From: Pseudomonadota bacterium
Lineage (GTDB): Bacteria > Pseudomonadota > Alphaproteobacteria > Paracaedibacterales > CAIOTO01
Length of the DNA stretch: 64,000 nt
Direction: 5' to 3'
Assembly: GCA_040387495.1 (NCBI GenBank)
Contig: JAZKDQ010000008.1
Location: 1 to 64,000, forward strand
Shown: piece by piece, positions 1 to 64,000 of the stretch
Layout: each line of letters opens with the position of its first letter
Position numbering within the stretch: position 1 is the first letter of the stretch
The notes under the pieces: generated by a model
The model's database searches: none
Told to the model about the DNA's origin: nothing
What the model saw: the letters and a program-made list of their open reading frames with translations, nothing else
Translations under genes and position numbers: made by a program

Positions 1-192
1 CTTAAATCCAAAAAACCTTCTATCTCGTTTGATTTTTTAATCCCGAATTGAGGTTCATAAACACAAATAGTTAGAGATGAAATTTTATTTTTAATCTCCC
101 ATAGATTCATCCTTGGTTTTGAAATAACTTGCACAAAATGGTTGAAGGCGTTAAAAATGAACAAAAGCATTTGAAAAAAGGACGACAGTTTA

Positions 193-1593
193 GTGATTTC
201 CCTAAAGCCTATTTTGATTTCAGGACGTGAAGTATTACCTCTTATTGAAGGTGGTAAAGGTATTTCTGTTTCTAATGGACAAAGCTCTGGTGCATGGGCT
301 GCAGCCGGAGGTGTAGGGACTTTTTCAGCTGTTAATGCTGACTCATATGATGAACATGGCAATGTTATACCTATTGTTTATCAAGGTAAAACACGTCGTG
401 AACGTCATGAAGAGCTTATCCAAAATGCTATTAAAGGCGGAATCACACAAGCACGACGTGCCTACGAAACATCGAATGGCAATGGCCGTGTGCATATGAA
501 TGTTTTGTGGGAAATGGGCGCTGTTGAACCTATTTTGCATGGCGTACTGTCACAAACAAAAGGAATTGTTCATGGTGTGACGTGTGGTGCAGGTATGCCA
601 TTTAAGCTTGCAGAAATTTGCGTGTCTTATGGTGTGTATTATTACCCAATCGTTTCATCTGGACGTGCATTTAACATTTTGTGGAAACGTGCCTATAGCC
701 ATTTTGCTGATTTTCTAGGCGGCGTTGTGTATGAAGATCCATGGCTTGCTGGTGGACATAATGGTCTTTCTAATAGTGAAAATCCGTTGAAGCCAGAAGC
801 GCCTTATCAACGTGTTCTTATGTTACGTAAAGTTATGCGCGAATGTGGTCTTAGTGATGCTATTCCGATTGTTATGGCTGGTGGTGTGTGGTGGCTAAAT
901 GAATGGGCAGATTGGTTAAATAACCCAGATTTAGGGGCTATTTCATTTCAATATGGGACTCGTCCTTTGTTAACACAAGAAAGCCCTATCTCAGATGCAT
1001 GGAAGCGTAAGCTTGTAACGTTAAAAGAAGGCGATATTTTCTTGAACCGCTTTAGTCCAACTGGATTTTATTCATCAGCTGTAAATAATGTATTTATGGG
1101 CGAACTTGATAGCAGGTCCAAGCGACAAGTTGCATACAGTAGTAAGCCTGTTGGTGACCACGTGTCACCATTTGCTGTTGGTGCTCGGGGGCGGTTAGTG
1201 TATTTAACACCGCATGATAAAGAAATGGCAGAATTTTGGGTGAGTAGCGGTTTTACCGAAGCGATGCGCACACCTGATACAACGTTGATTTTTGTAACAG
1301 CCGAAGCTGAAAATGAAATTCTAAAAGATCAAATTGACTGTATGGGTTGTTTGTCTGCATGTAAGTTTAGTAACTGGGCGCAAAATGAAGAGGGAACGAC
1401 TGGTAAAAAAGCGGATCCACGATCGTTTTGTATTCAAAAAACACTTCAGGCAATTAGTCATAGTGATCAAGTGGAAAACCAGCTTATGTTTTGTGGGCAT
1501 CAAGGGTATCGTTTTGGGCAAGATCCATTCTATGCAAATGGTTTTGTGCCAACAGTTAAACAATTGCTTGAGCAAATCCAAACTGGGTATTAG
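193..1593 (+). CDS. NAD(P)H-dependent flavin oxidoreductase, nitronate monooxygenase/2-nitropropane dioxygenase family
   Basis: PLIEGGKG, TCGAGMP, AGGHNG, MAGGVW and a C-terminal CMGCLSAC cluster typical of the alphaproteobacterial family; GTG start. Confidence 0.8.
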   Translation: MISLKPILISGREVLPLIEGGKGISVSNGQSSGAWAAAGGVGTFSAVNADSYDEHGNVIPIVYQGKTRRERHEELIQNAIKGGITQARRAYETSNGNGRVHMNVLWEMGAVEPILHGVLSQTKGIVHGVTCGAGMPFKLAEICVSYGVYYYPIVSSGRAFNILWKRAYSHFADFLGGVVYEDPWLAGGHNGLSNSENPLKPEAPYQRVLMLRKVMRECGLSDAIPIVMAGGVWWLNEWADWLNNPDLGAISFQYGTRPLLTQESPISDAWKRKLVTLKEGDIFLNRFSPTGFYSSAVNNVFMGELDSRSKRQVAYSSKPVGDHVSPFAVGARGRLVYLTPHDKEMAEFWVSSGFTEAMRTPDTTLIFVTAEAENEILKDQIDCMGCLSACKFSNWAQNEEGTTGKKADPRSFCIQKTLQAISHSDQVENQLMFCGHQGYRFGQDPFYANGFVPTVKQLLEQIQTGY

Positions 1594-1617
1594 ATAACGT
1601 ATGTAACCTTCTCTAAT

Positions 1618-1673
1618 TTTCCTCCGACTTGATCGATGGATCCATGGCCCCTCTGGTTAAGCCAGAGGGAAAC
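1618..1673. repeat. degenerate REP/RPE-like palindromic element, possibly also a bidirectional terminator
   Basis: TCCTCCGACTTGATCGATGGATCC followed by the perfect hairpin CCCTCTGG-TTAAG-CCAGAGGG (1649-1669) between convergent genes. Confidence 0.55.
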
Positions 1674-1695
1674 TTGGGAGAGAAAAATTAATAGA

Positions 1696-2895
1696 TTATT
1701 CACCTAGTACTTTCTTAATCCGTTCGAGGGCCCAATCAATTTGATCCTTCGTAATCACGAGAGGTGGTGCAAAACGAATGGTCACTTTGTGTGTATCACG
1801 TGCAATTATACCTTCTGCTAGTAACTTCATACAAAGTTCACGCGCTGTACTTTTAGCAGGATCAATATCAACGCCAATCCATAAACCTTGCCCGCGAATA
1901 TCCGTAATGTAAGTTGATTTTATATTTTTCAAACCTGCGATGAAATAAGCCCCAAGTTCGGCACTTTTCTCGATTAGTTTTTCATCAATCAATGTATCGA
2001 GCGCTTCTTTGCCAACGGCTGCTGCAAGTGGGTTGCCACCAAAGGTTGACCCATGACTGCCTGGATTAAATACAGCCATAACTTCGCGGCGTCCAACAAT
2101 CGCTGATACAGGTAAAAAGCCCCCACCGAGCGCTTTGCCTAAAATGACAATGTCAGGTTTCACATCTTCGTGCTCAGATGCTAAGAAACGCCCTGTGCGG
2201 CCTAGCCCGGATTGAATTTCATCAACAATAAGTAATACGTCATTTGAATGACATACTGTCTCAACCGCTTTTAACCATCCTTTTGGTGGCATTAAAACGC
2301 CTGCTTCACCTTGGATAGGTTCAGTTAATACGGCGCACGTGTTTGGTGTGATTGCTGTCTTTAATGCATCAATATCACCGTATGGTACAATCTTAAATCC
2401 TGGTAAGAATGGGCCGAAATCTTTTTTGTAAGCTTCTTCACTTGAAAAACTAATGATTCCCATGGTGCGTCCATGAAAGTTGCCTTCCATGACGATTATT
2501 TCTGCTTGATTAGTTGGAATTCCTTTTACTTGGTATCCCCATCGGCGTGCGGCCTTGATAGCCGTTTCAACGGCTTCTGCACCTGAATTCATCATGAGTG
2601 CTTGATCTTGCCCGGTAAGCTGGCAGAGTGTTTCAAGGAAATCCGACATTTTATCGTGATACATAGCACGTGAACAGACGGCCACCTTTGATGCTTGTTC
2701 AGTCAATGCTTTAAACAATCGCGGATGTCCGTACCCATGACTAATGGCTGAATACGCTGATAGCATATCCATGTAACGATTGCCTTCAACATCCCACAAC
2801 CACACACCTTCACCACGATTAATGACAACAGGAATAGGATCGTAGTTTCGTGCATTAATAGATTTTTCGCGTTCAATAAATGTAGCGTTTGACAT
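1696..2895 (-). CDS. rocD: ornithine--oxo-acid aminotransferase (class III PLP enzyme)
   Basis: NYDPIPVV, SAYSAISHG, NSGAEAVETAIK, NFHGRT, EPIQGEAGV, DEIQSGLGRTG, LGKALGGG, HGSTFGGNPLA. Confidence 0.9.
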   Translation of the reverse strand: MSNATFIEREKSINARNYDPIPVVINRGEGVWLWDVEGNRYMDMLSAYSAISHGYGHPRLFKALTEQASKVAVCSRAMYHDKMSDFLETLCQLTGQDQALMMNSGAEAVETAIKAARRWGYQVKGIPTNQAEIIVMEGNFHGRTMGIISFSSEEAYKKDFGPFLPGFKIVPYGDIDALKTAITPNTCAVLTEPIQGEAGVLMPPKGWLKAVETVCHSNDVLLIVDEIQSGLGRTGRFLASEHEDVKPDIVILGKALGGGFLPVSAIVGRREVMAVFNPGSHGSTFGGNPLAAAVGKEALDTLIDEKLIEKSAELGAYFIAGLKNIKSTYITDIRGQGLWIGVDIDPAKSTARELCMKLLAEGIIARDTHKVTIRFAPPLVITKDQIDWALERIKKVLGE

Positions 2896-2908
2896 AAATT
2901 AGGCTCCT

Positions 2909-3811
2909 TTAATGATTTATTGTGGCGCCGATGGCAGCTTCGATAAAAAGTGTTATCCAATTAAGTGTTTGGTTTCGTATATCTTTGTCTGGATTGAATT
3001 CCATAATTTCAAGTCCTATACAACGATCATCATGTGCTATCTTTGATAGAAATGATAACATATCAGTTGGATTAAGGCCATTGGGCTCTGTTGTGCCAGT
3101 ACCTGGTGCAAAGCTCGGATCAAATGCATCAACGTCAATGCTAACACCATAGTGATGTGTTTTAAGGTTCTTCATAACATTTTGCACGCAATTTCCCAGG
3201 CCTTGTTCTGCACAATCTGTTGAGTAATCAATGTGTACCTTACGCGTGTTGAGAAAATTTTTTTCACCTTCGTCATAACTTCGAATGCCAAATTGATACA
3301 CGTTTTCAGGCTTTAGAATGGATGAGCCATTCTCATGTATTTTAGTCCATTCGTCATAGCCATGACCAAGCAAAGATGCAAGTGGCATCCCGTGAGGTGC
3401 CATGCTTGTCGTTGTTTCAATAGTATTGGCATCCATGTGCGCATCAAACCACAACAGTGAAAAATCCTTATACTTTACTGAGTCATACACACTTGCCCAC
3501 GTTCCCATGGCAAGTGAATGATCACCGCCAATAACAATGGGAAAATACCCATTGTTAATAGCTGTTTGTACCCGCACGTGCAAAATATTCATCGCACGAG
3601 TTATATGGTGGCATCGCAGGTTGTGATCAACAAATGGTTTTGTAGCTGTTTCAGGAAGAGGGGAGTTATTGTGAAAATAGTCAAATGAAGTTTTTATATC
3701 AGAATACTTTTGCTGTATATGATTGATAACCACTTCAGCTCCACGTGCTGTGCGTTGATCCGGTGCACCCCAGCCACTGCCTATACCGATCAGTGCGATT
3801 TGTTTTTTCAT
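2909..3811 (-). CDS. rocF: arginase
   Basis: GGDHS, DAHMDANT, HGMPLA, SIDVDAFDP, APGTGT and EFNP ureohydrolase/arginase motifs; directly upstream of rocD. Confidence 0.88.
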   Translation of the reverse strand: MKKQIALIGIGSGWGAPDQRTARGAEVVINHIQQKYSDIKTSFDYFHNNSPLPETATKPFVDHNLRCHHITRAMNILHVRVQTAINNGYFPIVIGGDHSLAMGTWASVYDSVKYKDFSLLWFDAHMDANTIETTTSMAPHGMPLASLLGHGYDEWTKIHENGSSILKPENVYQFGIRSYDEGEKNFLNTRKVHIDYSTDCAEQGLGNCVQNVMKNLKTHHYGVSIDVDAFDPSFAPGTGTTEPNGLNPTDMLSFLSKIAHDDRCIGLEIMEFNPDKDIRNQTLNWITLFIEAAIGATINH

Positions 3812-3883
3812 TAACAGCCCTTTGTATGCTAAATGTATAACTAGATTAGCATAAATTTTTAAATATACGAGTGAGAAACCCTT

Positions 3884-4897
3884 ATGCGTTTAACAGATGT
3901 TCTTGTCCATAAAAAATGTTTAACGTCACCTCCAATGTGGATGATGCGGCAAGCAGGGCGTTATTTACCTGAATACAAACAAGTCCGCACAAACTATGAT
4001 GATTTTATGCAGTTTTGTTTTTCGCCAGATGATGTGGTTAAGGTAACGCTGCAACCGGTTCAGCGGTTTCCATTGGATGCTGCTATTATATTTAGTGATA
4101 TCTTGGTCATCCCGCATGTGCTTGGGCAACGTGTATGGTTTGAACCAGATCATGGACCGAAGCTGGAGAAGGTTGATTTTAACGAATTATTGGCGCATGC
4201 AGATAAAGTTTCATTCGAACAAGCAATGACGCCAGTCGCTGATGCCATTGCTAAAACACGAGCACAGTTGGACCCGATGAAAGCATTAATTGGGTTTGCA
4301 GGTGCGCCGTGGACGTTGCTGACGTATATGATTAGTAACGGAAAAACCGCAGATTTTAATACAGTACTTGATTTTGCGAATGCCAATGCAGAGTTATTTG
4401 GACGACTACAGACATTGCTTGAGGAAAAAGTAGCAGAACTGTTATGTCTTCATATTTCGGCGGGTGCAAATACAGTTCAAATTTTTGAATCGTGGGCAAT
4501 GGCTGTGCCACCAACGTTACGCGAGAACTATTTATATGCACCTTTACGTCGTATTGTGGGGAAGGTTAGGGCACATTACCCTAATGCTCCTATTATTTAT
4601 TATGCGCGCGGTGTGAGTGCTGATTATATAACTTTGCAAGATTTAGATATTGCGTTTGGTGTGGATGAAACAGCGGATATAGTTGATCTTAGAGCGCAAT
4701 TTCAGGGCACTGTTTTGCAAGGGAACTTATCTCCAATTAAATTATTGAATGGTGATTTTGAGGCAGATCTTGAACGTATTTTAACAGGAATGAATGGCGC
4801 ACCACATGTCTTCAACTTGGGGCATGGTATTAACAAAGATACACCAATAAAGCATGTGGAGCGGATGATTGAGGTTGTTCGAAATTATGTTGGATAA
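3884..4897 (+). CDS. hemE: uroporphyrinogen decarboxylase
   Basis: WMMRQAGRYLPEY, DAAIIFSDIL, IGFAGAPWT, QGNL, FNLGHGI. Confidence 0.95.
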   Translation: MRLTDVLVHKKCLTSPPMWMMRQAGRYLPEYKQVRTNYDDFMQFCFSPDDVVKVTLQPVQRFPLDAAIIFSDILVIPHVLGQRVWFEPDHGPKLEKVDFNELLAHADKVSFEQAMTPVADAIAKTRAQLDPMKALIGFAGAPWTLLTYMISNGKTADFNTVLDFANANAELFGRLQTLLEEKVAELLCLHISAGANTVQIFESWAMAVPPTLRENYLYAPLRRIVGKVRAHYPNAPIIYYARGVSADYITLQDLDIAFGVDETADIVDLRAQFQGTVLQGNLSPIKLLNGDFEADLERILTGMNGAPHVFNLGHGINKDTPIKHVERMIEVVRNYVG

Positions 4898-4907
4898 ACT
4901 CTAAATT

Positions 4908-6746
4908 TCACCGTTCATGGAAATAGTCATATATTTTTTGTGCAACGGCTCGGTTTATCCCTTCAACGCGTTCTAAATCGGTAATGCCAGCTTTTGACAC
5001 ATTTTGGGCTGAACCAAAGTGTAGCAACAGCTTTTTCTTGCGCGCCCCACCAATGCCAGGAATATCATCTAACACTGATTTTATGATGGCTTTTGCACGT
5101 TTTTGACGGTGTGTGCCAATGGCAAAACGGTGCGCTTCGTCACGTAAACGTTGTAGGAAATGTAAAAATGGATCATCAACGGGCAGCTGGAATGTTTCCT
5201 TGCCTGTCATAAAAAATCGTTCACGCCCGGCATTGCGATCAGCACCCTTAGCAATGCCAACAACCGGTACGTCAATAGCTAGTTCTGTTAAAATTGACTG
5301 AACAGCCGAAAGCTGTCCTTGGCCACCATCAATCAACAATAAATCAGGCTTAATCCAATCATCTTTATGTTGAAAACGCCGGTGTAGAAATTCCTTCATC
5401 ATACCAAAATCGTCATCAGGCGCTGCTTCTTTTGGGGTGAACTTGCGGTATGATTTTTTATCAAACCCACTTTGTGTTGCAACAACCATGACACCGCAAG
5501 CATGACTGCCTTGCAGATGACTATTGTCATAGATTTCGATGCGTTCAGGTGCTTTGGGTAAATCAAACAAAGATTGAATGCCTTCGAACATCTTTTTCAA
5601 GTTATCCGAATCAGTAACTTTTCGATCAATTGTATCATTTGCGTTTTGAACGGCATGCTGGATAAGCTCTGCTTTTAGTCCTTGTTTTGGGATTTCTAAG
5701 TTAACTTTGCATTCGTGCAACTTGGCAAGTGCCTCTTGAATCAGTTCATGATCGTCAATATCATGATTCATCAGAACCAAAGGGGCAGGGGGGCGTTCTT
5801 GGTAAAATTGTGTGATGAATGCAGCAAGGCTTACCGATTCTGTTTCATCTTGTGCGTGTGCCAAAAAGAATGATGCTGTGCCAAAGTTTTGTCCATACCG
5901 AAAGAAAAAAACTTGAACACACGTCATGCCATTTTTTTTGACGATGGCCATGACGTCTGCATCACAAATGCCACTGATGTTGATGCGTTGACGCGATTGA
6001 ATGCCACTCATTAGCTTAAGTGTGTCTCGTACCTGTGCAGCTTTTTCAAATTCCATAGCCTCACTAAAGATCGTCATTTTTTCAGACAAGACTTTTTGCA
6101 CAATATCTGTTTTGCCAAGCAAAAAATTCTTAGCCTGTCGCACAGAATCATTGTAGGTAGCATTATCAATTCGTTTTACACATGGTGCAGTACAACGTTT
6201 AATATGGTATTGCAGGCAGGGACGATCACGATTGCTGAAATAAGTATCAGTGCAGTTTCGAATTCTGAAAATTTTTTGCACAACTAAGATTGCTTCATCC
6301 ACAGCAGCCACATTTGCAAAAGGTCCATAGTAATCACCCGCAATGGTGTGTGGTCCACGATGCTTTAAAACGCGTGGATATTCATGATCTTTTGTGATCA
6401 AAATGTAGGGGAACGATTTGTCATCTTTTAGTAGTATATTGTATCGCGGTTGTAGGCGTTTAATAAGGTTCGCCTCCAACAAAAGTGCTTCTATTTCCGT
6501 ATGGGTGGTTACAATCTCCATTGTGATTGTTTCGGAAACCATGCGTTGTAGGCGATTGGGCAGTTTGTCGATATGTGTGTAGGCAACTACACGTTTTTTT
6601 AGATTTTTCGCCTTACCAATATAAAGGATATCACCTTTTTCATTGAGCATACGATAAACACCCGCATCCGAGTTAAGGGTGCGGACAATGTCGCGTATGA
6701 TGCTAACACCGCGTGCAAGGCGATCGATAGGTTGGTCATGTGTCAT
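4908..6746 (-). CDS. uvrC: excinuclease ABC subunit C
   Basis: GIY-YIG domain (GVYRM...YIGKAKNLKKRV), RIEIYDNSH, LIDGGQGQ, RDEAHRFA, C-terminal HhH. Confidence 0.96.
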   Translation of the reverse strand: MTHDQPIDRLARGVSIIRDIVRTLNSDAGVYRMLNEKGDILYIGKAKNLKKRVVAYTHIDKLPNRLQRMVSETITMEIVTTHTEIEALLLEANLIKRLQPRYNILLKDDKSFPYILITKDHEYPRVLKHRGPHTIAGDYYGPFANVAAVDEAILVVQKIFRIRNCTDTYFSNRDRPCLQYHIKRCTAPCVKRIDNATYNDSVRQAKNFLLGKTDIVQKVLSEKMTIFSEAMEFEKAAQVRDTLKLMSGIQSRQRINISGICDADVMAIVKKNGMTCVQVFFFRYGQNFGTASFFLAHAQDETESVSLAAFITQFYQERPPAPLVLMNHDIDDHELIQEALAKLHECKVNLEIPKQGLKAELIQHAVQNANDTIDRKVTDSDNLKKMFEGIQSLFDLPKAPERIEIYDNSHLQGSHACGVMVVATQSGFDKKSYRKFTPKEAAPDDDFGMMKEFLHRRFQHKDDWIKPDLLLIDGGQGQLSAVQSILTELAIDVPVVGIAKGADRNAGRERFFMTGKETFQLPVDDPFLHFLQRLRDEAHRFAIGTHRQKRAKAIIKSVLDDIPGIGGARKKKLLLHFGSAQNVSKAGITDLERVEGINRAVAQKIYDYFHER

Positions 6747-6757
6747 GAAAGTAGAAT

Positions 6758-7288
6758 CTATTTAACTTTAAATGCTGCGACCATCAACGTAATTGCGAGG
6801 AGCACAAAACCCCAAACAAAATCAGGACTAACAGCGGCACTGAGTGCCATTATAACAAAAATTGATAGGCCAGACACAAAGCATAGACGATGCAAGCAAG
6901 TACTAAATGAAAGCGGACATTTTATTCCTGCTAGACACATGGATTTTGAATTTTCGCTTGACTGCACTGGGCCTGATAGGACTGGAAATCCTGCTTCTTT
7001 CCATCCAAGTATACCATCTTTGAGCGAATATAATTCCATCTCTTCAGGAATATCATCAAAAATCTTTTCGCATGCTAACTGGCTTCGTTTGCCTGAACGG
7101 CATTGAAAGACAATCCGGTGCTTGCCTTTTAAATTGAGCTGATCAAACGCAACTGTCGAAAGAGGGACGAGCAGGCCGCCTTTAATTCGTTCATGGTCAA
7201 ATTCATTTGGCTCACGTACGTCGATTAAAATAACATCAGCCTCATTCATCCATTCATTGAGTGTGTGGGGGGTAATTTCTTTGAACAT
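6758..7288 (-). CDS. rhodanese-domain membrane protein (YgaP-like)
   Basis: IDVREPNEF and CRSGKRS active loop, GILGWKEAGFPV, two C-terminal hydrophobic segments; start placed at MFKEIT rather than the longest ORF. Confidence 0.8.
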   Translation of the reverse strand: MFKEITPHTLNEWMNEADVILIDVREPNEFDHERIKGGLLVPLSTVAFDQLNLKGKHRIVFQCRSGKRSQLACEKIFDDIPEEMELYSLKDGILGWKEAGFPVLSGPVQSSENSKSMCLAGIKCPLSFSTCLHRLCFVSGLSIFVIMALSAAVSPDFVWGFVLLAITLMVAAFKVK

Positions 7289-7552
7289 ATGGTTAACCTT
7301 ATTATTTAAGAAAGTTTTTTCAAAATGTGTAAGAGCTATTTTTAGAATAATACTCTTCCATTGTGAAAATATTTTCTGCGGTATTAACGATCTTTGCAAG
7401 CATTTTAGTGAACTTATATACAGTAATATTTTTCTATTTACATTTGTGTTGTAAATAAGGTAAACTCCATAAGTTCGATGAACTCCCTTGTGCAAGATTT
7501 GTTTTTGCACTGTGGCTTGTCGTTATCAAGTTAACAACCGGAAGGAGCAGTT

Positions 7553-7933
7553 ATGCGTTTTTACGAAACCGTGTTTGTAGCACGGCAGGATGTTACGTCA
7601 AATCAAGTAGAAACTTTGGCGCAACATTATACAGCTATTATTAAAGCCCATGGTGGAGAAGTCAGCAAGACCGAGTTTTGCGGTTTGCGTGCACTTGCCT
7701 ATCCTATTAAGAAAAATAAAAAAGGACATTACATTCTTTTGAACATCGCTGTACAAGCTGATGCCATAAAAGAAATGGAACGTCAGATGAATTTGAACGA
7801 GGATGTCCTTCGTTATTTAACAATTCGCGTCGATGAACTCGACAATGCGCCATCAGCATTAATGCAAAGTCGTCACTACCGTGATGATCAGCGTAGCAAT
7901 ACTGATGATATGGAAATAACGGAAGAGATTTAG
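7553..7933 (+). CDS. rpsF: 30S ribosomal protein S6
   Basis: [36 protein letters not shown]. Confidence 0.97.
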
Positions 7934-7943
7934 GGGAAATACC

Positions 7944-8216
7944 ATGAGTGATCAAATACCAGAAATTACAGAGGGCGGTGCTCGTCCATCCATGAGACGC
8001 CAATTTTTCCGTCGTCGTAAAACATGTCCATTTACGGGCACGAATGCGATGAAAATTGATTACAAAGATGTTCGTGTTTTGAACAAATTTGTATCTGAAC
8101 GTGGAAAAATGGTACCAAGTCGTATCAGTGCTGTATCAGCAACAAACCAACGTGCATTATCGTTAGCAATTAAGCGTGCTCGTTTCTTGGCTCTTGTGCC
8201 ATACGTTAACGGTTAA
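7944..8216 (+). CDS. rpsR: 30S ribosomal protein S18
   Basis: [28 protein letters not shown]. Confidence 0.97.
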
Positions 8217-8233
8217 GTCGAGGAGTTCATTAC

Positions 8234-8734
8234 ATGAAAATTATTTTATTAGAACGTGTTGAGCACCTTGGCCAAATGGGTGAAGTTGTTACTGTAAAGC
8301 CAGGTTATGCACGGAATTTTTTGTTGCCACGGAAAAAAGCATTACGCGCTACGCGTGACAATGTTGCTTTCTTTGAAAAGCAAAAGGCTCAATTAGAAGT
8401 GACAAACTTGAAACTTCGTTCCGAAGCTGAATCTGTTGCCAAAACAATGGAAGGCGTTCAAATCGTTGTTATCCGCCAAGCGAGTGAAGTTGGTCATTTG
8501 TATGGTTCTGTTCGTTCACAAGACGTTTCAGAAGGTTTGACAGCGGCTGGATACACAGTGAATCGTTCGCAAGTTCAGATTATTACGCCGGTAAAGAATC
8601 TTGGCATTCACCAAGTTCGACTCGTCTTGCATCCAGAGGTTTCTTTGTTGATTGGTGTTATTGTTGCACAATCTGAAGAAGAAGCTGCAGTACGTCGTCA
8701 GGCTGCTGCTGATAATGCAGAGGTTGCTGCGTAA
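8234..8734 (+). CDS. rplI: 50S ribosomal protein L9
   Basis: MKIILLE...LG..G..V.VKPGYARNFLLP, LYGSV, LHPEV. Confidence 0.97.
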   Translation: MKIILLERVEHLGQMGEVVTVKPGYARNFLLPRKKALRATRDNVAFFEKQKAQLEVTNLKLRSEAESVAKTMEGVQIVVIRQASEVGHLYGSVRSQDVSEGLTAAGYTVNRSQVQIITPVKNLGIHQVRLVLHPEVSLLIGVIVAQSEEEAAVRRQAAADNAEVAA

Positions 8735-8763
8735 GCTATCTACTATCAAATAAGTATTTATAT

Positions 8764-8800
8764 AAGGGCATTCTCACTTAATTGGAGATTGCCCTTTTTT
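8764..8800 (+). terminator. intrinsic terminator after rplI
   Basis: AAGGGCA...TGCCCTT stem followed by a T run. Confidence 0.75.
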
Positions 8801-8863
8801 GTTTCTACTCTATAATAATGAAAGTTGGAATTTGGTTTATCTGTGCTTTGTAAGGGAACTTAA

Positions 8864-9655
8864 GTGGCCGTAATACTTATAACAGGTGGTGCGAAACGCA
8901 TCGGTAAAGCAATTTCAGAGCAATGCGCTGCAAAGGGGCATAACGTTGCAATTCATTATAATTCTTCAGAAGAAGCGCTAGAGCTTGCTCAAACGTTATC
9001 ACTACATTATCCAAATCAATTAATAAAAGCATTTAAAGCTGACCTTAATAATATGGATGGATTGCCTAAATTAATGTCATCTGTTGTAGAACAATTTGGC
9101 TATTGTGATGTATTAATTAATAATGCTTCGACGTTTGAATATGATACACTCAACTCTGCAACACTTAAGGCTTGGGACTCTCATTTCAATATAAACACTA
9201 AAGCACCTTTGTTTTTAGCTAAAGCGTTTGTAAATGCGTTGCAAAAAGTAAATTCTGGTAAATGCTTGAATGCGCAGCCTTTGCCTGGAAATATAATTAA
9301 TATTATTGATCAACGCGTGTGGAATCTTACATCTCATTTCTTAACATATTCGATTAGTAAAGCTGCCTTATGGGCAATGACACAAATGCTGGCGCTTGAA
9401 CTGGCACCGTTGATTCGTGTGAATGCAATTGGGCCTGGCCCAACTTTGCCAAGCGTGCATCAAACACAAGTGCAATTTGACGATAGTGTTGCTCAGATCC
9501 CATTGAAATCTTCAACGGATTTGCATGACTTTGGAAACACAATTGAATTTCTGCTAAACACTAACAGCATCACAGGTCAAATGATAGCACTTGATGGCGG
9601 ACAGCATATGGGGTGGGGCTTTCCAAATGCTGATGTTCCGCGCTATGCTGGTTAA
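8864..9655 (+). CDS. SDR family oxidoreductase, pteridine/dihydromonapterin reductase (FolM/PTR1-like)
   Basis: ITGGAKRIG, HYNSS, INNAS, IIDQRV, YxxSK, RVNAIGPG; followed by folB. Confidence 0.8.
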   Translation: MAVILITGGAKRIGKAISEQCAAKGHNVAIHYNSSEEALELAQTLSLHYPNQLIKAFKADLNNMDGLPKLMSSVVEQFGYCDVLINNASTFEYDTLNSATLKAWDSHFNINTKAPLFLAKAFVNALQKVNSGKCLNAQPLPGNIINIIDQRVWNLTSHFLTYSISKAALWAMTQMLALELAPLIRVNAIGPGPTLPSVHQTQVQFDDSVAQIPLKSSTDLHDFGNTIEFLLNTNSITGQMIALDGGQHMGWGFPNADVPRYAG

Positions 9656-9686
9656 TGAGAAATTATTGGGAGTATTAAAAATTATT

Positions 9687-10151
9687 ATGCGTAAAGAACC
9701 ACAACTTATTAGATTCGATTTTGAGCCAAGCGTCAATAAGGCTGTAAAAACCTTATCCACGTCACCACAAAATTGGCGTATATTTATTTCTAATTTAAAA
9801 TTAAAGGGACTTATTGGTATCTATCCAATAGAAAAAACTGAGCCACAATCAATTATTGTTAATGTAAGTGCTATGTATCGTGCCACTGTTCCACAAGACA
9901 ACGCTGCTGCTGCTGAACAAGTTGTATGTTATAAGAAAATTGTAAATAGCATAGAACAATTAGTTCGTGATCGTCATATTGTCTTTGTTGAGAATTTAGC
10001 AGAAGAGATAGCCGAGTTATGTCTTGAAGATTCGCGTCTAATAGAAGTAACTGTGCGCGTTGAAAAGCCAGACGCAATAAAAGAAGCAGCAAGCGTTGGC
10101 GTGGAGATTATAAGGCAACGTACAAATGATCTAGTTAAGCTAATGAGTTAG
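9687..10151 (+). CDS. folB: dihydroneopterin aldolase
   Basis: IFISNL...IGIYPIEK..PQ, ENLAEEIA, VRVEKPDAI, SVGVEI; start placed at MRKEPQ. Confidence 0.85.
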   Translation: MRKEPQLIRFDFEPSVNKAVKTLSTSPQNWRIFISNLKLKGLIGIYPIEKTEPQSIIVNVSAMYRATVPQDNAAAAEQVVCYKKIVNSIEQLVRDRHIVFVENLAEEIAELCLEDSRLIEVTVRVEKPDAIKEAASVGVEIIRQRTNDLVKLMS

Positions 10152-10447
10152 CCAGCATGTCTAATTGCAATTTGAACAATCAGACCTCTGAGAAACATAA
10201 CAGCTAAAATAAGCACAATTGGAGATAAATCGATTCCACCTAAGTCAGGCAAAAAACGTCTAATGCGACTCAAGATTGGCTCAAGTATTCTAAAAAGAAA
10301 ATTATGAATTCCATAAACGAATTTATTATAGCGGTTAATAATATCAAATGCTTCAAGCCATCCCAAAATTATATATGCAAACAAGAAATATCGAAGTAGA
10401 TCTAGGATGGCATCAAAGACACTGAGTAAAGGCAATAAAACTAACAT
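10148..10447 (-). CDS. YggT family membrane protein
   Basis: EPILSRIRRFLPDLGGIDLSPIV signature. Confidence 0.9.
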   Translation of the reverse strand: MLVLLPLLSVFDAILDLLRYFLFAYIILGWLEAFDIINRYNKFVYGIHNFLFRILEPILSRIRRFLPDLGGIDLSPIVLILAVMFLRGLIVQIAIRHAG

Positions 10448-10652
10448 ATGATAATATCACATTTCAAATTGGTATGTTTTACAGTAGCTAATTCGAATGA
10501 TTAATACAAGAGAGAGCTGAATGTGTTTAGCTTTGGATGTTTATGATATTCAAATATACAGGCCATCTCCTGTCTTCTTAGAAGTGAGATATTAGTGTGG
10601 TGATGTTTTTAGTAATTGTTTGCCGATGAGTATATTCTTTACAAGAATTAAG

Positions 10653-10806
10653 TGATGCCGCATGAGCCGGTAGCTTTTCTGATCCTCTCGTGGCCAAGAC
10701 GCCAGGTGGGGGCCGTAAATAACATAACCAAGGCTATGACAGGGACAGCTCCCGAGAGTAAAAAATGGGCCAAGGGATTCTAAACAAATCGCACTCCGCA
10801 GCATCA
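10653..10806 (-). ncRNA. ssrS: 6S RNA
   Basis: minus strand carries ATCCCTTGGCC...GGGAGCTGTCCCTG...GGCCCCCACCT as in alphaproteobacterial 6S RNAs; complementary termini TGATGCTGC/GCGGCATCA. Confidence 0.85.
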
Positions 10807-11015
10807 ATTATTAATCTATCATATAAAGTGGCTATGGAAAACATATTTATTTTTATCTAAATTTACTATTTATAAATTATTTCATGCTTATATAGTTATG
10901 AAAACAAAATTCAATTGTATTTAAAATTTATTATTTAAAACACATAAATCCTTGATTTTTTTACTTTATAGAGTTTAAAGTATCTAAATGATTAATCAGA
11001 AAGTGACTTTATAAT

Positions 11016-12317
11016 ATGTCCAATGAATCCGCCACAGATATTCAATTTACTTTCGGTGACAAAACAATAATTTTGCCAATTCTAAATGGCACAGATGGGC
11101 CATCTGTGCTTGATATAAGGTCGCTTTATGCACAAACTGGCTTATTAACGTATGATCCTGGATTTACATCCACAGCTAGTTGTGAATCTGCAATTACATT
11201 TATTGATGGTGATAAAGGTCGATTGTTATATAGAGGTTACTCAATTCAAGAGTTGGTTGAACGCAGTGATTTTATAGAAGTTGCCTACTTACTGCTTTAT
11301 GGCGAACTGCCCACGTTATCACAACGCGCTCGTTTATCTGAGGATGTAACCTATCATACGATTGTACATGAACAAATTAGATCTTTTTATAATGGTTTCA
11401 GACGAGATGCCCATCCAATGGCGATTATGGTTGGTGTTGTTGGTGCACTTTCTTCGTTTTATCATGATAGTCTTGATATTCAAGATCCAGAGCAGCGTGA
11501 AATCGCTGCATTACGCTTAATTGGTAAAATGCCAACAATAGCTGGCATGGCATATAAATACTCCATTGGACAGCCATTTGTTTATCCTAAAAATGAACTT
11601 AGCTATGCGAGTAATTTTCTTCGTATGATGTTTGCTGTGCCTTCGGAGGAATACATTGTTAATCCAATTTTAGAAAGAGCAATGGATCGAATTTTAATTT
11701 TACATGCAGATCACGAGCAAAATGCTTCTACATCAACTGTGCGATTAGCAGGATCGAGTGGTGCTAACCCGTTTGCTTGCATTGCATCTGGTATTGCTGC
11801 GCTTTGGGGACCTGCGCATGGGGGGGCAAATGAGGCAGTTCTTAACATGCTTAAGGAAATCGGTACGATTGATCGCATTCCTGAATTTATAAATCGTGCA
11901 AAGGATAAAAATGATTCATTTCGCTTAATGGGATTTGGTCATCGCGTTTATAAAAATTATGACCCTCGTGCAAAAATTATGCGTGAAACATGCCATGAAG
12001 TATTAGCAGAGCTGGGTATAAAAAATGATCCATTGTTGAATTTAGCGATGGAACTTGAAAAAATTGCCCTTCAAGATCCTTATTTTGTTGAACGTAAACT
12101 TTATCCAAATGTGGATTTCTACTCAGGCATCATTTTCCGTGCAATGAAAATACCTGTTTCTATGTTCACTGTTATTTTTGCTGTTGCAAGAACTGTTGGT
12201 TGGGTTGCACATTGGCTTGAAATGATATCAGATCCATTACAAAAAATAGGTCGCCCAAGACAGCTATATCATGGTAAAGTTGAAAGACAATTTGTGCCTG
12301 TTGAAAAGAGGAGTTGA
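11016..12317 (+). CDS. gltA: citrate synthase (type II)
   Basis: [48 protein letters not shown]. Confidence 0.97.
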
Positions 12318-12325
12318 AAACGTTT

Positions 12326-12475
12326 ATGAATCCACTGGCAACGTATACACTTCAACATTTTGTGAACAAGGCTGCAAATAGTAATGCAGTTCCAAATAAT
12401 ATTCTTTTTAGAAAGTATATTAAAATTGGGTTTATAATAGCACCATTCGTAATTTGGTTTATTTGGGCATATTAA
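12326..12475 (+). CDS. putative 49-aa small membrane protein (below the ORF-track cut-off)
   Basis: MNPLATYTLQHFVNKAANSNAVPNNILFRKYIKIGFIIAPFVIWFIWAY; GAGGAG at 12308-12313; fills the gltA-hslO gap. Confidence 0.45.
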   Translation: MNPLATYTLQHFVNKAANSNAVPNNILFRKYIKIGFIIAPFVIWFIWAY

Positions 12476-12505
12476 AAATATGTCCGTATTTTTTGTATAG
12501 AGTGT

Positions 12506-13459
12506 ATGGACAACGTTATTAGTCTTGTTGAGAAAAAGAAATTAAAAGGATACATAGTGCCATTTGCATTGGATGGTGCAATGGTTCGTGGTCGTCTTGT
12601 ACGTTTAGGTTCAGCACTCTCCGACATAACAGAGAAGCATAAATACCCAGAAATTATTAATAAATATATTGCTGAAATGCTAGCGCTTGGTGCTGCACTC
12701 ATTATGGATATGAAGACCAACGGTGCTATTACATTGCAAATTACGAATAGTGCAATTATTCGGATGATTATTGCTGATGTAGGAAGTAACGGTGATATGC
12801 GTGCCTGTGCGACGTGGGATGATGACGCATTATCTGCGCTGTTGCACGCCACACCGAATCCATCTCTTGCTCAACTTTTTGGCGGCGGGAATTTAGTTTT
12901 CACGGTTTCGCTCGATCACCAAACGGAAAATTATCAAGCGATTATTGAATTAAATGGCGCAACATTATCAGAATGTATGCACCACTACTTTAGGCAATCA
13001 GACCAAGTGCCAACGGGGCTTTTTGTGTGCACAGATTTCTTAAATCCATTTGACGGTGATACATATTTAGCAGGAGCATTATTACTGCAAAGAACACCAA
13101 TTGACCATTCAAAAGATAGTGAAGCAATTGAAAAAGAAGAAGATGACTGGTTCACTGATATAAGTCTTTTAGCGACAATTACCCCACATGAATTATTGTC
13201 TGCCGACATTTCTGCTGAAACGCTTTTGCATCGCTTATTTCACGAGCGTGATTTAAATATCTTTCCATTAAAAACCATTCAAGCGCGATGTCATTGTTCA
13301 AAGCAACGTATCGAAACAATTCTGACTAATTTCTCAGAAGAAGATCTTGCAGGAACACTTGTTGATGGAAAAATAGATGTTTTGTGTGAATTTTGCAGTG
13401 AGAACTATAATTTTACAGAAGCTGAGATAAAGCAACTGCGAGACACAAAACCAAAATAG
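12506..13459 (+). CDS. hslO: Hsp33 redox-regulated chaperone
   Basis: VRGRLVRL, YFRQSDQVPT, CHCS...CEFC zinc motif. Confidence 0.92.
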   Translation: MDNVISLVEKKKLKGYIVPFALDGAMVRGRLVRLGSALSDITEKHKYPEIINKYIAEMLALGAALIMDMKTNGAITLQITNSAIIRMIIADVGSNGDMRACATWDDDALSALLHATPNPSLAQLFGGGNLVFTVSLDHQTENYQAIIELNGATLSECMHHYFRQSDQVPTGLFVCTDFLNPFDGDTYLAGALLLQRTPIDHSKDSEAIEKEEDDWFTDISLLATITPHELLSADISAETLLHRLFHERDLNIFPLKTIQARCHCSKQRIETILTNFSEEDLAGTLVDGKIDVLCEFCSENYNFTEAEIKQLRDTKPK

Positions 13460-13471
13460 TATACAGCATAC

Positions 13472-15259
13472 TCAATACGTTCTCTTCTTTGGCGGCACAA
13501 CACTTACTTCATCTGTCATTGTGTATAAATGCACAGGACGTTGTTCAAAAGACACGTTACCGTCATCGTTTAGCGTACTTTGTGTATGTACCATCCAATT
13601 ACCGTCATCGCGCTCAGAGAAATCATCACGTGCATGGGCGCCGCGGCTCTCCGTACGGTTTCGCGCTGAATGGATTGTCACCACAGACTGTTGATAAAGA
13701 TTAAGCAGTTCAATCGCCTCTACCAAATCAGTATTCCAAATGAGGGATTGATCGTTGACTTGCAAATCTGACATCATGCTGCCAATGTCATCTATTTGTT
13801 TAATTCCTTCTGACAAGATTTCATCACTTCGAAAAACAGCACAGTGACGTTGCATTGTTTCTTGTAATTTTAAACGAATTTCAGCAGTTTTGATTGCGCC
13901 ATTTGCATGACGAAGTTTGTCAAACCAATTAAGTGTGGTTTCCCCTGCATTAGTGGGGAGTGGATCATGTGGCAAATTGGGTGCAATCAGTTCTTTTGCA
14001 CGTATGGCAGCTGCTCTGCCAAATACAATCAAGTCAAGTAATGAGTTTGTGCCTAGGCGATTTGCACCATGTACAGAGACGCATGCGGCCTCTCCAATAG
14101 CCATTAAGCCTGGAACAATCGTTTCTGATGCGCCACGCACAACCTCGCCATGTATGTTTGTGGGAATCCCGCCCATGTTGTAATGCACAGTTGGCAGTAC
14201 AGGAATAGGTTCTTTCGTAACATCAACGCTGGCAAAAATTTTTGCTGTCTCTGATATGCCTGGCAATCGTTCGTGAAGAACTTTGGGATCGAGATGTTCT
14301 AAATGCAATAAAATATGATCTTGTTTGGGCCCAACGCCACGTCCTTCTAGAATTTCAATGGTCATGGCACGGCTGACAACATCACGCGATGCTAAATCTT
14401 TCGCATTGGGAGCATAGCGTTCCATAAAACGCTCGCCCGTTGAATTGGTTAAATATCCGCCTTCTCCACGTGCACCTTCAGTAATAAGGCAACCAGACCC
14501 ATAAATACCCGTAGGGTGAAACTGAATGAATTCCATATCTTGCAAAGGAAGCCCAGCACGAAGCGCCATGGCATTTCCGTCGCCTGTGCAGGTGTGGGCT
14601 GATGTGCATGAGAAAAATGCTCGTCCATAACCACCCGTGGCTAAAACAACAGTATGCGCTTGAAAACGATGAATTGTTCCGTCCTCAAGGCACCATGCTA
14701 AAAGTCCGCGACACGTGCCACTTTCATCCATGATGAGATCGAGTGCAAAATATTCGATAAAGAATTCAGCTTCATGTTTGAGGCACTGTTGATACAGCGT
14801 GTGTAAAATAGCATGCCCAGTTCGATCAGCTGCGGCGCAGGCGCGTTTTGCCATACCTTCACCTTGGTTAATGGTGTGTCCACCAAAGGGTCGCTGATAA
14901 ATACGTCCTTCAGCAGTGCGCGAAAAAGGTACACCAAAATGCTCTAATTCAACAACGGCAGGGATTGCATTCTTACACATATATTCAATAGCATCTTGAT
15001 CTCCCAGCCAGTCAGATCCTTTGATTGTGTCATAAAAATGAAAACGCCAATCATCACCATCGCCCATATTGTTAAGTGCAGCACCAACGCCACCTTGTGC
15101 CGCGACTGTATGGCTTCTTGTTGGAAATACTTTTGTAATACACGCTGTTTTCAGTCCTGCTGTGCACATTCCCAATGTTGCGCGTAGGCCTGCGCCACCG
15201 GCTCCTAATACGACAACGTCATAACTATGATCAATAATTGTGTATGCAGGTTTCGTCAT
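13472..15259 (-). CDS. sdhA: succinate dehydrogenase flavoprotein subunit
   Basis: [43 protein letters not shown]. Confidence 0.97.
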
Positions 15260-15263
15260 ATAT

Positions 15264-15593
15264 TTAAATTCCTTTTAGAAGCATTAGGATAGAGTAAGCA
15301 AAACTAAGCAATAACAATGATAGAAAAGCATCAGCAGCATGTAATAGTATTTTGCATTTTATTTGCTGTGTGTAATCTTCAATTATAATTGATAAACCTA
15401 ATCGCGCATGATAAAGAACCAAAAGGAGAGCTATTGACATGAGTAACAAAACCATTGGGCTGCTCAGTTTAAGATGCAACTGTCTATATGAAGATGTATT
15501 TATTGTTTTAAATAGCCACCAAATCCCTGGAATAAAAAGGAAAAGTATGAGTGCTGAGACACGTTGATGTAGCCAATGTTTTGATGCGCGCAT
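15264..15593 (-). CDS. sdhD: succinate dehydrogenase hydrophobic membrane anchor
   Basis: HW..QRVSA, HARLGL..IIEDY. Confidence 0.9.
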
Positions 15594-15610
15594 AAAGAAT
15601 TCTCTACGAT

Positions 15611-15988
15611 CTAAAAAATAAGACAGAAATAAGCAAATAGGAGTGTTGTAATAAAGCTTAGGAGGATGGTTATAATCCCTGTTTGTGTAACTGCTTTGAT
15701 TTCAAAGCCATATCCTATATCCCACATTAGATGTCTTATTCCATTGATTGAGTGATAATGAAGCGAAAAAATCAATGGCCATTGCCAAAATTTTCCGCCC
15801 ACTGAGTGCCAAATAGTTATGAATTCATTCCATGCTGCTTCACTTATCGAAAATGAAACAAAGCCGACACAAAAAAGAAGCACCCCGAAGACAAGGCCTA
15901 TTCCAGTAAATCGGTGCAGAATTGACAGTATAGAGGTGATTTGAGGGCGGTAAATTTGGATGTGTGGAGATAATGGACGATTGACCAT
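15611..15988 (-). CDS. sdhC: succinate dehydrogenase cytochrome b556 subunit
   Basis: NRPLSPHIQIY, SILHRFTG, H..NGIRHL.WD; start placed at MVNRPL. Confidence 0.93.
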   Translation of the reverse strand: MVNRPLSPHIQIYRPQITSILSILHRFTGIGLVFGVLLFCVGFVSFSISEAAWNEFITIWHSVGGKFWQWPLIFSLHYHSINGIRHLMWDIGYGFEIKAVTQTGIITILLSFITTLLFAYFCLIF

Positions 15989-16093
15989 AAACTTTTTTAA
16001 AATTTCAATAAAATGCCGTAGTTTAAGTCTAGGTTTCACCTGCGTTGTTGTCAAGTGAATGAAAATAGAGTGGGGGTATATGAAAGGGCATAT

Positions 16094-16116
16094 AAAAAAG
16101 GAGGCTACAGCCTCCC
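16094..16116 (-). terminator. intrinsic terminator after the phytase-like gene
   Basis: minus strand GGAGGCT-GT-AGCCTCC-TTTTTT. Confidence 0.75.
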
Positions 16117-16167
16117 ATTCTTAATTCATTATTTTTAATAAAATAACTCTTTTTACAAAAGCACCAA

Positions 16168-17010
16168 TCAATGCAATTCGTCGAATGCATTTCTGATAAC
16201 GTCTAATCGATCGCGAACTGCCTGTTGACGCTCAACTTGGCTAGGCATTTTTAAAAGATCCTTGCCACCAACTTGGTGTTGTCTTGTTAAGACATTGTAA
16301 AGTGAATGATTTTTAAATCGCATCATTTCTAGGATAGAAAGGAACGTTGTTGTTCGCCCTTCACCACCGCGACAATGGATGTGGATCCATGTATCTTTTG
16401 GTAAGGATGAAACGAACTTAATGAATTCACCTATAGCTGCTTTTTCTGGTGGATAGTGATCCGTTAGAGGCATACGCCAGTATTGAACACCATAATTTTT
16501 GCAAATTTCAGCTTCTGTTTTTATAATTGGGCCATTTAAATGAACTGGCTTATTTAGCTTGCGGCTATATTTCTTATGTAAAGCTTCTTTTGTTTTTCCT
16601 TTTGCTTTCTTCCAGTTCCCATGTCTGTCAATATCAAGCTTACGTGGTTCTAAAACAATGCTCTTCTCTGCAACTAATTCACGCTGAATCTTTTGCTCAT
16701 TAGGGAATGTATAATCTTTAGAAGGGTTTTCATGTTTATCTGTTATGGTAAAAGGAATGCCATTGGCAAAAAAATGTGATTCTTCCCGCAAATCGATAAT
16801 CACAATTTTAGATGGATGAATATTTCGGCGTTGTACGATATCGTTAAGTATTACAGCAAGTTGGTCGTCAGAAAATTGTTCACTCCCTGAGGCGCGTAAA
16901 TCATCTAAATAACGCAAATGGGTGAGATCTTTCACTTTATGGTCATTTTCAAAATAAGCTGCTGAGCCTTGGTTTAGCATGAGTGCGAGTGCAGCAATAA
17001 CTTTATACAT
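16168..17010 (-). CDS. secreted protein-tyrosine-phosphatase-like phytase / inositol polyphosphate phosphatase
   Basis: SGSEQFS, IDLREESH, TDH general-acid loop, P-loop HCRGGEGRTT (CX5R), RQ...GG; signal-peptide-like N-terminus; AGGAG SD. Confidence 0.8.
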   Translation of the reverse strand: MYKVIAALALMLNQGSAAYFENDHKVKDLTHLRYLDDLRASGSEQFSDDQLAVILNDIVQRRNIHPSKIVIIDLREESHFFANGIPFTITDKHENPSKDYTFPNEQKIQRELVAEKSIVLEPRKLDIDRHGNWKKAKGKTKEALHKKYSRKLNKPVHLNGPIIKTEAEICKNYGVQYWRMPLTDHYPPEKAAIGEFIKFVSSLPKDTWIHIHCRGGEGRTTTFLSILEMMRFKNHSLYNVLTRQHQVGGKDLLKMPSQVERQQAVRDRLDVIRNAFDELH

Positions 17011-17030
17011 TTTTTTCTCCTATATATAAT

Positions 17031-17360
17031 TTAATTTATTGATTGTGTTTGATGCTCGATGCTTATCTTAAAAAGTGCATCAAAACGCCCTAATTCAATC
17101 ATTTTCTTTACTTGCCCTGTTGGGTTAAGCAAAGTGATGTGTCCTCTACAATCTTGAATTTTATCACGTGCCAAAAGCAGCATGCCTAGTCCAGCTGAAT
17201 CGATAAACTCGAGCTCAGATAAATTAAATACACACTCTTGATTTGCTGATTCACCTAGAATATCCGTGATTTGTCTAAATAAACTGTAATCCGAATAAGT
17301 AAGTCGTCCATTAAATTCAATTTCTGCCTTTCGACCCGTTGTTATTATTTTATAAAGCAT
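17031..17360 (-). CDS. STAS-domain protein (anti-sigma factor antagonist family)
   Basis: NLSELEFIDSAGLGMLL phosphorylation motif; start placed at MLYKI after an AAGGA SD. Confidence 0.85.
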   Translation of the reverse strand: MLYKIITTGRKAEIEFNGRLTYSDYSLFRQITDILGESANQECVFNLSELEFIDSAGLGMLLLARDKIQDCRGHITLLNPTGQVKKMIELGRFDALFKISIEHQTQSIN

Positions 17361-17560
17361 TCTGCGTTCCTTGAAGGAATTCACTGTGTTTATAAGAATT
17401 ATTACATGATAATTCTTTATATATGGTTAATATTGAGGAAAATTTATTTATATTCTTAAAAATAAAGGTAAAAAGGAAGATTGATTATTGGTGTACCTCT
17501 TCAATTTTCTTCACCGTAAAATTATTTTAGTGTAAAGTTCCTTAATATAAGGAAAATGAG

Positions 17561-18212
17561 ATGTATGCAATGAACACAAATATAGCTGAAACGCTGACAG
17601 GTAATCCAAATTTGGTTGGAGATTCTGGCCTTGATATGCCTCCGAATAATCCGTTAGAGCTCTTGCGTACATGGTTCGAAACCGCCATTCGCTTAAAAGT
17701 ATGCGAGCCAATATGGTATTACACTGGCTACCGTTGATTCTGCTGGCCACCCATCAACACGCGTTGTTCTTTTAAAAGGCTTTGGCTACCGTGGTTTATT
17801 GTTCTCAACGAGCGAGGAAAGTAACAAGGGCAAAGATTTAGCGCAAAATCCTTGGGCTGCATGTACGCTTTGGTGGCGTGAAACAGTTCAACAGATTCAT
17901 TGCCAGGGGAGGGTGCATAAATTATCTGAGGCTGAATCAGATGAAATGTTTAAAGAGCGTATTGCTGCTGCACAAGCAATTGCATCCATATCTAAGCAAA
18001 GTTCGCCTATGGAAGATGAAAATCTGCTGCGTACTCAGGTCAATGATTTAATAGTGATGCAAATTGAAATCCAAAGGCGTAAAAGTTGGCATGGATATGT
18101 ATTGGAGCTCACCAGTATTGAATTCTGGCATGGTAGTGCAGATCGTTTTCATAAACGACTTAGGTATGATTTAGTGAATGGGAACTGGAATCATCTACGT
18201 TTGCAGCCGTAG
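17561..18212 (+). pseudogene. frameshifted pyridoxamine 5'-phosphate oxidase family protein, PhzG-like
   Basis: 5' frame MYAMNTNIAETLTG...NPLELLRTWF...VCEP joins 3' frame YGITLATVDSAGHPSTRVVLLKG...IEFW...RFHKRLRY...RLQP if one A at about 17711 is removed. Confidence 0.75.
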
Positions 18213-18338
18213 ATTGAGTCTTATCAAAAACGTACAAATAATTAATATCTGTACTACCCTTAAACGCGAAAATATCTCTCTTTATCATCCTTTTTTTTTA
18301 TTTTCAAGGCTTGTTTTTATTTTTTTTAGTCCCCATAT

Positions 18339-18386
18339 TAACAATATGTTGATTGCATTGACGCGCCAAGACTCTACATATTGTGT
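18339..18386 (+). promoter_or_regulatory. tandem NrdR boxes overlapping the nrdJ promoter
   Basis: TAACAATATGTTGATT (18339) and ACTCTACATATTGTGT (18371), 32 bp apart, matching acaCwAtATaTwGtg; TTGACG lies between them. Confidence 0.75.
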
Positions 18387-18454
18387 TTTTTGGGAAAAAT
18401 AGCGCTAATATTGAATCATATATAAAACAACAAACAATTAAGGAAATGTGCGCC

Positions 18455-21400
18455 ATGAAAATTCAACGTCGTTGCACCACAGCAGGACAATCTCCCTATG
18501 CATCGATCGCTTTTCGCCCTGCGACAAGTGAAATTAAAAACCCAGATGGTTCAATCGTATTTAAGCTTGAAGGTATCACTGTCCCGGAAGCATGGTCGCA
18601 AGTAGCATGTGATGTGTTGGCGCAAAAATATTTTCGTAAAGCTGGTGTTCCTGTCGAAGTTGTGGCCGTTGAGGAAAAAGGGGTGCCATCATGGTTATGG
18701 CGCCGTGAAGCAAAAAATGGCACAAGCTTTGCAAGTGAAATGTCTTCACAACAAGTTTTTGATCGACTCGCTGGTACATGGACATACTGGGGTTGGAAGA
18801 ACCGTTATTTTGATACTGAAGAAGATGCGCTTGCCTTTTATGATGAGCTTCGTTTTATGTTGGCCAGCCAAATGTGTGCTCCAAATTCGCCGCAATGGTT
18901 TAACACTGGGCTTTATTGGGCCTATGGCGTTAATGGTCCAGCGCAAGGTCATTATTATGTTGATGGCGAAACGGGTGTATTAGCAGCATCAACGTCAAGT
19001 TATGAACGTCCACAACCACATGCATGTTTTATTCAAGGTATTAGTGACGATCTTGTGAATGAAGGCGGAATTATGGATTTGTGGGTGCGAGAAGCGCGCT
19101 TATTTAAATATGGTTCAGGTACAGGAACAAATTTCTCTAACGTGCGTGGTTCTGGTGAGTCATTATCAGGTGGTGGGAAATCTTCTGGCTTGATGAGCTT
19201 TTTGCGTATTGGTGATCGTTCAGCTGGCGCTATTAAATCAGGTGGAACGACACGCCGCGCAGCTAAAATGGTTGTATTAGACATTGATCATCCAGACGTT
19301 GAAGAGTTTATCAATTGGAAAGTTGTTGAAGAACAAAAAGTTGCAGCGCTTGTTTCTGGTTCAAAAATTAATAATAAGTATCTTAATGAAGTGCTTGATG
19401 CATGTATTAATAGTGACTTGCCTAAAGATAAAAAAACTGACCCTAAACAAAATCCTACATTAAAAACGGCGATTCTTGCTGCACGCAATGCAATGGTGCA
19501 AGAAAATCTAATTCGACGCACAATCCATTTAGCTGAGCTTGGCTATACACACCTTGATATCCCTGTATATACAACAGATTGGGATTCAGAAGCATACGGT
19601 ACTGTTTCAGGGCAGAATTCAAACAACACGGTTCGCTTGTCAAACGAGTTCATCGAAACTGCACTTAACGATGGTGATTGGGATCTAAAAGGTCGCAAGA
19701 CAGGTCAAACAATCAGAACGTTAAAAGCACGTGAATTAATGGATAAAATTGGGTATGCAGCATGGGTGTGCGCTGATCCAGGGGTTCATTTCTCGTCAAC
19801 AATCAATGAATGGCACACGTGTCCAAAAAGCGGCCCGATCAATGCATCTAATCCATGTTCTGAATATATGTTTTTGGATAATACAGCGTGCAATCTAGCA
19901 TCAATTAATCTTGTAACGTTTTATAAAGATGGAAAATTTGATACATCTTTGTACGAGCACACAGCTACTTTGTGGACAATTGTTTTGGAAATTGCCGTTC
20001 TTATGGCGCAATTCCCTTCGAAAGAGATAGCACAACTTTCATATGAATATCGCACACTTGGTCTGGGCTATGCCAATATCGGAGGTTTACTCATGGCAAT
20101 GGGTGTTCCTTATGATAGCATAGAAGGCCGTGCAGTCGCCGGTGCACTTGCGGCAATCTTAACTGGTAAAGCGTATGCAACATCCGCCTTGATGGCAAAA
20201 GAACTTGGTGCTTTTGTTGGGTATGCAAAAAATAAAGAAGATATGTTGCGTGTTATACGTAATCACAGACGTGCAGCCTATGGTGAATCCAAAGGGTATG
20301 AAGGATTAAGCATTAATCCGGTTCCATTGCTTGAAAAAGAATGTTCCATTAAAGAACTTATTCAATCAGCACAGAACGTGTGGGATGAAGCACTTAAGCT
20401 TGGTGAAAAGCATGGTTACCGTAACGCACAAACGACGGTTATTGCGCCAACAGGAACAATCGGTCTTGTGATGGATTGCGATACAACAGGTATTGAGCCT
20501 GATTTCGCACTCGTTAAATTTAAAAAACTTGCCGGCGGTGGATACTTTAAAATTATTAACCAAATGGTGCCAACAGCACTTAAAAAATTGGGTTATGACG
20601 CTGCGCAAATTGAAGCAATTATACGTTACGCCGTTGGACATGGTACATTAGAGGGCTCACCAGCGATTAGTTTTGAACAACTCAAAACAAAAGGCTTTAC
20701 AGACGATATTTTGTCAAAGTTTGCAACGTCCTTGTCATCTGCCTTTGACATCAAATTTGCATTCAACAAGTGGACGCTTGGTGAGGATTTCTGTAAACGT
20801 GTACTGGGTATTTCAGATGATCAATTGAATGACGTAAGTTTTGACGTCCTCACCTTCCTTGGTTTTACAAAGGCTGATATTGACGCTGCAAATAACTATT
20901 GCTGTGGAACAATGACGCTTGAAGGTGCTCCATTGTTAAAAGACGAACATTTACCCGTGTTTGATTGTGCATCACCATGTGGCCGTATTGGTAAACGCTT
21001 TTTGTCTTCACAGAGCCATATTACAATGATGAGTGCGGTTCAGCCATTCATATCAGGTGCGATTTCAAAAACCATCAACATGCCAAACAATGCAACCGTT
21101 GAAGAATGCAAAGAAGCCTATTTGATGTCATGGCGTTTGTGCTTAAAGGCGAATGCATTGTACCGTGATGGTTCTAAGTTATCACAACCAATGAATGCGG
21201 TTGCTTTTGATGAGAATGAAGCTGAAGAATTGTCAGCAATGCCAAACGCAGAAAAAGCAACGGTTGCTGCTGAAAAAATCATCGAGAAAATCGTTGAAAA
21301 AGTTATTTATCAATCTAATCGTCGTAAATTGCCAAGCCGCCGTGGTGGCTATACACAAAAAGCGGTTGTGGGTGGACATAAAATTTATCTTCGTACCGGT

Positions 21401-22054
21401 GAGTACTTTGATAAATCATTGGGTGAAATCTTTATCGACATGCATAAAGAAGGTGCATCGTTTAGATCGTTGATGCATAACTTTGCCATGGCTATCTCTA
21501 TTGGCTTGCAATACGGTGTGCCCCTTGAAGAATTTGTAGAGGCCTTTACATTCACGCGCTTTGAACCATCAGGTATGGTTGAAGGGAATGATACTGTTAA
21601 AATGGCTACATCCATTTTGGATTACATCTTCCGTGAATTGGCCATAACATATCTTGGACGTCATGATTTGGCGCATGTAAAGCCAACGATGTCAAATGAT
21701 ACCATTGGTGAAACAAGTGATTATTCAGTTTTAGACGAGCATGAAGCCACACAGGTTAACACCATAGCTGTAGCATCAATAAAAGCAACTGATGCTGTTT
21801 CATTAAAAGCGGTAACGGCAATCGATGAAGATGAAGAACAGATACGTGCGACAGGTACTGATTCATTTGCGCTGCAAGCTGGCGGAGCATCTCCAAAGAA
21901 GCAACGTTTTTCAGTTGTTGCAGATAAATCAGCTGAGGCGCGTCTGCAAGGATATCAAGGCGATGCGTGCGGAGAGTGTGGAAATTTTACAATGGTTCGC
22001 AATGGTACATGCTTGAAGTGCAATACATGTGGGGCTACGAACGGCTGTAGTTAA
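18455..22054 (+). CDS. nrdJ: vitamin B12-dependent (class II) ribonucleotide reductase
   Basis: [45 protein letters not shown]-terminal TSCPD-like domain and CGEC...CNTC; start placed at MKIQRR. Confidence 0.95.
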
Positions 22055-22077
22055 TAACAGCTTTGAATTGGTAAAAT

Positions 22078-22113
22078 AGAGGCATGTTTGATTTTTCGAA
22101 CATGTCTTTTTTT
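22078..22113 (+). terminator. intrinsic terminator after nrdJ
   Basis: GGCATGTTTGA-TTTT-TCGAACATGTC plus T run. Confidence 0.75.
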
Positions 22114-22223
22114 ACAGAATAAATGTAAAATTTATTAAATTGTGAAAATTAAAAAATTTCCACTTGATATTATACACGTTAAATACTATATGTGTTTATA
22201 TAATATTTAAACATGAGAATACA

Positions 22224-23141
22224 ATGTATAGTCAAATATCATACAGTGGAAATCCACATAAACTTTTTCGTCTGCACATTAAAACGTTTTTATTGTCTAT
22301 CATTACACTCGGTTTTTACCGCTTTTGGGGAAAAACAAACATACGAAATTACGTCGTTGGCTCATTTTCAATTAATGAACACCCATTTGTTTATACGGGA
22401 ACAGCTAAAGAATTATTACATAGCTTTTTCAAAATTATTATTTTTTATATTCTTTTCTCAATATGTTATGGTTTGCTTGATTTCTTTCACTGCAAAATTG
22501 TATTTGATATTCTTGTTGCGGTGCTTATTTTCCCGTTAGTTTTTTTTGCATTTTTATCATCTCTTCGTTACCGTTTGTCTCGAACACAATTTAGAGGCGT
22601 ATCATTTCATCTAACAGCACCAATAAAACAGCTTATGACAATTATACTTAAAACATTTGCTCTGAATGTGGTTACACTTGGATATTTATCCTACAAAACG
22701 ATGCCACACCGTTGCAAAGCAATTATTGAGGGTATTTCCTATGGGATGACCTCATTCCAATCCGAACCAAATGCTAAAAATCTTTATAGAATTCATTTGA
22801 TAACATGGATACTTGCGTTTTTTACGTTTGGTTTTTCTCGTATTTGGTTTTATGTTTATTTAAATGCAGAAATGGTTCGAACTATGAAACATGAAAATCT
22901 TACGTTTGAAATATCTATCACTGGCTGGGATGTGTTTAAGCTGCAGATTGTTAATATTTTTATTACTTTGTTAACCTTGGGTCTTGGAATTGCCTATGCA
23001 CATCATCGTACGTACTGTTTTTATGCTAAACGAATACAGGTAATTGGTGATATGGAAGAGTTGCGCCCTAGAGAAATCACAGACTTCTCAGAATCAGCTG
23101 GTGAAGGAATGCTGGATATTTTGGGAGAAACTTCGTTCTAA
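22224..23141 (+). CDS. YjgN/DUF898 family membrane protein
   Basis: LSIITLGFYRFW, F.YTGT..EL, T.FRGV.F, repeated TLG motifs. Confidence 0.8.
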   Translation: MYSQISYSGNPHKLFRLHIKTFLLSIITLGFYRFWGKTNIRNYVVGSFSINEHPFVYTGTAKELLHSFFKIIIFYILFSICYGLLDFFHCKIVFDILVAVLIFPLVFFAFLSSLRYRLSRTQFRGVSFHLTAPIKQLMTIILKTFALNVVTLGYLSYKTMPHRCKAIIEGISYGMTSFQSEPNAKNLYRIHLITWILAFFTFGFSRIWFYVYLNAEMVRTMKHENLTFEISITGWDVFKLQIVNIFITLLTLGLGIAYAHHRTYCFYAKRIQVIGDMEELRPREITDFSESAGEGMLDILGETSF

Positions 23142-23192
23142 GAATAGTTTTTTCTTCTTTTTACTTAATGCTTTTTTAAGGGAACTATCCTG

Positions 23193-24728
23193 TTGATTAC
23201 ATTTTTTTTGAATAATTTGAAGCGTGTTGATTGTGGCACCTGTGAGTCTACAGCCATTTTAAGTAATGACGGTGCTTGTGGACCTGCAACAGGATTGCGG
23301 GTCACGATTTATGCTGACAGTAACGGTTTTGATATAGAGTTGCTTAATCGGGCAGAGCAAAATAATATGGAAATGAGTGCCTTGAGAAATCCTGTGCGCC
23401 TTTCTTTTAAAAACATTCAGATGGTGCCCTATGGGAATAAAGGCGCCTTCTTAATTACGTTTACTAAAGCGTACCAACATAGGGCTAGCAAAGAGTTTGA
23501 TCAGGAAGATTCTCGACAGACTTCAGTTTTAAATACCTCTAAGCAATCACACCGAGCAATGGATAATAAACTTAATGCAGAGATGCCCTTAAGTACAGAA
23601 CCATTGCTTAACCTGGGTATTATTTTAAATGATGCTGCTATGATCCTATTTTTCAAAAGCCGTTTGGATGCTTTGCTTGGATATCATATTATGAGTTTTG
23701 TGCGGCAACATCAAAAACTACTGATGTTTTTTTCTCTTCTTGTTGCCTTTCTCATAACTTTGTATTTTAATATTACGATGATTTTGAATGTTTTTGTTTC
23801 TGATACTATGGCAAAAGAAATGGGAGAGAGAGTTGCTGCACATCCTATGATTCAAGCACAGACATGTCTGGATGCGACAAATTCACCCCAGATCGCTCTT
23901 CTTGAAGATGCTTTTTCTAAAACATCACATAAACTAAAGCCGACAATACGTGTTATGCCTAATGATGACATCAATGCATTTGCACTGCCGGGTGGAATTA
24001 TCTATCTGCATAGCGAACTTATTAAACAAGCAGCAAATGCAGACGAGCTTGTTGGCGTCTTGGCGCATGAATATGGTCACTGTGTACATAAGCATTCTCT
24101 TGCCGCGGTGTTCAAATTTACGGTAATAAATAGCCTTTCTAAACTCTTTTTTGGCACAAATAGTGCTGTTGATGTGGTAAGTATGATCGGCATGCTGAAT
24201 CACTCACGCACTATGGAGCGTGCGGCTGACGCAACAGCACTTAACGTATTAAAAGAATTGAATGTATCAGCACAGGGGCTTAAGACATTTTTTTATCGTA
24301 TTGAGGCCTTAACAAAAAACAAAAAAGAAGCTAAGAATGAAAGCCATGTATCAGATGAAAAAAGGACCTGTAATAATGATGGCAGCATGTATGATGCAAA
24401 AAAAAGTGAGCAAGTTAAGGACAGAGATGAAAAGAAAGAACGCTTCAAAATTCAATTGCCTGGATTTTTATCAACACACCCTCACATAGAGGATCGTATT
24501 AAGAATATTCCAGATCACATGGATTCAGGGACAAATTCCCTTTTGTCAAATAAAGCCTTTAAGGAATTAAAAAAGCAAGCTGGAACCTGTGTTGTTCCAG
24601 ATGAATCATTTTTTCAGAAAATGAAGAATGGCTTTAAATCGAAAAAAGAACATCCAGAAAAGGAGACAAAGAAACCAGTAGAAAAACAAGTGAAGACAAA
24701 AATAAAGAAGCAGGATGGATGGGTGTAA
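23193..24728 (+). CDS. M48 family zinc metallopeptidase
   Basis: NAFALPGG, GVLAHEYGH, SR.ME..AD, FLSTHP..EDRI; start uncertain (TTG). Confidence 0.8.
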   Translation: MITFFLNNLKRVDCGTCESTAILSNDGACGPATGLRVTIYADSNGFDIELLNRAEQNNMEMSALRNPVRLSFKNIQMVPYGNKGAFLITFTKAYQHRASKEFDQEDSRQTSVLNTSKQSHRAMDNKLNAEMPLSTEPLLNLGIILNDAAMILFFKSRLDALLGYHIMSFVRQHQKLLMFFSLLVAFLITLYFNITMILNVFVSDTMAKEMGERVAAHPMIQAQTCLDATNSPQIALLEDAFSKTSHKLKPTIRVMPNDDINAFALPGGIIYLHSELIKQAANADELVGVLAHEYGHCVHKHSLAAVFKFTVINSLSKLFFGTNSAVDVVSMIGMLNHSRTMERAADATALNVLKELNVSAQGLKTFFYRIEALTKNKKEAKNESHVSDEKRTCNNDGSMYDAKKSEQVKDRDEKKERFKIQLPGFLSTHPHIEDRIKNIPDHMDSGTNSLLSNKAFKELKKQAGTCVVPDESFFQKMKNGFKSKKEHPEKETKKPVEKQVKTKIKKQDGWV

Positions 24729-24792
24729 ACACTCATATGATTCACGTCAATTACAGGTGCGATGGGTATATCATATTTTTAGTAGATTATTT

Positions 24793-25560
24793 TTATACCG
24801 CTTTAATTGCTCGTGCTAAAACCAGAATATCAACACGTACTGCACCAGCTTCTTTAAGTACACGGGCGCATTCATTTAATGTAGCACCTGTCGTCATAAC
24901 ATCATCCAATAACAGTAAGCACTTGCCTCTAATCAAAGATGCATCAGCCACAAGTGCGTTCTCCATATTCTTAACACGATCTGGTGCTGATCGGTGACCT
25001 TGAGATGGCGTGTGGCGAATACGTTTCAATGCGCCTTTTAAGATAGGAACGGGAGTTAAGTTTGATCCACTTTTTTGCTTTAAACAAATAATATACGCTA
25101 ACAAGGCGGCTTGATTATAACCACGCTTAAATAGACGCCAGAAATGCAGAGGAACGGGGATAACTCCATCATACTGTTCTGTATGGTTATTCATTGCTGC
25201 TTGCATCCAAGGCCCAAATAATTGTGCATAACCTGTTTGCCCAGAATGTTTGAATCGCGTAATAAGTTGTTTGGCTGCATCGTTATAGACAAGTGCTGCG
25301 CGCGCTGAATCAAATTCAAATATTTTCCCGTGACATGAACGGCAACCATCACCATCAAACGATAAAGGTGCTGCACATATCTTACATGATGGTTGTGTAA
25401 TAAATGAGAGTTGTTGCCAACAAGCGCTGCATAGTGAAGGCTGTGCCAAGTTTTCTGTAGTGGATAGTACTTGTGTAAATACACCGCACATCAAACATCG
25501 TGTAGGCAAAAAAAAGTTAAGAATAGGACGAAAAAGATTTTTAAGCTGCACAATGCTCAT
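24793..25560 (-). CDS. ComF family protein (double zinc ribbon + phosphoribosyltransferase)
   Basis: CxxC pairs, PVPLH...RGYNQA, LLDDVMTTGAT. Confidence 0.88.
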   Translation of the reverse strand: MSIVQLKNLFRPILNFFLPTRCLMCGVFTQVLSTTENLAQPSLCSACWQQLSFITQPSCKICAAPLSFDGDGCRSCHGKIFEFDSARAALVYNDAAKQLITRFKHSGQTGYAQLFGPWMQAAMNNHTEQYDGVIPVPLHFWRLFKRGYNQAALLAYIICLKQKSGSNLTPVPILKGALKRIRHTPSQGHRSAPDRVKNMENALVADASLIRGKCLLLLDDVMTTGATLNECARVLKEAGAVRVDILVLARAIKAV

Positions 25561-26020
25561 TCTCATAACCAAGAAGTTGCTCTTTTAATTCTAACCCACA
25601 TGAAAAGCCGCCAATACTACCATCCTTAGCAAGCACGCGATGGCATGGAATAAAACCAATGATTGGATTGCGGCCAATGGCTGTTCCAACAGCGCGTACG
25701 GCAAGTGGGTTATGGATGGCAGATGCAACACCACTGTAGTGTGAGGTAGAGTAATGCGGTATTTGGGTGAGCGCTTTCCAAACGCTTAATTGAAATGGAG
25801 TGCCGATTGGTTTTGCTTTTGAAGGAATATCATGAAAGGGAAGAGGGATGTAAGGATCAATATCATGCGGATGAGGCCTGTATGGCTTTAAACTAAGCAT
25901 ATATCCTTTTGTATTAATTTCAGAAATCCATAATCCAAAGGGTGTATTGAAAACACGAATTTCATAACATGAAGACGGTTGATTTGACCAATCAAAATCC
26001 ATTTCACGAGCAAAAATCAT
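25541..26020 (-). CDS. ogt: methylated-DNA--protein-cysteine S-methyltransferase
   Basis: GTPFQ..VW, RAVGTA.GRNP, PCHRV active site. Confidence 0.88.
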   Translation of the reverse strand: MIFAREMDFDWSNQPSSCYEIRVFNTPFGLWISEINTKGYMLSLKPYRPHPHDIDPYIPLPFHDIPSKAKPIGTPFQLSVWKALTQIPHYSTSHYSGVASAIHNPLAVRAVGTAIGRNPIIGFIPCHRVLAKDGSIGGFSCGLELKEQLLGYENEHCAA

Positions 26021-26048
26021 TGCCTTCTCTCCTTAAGAACGCTATATT
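26020..26048 (+). promoter_or_regulatory. putative sigma70 promoter of tRNA-Pro
   Basis: TTGCCT-N17-TATATT about 10 nt before the tRNA. Confidence 0.5.
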
Positions 26049-26058
26049 ATCACATGTT

Positions 26059-26135
26059 CGGAACGTAGCGCAGCCTGGTAGCGCACTATTCTGGGGGGAT
26101 AGGGGTCGTGGGTTCAAATCCCGCCGTTCCGACCA
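26059..26135 (+). tRNA. tRNA-Pro(GGG)
   Basis: CGGAACG acceptor stem, anticodon arm CTATT-CTGGGGG-GATAG, TTCAA T-loop, encoded CCA. Confidence 0.95.
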
Positions 26136-26150
26136 TTTACCTTCCCCACT

Positions 26151-27008
26151 TTAAACCTCTAAATTCTCGACGATTTCATTTTCTTTTAGCTTCCATGCTT
26201 GTTCACGTTTCTTAAAATTAAGAGCGCTGACAGGAATTAGGCAAAGATAGACTATGCCGATAAGTGTTAACATATGCCATGGATAGCTATATAGCAAACC
26301 AACAATCACAAAAAGAACAAGTAGAAATGGTAAAACAAGGGATGGAGGTACAACGACTTTTTTAAGTGTAAACGTTGGGATACGGCTAACCATGAGCCCA
26401 CTTGCAACCAACATAAAAAATGCATAACACGCAATATTTTGCGAAAAAGTAAAGTCTGAAAAAGCATGCTGTAATATTATTGGATAGAGTGCAATAAAAC
26501 CACCTGCCGGCGCAGGCACACCCGTGGAAAAGCCTTCTTGCCAAGCTGGTAGATCAATATCATCAATACTCATTACATTAAACCGCGCAAGTCTAAGGGC
26601 CATGCAGACAGTAAAAAAGAGTGCAATCGCCCAGCCGGTTTCTCCCCAATTACTTAAACCACGTAGATACATAATTAAAGCAGGTGCAATACCAAAGCTT
26701 AAAAAATCTGAAAAGGAATCAAGCTCTGCGCCAAAACGACTGGCACTATTAAGTAAACGTGCTAACCGTCCATCAAGTGCATCTAAAATTGCTGCAAGCA
26801 AAACAGACACAATAGCGAGTTCCCATTTTTCTAAAAGGGCGAAGCGAATTGCAGTCATACCGCAACACAACGCCATGAGTGTCGTGATATTTGGGATCAT
26901 TGCTGTTAACGATTGAGCTTTAAGTTTGCGACGTTCACGAAATCGCTCAGGCAAACGTGAGCGGAATGTCTTTCGATGAAAATGATCAGCAGAACGACGC
27001 AACTTCAT
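26151..27008 (-). CDS. pssA: CDP-diacylglycerol--serine O-phosphatidyltransferase
   Basis: PN..T, DALDGRLAR...S.FGAELDS.SD, RLARFN, GVPAPAG. Confidence 0.92.
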   Translation of the reverse strand: MKLRRSADHFHRKTFRSRLPERFRERRKLKAQSLTAMIPNITTLMALCCGMTAIRFALLEKWELAIVSVLLAAILDALDGRLARLLNSASRFGAELDSFSDFLSFGIAPALIMYLRGLSNWGETGWAIALFFTVCMALRLARFNVMSIDDIDLPAWQEGFSTGVPAPAGGFIALYPIILQHAFSDFTFSQNIACYAFFMLVASGLMVSRIPTFTLKKVVVPPSLVLPFLLVLFVIVGLLYSYPWHMLTLIGIVYLCLIPVSALNFKKREQAWKLKENEIVENLEV

Positions 27009-27694
27009 TAGAGGGTCTCCACTATGTGGCCTTGTCGTGGTAATTCATCGCTTTTGAAATCAGCTAAAATAGTTTCACCAGCAATCATACGTTGCCCAAC
27101 GCATACAAGAGGATTAATAGTTTTTGGAATGAATATATCCATACGGCTACCAAAACGTATTAAACCATATTGGCTGCCAGCTATTACTGTATCGCCAGGG
27201 TTCACATCACAGCGAATACGTCTTGCAATTAAACCGGCTATTTGAACAAAAGCAATGTTGCCGAAACTTGTTTCCAAAACAATAGAGTTACGTTCATTAT
27301 GCTCGCTCGCTTTATCAAGAGAAGCGTTAAAGAAACGTCCTGGGTGGTAAATTACTTTCTTAACAGTTCCATCCATAGGAATGCGATTGATATGCACATC
27401 AAAGACATTCAAAAAGATACTTATACGTGTATAAGGTTCTGAACCGAGTTCAAATTCTGCAGGTGGAATTACGTCTTTGACTATGACAACTTTTCCATCT
27501 GCAGGGCTTATAATCAGGCCTTCGCGAAGTGGAGTAAGACGTTTTGGATTTCTAAAAAAATAAAAACACCAAGCCGTAAGAATTGCACCGATCCAGCCGC
27601 CAAACTGCGAGAAGAAACCAATGCAAATGCTTATAACAGCAAAAATTCCAACGAAGCGCCAACCTTCTGGGTGGACAAGCTTTGTAATGTTCAT
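27008..27694 (-). CDS. psd: phosphatidylserine decarboxylase proenzyme
   Basis: FFRNP, SPADGKV, IFLNVFDVH.NR, QIAGLIARRI, IRFGSR cleavage motif. Confidence 0.93.
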   Translation of the reverse strand: MNITKLVHPEGWRFVGIFAVISICIGFFSQFGGWIGAILTAWCFYFFRNPKRLTPLREGLIISPADGKVVIVKDVIPPAEFELGSEPYTRISIFLNVFDVHINRIPMDGTVKKVIYHPGRFFNASLDKASEHNERNSIVLETSFGNIAFVQIAGLIARRIRCDVNPGDTVIAGSQYGLIRFGSRMDIFIPKTINPLVCVGQRMIAGETILADFKSDELPRQGHIVETL

Positions 27695-27834
27695 AAACTA
27701 TACCTTTTATCTGATAATCAGCTGCGTGTGATGTGTATCATAGCGAAAATTATCGTGTAGAGGAAGAGAGAAGCATCGGTGTCGAGTAAAAATAGATCAA
27801 ATGCATACAAAATATCTCGCTTTCTTTCTTATCA

Positions 27835-28755
27835 TTAATTAGTTCTGGTGCGATTTATTTCACAAGACGCTGCTATTTTAAGCGTATCAAACCGCTTTTT
27901 CTGCTCATCATTAAGTATTTCTTTTGAAAGCACCTTAAGCTGTGAACAAGCATCTTCTTTATTGTTTTTAGCCATAAGTGTTTCCCCATAGCCAAGACGT
28001 GCGCGAATGGCATTTTGTCTATCCAATGGTTTAGTAATAGCCATTTTATAACATTTTTGTGCTTCATCGATGTTGCCAAGCTTTAAGTGCGCATCACCAC
28101 CGTGAACGAAGGATTTATTAGCATATGTTTCATCAGGGTATGTTGTTGTAATCAGCTCAAATGCTTCCGCTGCATTCTTAAGATCCTCTTTGCTTCTGCT
28201 TTTAACCCCAGCGTTAAACAAAGCCATTGCTTGGTTGAATTGTGCAAGGGCAGGGCTCTTTGTATCAAGTGTCGGCGCTGGCCCTGCTTCTACTTGCTCG
28301 GTAGCTATATTGGCTGCAGCATGCTTTACTGACGCAGCAGCTGCCGTTGTAACTGAAACCGTTCCTACAGCTTGGGTTGTCGTTGTGTCCCCGGGCAATA
28401 AACCCGCAGAAGTCATTGTGGACGCTCCCTTATTTGCTGTGAGTGTTGCAACTATTTTTTCAAGTTCGTCAATGCGACGTTCATGCTCTTTTAAGCGTTG
28501 AACCATCGCTTCTTCATGGGTTTGTTCTACATTGCCTGCTGTATCACCTTTTGTATCCGCTGAAGCGTTTTCTTGCACCAATTTGTTGTATTCAGATACA
28601 AGGTCTTGGAGCTTTTTTGCATTATGGCTGTGTTGTTGCTCTTCTTTACGAATTTGTTCATCAATCGCTTTGATTTTTGCTTCGAGGGAGATATCAGCGA
28701 AAATAGGAGTACTTATCAACGTCGCTACACTTACGTAGAGTAAAATTTTTTTCAT
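27835..28755 (-). CDS. exported coiled-coil + TPR protein (CpoB/YbgF-like)
   Basis: signal peptide MKKILLYVSVATLISTPIFA, coiled coil, C-terminal TPRs ending ...KEDAC...ASC. Confidence 0.6.
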   Translation of the reverse strand: MKKILLYVSVATLISTPIFADISLEAKIKAIDEQIRKEEQQHSHNAKKLQDLVSEYNKLVQENASADTKGDTAGNVEQTHEEAMVQRLKEHERRIDELEKIVATLTANKGASTMTSAGLLPGDTTTTQAVGTVSVTTAAAASVKHAAANIATEQVEAGPAPTLDTKSPALAQFNQAMALFNAGVKSRSKEDLKNAAEAFELITTTYPDETYANKSFVHGGDAHLKLGNIDEAQKCYKMAITKPLDRQNAIRARLGYGETLMAKNNKEDACSQLKVLSKEILNDEQKKRFDTLKIAASCEINRTRTN

Positions 28756-28861
28756 TTTTTTATCCATATAAAATTCTTTTAGATACATCAAAATAGCATA
28801 TTTGGCAAAATATAAAAGTATTTCTCGATGCATGTCAGTATTTTTTTTCAACCTTAACCCC

Positions 28862-28890
28862 TTGCATCCTTATTTTAAAAAAAGTATAAA
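28862..28890 (+). promoter_or_regulatory. putative sigma70 promoter of tRNA-Ala
   Basis: TTGCAT-N17-TATAAA. Confidence 0.5.
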
Positions 28891-28904
28891 TAATAAGGGT
28901 GTTT

Positions 28905-28980
<76 letters not shown>

Positions 28981-29016
28981 GATTCTCCAATTTTTTTTGT
29001 TTTTTAAGGGCCTTGT

Positions 29017-30861
29017 ATGCGCGAAAATAGTCCTTACGATGCGGCACGTGGTGCAGAACGGCCTGGCAGCAGTCATTCAGCAGGCGTTAATTTTAAAAAA
29101 ATAGCCATGTTTTTTGGCTACGCTCGCCCATATAAAGTACGCATGCTATTAGCTATTTTATCTGTGCTTGGTGCCGGAGGAATCGTATTAGGATTCGGTC
29201 GCCTGGTTAAAACAATTGTTGACCAGGGATTTCTTTTTGAACAAAATTCACATTTGCTTGCGACGTTGATTGGGATATTTGTTGGCGTCATTTTGCTTTC
29301 TTTGTTTAGTTTTGGGCGCTGCTATTTTGTCTCATGGCTAAGTGAAAGAATGATTGCAACCGCGCGACAAGATGCCTTTAATCATTTGCTTTCACTTGAT
29401 ATCAGTTATTATGAGCAGGTACGTCAAGGTGAACTTGTATCACGATTAACGACAGATACAAGTCTTTTACAAATTGTTTTAGGAACATCTTTGCCTATAG
29501 CATTACGGAATTTTATATTGCTGGTAGGTGGCCTCATTTTGATGATTGTTACCTCACCAAAACTTGCTATTTATTCACTTATTTTGGTGCCAGTTATTAT
29601 CTTTCCTGCCATGTTATTTGGGCAAAAAGTACGTTCTTTGTCTAAACTTGCACAAGAACGTTTGGGTGACCTTAGCGGTTTTTTAGATGAAACACTCTCT
29701 AACATAAGTATATGTCAAGCTTTTACACACGAAGCCATTGATAAAGAAACTTTTCATGGATACACAACAAACGCATTCAAGGCAGCTGCAAAACGTGGTT
29801 TACAGAGATCTTTACTAACCAGTTTTGTAATGGCTGTTGCATTTGGCGCGATTGGCGTGCTGCTGTGGATTGGTGTGCATGATGTTAAGATGGGTACGTT
29901 AACAGCCGGTACACTTTCGGCATTTTTATTTTATGCCATTCTTGTGGCTGGAACAGCAGGTTCCTATAGCGAAGTGTTTGCGGATTTGAAGCGTGCATCA
30001 GGTGCGGCTGATCGGCTCATGGAAATTTTTTGTATAAAATCGTCATTAACACAAAAGCGCCCTAAAAAAATGCAACACCTTCCTTCTCATGGCACGATTG
30101 CAATGCATAATGTGGATTTTGCCTACCCTACAAATCGAGAACGTCCAGCCTTAAGCCGCATTACGTTGTCCGTTAATCCAGGTGAACGTGTTGCTATTGT
30201 GGGGCCGTCGGGTGCCGGAAAAACAACTATTTTCTCATTGTTAATGCGTTTTTATGAACCGCAAAGTGGATCTATTTTTATTGATGGTCATGATTATCGT
30301 GATTTATCATTGTTAGACTTAAGACATCGTGTGGGTATCGTGCCGCAAGAGCCCGCATTATTTAGCACAACGTTGTATGATAATATCATGTACGGACGTC
30401 CCGATGCGAATGTAAAGGACCTGTGGAAAGCTGTGCAAATAGCACAATTAGAAGAAGTAATTGAATCTCTACCCTATGGAATACATACCCATGTAGGAAC
30501 ACGTGGCGTGCAATTGTCAGGTGGTCAAAAACAACGTGTAGCGATAGCACGTGCAGTTCTCCGCAATCCGCGAATTTTGCTGCTTGATGAAGCGACAAGT
30601 GCCCTTGATGCTGAGAATGAACGTGCTGTGCAAGAAGGTTTGAAATATTTAACATCAACACGTACAACACTTGTTATAGCGCATCGTTTAGCAACAGTTT
30701 TGCATGCAGAGAAAATAGTTGTTCTTGATCGTGGATGTATTCAAGCAATTGGTACGCATGCAGAATTATGTGACCAAAATGCACTTTATCGTCGTTTAGC
30801 AACGCTGCAGTTCTCGGATAGTTTAAACTTACAACCTCAGAATCATAAAAATGTAGCTTAG
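29017..30861 (+). CDS. ABC transporter, fused permease/ATPase (MsbA-related)
   Basis: six-TM domain, SRLTTDT, GPSGAGKT, LSGGQKQR, LLLDEATSALD, IAHRL. Confidence 0.9.
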   Translation: MRENSPYDAARGAERPGSSHSAGVNFKKIAMFFGYARPYKVRMLLAILSVLGAGGIVLGFGRLVKTIVDQGFLFEQNSHLLATLIGIFVGVILLSLFSFGRCYFVSWLSERMIATARQDAFNHLLSLDISYYEQVRQGELVSRLTTDTSLLQIVLGTSLPIALRNFILLVGGLILMIVTSPKLAIYSLILVPVIIFPAMLFGQKVRSLSKLAQERLGDLSGFLDETLSNISICQAFTHEAIDKETFHGYTTNAFKAAAKRGLQRSLLTSFVMAVAFGAIGVLLWIGVHDVKMGTLTAGTLSAFLFYAILVAGTAGSYSEVFADLKRASGAADRLMEIFCIKSSLTQKRPKKMQHLPSHGTIAMHNVDFAYPTNRERPALSRITLSVNPGERVAIVGPSGAGKTTIFSLLMRFYEPQSGSIFIDGHDYRDLSLLDLRHRVGIVPQEPALFSTTLYDNIMYGRPDANVKDLWKAVQIAQLEEVIESLPYGIHTHVGTRGVQLSGGQKQRVAIARAVLRNPRILLLDEATSALDAENERAVQEGLKYLTSTRTTLVIAHRLATVLHAEKIVVLDRGCIQAIGTHAELCDQNALYRRLATLQFSDSLNLQPQNHKNVA

Positions 30862-30976
30862 ACCTATTGTGAGATACACGTGGTTGTCTCTAAAAGGACC
30901 GAAAACTTATTTGATTGATAATTTTGCATATTTTATGTAAAATTTAAATTAAATAACATATATTTATTGGTGAATC

Positions 30977-31696
30977 ATGTCACGTCTTGCACTTATCACT
31001 GGCGGAACACGCGGCATTGGTGCCGCCATTTCACAAGAGTTTCATAACAAAGGCTATCGTGTAGTAGTTGCTACCTATACAAAAAATAAGGAAGCAGCAC
31101 TTCAATTTCGAACAGAAACAGGTATTGCTACTATTTCATTTGATGTATCAGATGAAGAGGCTTGCCTTAATGGTATAAAGCACATAAATGATGAGCATGG
31201 TGTTATTGATATACTCGTTCACAATGCCGGTGTTACTGCGGATTCTACCTTGCAAAAAATGACGTCTGAAGACTGGCATCGTGTCGTTAATACGAATCTT
31301 AATTCCTGTTTTTATCTTACCAAGGCTGTCCTAGGAGGAATGATTGAACGAAATTTTGGCCGGCTGATTTACTTGTCATCCGTTAATGGCTTGAAAGGGC
31401 AACGTGGGCAAGCCAATTACGCCGCATCAAAAGCTGCACTTATTGGATTTTCAAAATCTGTAGCGCTTGAAATGGCAATGAAGGGGATTACAGCAAATGT
31501 TGTTGCACCAGGTTATGTTGATACTGAAATGGTAAGAGCAGTGCCCGAAGCTGTGCTTAATAAAATCATTTCAACAATTCCTGTCAGCAGACTTGGGACA
31601 GCAGAAGAAATTGCACATTGCGTATCATTTTTGGCGGATGAACGTTCAGGGTTTATCACAGGATCTACGCTCAACGTTAATGGGGGAATGTACTAA
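30977..31696 (+). CDS. phbB: acetoacetyl-CoA reductase (PHB synthesis) / FabG-like SDR
   Basis: MSRLALITGGTRGIGAAI, SSVNG.KGQ.GQANYAASK, EEIA..V.FL, TGSTL.VNGG. Confidence 0.8.
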   Translation: MSRLALITGGTRGIGAAISQEFHNKGYRVVVATYTKNKEAALQFRTETGIATISFDVSDEEACLNGIKHINDEHGVIDILVHNAGVTADSTLQKMTSEDWHRVVNTNLNSCFYLTKAVLGGMIERNFGRLIYLSSVNGLKGQRGQANYAASKAALIGFSKSVALEMAMKGITANVVAPGYVDTEMVRAVPEAVLNKIISTIPVSRLGTAEEIAHCVSFLADERSGFITGSTLNVNGGMY

Positions 31697-31855
31697 CTTC
31701 ATTAGAAAAAGGGTATAAAAGTCGCCAATTGATGATAAAATACCACGTTTTCGAATTTTACTAATAATCATCCATATGAAAATTAAATTAAGACTTGAAA
31801 TTTTGTCGTTATGCCCTTATTTAAGGTATATACCAAACACGACGAGAGCTTATCC

Positions 31856-33163
31856 ATGACGGTTTCAACCACGACACCTGAAACTCCCGATGAAACCGTG
31901 CGTACAGAGCATGAAACTATTCCTCATGATGTCATAGAAGTACAACCAATTCCAAAGATGGTTTGGATTTTAGGTTTTTCTATGTTTTTATTCAATCTTT
32001 CCTTTGTCATGATATTTCCATTCTCAGGACTTTATTTGCAGATGCTTGGTGTGGGCCTTGTTGGTATTGGCTTTTTGGAAGGTCTATCTGAAGCTGCATC
32101 TTATGTGATGAAATTTGCGTCTGGCATGATTAGTGATGCTTTTCGCCGCCGAAAACCAATTATGATGATTGGCTATTTCTTAAGCTTTATGGCGAGGCCT
32201 CTTATGGCATTATCTTCTGGAATTGGTTTGTTTTATTCCGGAAAACTAATGGAACGTTTTGGGAATGGTATTCATGCGGCTCCACGTGACGCCCTTGTCG
32301 CTGATATTACTCCTGCTAGCCGCATTGGTAGTGCATATGGATTGAAACGTAGTCTTGGAACTGCAGGGTCATTCGTAGGTGCTGTATGTGGCTATCTTGT
32401 CATGAGGGCTTTTAATGATGATATAAGTGTAGTTTTTAAGCTTGCCTGCATTCCATCAACCATCGCTTTTATACTTGTGCTTGTTTTTGTTAAAGAACCA
32501 AAACAATATGGACACTCGGCTGTTTCGTCTGAAGTTCCTTTGCCAGCAGAAAAACGTCGGCATCGTGTTAAGTGGTCTAATTTAAGGCTGCTTGGTTCTT
32601 CATTTTGGTTGCTTATGCTTGTTAACAGTATTTTTATGTTTTCGCGTTTGAGTGAACAATTTATAATTCTACATGCAAAAACAAATTATGGTCTTTTACC
32701 ACGATATGCCCCCATCATAATGATGGTATTTAATATTGGCTGGTGTGCAACGTCGTATCCAATTGGTGTGATTGCTGATCGTATGAATCGCTATTGGTTG
32801 CTTGCTGTTGGTATAATTTTACTTGTTCTAGCTGATATTATTTTAGCAACAGCTGGAAATATATGGATTTTATATAGTGGAGTTTTGTTTTGGGGCTTTC
32901 AATATGGCATAACGATGAATATATTTTCATCGTTGATTGCCGAAATTATTCCTGAAAATCTTCGTGGTACTGGTTTTGGTATTTATTATGTAACGAATGC
33001 AATTGCTGTTTTCATTACAGAACCACTCGTTGGTGGTTGGGTATCAGAAAATTTCGGTTTTCACAATTCATTTATTGTGAGTGCTGTCATAGGTCTTGTC
33101 GCACTCATAGCACTCATCTTGATTATGGGAATGCGTAGCTCACATCGGAGAGCTACGATATAG
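31856..33163 (+). CDS. MFS transporter
   Basis: about 12 hydrophobic segments, G.ISD..RRRK, ERFG.G...APRDAL motif. Confidence 0.85.
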   Translation: MTVSTTTPETPDETVRTEHETIPHDVIEVQPIPKMVWILGFSMFLFNLSFVMIFPFSGLYLQMLGVGLVGIGFLEGLSEAASYVMKFASGMISDAFRRRKPIMMIGYFLSFMARPLMALSSGIGLFYSGKLMERFGNGIHAAPRDALVADITPASRIGSAYGLKRSLGTAGSFVGAVCGYLVMRAFNDDISVVFKLACIPSTIAFILVLVFVKEPKQYGHSAVSSEVPLPAEKRRHRVKWSNLRLLGSSFWLLMLVNSIFMFSRLSEQFIILHAKTNYGLLPRYAPIIMMVFNIGWCATSYPIGVIADRMNRYWLLAVGIILLVLADIILATAGNIWILYSGVLFWGFQYGITMNIFSSLIAEIIPENLRGTGFGIYYVTNAIAVFITEPLVGGWVSENFGFHNSFIVSAVIGLVALIALILIMGMRSSHRRATI

Positions 33164-33174
33164 CCCATTCAATT

Positions 33175-34095
33175 TTATTGCTTATAAATATTGATGATAT
33201 CTTTGACCATTACCAATGCTTCATCACGTGGGCGCTTAAAGCAGTTACGACCAATAATTGATCCATTGCCACCGCCTTCGTGAATTGCCCTCGCATCAGC
33301 CAAAACAGCATCCATAGTTGATGCTTCACCACCCGAAAACACCACAATACGCTTACCATTAAAGCAGCACTGCACAACGTGACGGATACGATCCGCTAGC
33401 GTATCAACAGGTACCTTGTGCGTAACATACTGTACTTTTGCTTCAGCTTGTTCGAGATGTGCACTTGGTAATTTCACCTTAATGATGTGCGCACCTAAGA
33501 GACACGCAATATGTGCACCATATGAAACGATATCAATTGCTGTTTCACCAGCTTTTGAAATGTTACCTCGCGGGTAAGACCAAATGACAACCGCAAGGCC
33601 GCATGCTTTTGCTTCCTCGGTTAATTCTCTTATTTCTTCAAACATATCAAAAGAAGCATCTGATCCTGGGTAGATTGTAAAACCAACACCACTGCACCCA
33701 AGACGCAAAGCATCTGAAATCGAAGCTGTTACGGCTTGATCCCCTGCCAAATCTTTGCTCATGAGTGAGTTACTGCTGTTCATCTTTAAAATTGTTGGCA
33801 CGGCGCCTACAAAGGTAGATGCGCCTGCTTCAATCATCCCAAGCGGAGCAGCATAGGCTGAAAAGCCTGCGTCGATTGCCATTTGATAATGAAAATGTGG
33901 ATCATATGCATCTGGATTTCCGGCGAAGCAACGTGCCGGACCATGTTCAAATCCTTGATCAATAGGCAAAATAACCATACGACCTGTACCACCAAGTTCA
34001 CCATGCATAAGCATACGTGCGAGGTTTGTTTTAACACCAGGGTTGTCAGATTCATAATTGTTTAGAATTTGAGTAACAGCAGGAGTGATGCGCAT
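33175..34095 (-). CDS. fbaB: class I fructose-bisphosphate aldolase (DhnA/FbaB type)
   Basis: ILPIDQGFEHGP, GFTIYPGS, WSYPRG, GAHIIKVK, FSGG, IIGRN; start placed at MRITP. Confidence 0.9.
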   Translation of the reverse strand: MRITPAVTQILNNYESDNPGVKTNLARMLMHGELGGTGRMVILPIDQGFEHGPARCFAGNPDAYDPHFHYQMAIDAGFSAYAAPLGMIEAGASTFVGAVPTILKMNSSNSLMSKDLAGDQAVTASISDALRLGCSGVGFTIYPGSDASFDMFEEIRELTEEAKACGLAVVIWSYPRGNISKAGETAIDIVSYGAHIACLLGAHIIKVKLPSAHLEQAEAKVQYVTHKVPVDTLADRIRHVVQCCFNGKRIVVFSGGEASTMDAVLADARAIHEGGGNGSIIGRNCFKRPRDEALVMVKDIINIYKQ

Positions 34096-34168
34096 ATTAT
34101 TTACCTTAAACCATCTTAAATTTATAGAAATTATTATAACCTGTATTAGGAGCATAATTCCAATAAAA

Positions 34169-35425
34169 TTAAATTTTCATAGGTGACTCACACCATAAGT
34201 CTTCAATGAGCTGTGTCTGGCTTTGTTGTTGTGTCATTAGGATTGAGTATAGTGCTTCACCGATTTTTATACGTTCGTTTGATGTCTTAAAAAGATTGAT
34301 TAAGACTTCTGCTAATTCCTTTTCGTCTTTAAGCGCACGCGAACCAGCTTGGGCTAGAACATGACAAACTTCACGAAAATTATGCATATGGGGCCCGTAA
34401 AAAACAGGTTTTTTAAAATGTGTAGCTTCAATTGGATTATGTCCACCATGTGGGATAAGGCTACCGCCCATAAAAACAATATCGCTTAGTGTATAAAAAG
34501 TTCCCAATTGGCCAATTTCATCAATGATAATACCGTCACTGCCTGAAGCAAATTGTATTAATGAAGAGGCTAATGTTTGAAAAGAAAGTCCATGAGTGAT
34601 CGCTTTTTTTACAAGTGCATTCGCTCTATGGGGATGACGTGGTGCTATAATTGTAATTAAATGTGGCAATTCCTTTTTTAATATTTGATGCACATTAAAA
34701 ATCAACTCTTCTTCACCTGGATGAGTGCTAGCAGCAATCCAAATATGTCTATTTAAAAATAAAAATCTAAAATACTCAATATAGGCTTGATTCACAGGCA
34801 GAGGAGGCGCTGAAAATTTCAGGTTAGCCATTATGCCTACATTCTTAGTACCAAGAGCCTTAAGTCTTTCTTCTGTTTCAGGCCCAGGAGCCAAGCATAA
34901 TTTAAATTGGTTTAGTAAGGATCCCGCAAGGGCAGGGACACGTTTCCATCGATTGTAACTACGATCTGAGAGACGTGCATTTAAAAGCACGAGCGGGATA
35001 TTCTTTCTCTTGCAGACACGTACACTATTCGGCCAAAGTTCAGAATCGACAAAAAAAGCCTGATCGGGCTTCCAGTAATTCAAGAAACGATTTACCCAAG
35101 ATATAACATCAAAGGGTACAAATTGATGAATGGCAATGCCTTGAAATTGATCCGTAACAATTTTAGCTGCTGTTATTGTGGTTGTCGTAATAAGAATATG
35201 ATCACTTGGATAACGTGTATGCCATCCACTTACAAATGACCTTAGGGACAGTGTTTCCCCGACGCTTGCGCTATGAAACCAAACAATCCTGCCTTCTGGA
35301 CGCGGTAGTGACGCATACCCAAAACGTTCTTTAAAACGATTATGGTCATCAAGTCCTTTTAAGCGGCGATAATGGACGTAGAGCCAAATTAATGGCGATA
35401 TTGCAATAGATAATGCTGCGTACAT
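34169..35425 (-). CDS. waaA: 3-deoxy-D-manno-octulosonic acid transferase
   Basis: WFHSASVGE, SELWPN, NARLS, ASTHPGEE, APRHP.R, GGS...GGHNPIE. Confidence 0.95.
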   Translation of the reverse strand: MYAALSIAISPLIWLYVHYRRLKGLDDHNRFKERFGYASLPRPEGRIVWFHSASVGETLSLRSFVSGWHTRYPSDHILITTTTITAAKIVTDQFQGIAIHQFVPFDVISWVNRFLNYWKPDQAFFVDSELWPNSVRVCKRKNIPLVLLNARLSDRSYNRWKRVPALAGSLLNQFKLCLAPGPETEERLKALGTKNVGIMANLKFSAPPLPVNQAYIEYFRFLFLNRHIWIAASTHPGEEELIFNVHQILKKELPHLITIIAPRHPHRANALVKKAITHGLSFQTLASSLIQFASGSDGIIIDEIGQLGTFYTLSDIVFMGGSLIPHGGHNPIEATHFKKPVFYGPHMHNFREVCHVLAQAGSRALKDEKELAEVLINLFKTSNERIKIGEALYSILMTQQQSQTQLIEDLWCESPMKI

Positions 35426-35507
35426 AACCTCTCCTGTATGGTGTGATTGTATAGGATTTTATATTTCAATTCACCATAAAAGGTGTTAAGGTTTGCCTAT
35501 TCAATTC

Positions 35508-35597
35508 GGAGAGATGCCAGAGCGGTTGAATGGGACGGTCTCGAAAACCGTTGTGCACGTAAGTGTACCGTGGGTTCGAATCCCACTCTCTCCTCCA
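35508..35597 (+). tRNA. tRNA-Ser(CGA)
   Basis: GGAGAGA acceptor, anticodon arm ACGGT-CTCGAAA-ACCGT, long variable arm, TTCGAA, CCA. Confidence 0.96.
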
Positions 35598-35806
35598 TCC
35601 ACCACTGCCACAATGTGCTAAGGTGTGACGTCATGAAAAAGTTGTGCAAAGTCGGACTGTTTCTACTTACGAAGAAGCCTGCCCGACATAACTAGAAGCA
35701 GCGACTGACTAACCGTAAAGACACTTGTTTCTGTAGCATGCAAAAAAACCTCACCTGGTTAAAGGGAGGATTCTTTTGATATACGTGAGTAACTACTTGC
35801 CTTTTA

Positions 35807-36520
35807 TTAAGCTGCGCCACTAATTTTCTTTAAGATAAGCTGTGACATAATTTCTGCACGTGCTTGCAAGCCACGTGGGCAATCTTTTGTTTGTGCAATT
35901 TTAACATAGACTTCAGATGCCTTTGCATAGTCATTGAGAGCAAATAAAATAACCCCTTTTAATTCCTGTGCGAGTAAAGAATATGGCGAATTGTCAGTAA
36001 CAAGTTTATCAAGGGTTACTAAATGCGCAATAAGCTTTGCTTTTGTTGGACCATCAACTGCTTTTAATTCAGAACGATCAAGATTCATTCGAATTAGGGT
36101 TACAGTTGCAAAGTCACGCATTATTTTGTCAGCGGATGAATTACCGGCTAGCTTACTTAACAAATCTTCTGCTTTTTTTACATCTTCAGGGCTTTTACCA
36201 GCCAACAATCCAGCTTTTGCGATCGCAGCAAGTGGCGCATATGTTTTTGATGAATCGTGAATGATACTATCATAAACACCAAGGCCTTCACTAACGTTAC
36301 CACGTTCGATAAGCTCTTGCGCTTTCATAAATTTTTGTGACGTGAAATTAAGTTGTTTTTCAGAGTGATTTCTCCATAGAACCCATCCGCTTGATCCGCC
36401 AATAGCAATAACTAAAACTGTTGAAATGAGTTTTCCATACTCTTTCCAAATGTTTTCAAGTTTCTCTTGGCGCATGTCTTTTTCGACATCTTGTAAAAAT
36501 TCATCAAATTGTTCAGCCAT
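35807..36520 (-). CDS. membrane-anchored TPR-like protein (YfgM-like)
   Basis: EF..DV..DMR.EKL...WK.YG, single TM, helical repeats, P..L..RA end. Confidence 0.7.
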   Translation of the reverse strand: MAEQFDEFLQDVEKDMRQEKLENIWKEYGKLISTVLVIAIGGSSGWVLWRNHSEKQLNFTSQKFMKAQELIERGNVSEGLGVYDSIIHDSSKTYAPLAAIAKAGLLAGKSPEDVKKAEDLLSKLAGNSSADKIMRDFATVTLIRMNLDRSELKAVDGPTKAKLIAHLVTLDKLVTDNSPYSLLAQELKGVILFALNDYAKASEVYVKIAQTKDCPRGLQARAEIMSQLILKKISGAA

Positions 36521-36583
36521 AGTCTATCAATACCTTGTGTTTTAATAATTATGCAAGATAGTGCCTGAAATGTACAGACACGT

Positions 36584-38215
<1,632 letters not shown>

Positions 38216-38500
38216 CTAATTTTTTGGTGTTTGAGGAGCAGTTCTTGGTGCATCCAAAACAGAAGATGCATTCTTAATTGCTTTATTTGATAATGTAGTC
38301 ATCAAAACGCAGTTTGCAATAAACATTGCTGCCAAAATTGACGTTGCATGTGTTAAAAGGTTAGCAACACCGCGCGCAGAAAACATGCTTGAGGAGCTTC
38401 CTCCACCCATAAGTGCAGAGCCACCATCACTTTTTTGTAATAGAATGACACCAATCATAGACAAGGTGATAATAATATGTAGGGTTAAAAGTACTGCCAT
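38216..38500 (-). CDS. secG: preprotein translocase subunit SecG
   Basis: ILLQKSDGG, ARG.AN.LT..T. Confidence 0.9.
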   Translation of the reverse strand: MAVLLTLHIIITLSMIGVILLQKSDGGSALMGGGSSSSMFSARGVANLLTHATSILAAMFIANCVLMTTLSNKAIKNASSVLDAPRTAPQTPKN

Positions 38501-38543
38501 ACTCGTTCTTTCTCATAAAAGTTATAGTTAATAGTAAATAATT

Positions 38544-39098
38544 TTACACTTTTGGTGCTAAAATCATAAGCATTTGTTTACCTTCAAAGCGAGGGGATGT
38601 CTCAACTTTTGCAAGTTCTTCGAAGGTGTCCTTGAAACGATTAATAACTTCCATGCCAATTTCTTGGTGGCTTATTTCACGCCCACGAAAACGCATCGTA
38701 ACTTTTACTTTATTGCCTTCTTTTAAAAAGCGCTCAGCAGCACGACGTTTAACATCAAAATCATTGTCATCAATCATTGGGCGTATTTGAATTTCTTTTA
38801 TTTCAATGATCTTTTGTTTCTTCTTTGCTTCATTTTTCTTCTTTTGCAATTCATATTTATACTTACCATTATCAAGTATTTTGCAAACTGGCGGTTCAGC
38901 ATTCGGAGAAACTTCTACTAAATCAAGATTTGCTTCAATGGCAAGATCAAGTGCTTCACGTCGCGTGACAACACCAACCATTTCTCCATCCGCATCAACA
39001 AGACGCACACGTGGCGCCGTTATTTCCTGATTAACACGCGGTCCATCCTGTCGACTTTGTTCGCGAGTCGAAGGGGAATCTCCTGACAATCGTGCTAT
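38544..39098 (-). CDS. infC: translation initiation factor IF-3 (ATA start)
   Basis: LDLVEVSPNAEPPVCKI, KVKVTMRFRGRE; GGAG 7 nt before an in-frame ATA. Confidence 0.95.
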   Translation of the reverse strand: MARLSGDSPSTREQSRQDGPRVNQEITAPRVRLVDADGEMVGVVTRREALDLAIEANLDLVEVSPNAEPPVCKILDNGKYKYELQKKKNEAKKKQKIIEIKEIQIRPMIDDNDFDVKRRAAERFLKEGNKVKVTMRFRGREISHQEIGMEVINRFKDTFEELAKVETSPRFEGKQMLMILAPKV

Positions 39099-39283
39099 AA
39101 CTATTCTCCAAAAAAACATACATTATTAGGATGTACTCTATCAAAAATATTATTCTTAGTCTACACCCTAGAAGCATCAAACCAGCTTTATTCGCGCTGG
39201 AACTCATATTAGGTGGAATTTTTATTGCATTTAATAGTCTGCGCGTTATCATAAACCTAAATTTTATAGAGGTTATTAGATCA

Positions 39284-39889
39284 ATGACACAACAAAATCA
39301 TATTCGCATGCTATTTGAAGAATCAATTGCTTTAAAGCAAAAAGTCATGGAAACTGATCTGCTTGGTACCTTATCTGATATTGCAGATATGATTGTCGAA
39401 TCAATTGCAAATGGTGGGCGACTTTATTTATGTGGAAATGGCGGATCAGCTGCAGATGCACAGCACCTTGCTGCAGAGTTATTGATTCGATTGAGGTCAA
39501 GCGTTAATCGTGATTCATTGCCTGCTTTAACATTAGCAACCGATATATCAAGTGTGACGGCTTGTGGTAACGATTATGGGTTTGATGATATTTTTGCAAG
39601 GCCACTGTCTGGTTTGGGGCGGGCAGGGGATGTTCTTCTTGGTATTACTACATCTGGTACATCACCAAATGTTATTAAGGCGTTTCAAAAAGCGCGAGAG
39701 ATGAGCATTAAAACGGTTGGTTTTTTAGGATGTTCAGGTATGCCAGCATCAGATTTATGTGATTTAGCATTTGTCGTGCCCTCAATGAACACCGGGCGTG
39801 TACAGGAAGTTCACATAACAGCTGGGCATGCATTAATGGAAGCTGTTGAGGATCGATTGCTTGCTCGTGGTGTAATCAAGACGCTCTAA
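39284..39889 (+). CDS. gmhA: SIS-domain D-sedoheptulose 7-phosphate isomerase
   Basis: CGNGGSAADAQH.AAEL, GNDYGFD..F.R, TTSG.S.NV, RVQE.H...GH; start placed at MTQQN. Confidence 0.88.
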   Translation: MTQQNHIRMLFEESIALKQKVMETDLLGTLSDIADMIVESIANGGRLYLCGNGGSAADAQHLAAELLIRLRSSVNRDSLPALTLATDISSVTACGNDYGFDDIFARPLSGLGRAGDVLLGITTSGTSPNVIKAFQKAREMSIKTVGFLGCSGMPASDLCDLAFVVPSMNTGRVQEVHITAGHALMEAVEDRLLARGVIKTL

Positions 39890-39905
39890 ATTAAGTATTT
39901 TAGAT

Positions 39906-40457
39906 ATGAGAATTATCGCCGGCAAGTGGCGGGGGAGACTTTTAGAGCAGCCCCCACAAAATATTACGCGCCCCACAACGGATAGAGTGCGTGAAGCCTT
40001 ATTTAGTATGCTTATCAGTCGAATTGGCTCTTTTGATGGATTATATGTGTTTGATGCTTTTGCTGGCTCTGGTGCGCTTGGATTAGAAGCTTTATCACGT
40101 GGTGCACTGCATGTTACGTTTGCTGAAAAAGACAAAAGTGTGAGACCAATTTTACATAATAATGTAGTCAAGCTAAAATGCGAAGATCAGATATCCATTG
40201 TTGAGGATGCGTTTAGAATTAGCAAAATAGAACGACCCTTTGATTTGGTGTTAATGGATCCTCCATATGGTGCAGGATTGGAATCGGAATTATTTTCTTT
40301 TCTGGTGCAGCAAGGCGTTGTTAACAAGAAAACGTTAATTGTAATTGAGTCTCATTCAGACTCTGTCCCGATGGTAATTTCAAATGTAGTTTGCCTTGAT
40401 TATCGTATTTATGGGAATTGTGCTTTGAGCTTCTTTGAATTGGATTTTTATGGGTAA
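39906..40457 (+). CDS. rsmD: 16S rRNA m2G966 methyltransferase
   Basis: MRIIAGKWRGR, RPTTDRVREALF, FAGSGALGLEALSRGA, DPPY. Confidence 0.95.
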   Translation: MRIIAGKWRGRLLEQPPQNITRPTTDRVREALFSMLISRIGSFDGLYVFDAFAGSGALGLEALSRGALHVTFAEKDKSVRPILHNNVVKLKCEDQISIVEDAFRISKIERPFDLVLMDPPYGAGLESELFSFLVQQGVVNKKTLIVIESHSDSVPMVISNVVCLDYRIYGNCALSFFELDFYG

Positions 40458-40674
40458 GCAGTTCGTAAGGCTGTGACATATATTCACTTGTTAGGATGAA
40501 TATGAAAATTTTTTCTCCTTTATCCTGTCATGCTGTGCCTTTAACAACACAGCATCATCGTTTGAGGCTTTAAAAGGGGCGATCGTTGGTTGCATTTATA
40601 TCTAAAAATTGTGTTAATGACGAAAGTTATAGGCATATAATAAATTAAAAATACGCTAATTTTGGAGAATCCCG

Positions 40675-42006
40675 ATGACAAAAACATTCACAAAAACTTT
40701 AATGGTTGGATCAGCGATCATCGCATTGACATCCACTGTATTCGCTGAAGCACAGGCACCATCTTTAAAGATGTCTGGTTTTACCAGTATTATTGGTCTC
40801 GCTGCAGATCAAACAGTAAAAGATAATGGTAAAGGCGGCACTGATCCATCCTTTGCGATTTCATCATCAGATTTTCGTCTGACAGTTGGTGGTAAATCAA
40901 TTACAGATTTTGGTTATAAATATGTTATCAATTTCAAAACTGTCCCTGGACAAGATCCCCTTGTAAACAGAAATTATGTGGAATTTGATAGCAATGATTG
41001 GGGTTCTATCCAAGTTGGTGTTGTAAAAGGCCCAGATGATTCAATGGTTGTTGATACGTACTCTATTCTTGGTGGTACTGGTGGTAATAAAGGATTTGGT
41101 GGCTTCAACTATTCTGAAGGCGTTATTATGGGTACCAACATGGTTGGTAGCACTGATATTGCAACGAAATTCAATTGGTTCTCACCAACGGTAACAATTG
41201 CACCTGGTGTTGGAACATTGCAAATTGCACTTAGCTATACACCAAACACATCACACACTGGTAAAGGTGCACGGGATAACTCAAAATCTGCTTCTAAGAC
41301 TTATGCTGGTAATGAAAAAGGTGCCATGTATCCTGACGATGATAATACAGCCTTTGGTTTGAAGAACTTTGTGTATGGTATTACGTATGCAAATACGTTT
41401 GGTGATTATACACTTACATTGAATGCTGTTACTGTGAGCGAACATTCACGTATAGTTATGAACACAGATAAAGCTAATAATACAGGTAAAAAAACATATG
41501 CGTTGAACAGAACTGGTTCATATCAATTATCGGGTATGTTGAGTGTTAAGCAATGGGATTTCACGGCAAGCTGGCTTGATAACAAAAAATCACGTTTGGC
41601 AACACAAGAGCTTTTGAGCTCTCCTGATCTCGCTACTCCTTCAAATCAGAAAGTATCTTACCTAGCGTCTAATCCTGGCTATTACTTAGGAAACTCAGGT
41701 CAATCATGGAACATGGGTACACGCTATAGCTTTGGTGCTTATCAAGCGGCAATTGGTTATTTCCGCACAGATCGAAAAACTGATGCAACGCAACGTGCGT
41801 GTATGGATACGGTTTCTACGACGCTTGATTTTAAGGCATTAGAAGGTCTGAAATTCTTTGGTGAATTGAATTATTTGAGAACAAAAACAAATAAGTCGCA
41901 AATGAATGCAGCCCAAAATTATTACAATGCTGCCGGTAAAAGTAACATGGCTATCGGAAACAACACAGGTGCTGTCTTAATCTTAGGAACGAAAGTTTCA
42001 TTCTAG
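40675..42006 (+). CDS. outer-membrane porin, paralog 1
   Basis: signal peptide, amphipathic beta-strand pattern, SYTP motif, C-terminal ...LGTKVSF. Confidence 0.8.
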   Translation: MTKTFTKTLMVGSAIIALTSTVFAEAQAPSLKMSGFTSIIGLAADQTVKDNGKGGTDPSFAISSSDFRLTVGGKSITDFGYKYVINFKTVPGQDPLVNRNYVEFDSNDWGSIQVGVVKGPDDSMVVDTYSILGGTGGNKGFGGFNYSEGVIMGTNMVGSTDIATKFNWFSPTVTIAPGVGTLQIALSYTPNTSHTGKGARDNSKSASKTYAGNEKGAMYPDDDNTAFGLKNFVYGITYANTFGDYTLTLNAVTVSEHSRIVMNTDKANNTGKKTYALNRTGSYQLSGMLSVKQWDFTASWLDNKKSRLATQELLSSPDLATPSNQKVSYLASNPGYYLGNSGQSWNMGTRYSFGAYQAAIGYFRTDRKTDATQRACMDTVSTTLDFKALEGLKFFGELNYLRTKTNKSQMNAAQNYYNAAGKSNMAIGNNTGAVLILGTKVSF

Positions 42007-42028
42007 TAAAAAATTACTTGATTTGATT

Positions 42029-42059
42029 AGGCGGGCAAAAATAAGCCCGCCTTTTTTTT
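42029..42059 (+). terminator. intrinsic terminator between the porin genes
   Basis: AGGCGGGC-AAAAATAA-GCCCGCCT plus T run. Confidence 0.85.
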
Positions 42060-42079
42060 AAACATTTCTGGAGTTATAT

Positions 42080-43363
42080 ATGAAAAAACAATCGCTGATT
42101 GCCCTCTGCGCGGGAGCTTCTATCTATGCGTTAACATCTCCTGCGTATGCAGAAGCCAAAGCACCAGCACTTAAGATGTCTGGCTTTACAAGTATGATTG
42201 GTCTTGGTGCAAGTCAAAAACAAAAACAAAATGGCAAGGGTGGGACAGATCCTTCTTTCGCTATTTCAGCATCAGATTTAAGGCTAACCGTTGCTGGAAA
42301 ATCAATTAATGACTTTGGGTATAAGTACATTCTTAATTTCAAAACGATACCTGGTCAAAATCCACTTGTTGATCGTAATTATGTTGAATTTGATGATAAC
42401 AGAATGGGGTCAATTCAGGTTGGTGTTATAAAAGGTATTGATGATTCAATGCCTGTGAATGCATACACGTTGATTGGTGGGACAGGTGGTATTTATGGTT
42501 CTGTGCCGAATATCTATAATTTTTCTGAAGGCGTAATCATGGGAACAAATCCAATTGGAAGTCCTGATATTGCAACAAAACTCAATTGGTTTTCCCCAAT
42601 CGTCCGTGGATTTCAAGTTGCTGTTAGCTACACGCCAAATACATCCCATGTTGGGAAAGGTGCACGGGATAATTCGAAGTTTGGTGCTGGGCGATTTGGA
42701 AATGAAGAGGGTGGAATGTACCCCGATGATGAAAATCCAGTTGCATTTGGTTTGAAAAATATTGTGTATGGTATTTCCTACACTAAAAGATTAAATGAAT
42801 ACTCATTTACATTAAATGGGATTTTAATTAATGAGCATTCACGGTTAGTTTTAAAAGATTCTAAAAAAACATACGCTTTAAACAGGACAAAGTCATATCA
42901 GCTTTCAGCAATGGTGGGTATTGCAGCGTGGGACTTTGCTGCAGGTTGGATTGACAATAAAAAGTCGCGTTTACCGACTCAGGAGCTTTCAAACCAATCA
43001 CCAAATGCACTTTATATTGCAACGAGTGGATTGAATTCACATCTTGGCAATTCGGGTGCATCGTGGAACGCTGCGACGCGTTATAGTTTTGGTGCGTATC
43101 AGGCAGCCCTTGGGTATTTTAGAACCGACCGAAAAACGGATGCTACGCAAAGTGCGCAGATGGATGCTATTACAGCAACACTTGATTTTAAAGCATTGGA
43201 AGGTTTGAAATTCTTTGGTGAGGTTAATTATTTAAGTACAAAAACAAACAAAACTCAAATGGATGCAGCGCAAACATATTATAATGCGCAAAGCGCAAGT
43301 CAGATTGCTGTCGGTAATAATACAGGGGCTGTTTTGATTTTGGGTACGAAAGTTTCATTTTAA
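42080..43363 (+). CDS. outer-membrane porin, paralog 2
   Basis: long identical stretches with paralog 1 (NGKGGTDPSFAIS, YFRTDRKTDATQ, GNNTGAVLILGTKVSF). Confidence 0.8.
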   Translation: MKKQSLIALCAGASIYALTSPAYAEAKAPALKMSGFTSMIGLGASQKQKQNGKGGTDPSFAISASDLRLTVAGKSINDFGYKYILNFKTIPGQNPLVDRNYVEFDDNRMGSIQVGVIKGIDDSMPVNAYTLIGGTGGIYGSVPNIYNFSEGVIMGTNPIGSPDIATKLNWFSPIVRGFQVAVSYTPNTSHVGKGARDNSKFGAGRFGNEEGGMYPDDENPVAFGLKNIVYGISYTKRLNEYSFTLNGILINEHSRLVLKDSKKTYALNRTKSYQLSAMVGIAAWDFAAGWIDNKKSRLPTQELSNQSPNALYIATSGLNSHLGNSGASWNAATRYSFGAYQAALGYFRTDRKTDATQSAQMDAITATLDFKALEGLKFFGEVNYLSTKTNKTQMDAAQTYYNAQSASQIAVGNNTGAVLILGTKVSF

Positions 43364-43460
43364 GAGTTGCTACCGAGAGTAGACCTTACTTGTTTGTTGC
43401 GTGTTGCTTTAAAACACTATATAAAAGTAAGGATAATCCCTTTAATCGGAATGTAAAAAA

Positions 43461-43988
43461 ATGTCAATTAAAAAACTTATGCTTGTCCTAAGCATATCAA
43501 CTCTGTTGTCTGGATGTAGTGGTTACCGTGATAAAAATGCGCCAGACGAGAAAGCGCCAATGGATAGCGAAGATCGTCGCAAGTTTACGTTTGGTTCCAT
43601 ACTTGGTGATGAAACGCTTGTATTTGGTGGGGATAGAAAGAAAAAATCATCTGATGGTAATGGCGGTGGTGTTTCAGTCAATGCTTACCTTTGGCAGGCT
43701 TCACTTGAAGCTATTAAATTCATGCCGCTTGTTTCAACAGATGCAAATGGTGGTGTTATCGTAACGGATTGGTATTCGGACACACAGAAACCAAGTGAAC
43801 GAATCAAAGTGACGATCTATATTCGTGGTCTTGAATTGCGTGTTGAGGCAATACAAGCTATTGTTCAAAAACAAGTACTTCGGGGAACACAGTGGGTTAA
43901 CGTAGATGAGTCTGATTCCTTGACGGCGTCGAATTTAGAAAATATCATTTTAACTAAAGCGCGTAATTTACGTTTGCAAAATAAGTAG
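43461..43988 (+). CDS. DUF3576 family lipoprotein
   Basis: lipobox LSGC, VNAYLWQASL, D.NGGVIVTDWY, LEN.ILTKAR.LR; usual position upstream of leuS. Confidence 0.85.
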   Translation: MSIKKLMLVLSISTLLSGCSGYRDKNAPDEKAPMDSEDRRKFTFGSILGDETLVFGGDRKKKSSDGNGGGVSVNAYLWQASLEAIKFMPLVSTDANGGVIVTDWYSDTQKPSERIKVTIYIRGLELRVEAIQAIVQKQVLRGTQWVNVDESDSLTASNLENIILTKARNLRLQNK

Positions 43989-44002
43989 TACTATCTAGCA
44001 GC

Positions 44003-44096
44003 CTCGTCGCGAGGAGCGTTTGCTCTGTGGGATCTCTTTGGGTATAGGGTTGTGTAATTCTTGAGATTCCTGCGCCTCTTTGAGGCTTGCAATGAC
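44003..44096. repeat. degenerate REP/RPE-like palindromic element
   Basis: left arm ...GCGAGGAGCG...GGGATCTC, right arm GAGATTCC...GCCTC-TTT-GAGGC-TTGCAATGAC; resembles GTCATTGCGAG...GCAATCTC / GAGATTGC...CTCGCAATGAC repeats. Confidence 0.6.
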
Positions 44097-44140
44097 AATT
44101 ATACGAAATATTGAAACAAGTAAAAAAGGATACGCATCAC

Positions 44141-46669
44141 ATGAGTGGATATGCATTTAAGGCTGTTGAATCTAAATGGCAAGCACGTTGGGAAAAATCC
44201 AAAAGTAGTGCTAATGCAGAAACACAAGGTGATTCACACACGTATATATTAGAGATGCTGCCTTATCCTTCTGGCCGTTTGCATATGGGGCATGTACGGA
44301 ACTATGCGATTGGTGACGCGATTGCACGTTTTAAACGTTTGCAAGGTTTTTCTGTGTTGCATCCAATGGGATGGGATGCCTTTGGTTTGCCGGCTGAGAA
44401 TGCGGCTATTCAAAATAATGTACATCCAAGTGCATGGACGGTTGAGAACATGGCCGAGATGCGCCGCCAATTATTAGCGCTTGGTTTTTCGTACAACTGG
44501 GACCGTGAAATTGCAACATGCAAACCTGACTATTATGGTCAGCAGCAAAAACTATTTTTAGAATTTTATGAAAAAGGATTGCTAGAGAGAAAAGATTCTT
44601 GGGTAAACTGGGATCCAATTGACAATTCAGTTTTGGCGAATGAGCAAGTTATTAATGGTCGTGGTTGGCGATCAAATGCGCTCGTTGAAAAGCGTCGCCT
44701 TAATCAATGGTCACTTAAAATTACAGATTATGCACAAGAGTTGCTTGATGATTTAAAGACACTTTCTGGGTGGCCAGAAAAAGTCGTGAAAATGCAAGAA
44801 AACTGGATTGGTCGTTCTGAAGGCGCGCTTGTTCATTTTTCAATTAAGGCACAAGATGAAGATGTGACAATCTTTACAACGCGTCCTGACACATTGTATG
44901 GTGCCTCATTTGTAGCAATTGCACCTGCGCATCCATTAGCTGAACGTCTTGCAAAAGAAAATCCTACACTGGATGAATTTATAAAAGAATGCCAGCAAAT
45001 GATTGCAACAGAAGAAGCAATTAGCACGGTCGAGAAAAAAGGCTGTGACACTGGGCTGCGCGCTCAGCATCCATTTGATGAAACGCGTACGGTACCTGTA
45101 TATGTCGCGAATTTCGTGTTGATGGATTATGGCACAGGTGCTGTGTTTGGTTGCCCAGCCCATGATGAACGCGATTTCGAATTTGCGACAAAATATAATT
45201 TACCTATTCCACGTGTTGTAAAAGATGAAGCATTATCTCCATTACCTTATTTGGCTGATGGGTTGATGATGGATTCTGATTTCTTAGATGGTTTAACAAC
45301 AACAGATGCTAAAGCGGCCGCTATTCAAAAGCTTGAAGACTTAAAGAAGGGTGAACGTCAAGTAACTTTCCGCTTGCGTGATTGGCTTGTGTCCCGTCAA
45401 CGTTATTGGGGTTGCCCAATTCCGGTTATTCATTGTGATGATTGTGGTGTTGTGCCTGTGCCAGAGGCTGATTTGCCAGTGATATTGCCAGAGGACGTTA
45501 CGTTTGGTAAACCCGGAAACCCGCTTGAGCATCATCCAACATGGAAACATGTAGATTGCCCATCATGCGGCAAGCCTGCACGTCGTGAAACGGATACGCT
45601 TGATACATTCTTTGATTCATCTTGGTATTTCTTGCGTTATTGCTCGCCAAAGAATATTAATGCGCCATTTGATAAACAAGAAGTTGCACAGTGGGCGCCA
45701 GTTGATTGGTATATTGGCGGCGTTGAACATGCGATTTTACATTTGCTCTATGCGCGTTTTTTCACTAAAGCATTCCGTGATTTGGGATATGTAACCTTTG
45801 ATGAACCATTTACGAATTTGCTCACGCAAGGGATGGTATGTCATGAAACATATAAAGATGAGAATGACCAATGGCTTTATCCAGAAGAAGTTATCAAAAA
45901 TGATAAAGGTCAATTAATTGTCGAGGCAACAGGGAAAAAAGCTATTCTTGGTCGTTCTGAAAAAATGAGTAAATCGAAAAAGAATTTGATTGACCCGCTT
46001 GAGATTCTTAATTCCTATGGCGCCGATGTCGCACGTTTATTTGTATTGTCTGATACGCCGCCAGAGAAAGATTTTGATTGGAATACAGAGGCCTTAGATG
46101 GCTGCTGGCGATATTTAAATCGTGTGACACGTTTGTCTTATCAACTGATGGATGCAGTTGTTGAAAACAGGGCAGGGGATGATGTGGTGAATGCTGCATT
46201 ACTTAAATCTGCACACCAATATCTTGCTAAGCTGATTGATGCTTATGAACGCAATGCATTCAACAAAGCAATTGCATTCCACCGCGAGCTTTGCCGTACA
46301 TTAGAAGACGCTGCCGGTACGGCTTCAAGTGCTGCACTTAAAGAAACCTTTTCATATTTCTTATTAATGCTTGCACCAATAGCGCCACATATGGGATATG
46401 AACTGTATGAACGTTTGATGGATGAGTCTATTGATTCAACTCGTATGCCAACTCCAGATCCAATTTTATCAAAAGTGAGTGAAATCACAATCGCGGTTCA
46501 AGTGAATGGGAAACTACGCGGGACTTTCTCGGCTGAGCCGAAAGTAACTAAAGAGACGATGCATGAAATGGCATTAGCGTTACCGGCAATTCAATCGTTT
46601 CTTAAAGACAGCTCGATTCGTAATGTGATAGTTGTTCCTGGACGTCTTGTGAACATTGTTGTTGACTAG
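44141..46669 (+). CDS. leuS: leucine--tRNA ligase
   Basis: [49 protein letters not shown]. Confidence 0.98.
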
Positions 46670-49600
46670 ATTTTGTTTCTTGTGGTTGAGCAGTAGCTAA
46701 TGTCTTGGCATATTCAGTGTTTAGCGTCTGCTGAAATTCTGGAAAATTTTGCAATTGAAATGGGATAGAGTTATATTCAATTACTGAGGTACTGTATGTG
46801 TATCTAAGGTTGTCAAAATCTGCATAATAGTATTTCTCATTCCATATTTTGTCGTCTGGCGTATTAAAGAAATAAAGTAAGAACTCATTGTATATATTGA
46901 ATGAGGGGGCTTCTTTTCCTTTTCTTATTTTATTTACCTCATCTTGGTTTTTAGGTGCATGCAGAAAATTACACCATGTTTGCTTGTAATTCTTGATCAG
47001 GTGACGTGTTTTTAAATCCTGATACATTGTTACGAATTTTGTAAATCTTGTCAGTAATTCATTTAAAAAAGGTGGTTTTTCACATGTTAGTTTCTCTGCC
47101 TGTTCGTAGTATGAATTTGCATAAAATATAAACTGTTCGATTTCAGAAAGAAGGGGGTTCCAATCTTTTTCTTGTTGTATCCAATAATGATATGGATGCA
47201 TTGTAGAGTGCGTGAGCTGCGATACAAACATCTGAGCTGCCGTATAGAACCTTTCCTCACATATCATATTATTCAACATTACTAATGTATTTTCTTCAAT
47301 AAAAAGCGAACCTATATGGTCATAACTCTGTTGATTAGACGAATTTTTATTTATTTCTTCAGTACTGAATCCTTTAAATGTTTTTTTGGTCCTAAAGTAT
47401 TTAAATGCATTATTATGATGATATGTTACTGTGTATCCATGAATTTTATTATTAGCCTTTTTCTTAAGAGCTGAGGTTGGATTTGAGTTTAGTGTATTAA
47501 CCAGTCCCATCATGAGCATTTTGTAATGAGGGACATCTAACGTATTTAAGGGAAATTCTGTAATTGGATGAAATCTAGGTGTAACAAGATAAGGTCTAAG
47601 CCAGCTGCGGCAATATTTATATTCTTTTAAATAAGAAAATTCATTTTCTTTTTGATTAAAACCATCTCCCCATCGTCCATAATCTAACGCATTTTCAATT
47701 TGCTGTGCTCTCAGGCAGGCATCTATGCTTTCAGCTTTTATTCGTTCTTTCGAATATTTTTTTTGTTCAACACGTTCATACATACAAATAGATAATGATT
47801 TTTTAATCTTAGAATTTATGGCGTTATCTGCACTTCCAACTAACCTAAATTTAGTACGAAACATTTCCATAATAGTATCATATTCAGCATTTTGAGCATT
47901 ACATTTGATTTCTTTAAAAACATTACACAAGATGTGGGCTATTTCATCTTGTATATATGGACGTTCCTCAACTTTAGATATCATCTGTCCAAGCAAAAGG
48001 GATATTTGATATTGGCGTATTTTCTCTTCCTGTTTTGCCCGATTGCAGCCTTCCAAAGCATCAGTTGAAATGCTATTCATCTCATTTTGCAAAAGCGTAT
48101 CTATAATGTCATTTGCTTCATCCTGCATACAGTCAACAAAGGTGAAAACATTTCCAAAAAGAGCATCTATTTCATTCTCAATAGTTTTTAAAAGTTGACG
48201 ATTCTTTTTTTCTTCGTGCTTTTTGATTTTGCTAGAGTTGGATTTTGGCTCAATAGGTAACATGGAATTTGGATTGGTTCGAACATCATTTATTGACAGT
48301 GCCATGCGTGTTGGGGCAGCTTTTTTAACCTTTTTAGCTTTACGTAAATCCTTTTCTTCATTTTTCTCAAACAAAGCAATAAGTTCTTCTTCTTTTGATT
48401 CTACTTTTTTCTCTCTTTCCGTTTTCTCTCTTATTTTTATTTCTTTATAGGCCTCCTCATTCTGAAGAGCAGCATCAAGAATTCTAATCTGTCCTCTGTA
48501 TAGATTTTCGTGTTCAGTACAAATCGACGGAAATATATTAAATGTACGAAGTAAGTTAATATACACTTTTTTTAATTCTGACGCTTTTTTTATAGACGAA
48601 ACTGTATTGCTAATATTTTCAAGTTTAATTTGAATATTTTCCGAATAAATATTTCTGTCAGTTTTTAATCTTATTAGTAAATCACTAATCGTTAGTGCAT
48701 CCTCTATTTTTTTTTCATCGAGCAACAATTTTGTACTTTCTGCCAATTTATAATATTCGAGTTCGTGGCATGTAGATAAGTTATCAACTTTTAGTGAATA
48801 TATTATTCTTCTATCACCGTCTTTTATATTCTCAGTTAAAGACATGCACTTAACAAATTGCCTCGCTTCAGTAGAAGCTAAGTCATGAAAAAAAGTGATA
48901 AGAAGTTCTGTGTGAATAATTTCTAATGATTTTTCTATTTCTAAAGATTTCAAATGAGTTCCAAATAAAACGTATAAATTAGAATTTCTATTTAACTCAT
49001 CTTTCTTATTTTTTATTTCTATACCTAATTCATTTAAAGAAAGGTTGTATACATCCACCTGTTTCTCAATCATACGTAATAAATATAAAATTGCGAAATC
49101 GGGAATACTCGTTGTTCTTGGAATAAGTGAGAGTTTGTCTGTATTTAAAAATGCATTGCTTCTTAGTATCTCTAATAATTTTTGATTATGCAGTAAACGT
49201 CCTTGTATGCGTTTTTTAGCTATATTTATAGTTGATATTGGTGATGTACTATGATTTACGCTATATAATTTCTCAACGATTTCATTAAGGGGGATGTGGC
49301 TTTGGTTAAATTTTATTTCTTTTACTGGATTAGCAAGTTGTTTCTCCTCTTGAACAGTTAACCCAGACATATCTTTATTGATTAATTCTTTTTTTGCATG
49401 CTTTGGTCGTCCACCATTCATTTTCTTGTTAAAAAGTATCAGTCGATTTTGTATTTCTGATAAGAATGGCGTCAATTGATCATAAAGCTGTGTAATTGAT
49501 TCAAAATTTGTAATAAGGCTGTTTAGGCTCCATTTATATAGTTCAAATTGTGCTTCGATGTTTTGAATTAGTAAGCCAATATCAAGAATTTCTTGCATGG

Positions 49601-50195
49601 CGTCATGTGGACAGGGAATCAAATCTTGTCGCATTTTTAGAGGCAATCTCTGATACGAAATTAGTTCAGATCCTTCTTTCGCGGGGAATTGGGAACATTT
49701 AAAATGCTGTTCATTTTTGTCAAAAAAAAGACAGTTTTTAAAGTAATGTGCTGCAGGAGTTGTGCTTGCACCAAATTTGTAGCTTATCTCACGTGTTGCA
49801 TCTAACTCAGTTGGAGTGTCATGAATTAAGTAAACCAAGTGTGCGAAGATCGAAACATGGTTAATCACTGAAAAATGCACTGGCGTTGAAGAAATTAAAT
49901 CTTTAGATCTTTGTATTTCTTTATAGGCGGCGACAGTAAAATTCTTCTTTGAGTAATTCATAAAAAAATTATAATCGAGTATGAGTAGATATTCATTTGT
50001 TAATGCAAATCCATCGTTAAATAGCTCTGCTAACTCTCTAGGGGTAGCTTCTTTTTTTTTATTTAATATAGCATGTTCGTCTATTAGGGATAATTTACAC
50101 TCTTCTAAAGACAAGAAGCGTTCTTCCATACTGACTGCATATGTTTTGTTCAAAAGAACAATAAAAAATAACAAAATGATAAATAAATTGTTCAA
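46602..50195 (-). CDS. large hypothetical protein (1197 aa), possibly exported
   Basis: uninterrupted 3.6-kb ORF in AT-rich DNA; hydrophobic N-terminus; K/E-rich central segment; no recognisable motif; start uncertain (TTG). Confidence 0.7.
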
Positions 50196-50314
50196 AATTG
50201 AATTTTCGGTTGAAATGCAGAGTAATTTCTACCATAACATATCTAAAAAATCAATATTTGCAATAGATAGTTGAAATGAGGAATGCGAGTGATTGTACCA
50301 ATCGACAAGACTTA

Positions 50315-51580
50315 CTACTTCTTAACAGAGCGGGCTTCTGCTTCTTCTCTGGTGTATGGATATTCAATTGTAAGGGCAGGGGGATTTGAATTTTCACTGT
50401 CCTTTGAGCCAGAGATATACAACCAAACGCGCTCGAATATAATGGCAAGCACTCCATTACATAAAACATTTGTTGATGTAATTATTGGGTCGAGTACGAC
50501 ATTCAGTGCAATGATCAGCGCGATCATTTCAGGTGTAAAGCCAAGATAAAATTCATAGAGTGGAATCATAATAAAAATAGCGCCACCTAATACAGCGGCT
50601 GTTGTATAACGTGCAAGTGTAAAGCTAGCCATAAAAGGAACCCAAACCCACATGTCAGGTATTGGTTTTCCGAAGTTCTTTAGTATTACCAAGCAAAGCA
50701 ACGCATTGGCTATGCAATCACCAATCTGCTGAATATTCGTTGTTGCAGGAATAAGCATTCCAGCAAACTTAGGATTTTTAAGATTTTTCTCTGTTGCCGT
50801 AATAGTGAATGGCATTGTTGCCGCACTTGACATAGATGTGAATGCAATCATCCCTGCTGGCCAAAGATTATTAATAATACTGACGAAGCGATCTTTCTTA
50901 AATTCAGAAGCAACCACGGTGAGTATGAGTAGATAAACAACAATTGCTACTGTTATCATTATAATCACAGTAGCGTACGAGTGAACAATTTGATTTAATA
51001 AACCAGAGTGATGCATAAATAGTAAAAAACCGAGCACATAGAATGGGATTAAGCGTATAAAAATGCGACTAAATACCAATCCCATAAGGTCTCGTAATTT
51101 AAAAACTGTTTGGCTGAAATAACCAGGTTTGCAAAATGCAGCAATGATGCCAACAGCAACACCTAAAAGCACACCATTTGTTGATGACCAAAAGGCCGGT
51201 CGTATACCACCAATTGTGAAGTATGGCACGAGGGATGCAAATTGTTGCTGAGTACCTTTAAAAATAGGTATCCATTCTTCAAATGATATCGCTATTGTAT
51301 AGGCATACATAACACTGGTTGCATTTGAGATGGCTTCGAACGTTAATAAGGTGACCACAAGTAATAATGCATTTTGTTTAAAGCTAATAAGGGTTGAAGC
51401 TATATAAGATGCTACAGCGATGGGCAAAACGATCAGGAGTAAGTCTTTGATAAGCAAACTTAACGTATAAGCGCTACGTGTAGCTTCGTCAGGTATGTGA
51501 GAAGCACACAGAAAAACAAGCAAAACAATTGAGACCAATTGAATTGGTGTTGAAAGAAAAAAGGAAAAAAAGCGACGCAT
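50315..51580 (-). CDS. dicarboxylate/amino acid:cation symporter (DAACS family)
   Basis: AFTSMSSAATMP serine-rich hairpin, D...T.TNV..NG, multiple TMs. Confidence 0.8.
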   Translation of the reverse strand: MRRFFSFFLSTPIQLVSIVLLVFLCASHIPDEATRSAYTLSLLIKDLLLIVLPIAVASYIASTLISFKQNALLLVVTLLTFEAISNATSVMYAYTIAISFEEWIPIFKGTQQQFASLVPYFTIGGIRPAFWSSTNGVLLGVAVGIIAAFCKPGYFSQTVFKLRDLMGLVFSRIFIRLIPFYVLGFLLFMHHSGLLNQIVHSYATVIIMITVAIVVYLLILTVVASEFKKDRFVSIINNLWPAGMIAFTSMSSAATMPFTITATEKNLKNPKFAGMLIPATTNIQQIGDCIANALLCLVILKNFGKPIPDMWVWVPFMASFTLARYTTAAVLGGAIFIMIPLYEFYLGFTPEMIALIIALNVVLDPIITSTNVLCNGVLAIIFERVWLYISGSKDSENSNPPALTIEYPYTREEAEARSVKK

Positions 51581-51583
51581 GTA

Positions 51584-52600
51584 TTATAGTCCTTTTGGTC
51601 TTGGATATAAATTAAGGCTAGAACGTACTTCGGCAAGTGAAACGGCGGCTAGCTCATTTGCTCGATCAGCGCCGCGTGCCAAAATTCGATCCATCTCATT
51701 CTTATCATCTAGTAGAAGTGTTAATTTTTCACGAATAGGATTCAAATGAGAAATAAGAACATCAGTCAACGCAGCTTTAAGCGCTGAAAATGTTTGCCCT
51801 TCGAACGTGCTACATATTGTGTCAACGTTTTGATTAGAAAGAGACGCATAAATCCCAATTAGGTTTTTAGCTTCAGGGCGATCTACCAATCCATCTTTGT
51901 TGCCTGGGATAGGATCCATATCTGTTTTTGCTTTTCTGATTTTAAGTGCTAACGTGTCTTCATCATCAAGCAAGTGGATGCGGGAATAATCAGAAATATC
52001 AGATTTACTCATTTTTTTTGTTCCGTCCCGAAGACTCATGATACGCGCATTCTGTTCAGAAATTATAGGTTCAGGCAGCGCAAATACATCCTTCTTCACA
52101 AAGTTATTAAATGCATGCGCAATGTCACGTGCAAGTTCTACATGTTGTTTTTGATCTTCACCAACAGGCACATGTGTTGCTTTGTATAGGAGTATATCTG
52201 CGGCCATCAATACTGGGTATGCGTAAAGACCAAGGTTGGCATGCTCTTTGTTTTTTCCGGATTTATCTTTGAACTGTGTCATACGATTAAGCCAGCCGAG
52301 CGGGGTAATGCAATTAAAATACCAAGCGAGTTCAGTATGTCCTGGTACATGGCTTTGTGCAAAGATGTAGCTTTTATCAGGGTCGATACCGCACGCAACA
52401 TAAGCTGCAGTGATAAGACGTGTATGCTCATAAAGATCTGACGCATCCTCAGTAGTAGTTAGTGCATGCTGGTCAACAATACAAAAAAGATGTTCATCTA
52501 CGGTAGTTGTCATAGAAACCCAATTTTGTATGGCACCTAAATAGTTACCTAGGTGAATGTTGCCTGTAGGACGAACACCTGACAAAATGCGTGTAGTCAT
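51584..52600 (-). CDS. trpS: tryptophan--tRNA ligase
   Basis: PTG.IHLGNY, YPVLMAADIL, VPVGEDQKQH, KMSKS. Confidence 0.98.
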   Translation of the reverse strand: MTTRILSGVRPTGNIHLGNYLGAIQNWVSMTTTVDEHLFCIVDQHALTTTEDASDLYEHTRLITAAYVACGIDPDKSYIFAQSHVPGHTELAWYFNCITPLGWLNRMTQFKDKSGKNKEHANLGLYAYPVLMAADILLYKATHVPVGEDQKQHVELARDIAHAFNNFVKKDVFALPEPIISEQNARIMSLRDGTKKMSKSDISDYSRIHLLDDEDTLALKIRKAKTDMDPIPGNKDGLVDRPEAKNLIGIYASLSNQNVDTICSTFEGQTFSALKAALTDVLISHLNPIREKLTLLLDDKNEMDRILARGADRANELAAVSLAEVRSSLNLYPRPKGL

Positions 52601-52852
52601 AAATTGAGTTCCTTATGCGTTCTTGAAATTTTAAATAGATCTAATCATTAGCATAGTAGCAAATATCTTTAAAAAGACAAAGGGGGCGGTCGGAAAAATC
52701 GTACGCATGGACTTAAAGGACTCTTGTTTTTTTAGGAAATCGTAGAATATATCCAGATCTTGAGTGTAATAGATAAAAAGAAACTATATGTAGGAAAAGC
52801 TAAGTGTTAAATGATGTCAGCTCAGTGTTTCTAACAACCGTTGTAATTAAAG

Positions 52853-52881
52853 TTGCTTTTATTAACGTTTTGTTATAGAAT
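52853..52881 (+). promoter_or_regulatory. putative sigma70 promoter of nucleotide translocase 1
   Basis: TTGCTT-N17-TAGAAT. Confidence 0.55.
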
Positions 52882-53014
52882 TTGCGTGTTGGAAATAGAT
52901 TGATTCTGAGCTTGCATCTAGGTGCATGGTTTTTTTCCTATTTAGCTCCAACTGTAAACGCCGCAAAAACAAGAAGATAGTTTTTGCATCAAGTTCAACC
53001 TTAAAGGATATCAA

Positions 53015-54556
53015 ATGACTAGTGCATCCGACACAAAACAACCAGAGTTTACAGGCATACGCGCTGTACTTTGGCCAATACACAACCATGAATTAAAAAA
53101 ATTCATCCCACTCGCTTTAATCATGTTCTGTATATTATTTAATTATACAATTCTAAGGGATACAAAAGACACATTGGTTGTTAACGCCGGTGGTGCAGCT
53201 GTAATTCCATTTTTAAAAGGAATTGCAGTAACGATGGCCGCAATTGCTTTCGTAATTATATATGCAAAACTGTCAAATATTCTTTCGAGAGAGAAATTAT
53301 TTTACACAATCGTTTCACCATTCGTTGTTTTTTTTGGTTTGTTTGGATTTGTTATTTATCCAATGGCGGATTTTTTGCATCCAGCAAAAGAAACCATCGT
53401 AGCATTGCATGCAGCGCATCCAACATGGTCAGGGTTCATTGACATCTATGCATATTGGTCTTATTCAGTATTTTATGTTTTTGCAGAAATTTGGGGCAGT
53501 GCAATCTTGGCTCTTGCTTTCTGGGAATTTGCAAACCATGTGGTGCGCTTTGAAGAATCAAAACGTTTTTATGGATTGTTCGCGGTTATTGCTAACTTTG
53601 CATTGATTATGTCTGGTGGTGTTGTCTATTTCTGTTCAGAATCTATTAAGAACTTCTTGCCAGCAGGAACAGATGCATGGCATGTTTCTATGTACTTGTT
53701 GATGACAGTCGTCGTTATTATGGGTATTCTTTGTATGTTCACTTATCGTTGGATGTATACAAATGTTTTGAATGACAAACGTTATTTTGATCCAGAAGAG
53801 AATGCTAGTAAGACTAAAAAGAAAAAATCAAAGCCATCACTTGGTGAAAGCTTTAAAATTATTGTTAAATCACCTGAACTTGCATTAATTGCTACATTGA
53901 TTATGGCTTATGGCGTAACGATTAACCTCGTTGAAGTTCAATGGAAAGAACAATTGAAAATTTTCTACGATGGCGATAAAGGTGGCTATAACGGCTTTAT
54001 GGGAATTTTCTCGGCTATTACTGGTGCATTTACAATCTTGTTTGGCCTTTTTGTTGGTCAAAGCGTGATCCGTAAATTCACATGGTTTACAGCTGCAGCT
54101 ATTACGCCAGTAATCATTTTAATAGGCGGCGGGTTATTCTTTATTTTCACATGTTCTGAAAATCTAGTGGCACCTTTGCTTGTGTTCTTAAAATCAACAC
54201 CAGTGGCAGTAGCTGCATTTCTAGGGGCTGGTATTATTATTATATCAAAATCTGTGAAATACACCTTGTTTGACCCAACAAAAGAGATGGCATATATTCC
54301 ACTTGATCCAGAATTGAAATCAAAGGGTAAGGCTGCTGTTGACGTTATTGGTGGTCGTCTTGGTAAAGCTGGCGGTGGCTATGTTCAAATGGGCCTATTG
54401 ATGGCATTTGCGACTAAAGATGTAGTTGCTATTGCTCCATATGCATTTGGCACATTTGCTGTTGTTTGTATCGCATGGCTTTATGCAGTAAAAGCACTTT
54501 CTAAAAAAGTTGATGCTGCTGTGAAATTCCGTGAAAACGAACGCGCTGCTGCTTAA
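53015..54556 (+). CDS. ATP/ADP translocase (NTT/TLC family nucleotide transporter), intact copy
   Basis: WPIH..ELKKF.P, FNYTILRDTKD, YV.AE.WG, INLVEV.WK, KY.LFDPTKEMAYIPLD, KGKAAVDV.G.RLGKAGG. Confidence 0.93.
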   Translation: MTSASDTKQPEFTGIRAVLWPIHNHELKKFIPLALIMFCILFNYTILRDTKDTLVVNAGGAAVIPFLKGIAVTMAAIAFVIIYAKLSNILSREKLFYTIVSPFVVFFGLFGFVIYPMADFLHPAKETIVALHAAHPTWSGFIDIYAYWSYSVFYVFAEIWGSAILALAFWEFANHVVRFEESKRFYGLFAVIANFALIMSGGVVYFCSESIKNFLPAGTDAWHVSMYLLMTVVVIMGILCMFTYRWMYTNVLNDKRYFDPEENASKTKKKKSKPSLGESFKIIVKSPELALIATLIMAYGVTINLVEVQWKEQLKIFYDGDKGGYNGFMGIFSAITGAFTILFGLFVGQSVIRKFTWFTAAAITPVIILIGGGLFFIFTCSENLVAPLLVFLKSTPVAVAAFLGAGIIIISKSVKYTLFDPTKEMAYIPLDPELKSKGKAAVDVIGGRLGKAGGGYVQMGLLMAFATKDVVAIAPYAFGTFAVVCIAWLYAVKALSKKVDAAVKFRENERAAA

Positions 54557-54599
54557 TACTTTTTATCCATTTTTGAATGGAGATAACAGGTATAAATAC

Positions 54600-54634
54600 A
54601 AAAAACAGTCTGATGCAAATCAGGCTGTTTTTTT
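54600..54634 (+). terminator. intrinsic terminator after NTT copy 1
   Basis: AAAAAACAGTCTGA-TGCAAA-TCAGGCTGTTTTTTT. Confidence 0.85.
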
Positions 54635-54754
54635 ATGTTTGCACAAATAAAGTTTACTTTACAAAAAACTCACTTTAGAATTTTTTCTAGACGCGAAAAT
54701 AAAATAGCCATTCAAACTAATCGAAATCTTAGAAAACACGAAATGAGCTAAACA

Positions 54755-56212
54755 TTGAAAAAATTTATTCCATTAAGCATTATTCTCTTTTGCTTTCTTT
54801 TTAATTACACAATTTTGAGAGATACAAAAGATACTCTTGTTGTTAATGCTGGCGGAGCCGCATTAATCCCCTTCTTAAGGGGTGTTTCTGGAATGACTCA
54901 AATTGCTTTTGTGATATTATACCTAAAATTAGTAAATATTTTTTCACGTGAAAAATTAATTTATATAATCATTGTGTCATTCATTGTTTTCTTTGGACTT
55001 TTTGGTTTTGTTATTTATCCGAATGTAGATTTATTACATCCTGCAAAGGAAGCAATTACTGCATTACACGCCGTATATCCAGCATGGTATTCCTTCATTG
55101 ATATCTACGCTTATTGGTCATATTCGGTATTCTATGTGCTGGCAGAGCTTTGGGGAGGCATTCTTTACTCGTTTATCTTTTGGGAATTTGCGAATCATAT
55201 TTTTAATTTTTCTGAAGCAAAGCGTTTTTATGGCTTATTTGCTGTTACTGCAAACGTAACATTGATCCTGTCGGGTAGTTTTGTTTATTTCTGTTCAGAA
55301 TCCATTAGAAATTATGTTTTGCCAGGAACTGATGCTTGGCGCGTGTCTATCTATTTGCTGATGAGCGCTGTTGTATCAATGGGGGTAATATCAATTTATG
55401 TTTGTCGCAGTATGTATAAAGGTGTCTTGCCGGATAAGAGTTGTTTTGATTTTCCTGAAAGTATTGTTACGCAAGAAGCGACAATAGATAAGCCATCATT
55501 GATTGAAAGTTTTAAGAGTATTATTAAATCCCCTGAACTTGCGTTGATTGCAATTTTGATTGTGGCTTACGGCGTGGCAATGAATCTAATCGAAGTGCAA
55601 TGGAAGGAACAGCTTAAGATCTTTTTTGCCGGTGACAAAGGTGGATACAATGGCTTTTTGGGAATGTATTCCATGGCTACAGGAACCTACGGCCTTATAT
55701 TTATGATTGTTGGAATTTATATCTTGCGTAAATGTTCATGGTTTACAGCGGCAGTCATAGCGCCTGTTGTTGTTTTGGTTGGCGGCTCACTCTTTTTTAC
55801 ATTTATCGTGTCTAAAGATTTGTTTCAACCATTGTTAGATTCTTTTAATTTAAAGTCCAACGCTATTGCTGTGTTTTTAGGCGCAGGCGTTATTCTTCTC
55901 TCAAAATCCGTAATTAGCACATTATTTGGTCCAACAAAAGAGATGGCATATATTCCGCTTGATCCTGAATTGAAATCAAAGGGTAAGGCTGTTGTTGATC
56001 TGTTGGTTGGTCGCTTTGGTAAAGCTGGCGGTGCACACATTCAAACGGGATTATTGGCGGCATTTGCAACAAAAGATATAATTTCTATTGCGCCATATGC
56101 CTTTGGTATCTTTGCTATTGTTTGCGTTGTTTGGATTTATGCAGTTAAAGGACTTTCTAAGAGAATTGATGCTGCCGTAAAATTGCGTGAAGAAGAGAGC
56201 ACTGCTGCTTAG
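54755..56212 (+). CDS. NTT/TLC family nucleotide transporter, divergent second copy lacking the N-terminal tail
   Basis: colinear with copy 1 from LKKFIPL onward; TTG start with an in-frame stop two codons upstream. Confidence 0.8.
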   Translation: MKKFIPLSIILFCFLFNYTILRDTKDTLVVNAGGAALIPFLRGVSGMTQIAFVILYLKLVNIFSREKLIYIIIVSFIVFFGLFGFVIYPNVDLLHPAKEAITALHAVYPAWYSFIDIYAYWSYSVFYVLAELWGGILYSFIFWEFANHIFNFSEAKRFYGLFAVTANVTLILSGSFVYFCSESIRNYVLPGTDAWRVSIYLLMSAVVSMGVISIYVCRSMYKGVLPDKSCFDFPESIVTQEATIDKPSLIESFKSIIKSPELALIAILIVAYGVAMNLIEVQWKEQLKIFFAGDKGGYNGFLGMYSMATGTYGLIFMIVGIYILRKCSWFTAAVIAPVVVLVGGSLFFTFIVSKDLFQPLLDSFNLKSNAIAVFLGAGVILLSKSVISTLFGPTKEMAYIPLDPELKSKGKAVVDLLVGRFGKAGGAHIQTGLLAAFATKDIISIAPYAFGIFAIVCVVWIYAVKGLSKRIDAAVKLREEESTAA

Positions 56213-56237
56213 CTTATGCTTAAGAAAGTAATGAAAC

Positions 56238-56271
56238 AAAAACAGCCTGACGCAAATCAGGCTGTTTTTTT
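56238..56271. terminator. terminator after NTT copy 2, probably bidirectional with rnpB
   Basis: AAAAACAGCCTGA-CGCAAA-TCAGGCTGTTTTTTT, near-identical to 54600-54634. Confidence 0.85.
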
Positions 56272-56301
56272 GTGTAATACACTTGGAATTAACCTCGAAA
56301 C

Positions 56302-56713
56302 ATAAAGTCGATAAGCCGGGTTTTGTCAACGCAACCTTGCGGTTACTGTGGCTATCATTCATCTAGAGCGGACGTTACCGTACGCCTCAAGCGACCTACC
56401 CGAATAACTCAGATAACAAACAATCTGTCCTTGCGGAACGTTATTCCTATTTGGTCTTGCTCCCGGTGGGGTTTGCCCTGCCACGCCTGTTACCAGCCGC
56501 GCGGTGCGCTCTTACCGCACCATTTCACCCTTACCTTGATGGTCTTTACCGAAGTATGTGCACCATCCTGGCGGTATAATTTCTGTGGCACTTTCCCTAA
56601 ATGGGTTTCGAGAACCACCCGCCGGACGTTATCCGGCACCGTTGTTTGTTCGGAGCCCGGACTTTCCTCTCGTTATTGCTTTTGCAAGCATAACCAGCGA
56701 TAGCCTGACTTCA
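56302..56713 (-). ncRNA. rnpB: RNase P RNA (class A)
   Basis: minus strand GAGGAAAGTCCGGGCTCC, GGAAAGTGCCACAGAAA, GGTAAGAGCGCACCG, GGCAAACCCCACCGGGAGCAAG, ACAAAACCCGGCTTAT. Confidence 0.96.
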
Positions 56714-56978
56714 ATTTATATATAGCACGACCATGGGCAGGATAACAGCAAGATATTGTGTTAACATTATTATGAGCATTCAAAATAAATATTTAAGTTA
56801 CTTGCTTTAATGGTGTGTTTTCTGGTTTTGAAAAAAAATTGACAGAAGTGAAGTATGTGTTTACAAATATAGTATATTATTAATGTACTACATTACCCCT
56901 TAGTTTCTGGAAAAATATTCTGGAAAAGGATGTAATGAGTGCTAATGTTTTTTGATTATATTCTTCTTTTGGTGATGC

Positions 56979-59111
56979 ATGAAATTATACCCAGGTTCTC
57001 CTCAACATTCACGTGAAGAGAAAAAATTAAAAGAAAAACCTAAAAAAGCTGAACGCTCAAGAAAAGCCAAAAAAACCTCAAAAACCTTTTTTTCACGTAT
57101 TATGGGCAAAATGATTTATGCCTTTTTTATGATAGGAGTTTGGGGTGGAATTATTTTAACATTAGCTGTGCTCTGGTTTTCTCAAGATCTGCCGGATCTT
57201 GGTGCTTTGTCCGTTCAATCACGTAAACCGAGTGTAGTTGTCCAAACGCATGATGGTACAATCTTGGGAACGTATGGTGACCTGTATGAAGATATGGTTC
57301 CAGTAGCGGATTTGCCTGCTTATGTCCCACAAGCTCTTATGGCAGTTGAAGATCGCCGTTTTGAGTATCATTTTGGTGTAGATTTTATTGGTCTTATTCG
57401 CGCTGCATACACAAATTATAAAGCTCAGCGAGTCGTGCAAGGGGGATCAACTTTAACGCAACAGCTAGCGAAGAACATTTTGCAAACTCATGGGCTATTT
57501 TCGATTCAAGATAGATCCATGAAACGTAAAATTCAGGAAGTTCTTCTAGCGCTTTGGCTTGAGTGGAAATTCACAAAGCCTCAAATTATGACGATGTATC
57601 TGAACCGTGTTTATTTGGGTTCTGCAACCTATGGTATTGACGCTGCAGCACGTACATATTTTAATAAGTCTGCGCGAAATCTTACTGTTTTTGAAGCTGC
57701 AATTATTGCAGGTCTTTTAAAAGCGCCTTCTAGTTACACGCCTTCGAAAAATCCTAAGAAATCAATAGAACGTGCCACCACTGTGCTTCGCTTGATGCAG
57801 GAAGCTGGGTATATAAAAGAATATGAAAGCCATTTAAGGCAAGGTGAGGTCGACCTTGCAAATATCCAGCTTGCTCAAGGGAAGGGCGGAAAGTATTTTG
57901 CTGATTGGGTGTATGATTCTATACCATCTGTTATCGGTCCAATATCGAAAGACATTGTCGTTATTACGACGCTTGACACAGATATGCAACGTCACGCGGA
58001 AATGGTAACAAAATATTATAATGAAACGATGGGTAAAGAATTAAAAGCTACTCAGATTGCTTTTATTGCAATGTCCCCTGATGGTGCGGTGAAGGCATTG
58101 ATTGGTGGACGAAATTATGCTGAAAGTCAGTATAATCGCGCAACGCAAGCGTTTCGACAGCCTGGATCTGCTTTTAAAACATTCGTGTATTTAGCTGCAA
58201 TGGAAGCAGGCATGACACCACAAACAATGATGAATGACACGCCTTACAACAACGGTAAATATAGCCCTAGCAATTTTAAATATATCTCACAGGGTGAAAC
58301 GAATTTACGAACTGCTTTTACAAAATCGGTTAATAGTATATCGGTTAGAATAACTGAAAAGGTAACACCACTACGTGTCGCAGAAACTGCACAACGTTTG
58401 GGGATTAGCCGTCCATTGCCAAATATGCTTAGTATTGCGCTTGGTGCAGGTGAGACTACGCTTTTAGAATTAACGGCTGCGCATGCAACATTTGCGAATA
58501 AGGGCTATGCCGTTTGGCCTTATAGTATTGTTGAAATTCGTGATAAGGAAGGAAATATTTTATATCAATACACTGAACCACCAAAACAAAGAATCATTGC
58601 AGCAACGCCACTTAGTTCAATGCGAGAATTACTACGAGCAAATATTGAATCAGGCTCTGGCCGTGCGGCAAATATGGACTCTACTGTTGGGGGAAAAACA
58701 GGTAGTAACGGTGATAAAGATGCATTCTTTTTAGGCTATCGTGAAGATTATGGAACATCTGACCAGGGATATGCCAATGTTGTGTTTGGTGCCTGGGTTG
58801 GAAATGATAGTGGTTCTCCAATGGCAAAGATCTCAACCGGAGGCAAAATACCAACTCGTGTTTGTTCGGATTTCTTAAAAGGGCCCAATACAGCTCTGGC
58901 AAATAGTGCAAAGACTGCTCCTGTTGTGCCAACAGCTGTGGCTGAACAAAAATCAGTTGTTGTGAAAGCTAGATCATCAGCCACTGTCTCTGTTAAAAAT
59001 GATAAGCCTGTTATGAAAAGGGAAACTCCACCAAAAATAATAAAAGAAGAAAAAAAATTACAGATAAAAGAGGAAAAACGGCCACAAACATTAGATGATT
59101 TATTTCAATAA
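56979..59111 (+). CDS. class A penicillin-binding protein (transglycosylase/transpeptidase)
   Basis: EDRRF..HFG, GGSTLTQQLAKN, RK.QE, RQPGSAFK (SxxK), SVN, KTG. Confidence 0.92.
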   Translation: MKLYPGSPQHSREEKKLKEKPKKAERSRKAKKTSKTFFSRIMGKMIYAFFMIGVWGGIILTLAVLWFSQDLPDLGALSVQSRKPSVVVQTHDGTILGTYGDLYEDMVPVADLPAYVPQALMAVEDRRFEYHFGVDFIGLIRAAYTNYKAQRVVQGGSTLTQQLAKNILQTHGLFSIQDRSMKRKIQEVLLALWLEWKFTKPQIMTMYLNRVYLGSATYGIDAAARTYFNKSARNLTVFEAAIIAGLLKAPSSYTPSKNPKKSIERATTVLRLMQEAGYIKEYESHLRQGEVDLANIQLAQGKGGKYFADWVYDSIPSVIGPISKDIVVITTLDTDMQRHAEMVTKYYNETMGKELKATQIAFIAMSPDGAVKALIGGRNYAESQYNRATQAFRQPGSAFKTFVYLAAMEAGMTPQTMMNDTPYNNGKYSPSNFKYISQGETNLRTAFTKSVNSISVRITEKVTPLRVAETAQRLGISRPLPNMLSIALGAGETTLLELTAAHATFANKGYAVWPYSIVEIRDKEGNILYQYTEPPKQRIIAATPLSSMRELLRANIESGSGRAANMDSTVGGKTGSNGDKDAFFLGYREDYGTSDQGYANVVFGAWVGNDSGSPMAKISTGGKIPTRVCSDFLKGPNTALANSAKTAPVVPTAVAEQKSVVVKARSSATVSVKNDKPVMKRETPPKIIKEEKKLQIKEEKRPQTLDDLFQ

Positions 59112-59116
59112 AATCT

Positions 59117-59866
59117 TTATGGTTTAATTCCTTCATGGAAAGCAACAATTCCTTGCGACCACGCTGTGCCTTGGACTTTTCCAAAGCCTGTCTCGCACAA
59201 CTCCCGGTTCAACTGTTGTCGATCAGGGAATTTGCGAATACTTTCTGCTAAGTACTGGTAAGCTGACTCATCTTTTGCTATGTGTTTTCCTAGAAAAGGA
59301 AGAACGGAAAAAGAATAGAGATCATATATTTTCTGTAAATGAGGTTGTTCTAATTGGCTAAACTCAAGGCAATAAAAACGTCCACCTGGTTTTAAGACAC
59401 GAAAGGCCTCGCTTAACGCTTTAGTTCGGTCAGCGACATTGCGCAGGCCAAAACTAATTGTATACACATCTACGGAATTATCACCCAAGGGGAGCGTCTC
59501 AGCTTGTCCTGTAACCCATTCAATATTTTTAATAATACCTTGATCGATGGCTTTTCTGCGACCTTCTTCAAGCATGCTTGGTGTTAAATCAATAAGTGTC
59601 GTTCTTAATTTCAAAAAGGGTAGTGTTTTATGCAATAGTATACTGATATCGCCGGTGCCACCAGCTACATCAATAATATGATCGTTTTCACGTAAATGCA
59701 TACGACCAATAAAAGAACGCTTCCACCGTCGGTGTAATCCGACGCTCATGAGGTCATTCATAACATCGTAGTTTGATGAAACACGGCTGAACAGATCTTG
59801 CACAAGGGATGTTTTTTGTGGTCTTGGTATTTGTTTGAAACCAAAATCTGTCCAGTCGGTCGTCAT
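59117..59866 (-). CDS. ubiE: ubiquinone/menaquinone biosynthesis C-methyltransferase
   Basis: YDVMNDLMS.GLHR.WK, DVAGGTGD, FGLRNV, YLAESIRKFP. Confidence 0.95.
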   Translation of the reverse strand: MTTDWTDFGFKQIPRPQKTSLVQDLFSRVSSNYDVMNDLMSVGLHRRWKRSFIGRMHLRENDHIIDVAGGTGDISILLHKTLPFLKLRTTLIDLTPSMLEEGRRKAIDQGIIKNIEWVTGQAETLPLGDNSVDVYTISFGLRNVADRTKALSEAFRVLKPGGRFYCLEFSQLEQPHLQKIYDLYSFSVLPFLGKHIAKDESAYQYLAESIRKFPDRQQLNRELCETGFGKVQGTAWSQGIVAFHEGIKP

Positions 59867-59872
59867 ATTTGA

Positions 59873-60865
59873 TTAGTCCTCGAATGTTTCAATTGTGTCT
59901 TGTTGGTACGTAATTCCAAGTTTTTCTGCAACAACTGGATTCATCTTTGCATGGATCTTTTTTGGCATCTCAACTGGTATTGAGCTTGGTAGTTCATCTA
60001 ATAGAATACGGTGAGCCATTCTTCCTGCTTGTTTACCCAGTTCATACTGATCTGGTCCAAGTGCAGCAAGTGCACCTTTATCAAGACAATCAGTATCGCT
60101 TGTGAAAACAGGGATATTACTTTCATTCGCAACTTTTACAATAACGTCAATTGCGGATAAAGCTGTGTTATCATTATTAATAAAAATTGCTTGTGATTTT
60201 TGTAGTAAATTTTGTGTTGCAGTCATAACATCACTTGTTTTTGTCGCAGCAGTTGTGTGAATTGTAATGTCAAATACATCTGAAACTTCATTCATTTTAT
60301 TGATCATCGAAACTGAATTTGCTTCACCCGGATTATACACAGAGCCTAATTGTTTTAAGTGTGGTATAAGGCGTTTGAAAAATGAAAATTGTTTTGAAAT
60401 GGATATAAAATTACTAACTCCTGTTACATTCTTTCCTGGCTTTTCAAGTGAATCAACAAGTTTTGCTTGCAATGGGTCCGTCACTGAAACGAATATCACA
60501 GGAATTTTATTTTCCTGTGTAGCTTGTTTTGCTGCTTGCGCGACTGTCGTGCCTATGGCGATAATGACGTCTGCCTTTAATCCAATAAACTTTTGCACAA
60601 TTTGTGTTGCTAGTGCTGGATTTCCCTGTGCGGATTCATAATAAACACGCGAATTACTTTTTTCTGTATAACCGTGTTCTTTTAAAATATCCATAATGCC
60701 TGCTCGCGTTTGATCAAGTGCGGGGTGTTCTACTACTTGTAAAATTCCAACAATATACATTCCATCATCCAAAGCTGGCCTGGCGTTTGGAGATGCATAT
60801 CTTTTCCAAGAAATCACTGCAATGACTACCGTGAGAACGACCAGTGTATACGCTTTTATTTTCAT
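59873..60865 (-). CDS. ABC transporter substrate-binding protein (TrpX-like, aromatic amino acid binding family)
   Basis: VEHPALD, AQGN, VTDP, NVTGVS, YNPGEANS, NDNT. Confidence 0.85.
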   Translation of the reverse strand: MKIKAYTLVVLTVVIAVISWKRYASPNARPALDDGMYIVGILQVVEHPALDQTRAGIMDILKEHGYTEKSNSRVYYESAQGNPALATQIVQKFIGLKADVIIAIGTTVAQAAKQATQENKIPVIFVSVTDPLQAKLVDSLEKPGKNVTGVSNFISISKQFSFFKRLIPHLKQLGSVYNPGEANSVSMINKMNEVSDVFDITIHTTAATKTSDVMTATQNLLQKSQAIFINNDNTALSAIDVIVKVANESNIPVFTSDTDCLDKGALAALGPDQYELGKQAGRMAHRILLDELPSSIPVEMPKKIHAKMNPVVAEKLGITYQQDTIETFED

Positions 60866-60912
60866 AATTAATGTTCCTTAGTGATTTGAAATGTTGATTT
60901 GAATTCTTTTTC

Positions 60913-61857
60913 TTAATGCTGGGGAGAGCCCAGCGTCATATGTAACTCAACATTTTTATTCACGTATTCACTTATTTTGACACAATTCTCGATAGGTATT
61001 ACATCGGTTTTCTCTCCGTTTAATAGACGAATAATCATTTTTCCTGCTTGTGTTCCAATAGCATACTGATCGGACGCTACTGCAGCTGTGCACCCACGTT
61101 CTACTGATTCTGGGTCTGAAGAGAAAACAGGAATTTTGTGTTCTTGTGTTATTTTTAAAACTGAAGTCAACGCTGAAATAACAGTGTTATCATTTGGCAA
61201 ATAGATAGCATCAACCTTGTCAATTAAGTATGTTGTTGCTTGATTTACAGCAACAGTGGATGCTGCTGCTGATAGAATGATTTTGCCACCTGACGCTTTA
61301 ATTTCTGCTTCTACCTTTTTAATTTGGCTTAATGAATTAGCTTCACCTGGATTGTAAATAATACCTATGGTCAGCGCTTTCTTTTTGAGGATGCTTTGCA
61401 TTTGATTGATTTGCGCTTTGTATGGGGGAGCGTCTGTTACACCTGTTATAAAAGGGATGTTTAAGCCGTTAGGGGTAGCGAGACGTGCTTCAACAGGATC
61501 TGTTACTGCTACAAAAACAAGAGGAATCTCTTTTGAAAATGCAGCAGCATATACTGTTTGCGCCGATGGTGTTGTAATAGGAACGATAACGCTGGGTTTA
61601 AGGCTTACAAAGCGCTGAGCGATTTGTGTTGCAGTAGCTACATTGCCTTGGGCATTTTGGAAAATGATTTCAACATCCTTATGTTTGCTGGCTTTTATCG
61701 TATCAATTATACCTTCTCTGATACGATCAAGGGATGGATGTGGTGCAATTTGTGTGATAGCCACAACATTTTTCTTATTTGGAGATTTTTTTATAACATA
61801 AAAACTGGTGACAAGAGCAAGCGCAGCAATGCTGGCTATAGCGATTTTTTTAAACAT
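60913..61857 (-). CDS. ABC transporter substrate-binding protein (TrpX-like), paralog
   Basis: HPSLD, NAQGN, TPSAQ, AVTDP, ITGVTD, YNPGEANS, PNDNTV; start placed at MFKKIA. Confidence 0.85.
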   Translation of the reverse strand: MFKKIAIASIAALALVTSFYVIKKSPNKKNVVAITQIAPHPSLDRIREGIIDTIKASKHKDVEIIFQNAQGNVATATQIAQRFVSLKPSVIVPITTPSAQTVYAAAFSKEIPLVFVAVTDPVEARLATPNGLNIPFITGVTDAPPYKAQINQMQSILKKKALTIGIIYNPGEANSLSQIKKVEAEIKASGGKIILSAAASTVAVNQATTYLIDKVDAIYLPNDNTVISALTSVLKITQEHKIPVFSSDPESVERGCTAAVASDQYAIGTQAGKMIIRLLNGEKTDVIPIENCVKISEYVNKNVELHMTLGSPQH

Positions 61858-61904
61858 GATAGGTGCCTTTTTCGAATACATAGATTGACAGATAATGCGA
61901 ACGC

Positions 61905-61955
61905 TTAGTTAGCGTGATGTCGCCATCGCCAATGCTTGTTTTGAAAAAGAATCAT
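61905..61955 (-). promoter_or_regulatory. putative Trp leader peptide / attenuator (MILFQNKHWRWRHHAN)
   Basis: AGGAG (61964-61968) 8 nt before ATG; two TGG codons; hairpin overlapping the Trp codons; ends 47 nt before a TrpX-like gene. Confidence 0.65.
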
Positions 61956-62041
61956 TGATAAAACTCCTAAATTTAATTGAGTATATCAGTTGATAGCAAT
62001 GTGTGTACAGAAAAAAGTGTGCGTACGAATAATAGTGACAA

Positions 62042-62479
62042 TCAGTCTTTTGTATATCTCGTTGTAATCTCGTAATCTTTGTTTGTTCCACTAATTTTAT
62101 AATGTATATCAAAACATTGTTCTGCCTTTACAATCAATGTGCATTTATATATGTCTTGCCCACATAAATGAGTGTGATTTAGGGTGATAGGGTATGATGT
62201 ATGGTTACTCTCAAAATCAAATTTGTGGAGTAAAGAATGATCGCTTTTATAAATAGTGAGAACGTTCATATCGTATGAAAAAATTCGTTTCTGAAAAAAA
62301 TCATAAGCAATTTCGTCAACGGTGTAGGTTCCGTATTCGTGATAGCTTAGGGTATTTTCCGATAATTTTTTAAATGTGGCTGCACCTTTTATATGCAGTG
62401 CTGGCTTTGATATAGAACGCTCAAAATTCCATAATCCAGAAAAATGCTTTAAAAATTCTGCGAATACATTTTGTGCCAA
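62042..62479 (-). CDS. conserved hypothetical protein (DUF6314-like)
   Basis: G.W...R.I, G.ATF, Y.E.G, H.CG.D.Y, GTNKDY.I.T.Y pattern. Confidence 0.65.
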   Translation of the reverse strand: MAQNVFAEFLKHFSGLWNFERSISKPALHIKGAATFKKLSENTLSYHEYGTYTVDEIAYDFFQKRIFSYDMNVLTIYKSDHSLLHKFDFESNHTSYPITLNHTHLCGQDIYKCTLIVKAEQCFDIHYKISGTNKDYEITTRYTKD

Positions 62480-62650
62480 CGTATATAAGTTCTTTTGCTA
62501 TGGAAGATGTTTATTATATAGTACATTTTGCTTTGAATCGTCCAGCATTCACATGTGGAAGCTGTATTATTGATTGTTAACCATTTTAAAGTGGAGTTGC
62601 TTTATGGTATCCTTTTACAAAATCACCAGTTAAACCAGGGGCATCTATTA

Positions 62651-63094
62651 ATGGAACATGAGAAAATTAAAAAGAAGAGTGTGAAAGAAAAATCGGTCAA
62701 AAGCGCGATATCTAAAGCTGCCCAGATTGATGACGTATATGATGCTGTGGTTTCTGAAGAAGATGAGCAGCATGCGCGTGCAAAATTACGTGAATTAAAA
62801 AAGTTTTATACGGATTTGCTGGTTTACGGTGTTGTTTGCGCATGTTCAATTATTGTTTGGCTGTCTATGGGGGCAGGAACGTTTTGGCCTATCTGGGTTA
62901 TTATAGGGTGTGGTATCAATGTAGCGTTAAAAGGTATTTCACTTGGACAAATTCCATTGCTTGAAGAGTTTTTCCCATTTTTAGGAAATTCGTGGGAAGA
63001 ATCTCAGCTTGAAAAGGTTTTGAACCGTTCAAATGATCATGGCGCAACTGAAAATCAACATTCAGATTATGATGTGAATCACAAATCGGATTAG
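62651..63094 (+). CDS. 2TM-domain membrane protein
   Basis: A..KL.ELKKFY..L..Y, FWPIW...G.GI, WEE..LEK; start placed at MEHEK. Confidence 0.7.
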   Translation: MEHEKIKKKSVKEKSVKSAISKAAQIDDVYDAVVSEEDEQHARAKLRELKKFYTDLLVYGVVCACSIIVWLSMGAGTFWPIWVIIGCGINVALKGISLGQIPLLEEFFPFLGNSWEESQLEKVLNRSNDHGATENQHSDYDVNHKSD

Positions 63095-63099
63095 TTTTA

Positions 63100-64000
63100 A
63101 TGTTGAGGGCTATTTATCGCATCTTAAAGGTTATTACCATTTGCCTTGGTGCTTTTGCGTGTGCAGTGATGGCTCTTTTATATTATTGCGGGCGTGATTT
63201 ACCTAATCATGCCTTTTTACAAAACTATAAGCCTCCAGAGGGCTCCCGTATTTACAATAGTAATAATGAACTTTATCGAGAATTCGTTTCTGAATATCGT
63301 ATTTTCGTCCCTATTCATGAAATTCCTCCTCAGCTTATAAAAGCATTTTTGGCAGCAGAAGATAAAAATTTTTATTATCACCCTGGTGTTGATGTATTTA
63401 GTTTATTTAGGGCAGTTATCCGAAATACATTGCATAGAAAATGGCACGCAAAACCTGTTGGGGCCTCTACGATTACACAACAAGTTGCAAAGAATTTTCT
63501 GGTTGGAAATGATCAATCGGTTATGCGAAAGGTTCGTGAGGCGATTATGTCTATGCGAATTGAAGGCGCTTTGTCTAAAGATCGCATTCTCGAGCTTTAC
63601 TTTAACCAAATTTACCTTGGTATGCGAAGTTATGGTGTTGCTGCTGCTGCGTATACCTATTTCCAAAAACCACTTCATGAACTAACGCTTGTTGAATGCG
63701 CTTTTTTAGCGTCTCTTCCAAAAGCACCTGCAAACTATCATCCGATTCGAGAACAAAAAAAAGCTTTAATGCGCAGAAATGCAACTTTGCGGCGTTTAGC
63801 AGAAGACGGGGAAATTACATATGAGGCTGCGCAAGAGGCGCAGAATGAGCCATTAAATGTTTCGTTACCTGAACGTTTAAATCAAATCACTTATGTAAGT
63901 GAGGAGATTCGGCGTGAACTTATGCAACGCTTTAAGGATGGTGCCGTTTACCAAGAAGGCTATTCAATTTATACCTCGCTTGATGCCAATATTCAAACAC
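63100..64000 (+). CDS. mrcA: penicillin-binding protein 1A, 5' part running off the window
   Basis: MLRAIYR...TM...DLP..AFLQNYKPP, AFLAAEDKNFYYHPGVD, GASTITQQVAKNF, ILELYFNQIYLG; absent from the ORF track because no stop lies in the window. Confidence 0.88.
   Translation, partial: MLRAIYRILKVITICLGAFACAVMALLYYCGRDLPNHAFLQNYKPPEGSRIYNSNNELYREFVSEYRIFVPIHEIPPQLIKAFLAAEDKNFYYHPGVDVFSLFRAVIRNTLHRKWHAKPVGASTITQQVAKNFLVGNDQSVMRKVREAIMSMRIEGALSKDRILELYFNQIYLGMRSYGVAAAAYTYFQKPLHELTLVECAFLASLPKAPANYHPIREQKKALMRRNATLRRLAEDGEITYEAAQEAQNEPLNVSLPERLNQITYVSEEIRRELMQRFKDGAVYQEGYSIYTSLDANIQT

Follow-up and report, generated by a model that had tools for sequence, protein, structure and literature searches.

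A tryptophan-codon leader ORF with a co-evolving hairpin ahead of PF04392 binding-protein genes: a candidate translational attenuator conserved in an order of intracellular Alphaproteobacteria

Background

Leaders that act by translational attenuation, such as those of ermC, cat and cmlA, have a Shine–Dalgarno sequence (SD) of their own, and a ribosome stalled on such a leader frees a downstream SD that is otherwise locked by the leader hairpin. The leader peptide TnaC carries a motif with strict residue spacing to the stop codon. For tryptophan, leader control is known from attenuation by Trp-rich leader peptides in the biosynthetic operons of free-living bacteria, and from tryptophan importers of the PF04392 family, which are under T-box control. 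The T-box of trpXYZ in Streptococcus suis is about 460 nt long, binds the tRNA directly and ends in a terminator (PMC9382623). Three solved relatives of the importer binding proteins, 6HNI, 3LKV and 3LFT, bind Tyr, Phe and Trp, respectively, and their specificity is ascribed to two positions located 16 residues apart, occupied by Glu/Tyr, Ala/Tyr and Ala/Gln in the same order (PMC6816091).

In this study, a short Trp-containing leader ORF ahead of two tandem binding-protein genes was analyzed in a stretch of 64,000 nucleotides (hereafter the window, meaning that whole stretch). An earlier note, written from the letters of the window alone, had drawn attention to this leader and suggested a tryptophan sensor wired to an importer in an alphaproteobacterial symbiont.

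Results

The leader ORF and its surroundings

On the minus strand, the leader ORF is followed by the gene of binding protein 1, a 47-nt gap, the gene of binding protein 2 and, 6 nt further, ubiE (Table 1). The earlier note had described an AGGAG-N8-ATG ORF of 16 aa with two Trp codons, located 47 nt before a binding-protein gene; reading the minus strand confirmed this description, the ORF being MILFQNKHWRWRHHAN and the distance running from its stop codon to the ATG of binding protein 1 at 61857. Because a same-genus relative carries a stop codon between both ATGs, the ATG at 61857 is regarded as the conserved start, while the one at 61881, which belongs to a longer ORF of binding protein 1, is not conserved.

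Table 1 Coordinates of the leader elements and of the two binding-protein genes in the window
Feature	Positions	Strand	Remarks
Promoter-like site	61980..62009	-	TGTACA, 18 nt, TG-extended TATACT; consensus scan only
Leader ORF Shine–Dalgarno AGGAG	61964..61968	-	Outside the hairpin; followed by 8 nt and the leader ATG (61955-61953)
Leader ORF	61905..61955	-	16 codons + TAA (61907-61905); invariant His-Trp = codons 8-9; second Trp = codon 11
Anti-SD segment	61943..61949	-	Within leader codons 3-5; pairs with the SD of binding protein 1
Trp-Arg-Trp codons TGG CGA TGG	61923..61931	-	Trp codons at 61931-61929 and 61925-61923; base-paired to the 3' arm at rest
Apical hairpin, 5 bp, 5-nt loop	61901..61915	-	Contains the leader stop codon
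Whole leader hairpin	61855..61955	-	Leader ATG to binding-protein 1 ATG
SD region of binding protein 1, GAAAAAGG	61866..61873	-	Sequestered in the resting fold
Binding protein 1	60913..61857	-	314 aa, PF04392
Binding protein 2	59873..60865	-	330 aa, PF04392 paralogue; 47 nt downstream of binding protein 1

Taken alone, the leader ORF is not beyond chance, and it is its conservation in relatives that lifts it above: the genome holds 71,412 small ORFs of 10–30 aa, at least two Trp occur in 2377 of them, and 217 of these are also preceded by an SD-like word. Scanning the same genome for the peptide pattern yielded no second convincing copy, just this one. The promoter-like site would set the transcript start a few bases 5' of the leader SD, with the proviso that the consensus scan gave as many such sites in the region as expected from shuffles; in same-genus relatives the upstream genes differ, and sequence conservation begins at this site.

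In agreement with the earlier note, which had seen no GC-rich hairpin followed by a U-tract, no terminator-like site was found in the leader (61855–61975), the sole two sites of the scanned region lying inside the binding-protein 2 gene. When 59000–64000 was scanned with Rfam 15 at E-values up to 10, the leader had no match (neither Trp_leader nor T-box), and the sole hit was a weak, unrelated sRNA match at 63262–63427.

As to the neighbourhood, the ubiE methyltransferase gene (59117–59866, minus strand) may be co-transcribed with binding protein 2, which would be unusual company for genes of amino-acid uptake. Class A penicillin-binding proteins (transglycosylase + transpeptidase) are encoded on both sides (56979–59111 and 63100–63999, both on the plus strand), which is notable for a 1.66-Mb genome, the second one being assigned from its sequence alone. 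The upstream neighbours are a DUF6314 protein (62042–62479, minus strand) and a 2TM-domain protein of no assigned function (62555–63094, plus strand).

Occurrence of the leader in relatives

The sample comprised 41 genomes of the same order, this genome included. Among the best 30 loci given by a protein search, an intact leader ORF of 14–19 codons, chosen by eye among all listed small Trp-containing ORFs, ends 36–78 nt before the orthologous gene in 29. The thirtieth locus (L023, the same as L045) has the same leader, but codon 5 is followed by an in-frame TAA at a place occupied by CAA in sister genomes, and this interruption is either a natural leader knock-out or an assembly error. For the remaining 11 genomes the best hits were taken, and the leader was present in five and absent from six, the latter offering only distant paralogues, loci at contig ends or incomplete assemblies. 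Thus, the leader occurs in 34 of the 41 genomes and in 9 of the 10 families of the order, and the conservation of a Trp-containing short ORF upstream of the orthologues, a check that the earlier note had named beforehand, was borne out.

A scan of public collections, with one genome per species, left 80 loci. The leader was found in 19 of them (eight from genomes outside the 41-genome count), and its carriers include Ca. Finniella and Ca. Odyssella thessalonicensis (strain record L13). No hit was obtained at 57 loci, which comprise all homologues of Azospirillum, Halomonas, Motiliproteus and similar bacteria, and also contain the interrupted leader L045 and the run-on variant L059; the other four gave unrelated motif hits in GC-rich genomes. 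The leader was absent from paralogues in the same genomes, from the region upstream of the third paralogue of this genome (contig 7, in a permease operon) and from the Holosporales UBA9215. The full texts searched, with subscription journals and supplements outside the scope, held no description of it.

A covariance model (R1) trained on six sequences of the genus, and too narrow for other families, gave 12 matches across 62 sources; six of these were the sequences used for training, five were others and one was spurious. Among the 41 genomes it matched 8, once per genome within the genus. One weak R1 hit (G018:C13, E = 0.054) is located away from the binding-protein locus of that genome. The run-on variant L059 (UBA1908, positions 1266–1424) had escaped the peptide scan and was detected by R1 (25 bits, E = 0.055): it has an H-R-W-W-R-W core and the anti-SD/SD pairing, no nearby stop, and an ORF of 52 codons that overlaps the binding-protein start in another frame.

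Conserved codons of the leader peptide

In an alignment of 28 leaders, the only invariant element inside the ORF is C..TGG, which encodes [Arg/His]-Trp in 28/28. With this invariant Trp taken as the anchor, position −1 is always either CGA (17 leaders) or CAT (11). Arg occupies position +1 in 21 of the 28 (CGA 12, CGG 5, CGT 2, CGC 2), with Trp there in six and His in one, while position +4 is His in 21 (CAC 13, CAT 8). The stop codon is found at +7 in 19 leaders from six families, at +8 in three (this lineage), at +4 in three, at +5 in two and at +6 in one. Each leader has one to three Trp codons, a single one being present in 6/28, and an SD-like word lies 5' of the leader start in 19/28.

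That synonymous codons alternate at +1 and +4 suggests that selection acts on the peptide or on the tRNAs reading these codons. Position −1, on the other hand, is constrained at the level of the codon or the bases, since only CGA and CAT occur there while CGA makes up just 11.8% of the Arg codons in this genome. The fixed CGA/CAT before UGG, together with the Arg/His context, may reflect a codon-pair or nascent-chain effect on Trp decoding.

Folding and co-evolution of the leader hairpin

The long imperfect stem proposed by the earlier note was recovered as the MFE fold of positions 61845–61975, a single long imperfect hairpin of −29.6 kcal/mol (z = −2.94; 1 of 200 shuffles as good), in which the key pairing joins leader nucleotides 61949–61943 to the SD of binding protein 1 (61873–61866). 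The alternative pairing of the same note (TTCG-CAT with ATG-tatt-CGAA) proved weak: constrained folds retained just a 4-bp GCAU/AUGU helix, and the SD pairs instead with the 5' half of the leader ORF. One long hairpin was the MFE fold of all 29 leaders folded. At least four of the six nucleotides of the SD core were paired to bases of the leader ORF in 28/29 folds, the anchor Trp codon was paired to the 3' arm in 26/29, and the leader stop codon was placed in the hairpin loop in 14/29 and in the loop or no more than 5 nt from it in 29/29.

As the paired sequences differ between families, duplex energies were compared between cognate and swapped partners. The anti-SD/SD duplex had a mean of −12.2 kcal/mol with its cognate partner vs. 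−7.4 kcal/mol with partners from other families, and the cognate partner was the best of all in 12/29. When the set was reduced to 13 lineage representatives, 0 of 20,000 derangements reached the observed mean, both for the SD helix (−12.5 vs. −7.4) and for the whole arms (−28.3 vs. −18.8), values that are not exact probabilities since kin are not independent. The SD helix of this lineage is AU-rich and weak when taken alone (−8.9 kcal/mol, rank 4 of 23).

Within the genus, an alignment of six sequences had 21 consensus pairs, with 93.7% of the cells paired vs. 44–56% when the partners were slid, and compensatory changes were present in 8 of the 21 pairs (0 of 500 shuffles), the structure having been derived from the same six sequences. 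One of the compensatory pairs falls in the anti-SD/SD helix, being UA in four sequences and CG in two. RNAalifold on a MAFFT alignment of 28 leaders from all families gave 0 pairs, the helices being out of register. The arms of the hairpin co-evolve. In one relative from the same genus (L009), a 7-bp AU-rich hairpin holds the leader stop codon and is followed by six T, resembling a weak intrinsic terminator that is absent in the window.

Modelling of ribosome positions

When a ribosome is placed so that the first Trp codon occupies its A site, the bases that pair with the SD are located −24 to −5 nt from the P site (median −14), hence at the rear edge of the waiting ribosome, and 60% of them fall within −15 to −1 of the stalled P site; one family (5 leaders) has them at −16 to −24, beyond the footprint. 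In partition-function models, in which the exposure of the SD depends on the ribosome footprint that is assumed, the mean unpaired probability of the SD was 0.28 without a ribosome, 0.42 when one occupied the first Trp and again 0.28 when it stood at the stop codon. Folding with and without the footprint, which the earlier note had put forward, raised the modelled exposure of the SD at the first Trp only modestly, and the largest modelled gain came from a ribosome on codons 2–6, not at Trp. In the leader of the window, a ribosome at the first Trp abolishes the SD helix; one at the second Trp does so only if the footprint reaches −15. The models moderately favour a picture in which pausing before the apex would open the SD and termination at the apex would not.

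Binding proteins and amino-acid requirements

Binding proteins 1 and 2 reach 205 and 279 bits with Pfam PF04392 (ABC_sub_bind), above its gathering cut-off of 25.9, and 224.9 and 252.9 bits with the NCBIfam model of TrpX (NF041285), below its equivalog cut-off of 390 in both cases. Mapped by alignment, both proteins have Asp/Gln at the two specificity positions and the third paralogue has Asp/Arg; D248 and Q264 are invariant in 14 orthologues. The Gln is shared with the Trp binder 3LFT, while the Asp at the first position is unlike any solved relative (PMC6816091). The label 'TrpX-like' of the earlier note is thereby upheld as far as the Pfam family goes, and not at the level of TrpX itself, both proteins being far below the NCBIfam cut-off and having Asp/Gln instead of the Ala/Gln of the Trp binder. 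An aromatic ligand, possibly Trp, is plausible from these residues.

In this genome, no permease gene adjoins the two binding-protein genes. The sole permease gene is located on another contig next to the third paralogue, so the tandem pair must use the same translocator as that paralogue. In one family, to which Ca. Odyssella belongs, the leader is followed by two or three binding-protein genes and then directly by the permease in 5/5 genomes, and this order ties the leader to an importer. The link to an importer claimed by the earlier note was accordingly seen in that family and not beside the pair in the window. In two families (G013, G021, G033, G015) the leader heads three tandem paralogues, not two, which suggests a leader-controlled cassette of exchangeable specificities. 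In a 79% complete relative (L012:568–2490, minus strand), binding-protein genes 1 and 2 form a single frame of 641 codons, through either fusion of the tandem pair or loss of a stop codon.

None of the 41 genomes of the order yielded a TrpA hit; in this genome, which is 99.9% complete, IGPS was not found, and HisD and ArgG were not found either. The TrpA result fits the symbiont setting assumed by the earlier note, as do the relatives Ca. Finniella and Ca. Odyssella. Because Trp is the sole invariant residue of the leader and TrpA and IGPS were not found, we infer that tryptophan is the trigger; the conserved His and Arg codons could add sensitivity to these amino acids, given that HisD and ArgG were not found.

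Discussion

The reading that we favour, and to which we give slightly better than an even chance, is that translation is attenuated in the manner of erm/cat, with the pausing of ribosomes at the Trp codon(s) as the trigger. Control at the level of translation is supported by the co-evolution of the anti-SD/SD pairing, and of the two modes that the earlier note had allowed, translational or Rho-dependent, this evidence speaks for the former; with the gene for Rho present in the genome, a transcriptional component may contribute. In such a mechanism, the promoter would set the transcript start just 5' of the 16-codon leader ORF, and the resting leader RNA would form a single long hairpin in which codons 3–5 mask the SD of the binding protein, the 3' arm holds the region of the Trp codons and the apical loop carries the leader stop codon. 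A ribosome translating the leader, as we infer it to be translated, would open the 5' arm only briefly and be released at the apex, whereupon the hairpin would reclose and little binding protein would be made. When charged tRNA-Trp is scarce, a ribosome whose A site has reached the invariant Trp codon would wait there, its rear half would rest on or beside the anti-SD, and the SD would become free for initiation on the binding-protein gene. Being unable to make tryptophan, the cell would in this way answer a shortage of it by raising its capacity to take up an aromatic amino acid, probably tryptophan, from the host.

The counting of Trp codons leaves unexplained the neighbouring Arg/His, the His at +4, the use of CGA and CAT only at −1, and the stop codon at +7 in 19/28 leaders. 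These are the features from which a sequence-specific arrest peptide draws its support, with [Arg/His]-Trp-[Arg/Trp]-x-x-His as its core and stalling brought about by the nascent chain and a small molecule, independently of tRNA-Trp charging. The ligand would be a free amino acid, as for TnaC and SpeFL, or a drug acting on the basic-x-basic motif, and the output would pass through the hairpin or Rho. Conservation does extend beyond Trp (Arg/His at −1 in 28/28, Arg at +1 in 21/28 with four synonymous codons, His at +4 in 21/28), the stop codon lies exactly seven codons after the anchor Trp in those 19 leaders from six families, and six leaders manage with a single Trp codon; moreover, SpeFL reportedly carries an H-I-R-R-x-x-H sensor motif, and macrolide-dependent stalling favours basic-x-basic motifs. 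We nevertheless regard an arrest peptide as unlikely, given that the distance from Trp to stop is variable (+4, +5, +6 or +8 in 9/28), that the peptides have just 14–19 residues and that the modelled SD helix persists when a ribosome is held at the stop codon (0.28 vs. 0.28), so that a stall at termination would not open the SD. It seems rather unlikely, too, that the leaders represent a new family of regulatory nascent peptides with this core and, in most cases, a stop seven codons after the Trp, conserved across an order of obligate intracellular bacteria and stalling in the tunnel in response to an intracellular amino acid or small molecule. Were it so, the wobble-decoded CGA or CAT before UGG would tune the sensitivity, and a tunnel-based metabolite sensor would govern how two to three exchangeable binding proteins scavenge amino acids from the host. 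A secretion-monitoring arrest peptide was rejected, since a chain of 14–19 residues could not emerge from the tunnel by the time the motif is translated.

Alternatively, the position of the ribosome might decide the fate of the transcript, through Rho termination or RNase attack before the binding-protein gene, with the SD pairing being secondary. The genome does have a gene for Rho, its leader has no intrinsic terminator, and L009 of the same genus has the 7-bp hairpin and six T right after the leader stop codon. What makes this quite improbable is that the co-evolving feature in every family is the pairing of the leader ORF with the SD/start region, which is predicted by a translational switch and unneeded for Rho. 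The leader might also sense no amino acid at all and act as a constitutive translational damper or a thermosensor, its ORF merely opening the hairpin by translational coupling and its Trp, Arg and His codons being kept for pairing. The modelled exposure of the SD is indeed highest with a ribosome initiating on the leader or on codons 2–6, the region of the Trp codons is itself paired to the 3' arm in 26/29 folds, and no codon other than CGA or CAT is used at position −1. We hold this to be highly improbable, since TGG is invariant in 28/28, in contrast to the bases that it pairs with and to the majority of the remaining stem positions, the synonymous variation at the next Arg and at the His points to selection on peptide or tRNA and not on bases, and Trp accounts for just 0.95% of the codons genome-wide.

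Translational attenuation at Trp codons would represent a third solution next to biosynthetic attenuators and T-box-controlled importers, in which a leader peptide and an SD-sequestering hairpin precede uptake genes in 9 of the 10 sampled families of an order of protist endosymbionts. It would offer a compact model of about 100 nt for how symbionts with reduced genomes, lacking a regulator for the purpose, could sense that an amino acid supplied by the host is running short. The more than 40 co-varying leaders form a natural series for dissecting the geometry of the stall, and as Ca. Odyssella thessalonicensis L13 is among the carriers, experiments may be feasible.

Comparison with known systems

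With TrpL and the trp attenuator (E. coli; Sinorhizobium trpL, PMC6614838), the element has in common a short 5' leader ORF with Trp codons, a ribosome that would report the charging of tRNA-Trp, and alternative RNA pairings that set the output. It differs in having neither a U-tract terminator hairpin, on which ground a classical attenuator was rejected, nor an Rfam Trp_leader match; furthermore, it precedes an uptake binding protein in a Trp auxotroph and not biosynthesis genes, the SD is the regulated element, and Arg/His are conserved around Trp. As in the T-box of S. suis (PMC9382623), Trp limitation would control a PF04392-type binding protein and importer via the charging of tRNA-Trp, but here the leader is of roughly 100 nt, contains an ORF, and has no Rfam T-box match and no terminator. 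A T-box was rejected on the lack of an Rfam match at E up to 10 and on the conserved ORF of translated type. With TnaC, which senses free Trp (PMC8429421, PMC3902921), and with SpeFL, the element shares a location ahead of genes of amino-acid catabolism or transport and a short leader peptide in which certain residues, Trp or His/Arg among them, are conserved. TnaC and SpeFL act via Rho and, with residues at strict spacing, stall when the stop codon is reached, whereas here the anchor Trp is 4–8 codons away from the stop and SD sequestration is what is conserved.

In its presumed working, the element is closest to erm/cat, with which it shares a leader ORF that has its own SD and a downstream SD sequestered by the leader. 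The trigger for ermC, cat and cmlA is an antibiotic together with a specific nascent peptide, and resistance genes are controlled, while here it would likely be amino-acid hunger acting on an importer component; the pairing is nested here (segments 1:4 and 2:3), vs. 1:2 and 3:4 in ermC, cat and cmlA. By the defining tests of each, the element falls outside the classical attenuators, the T-boxes and TnaC. By analogy, it most likely works like erm/cat, senses like TrpL and does the job that the T-box does for trpX in streptococci.
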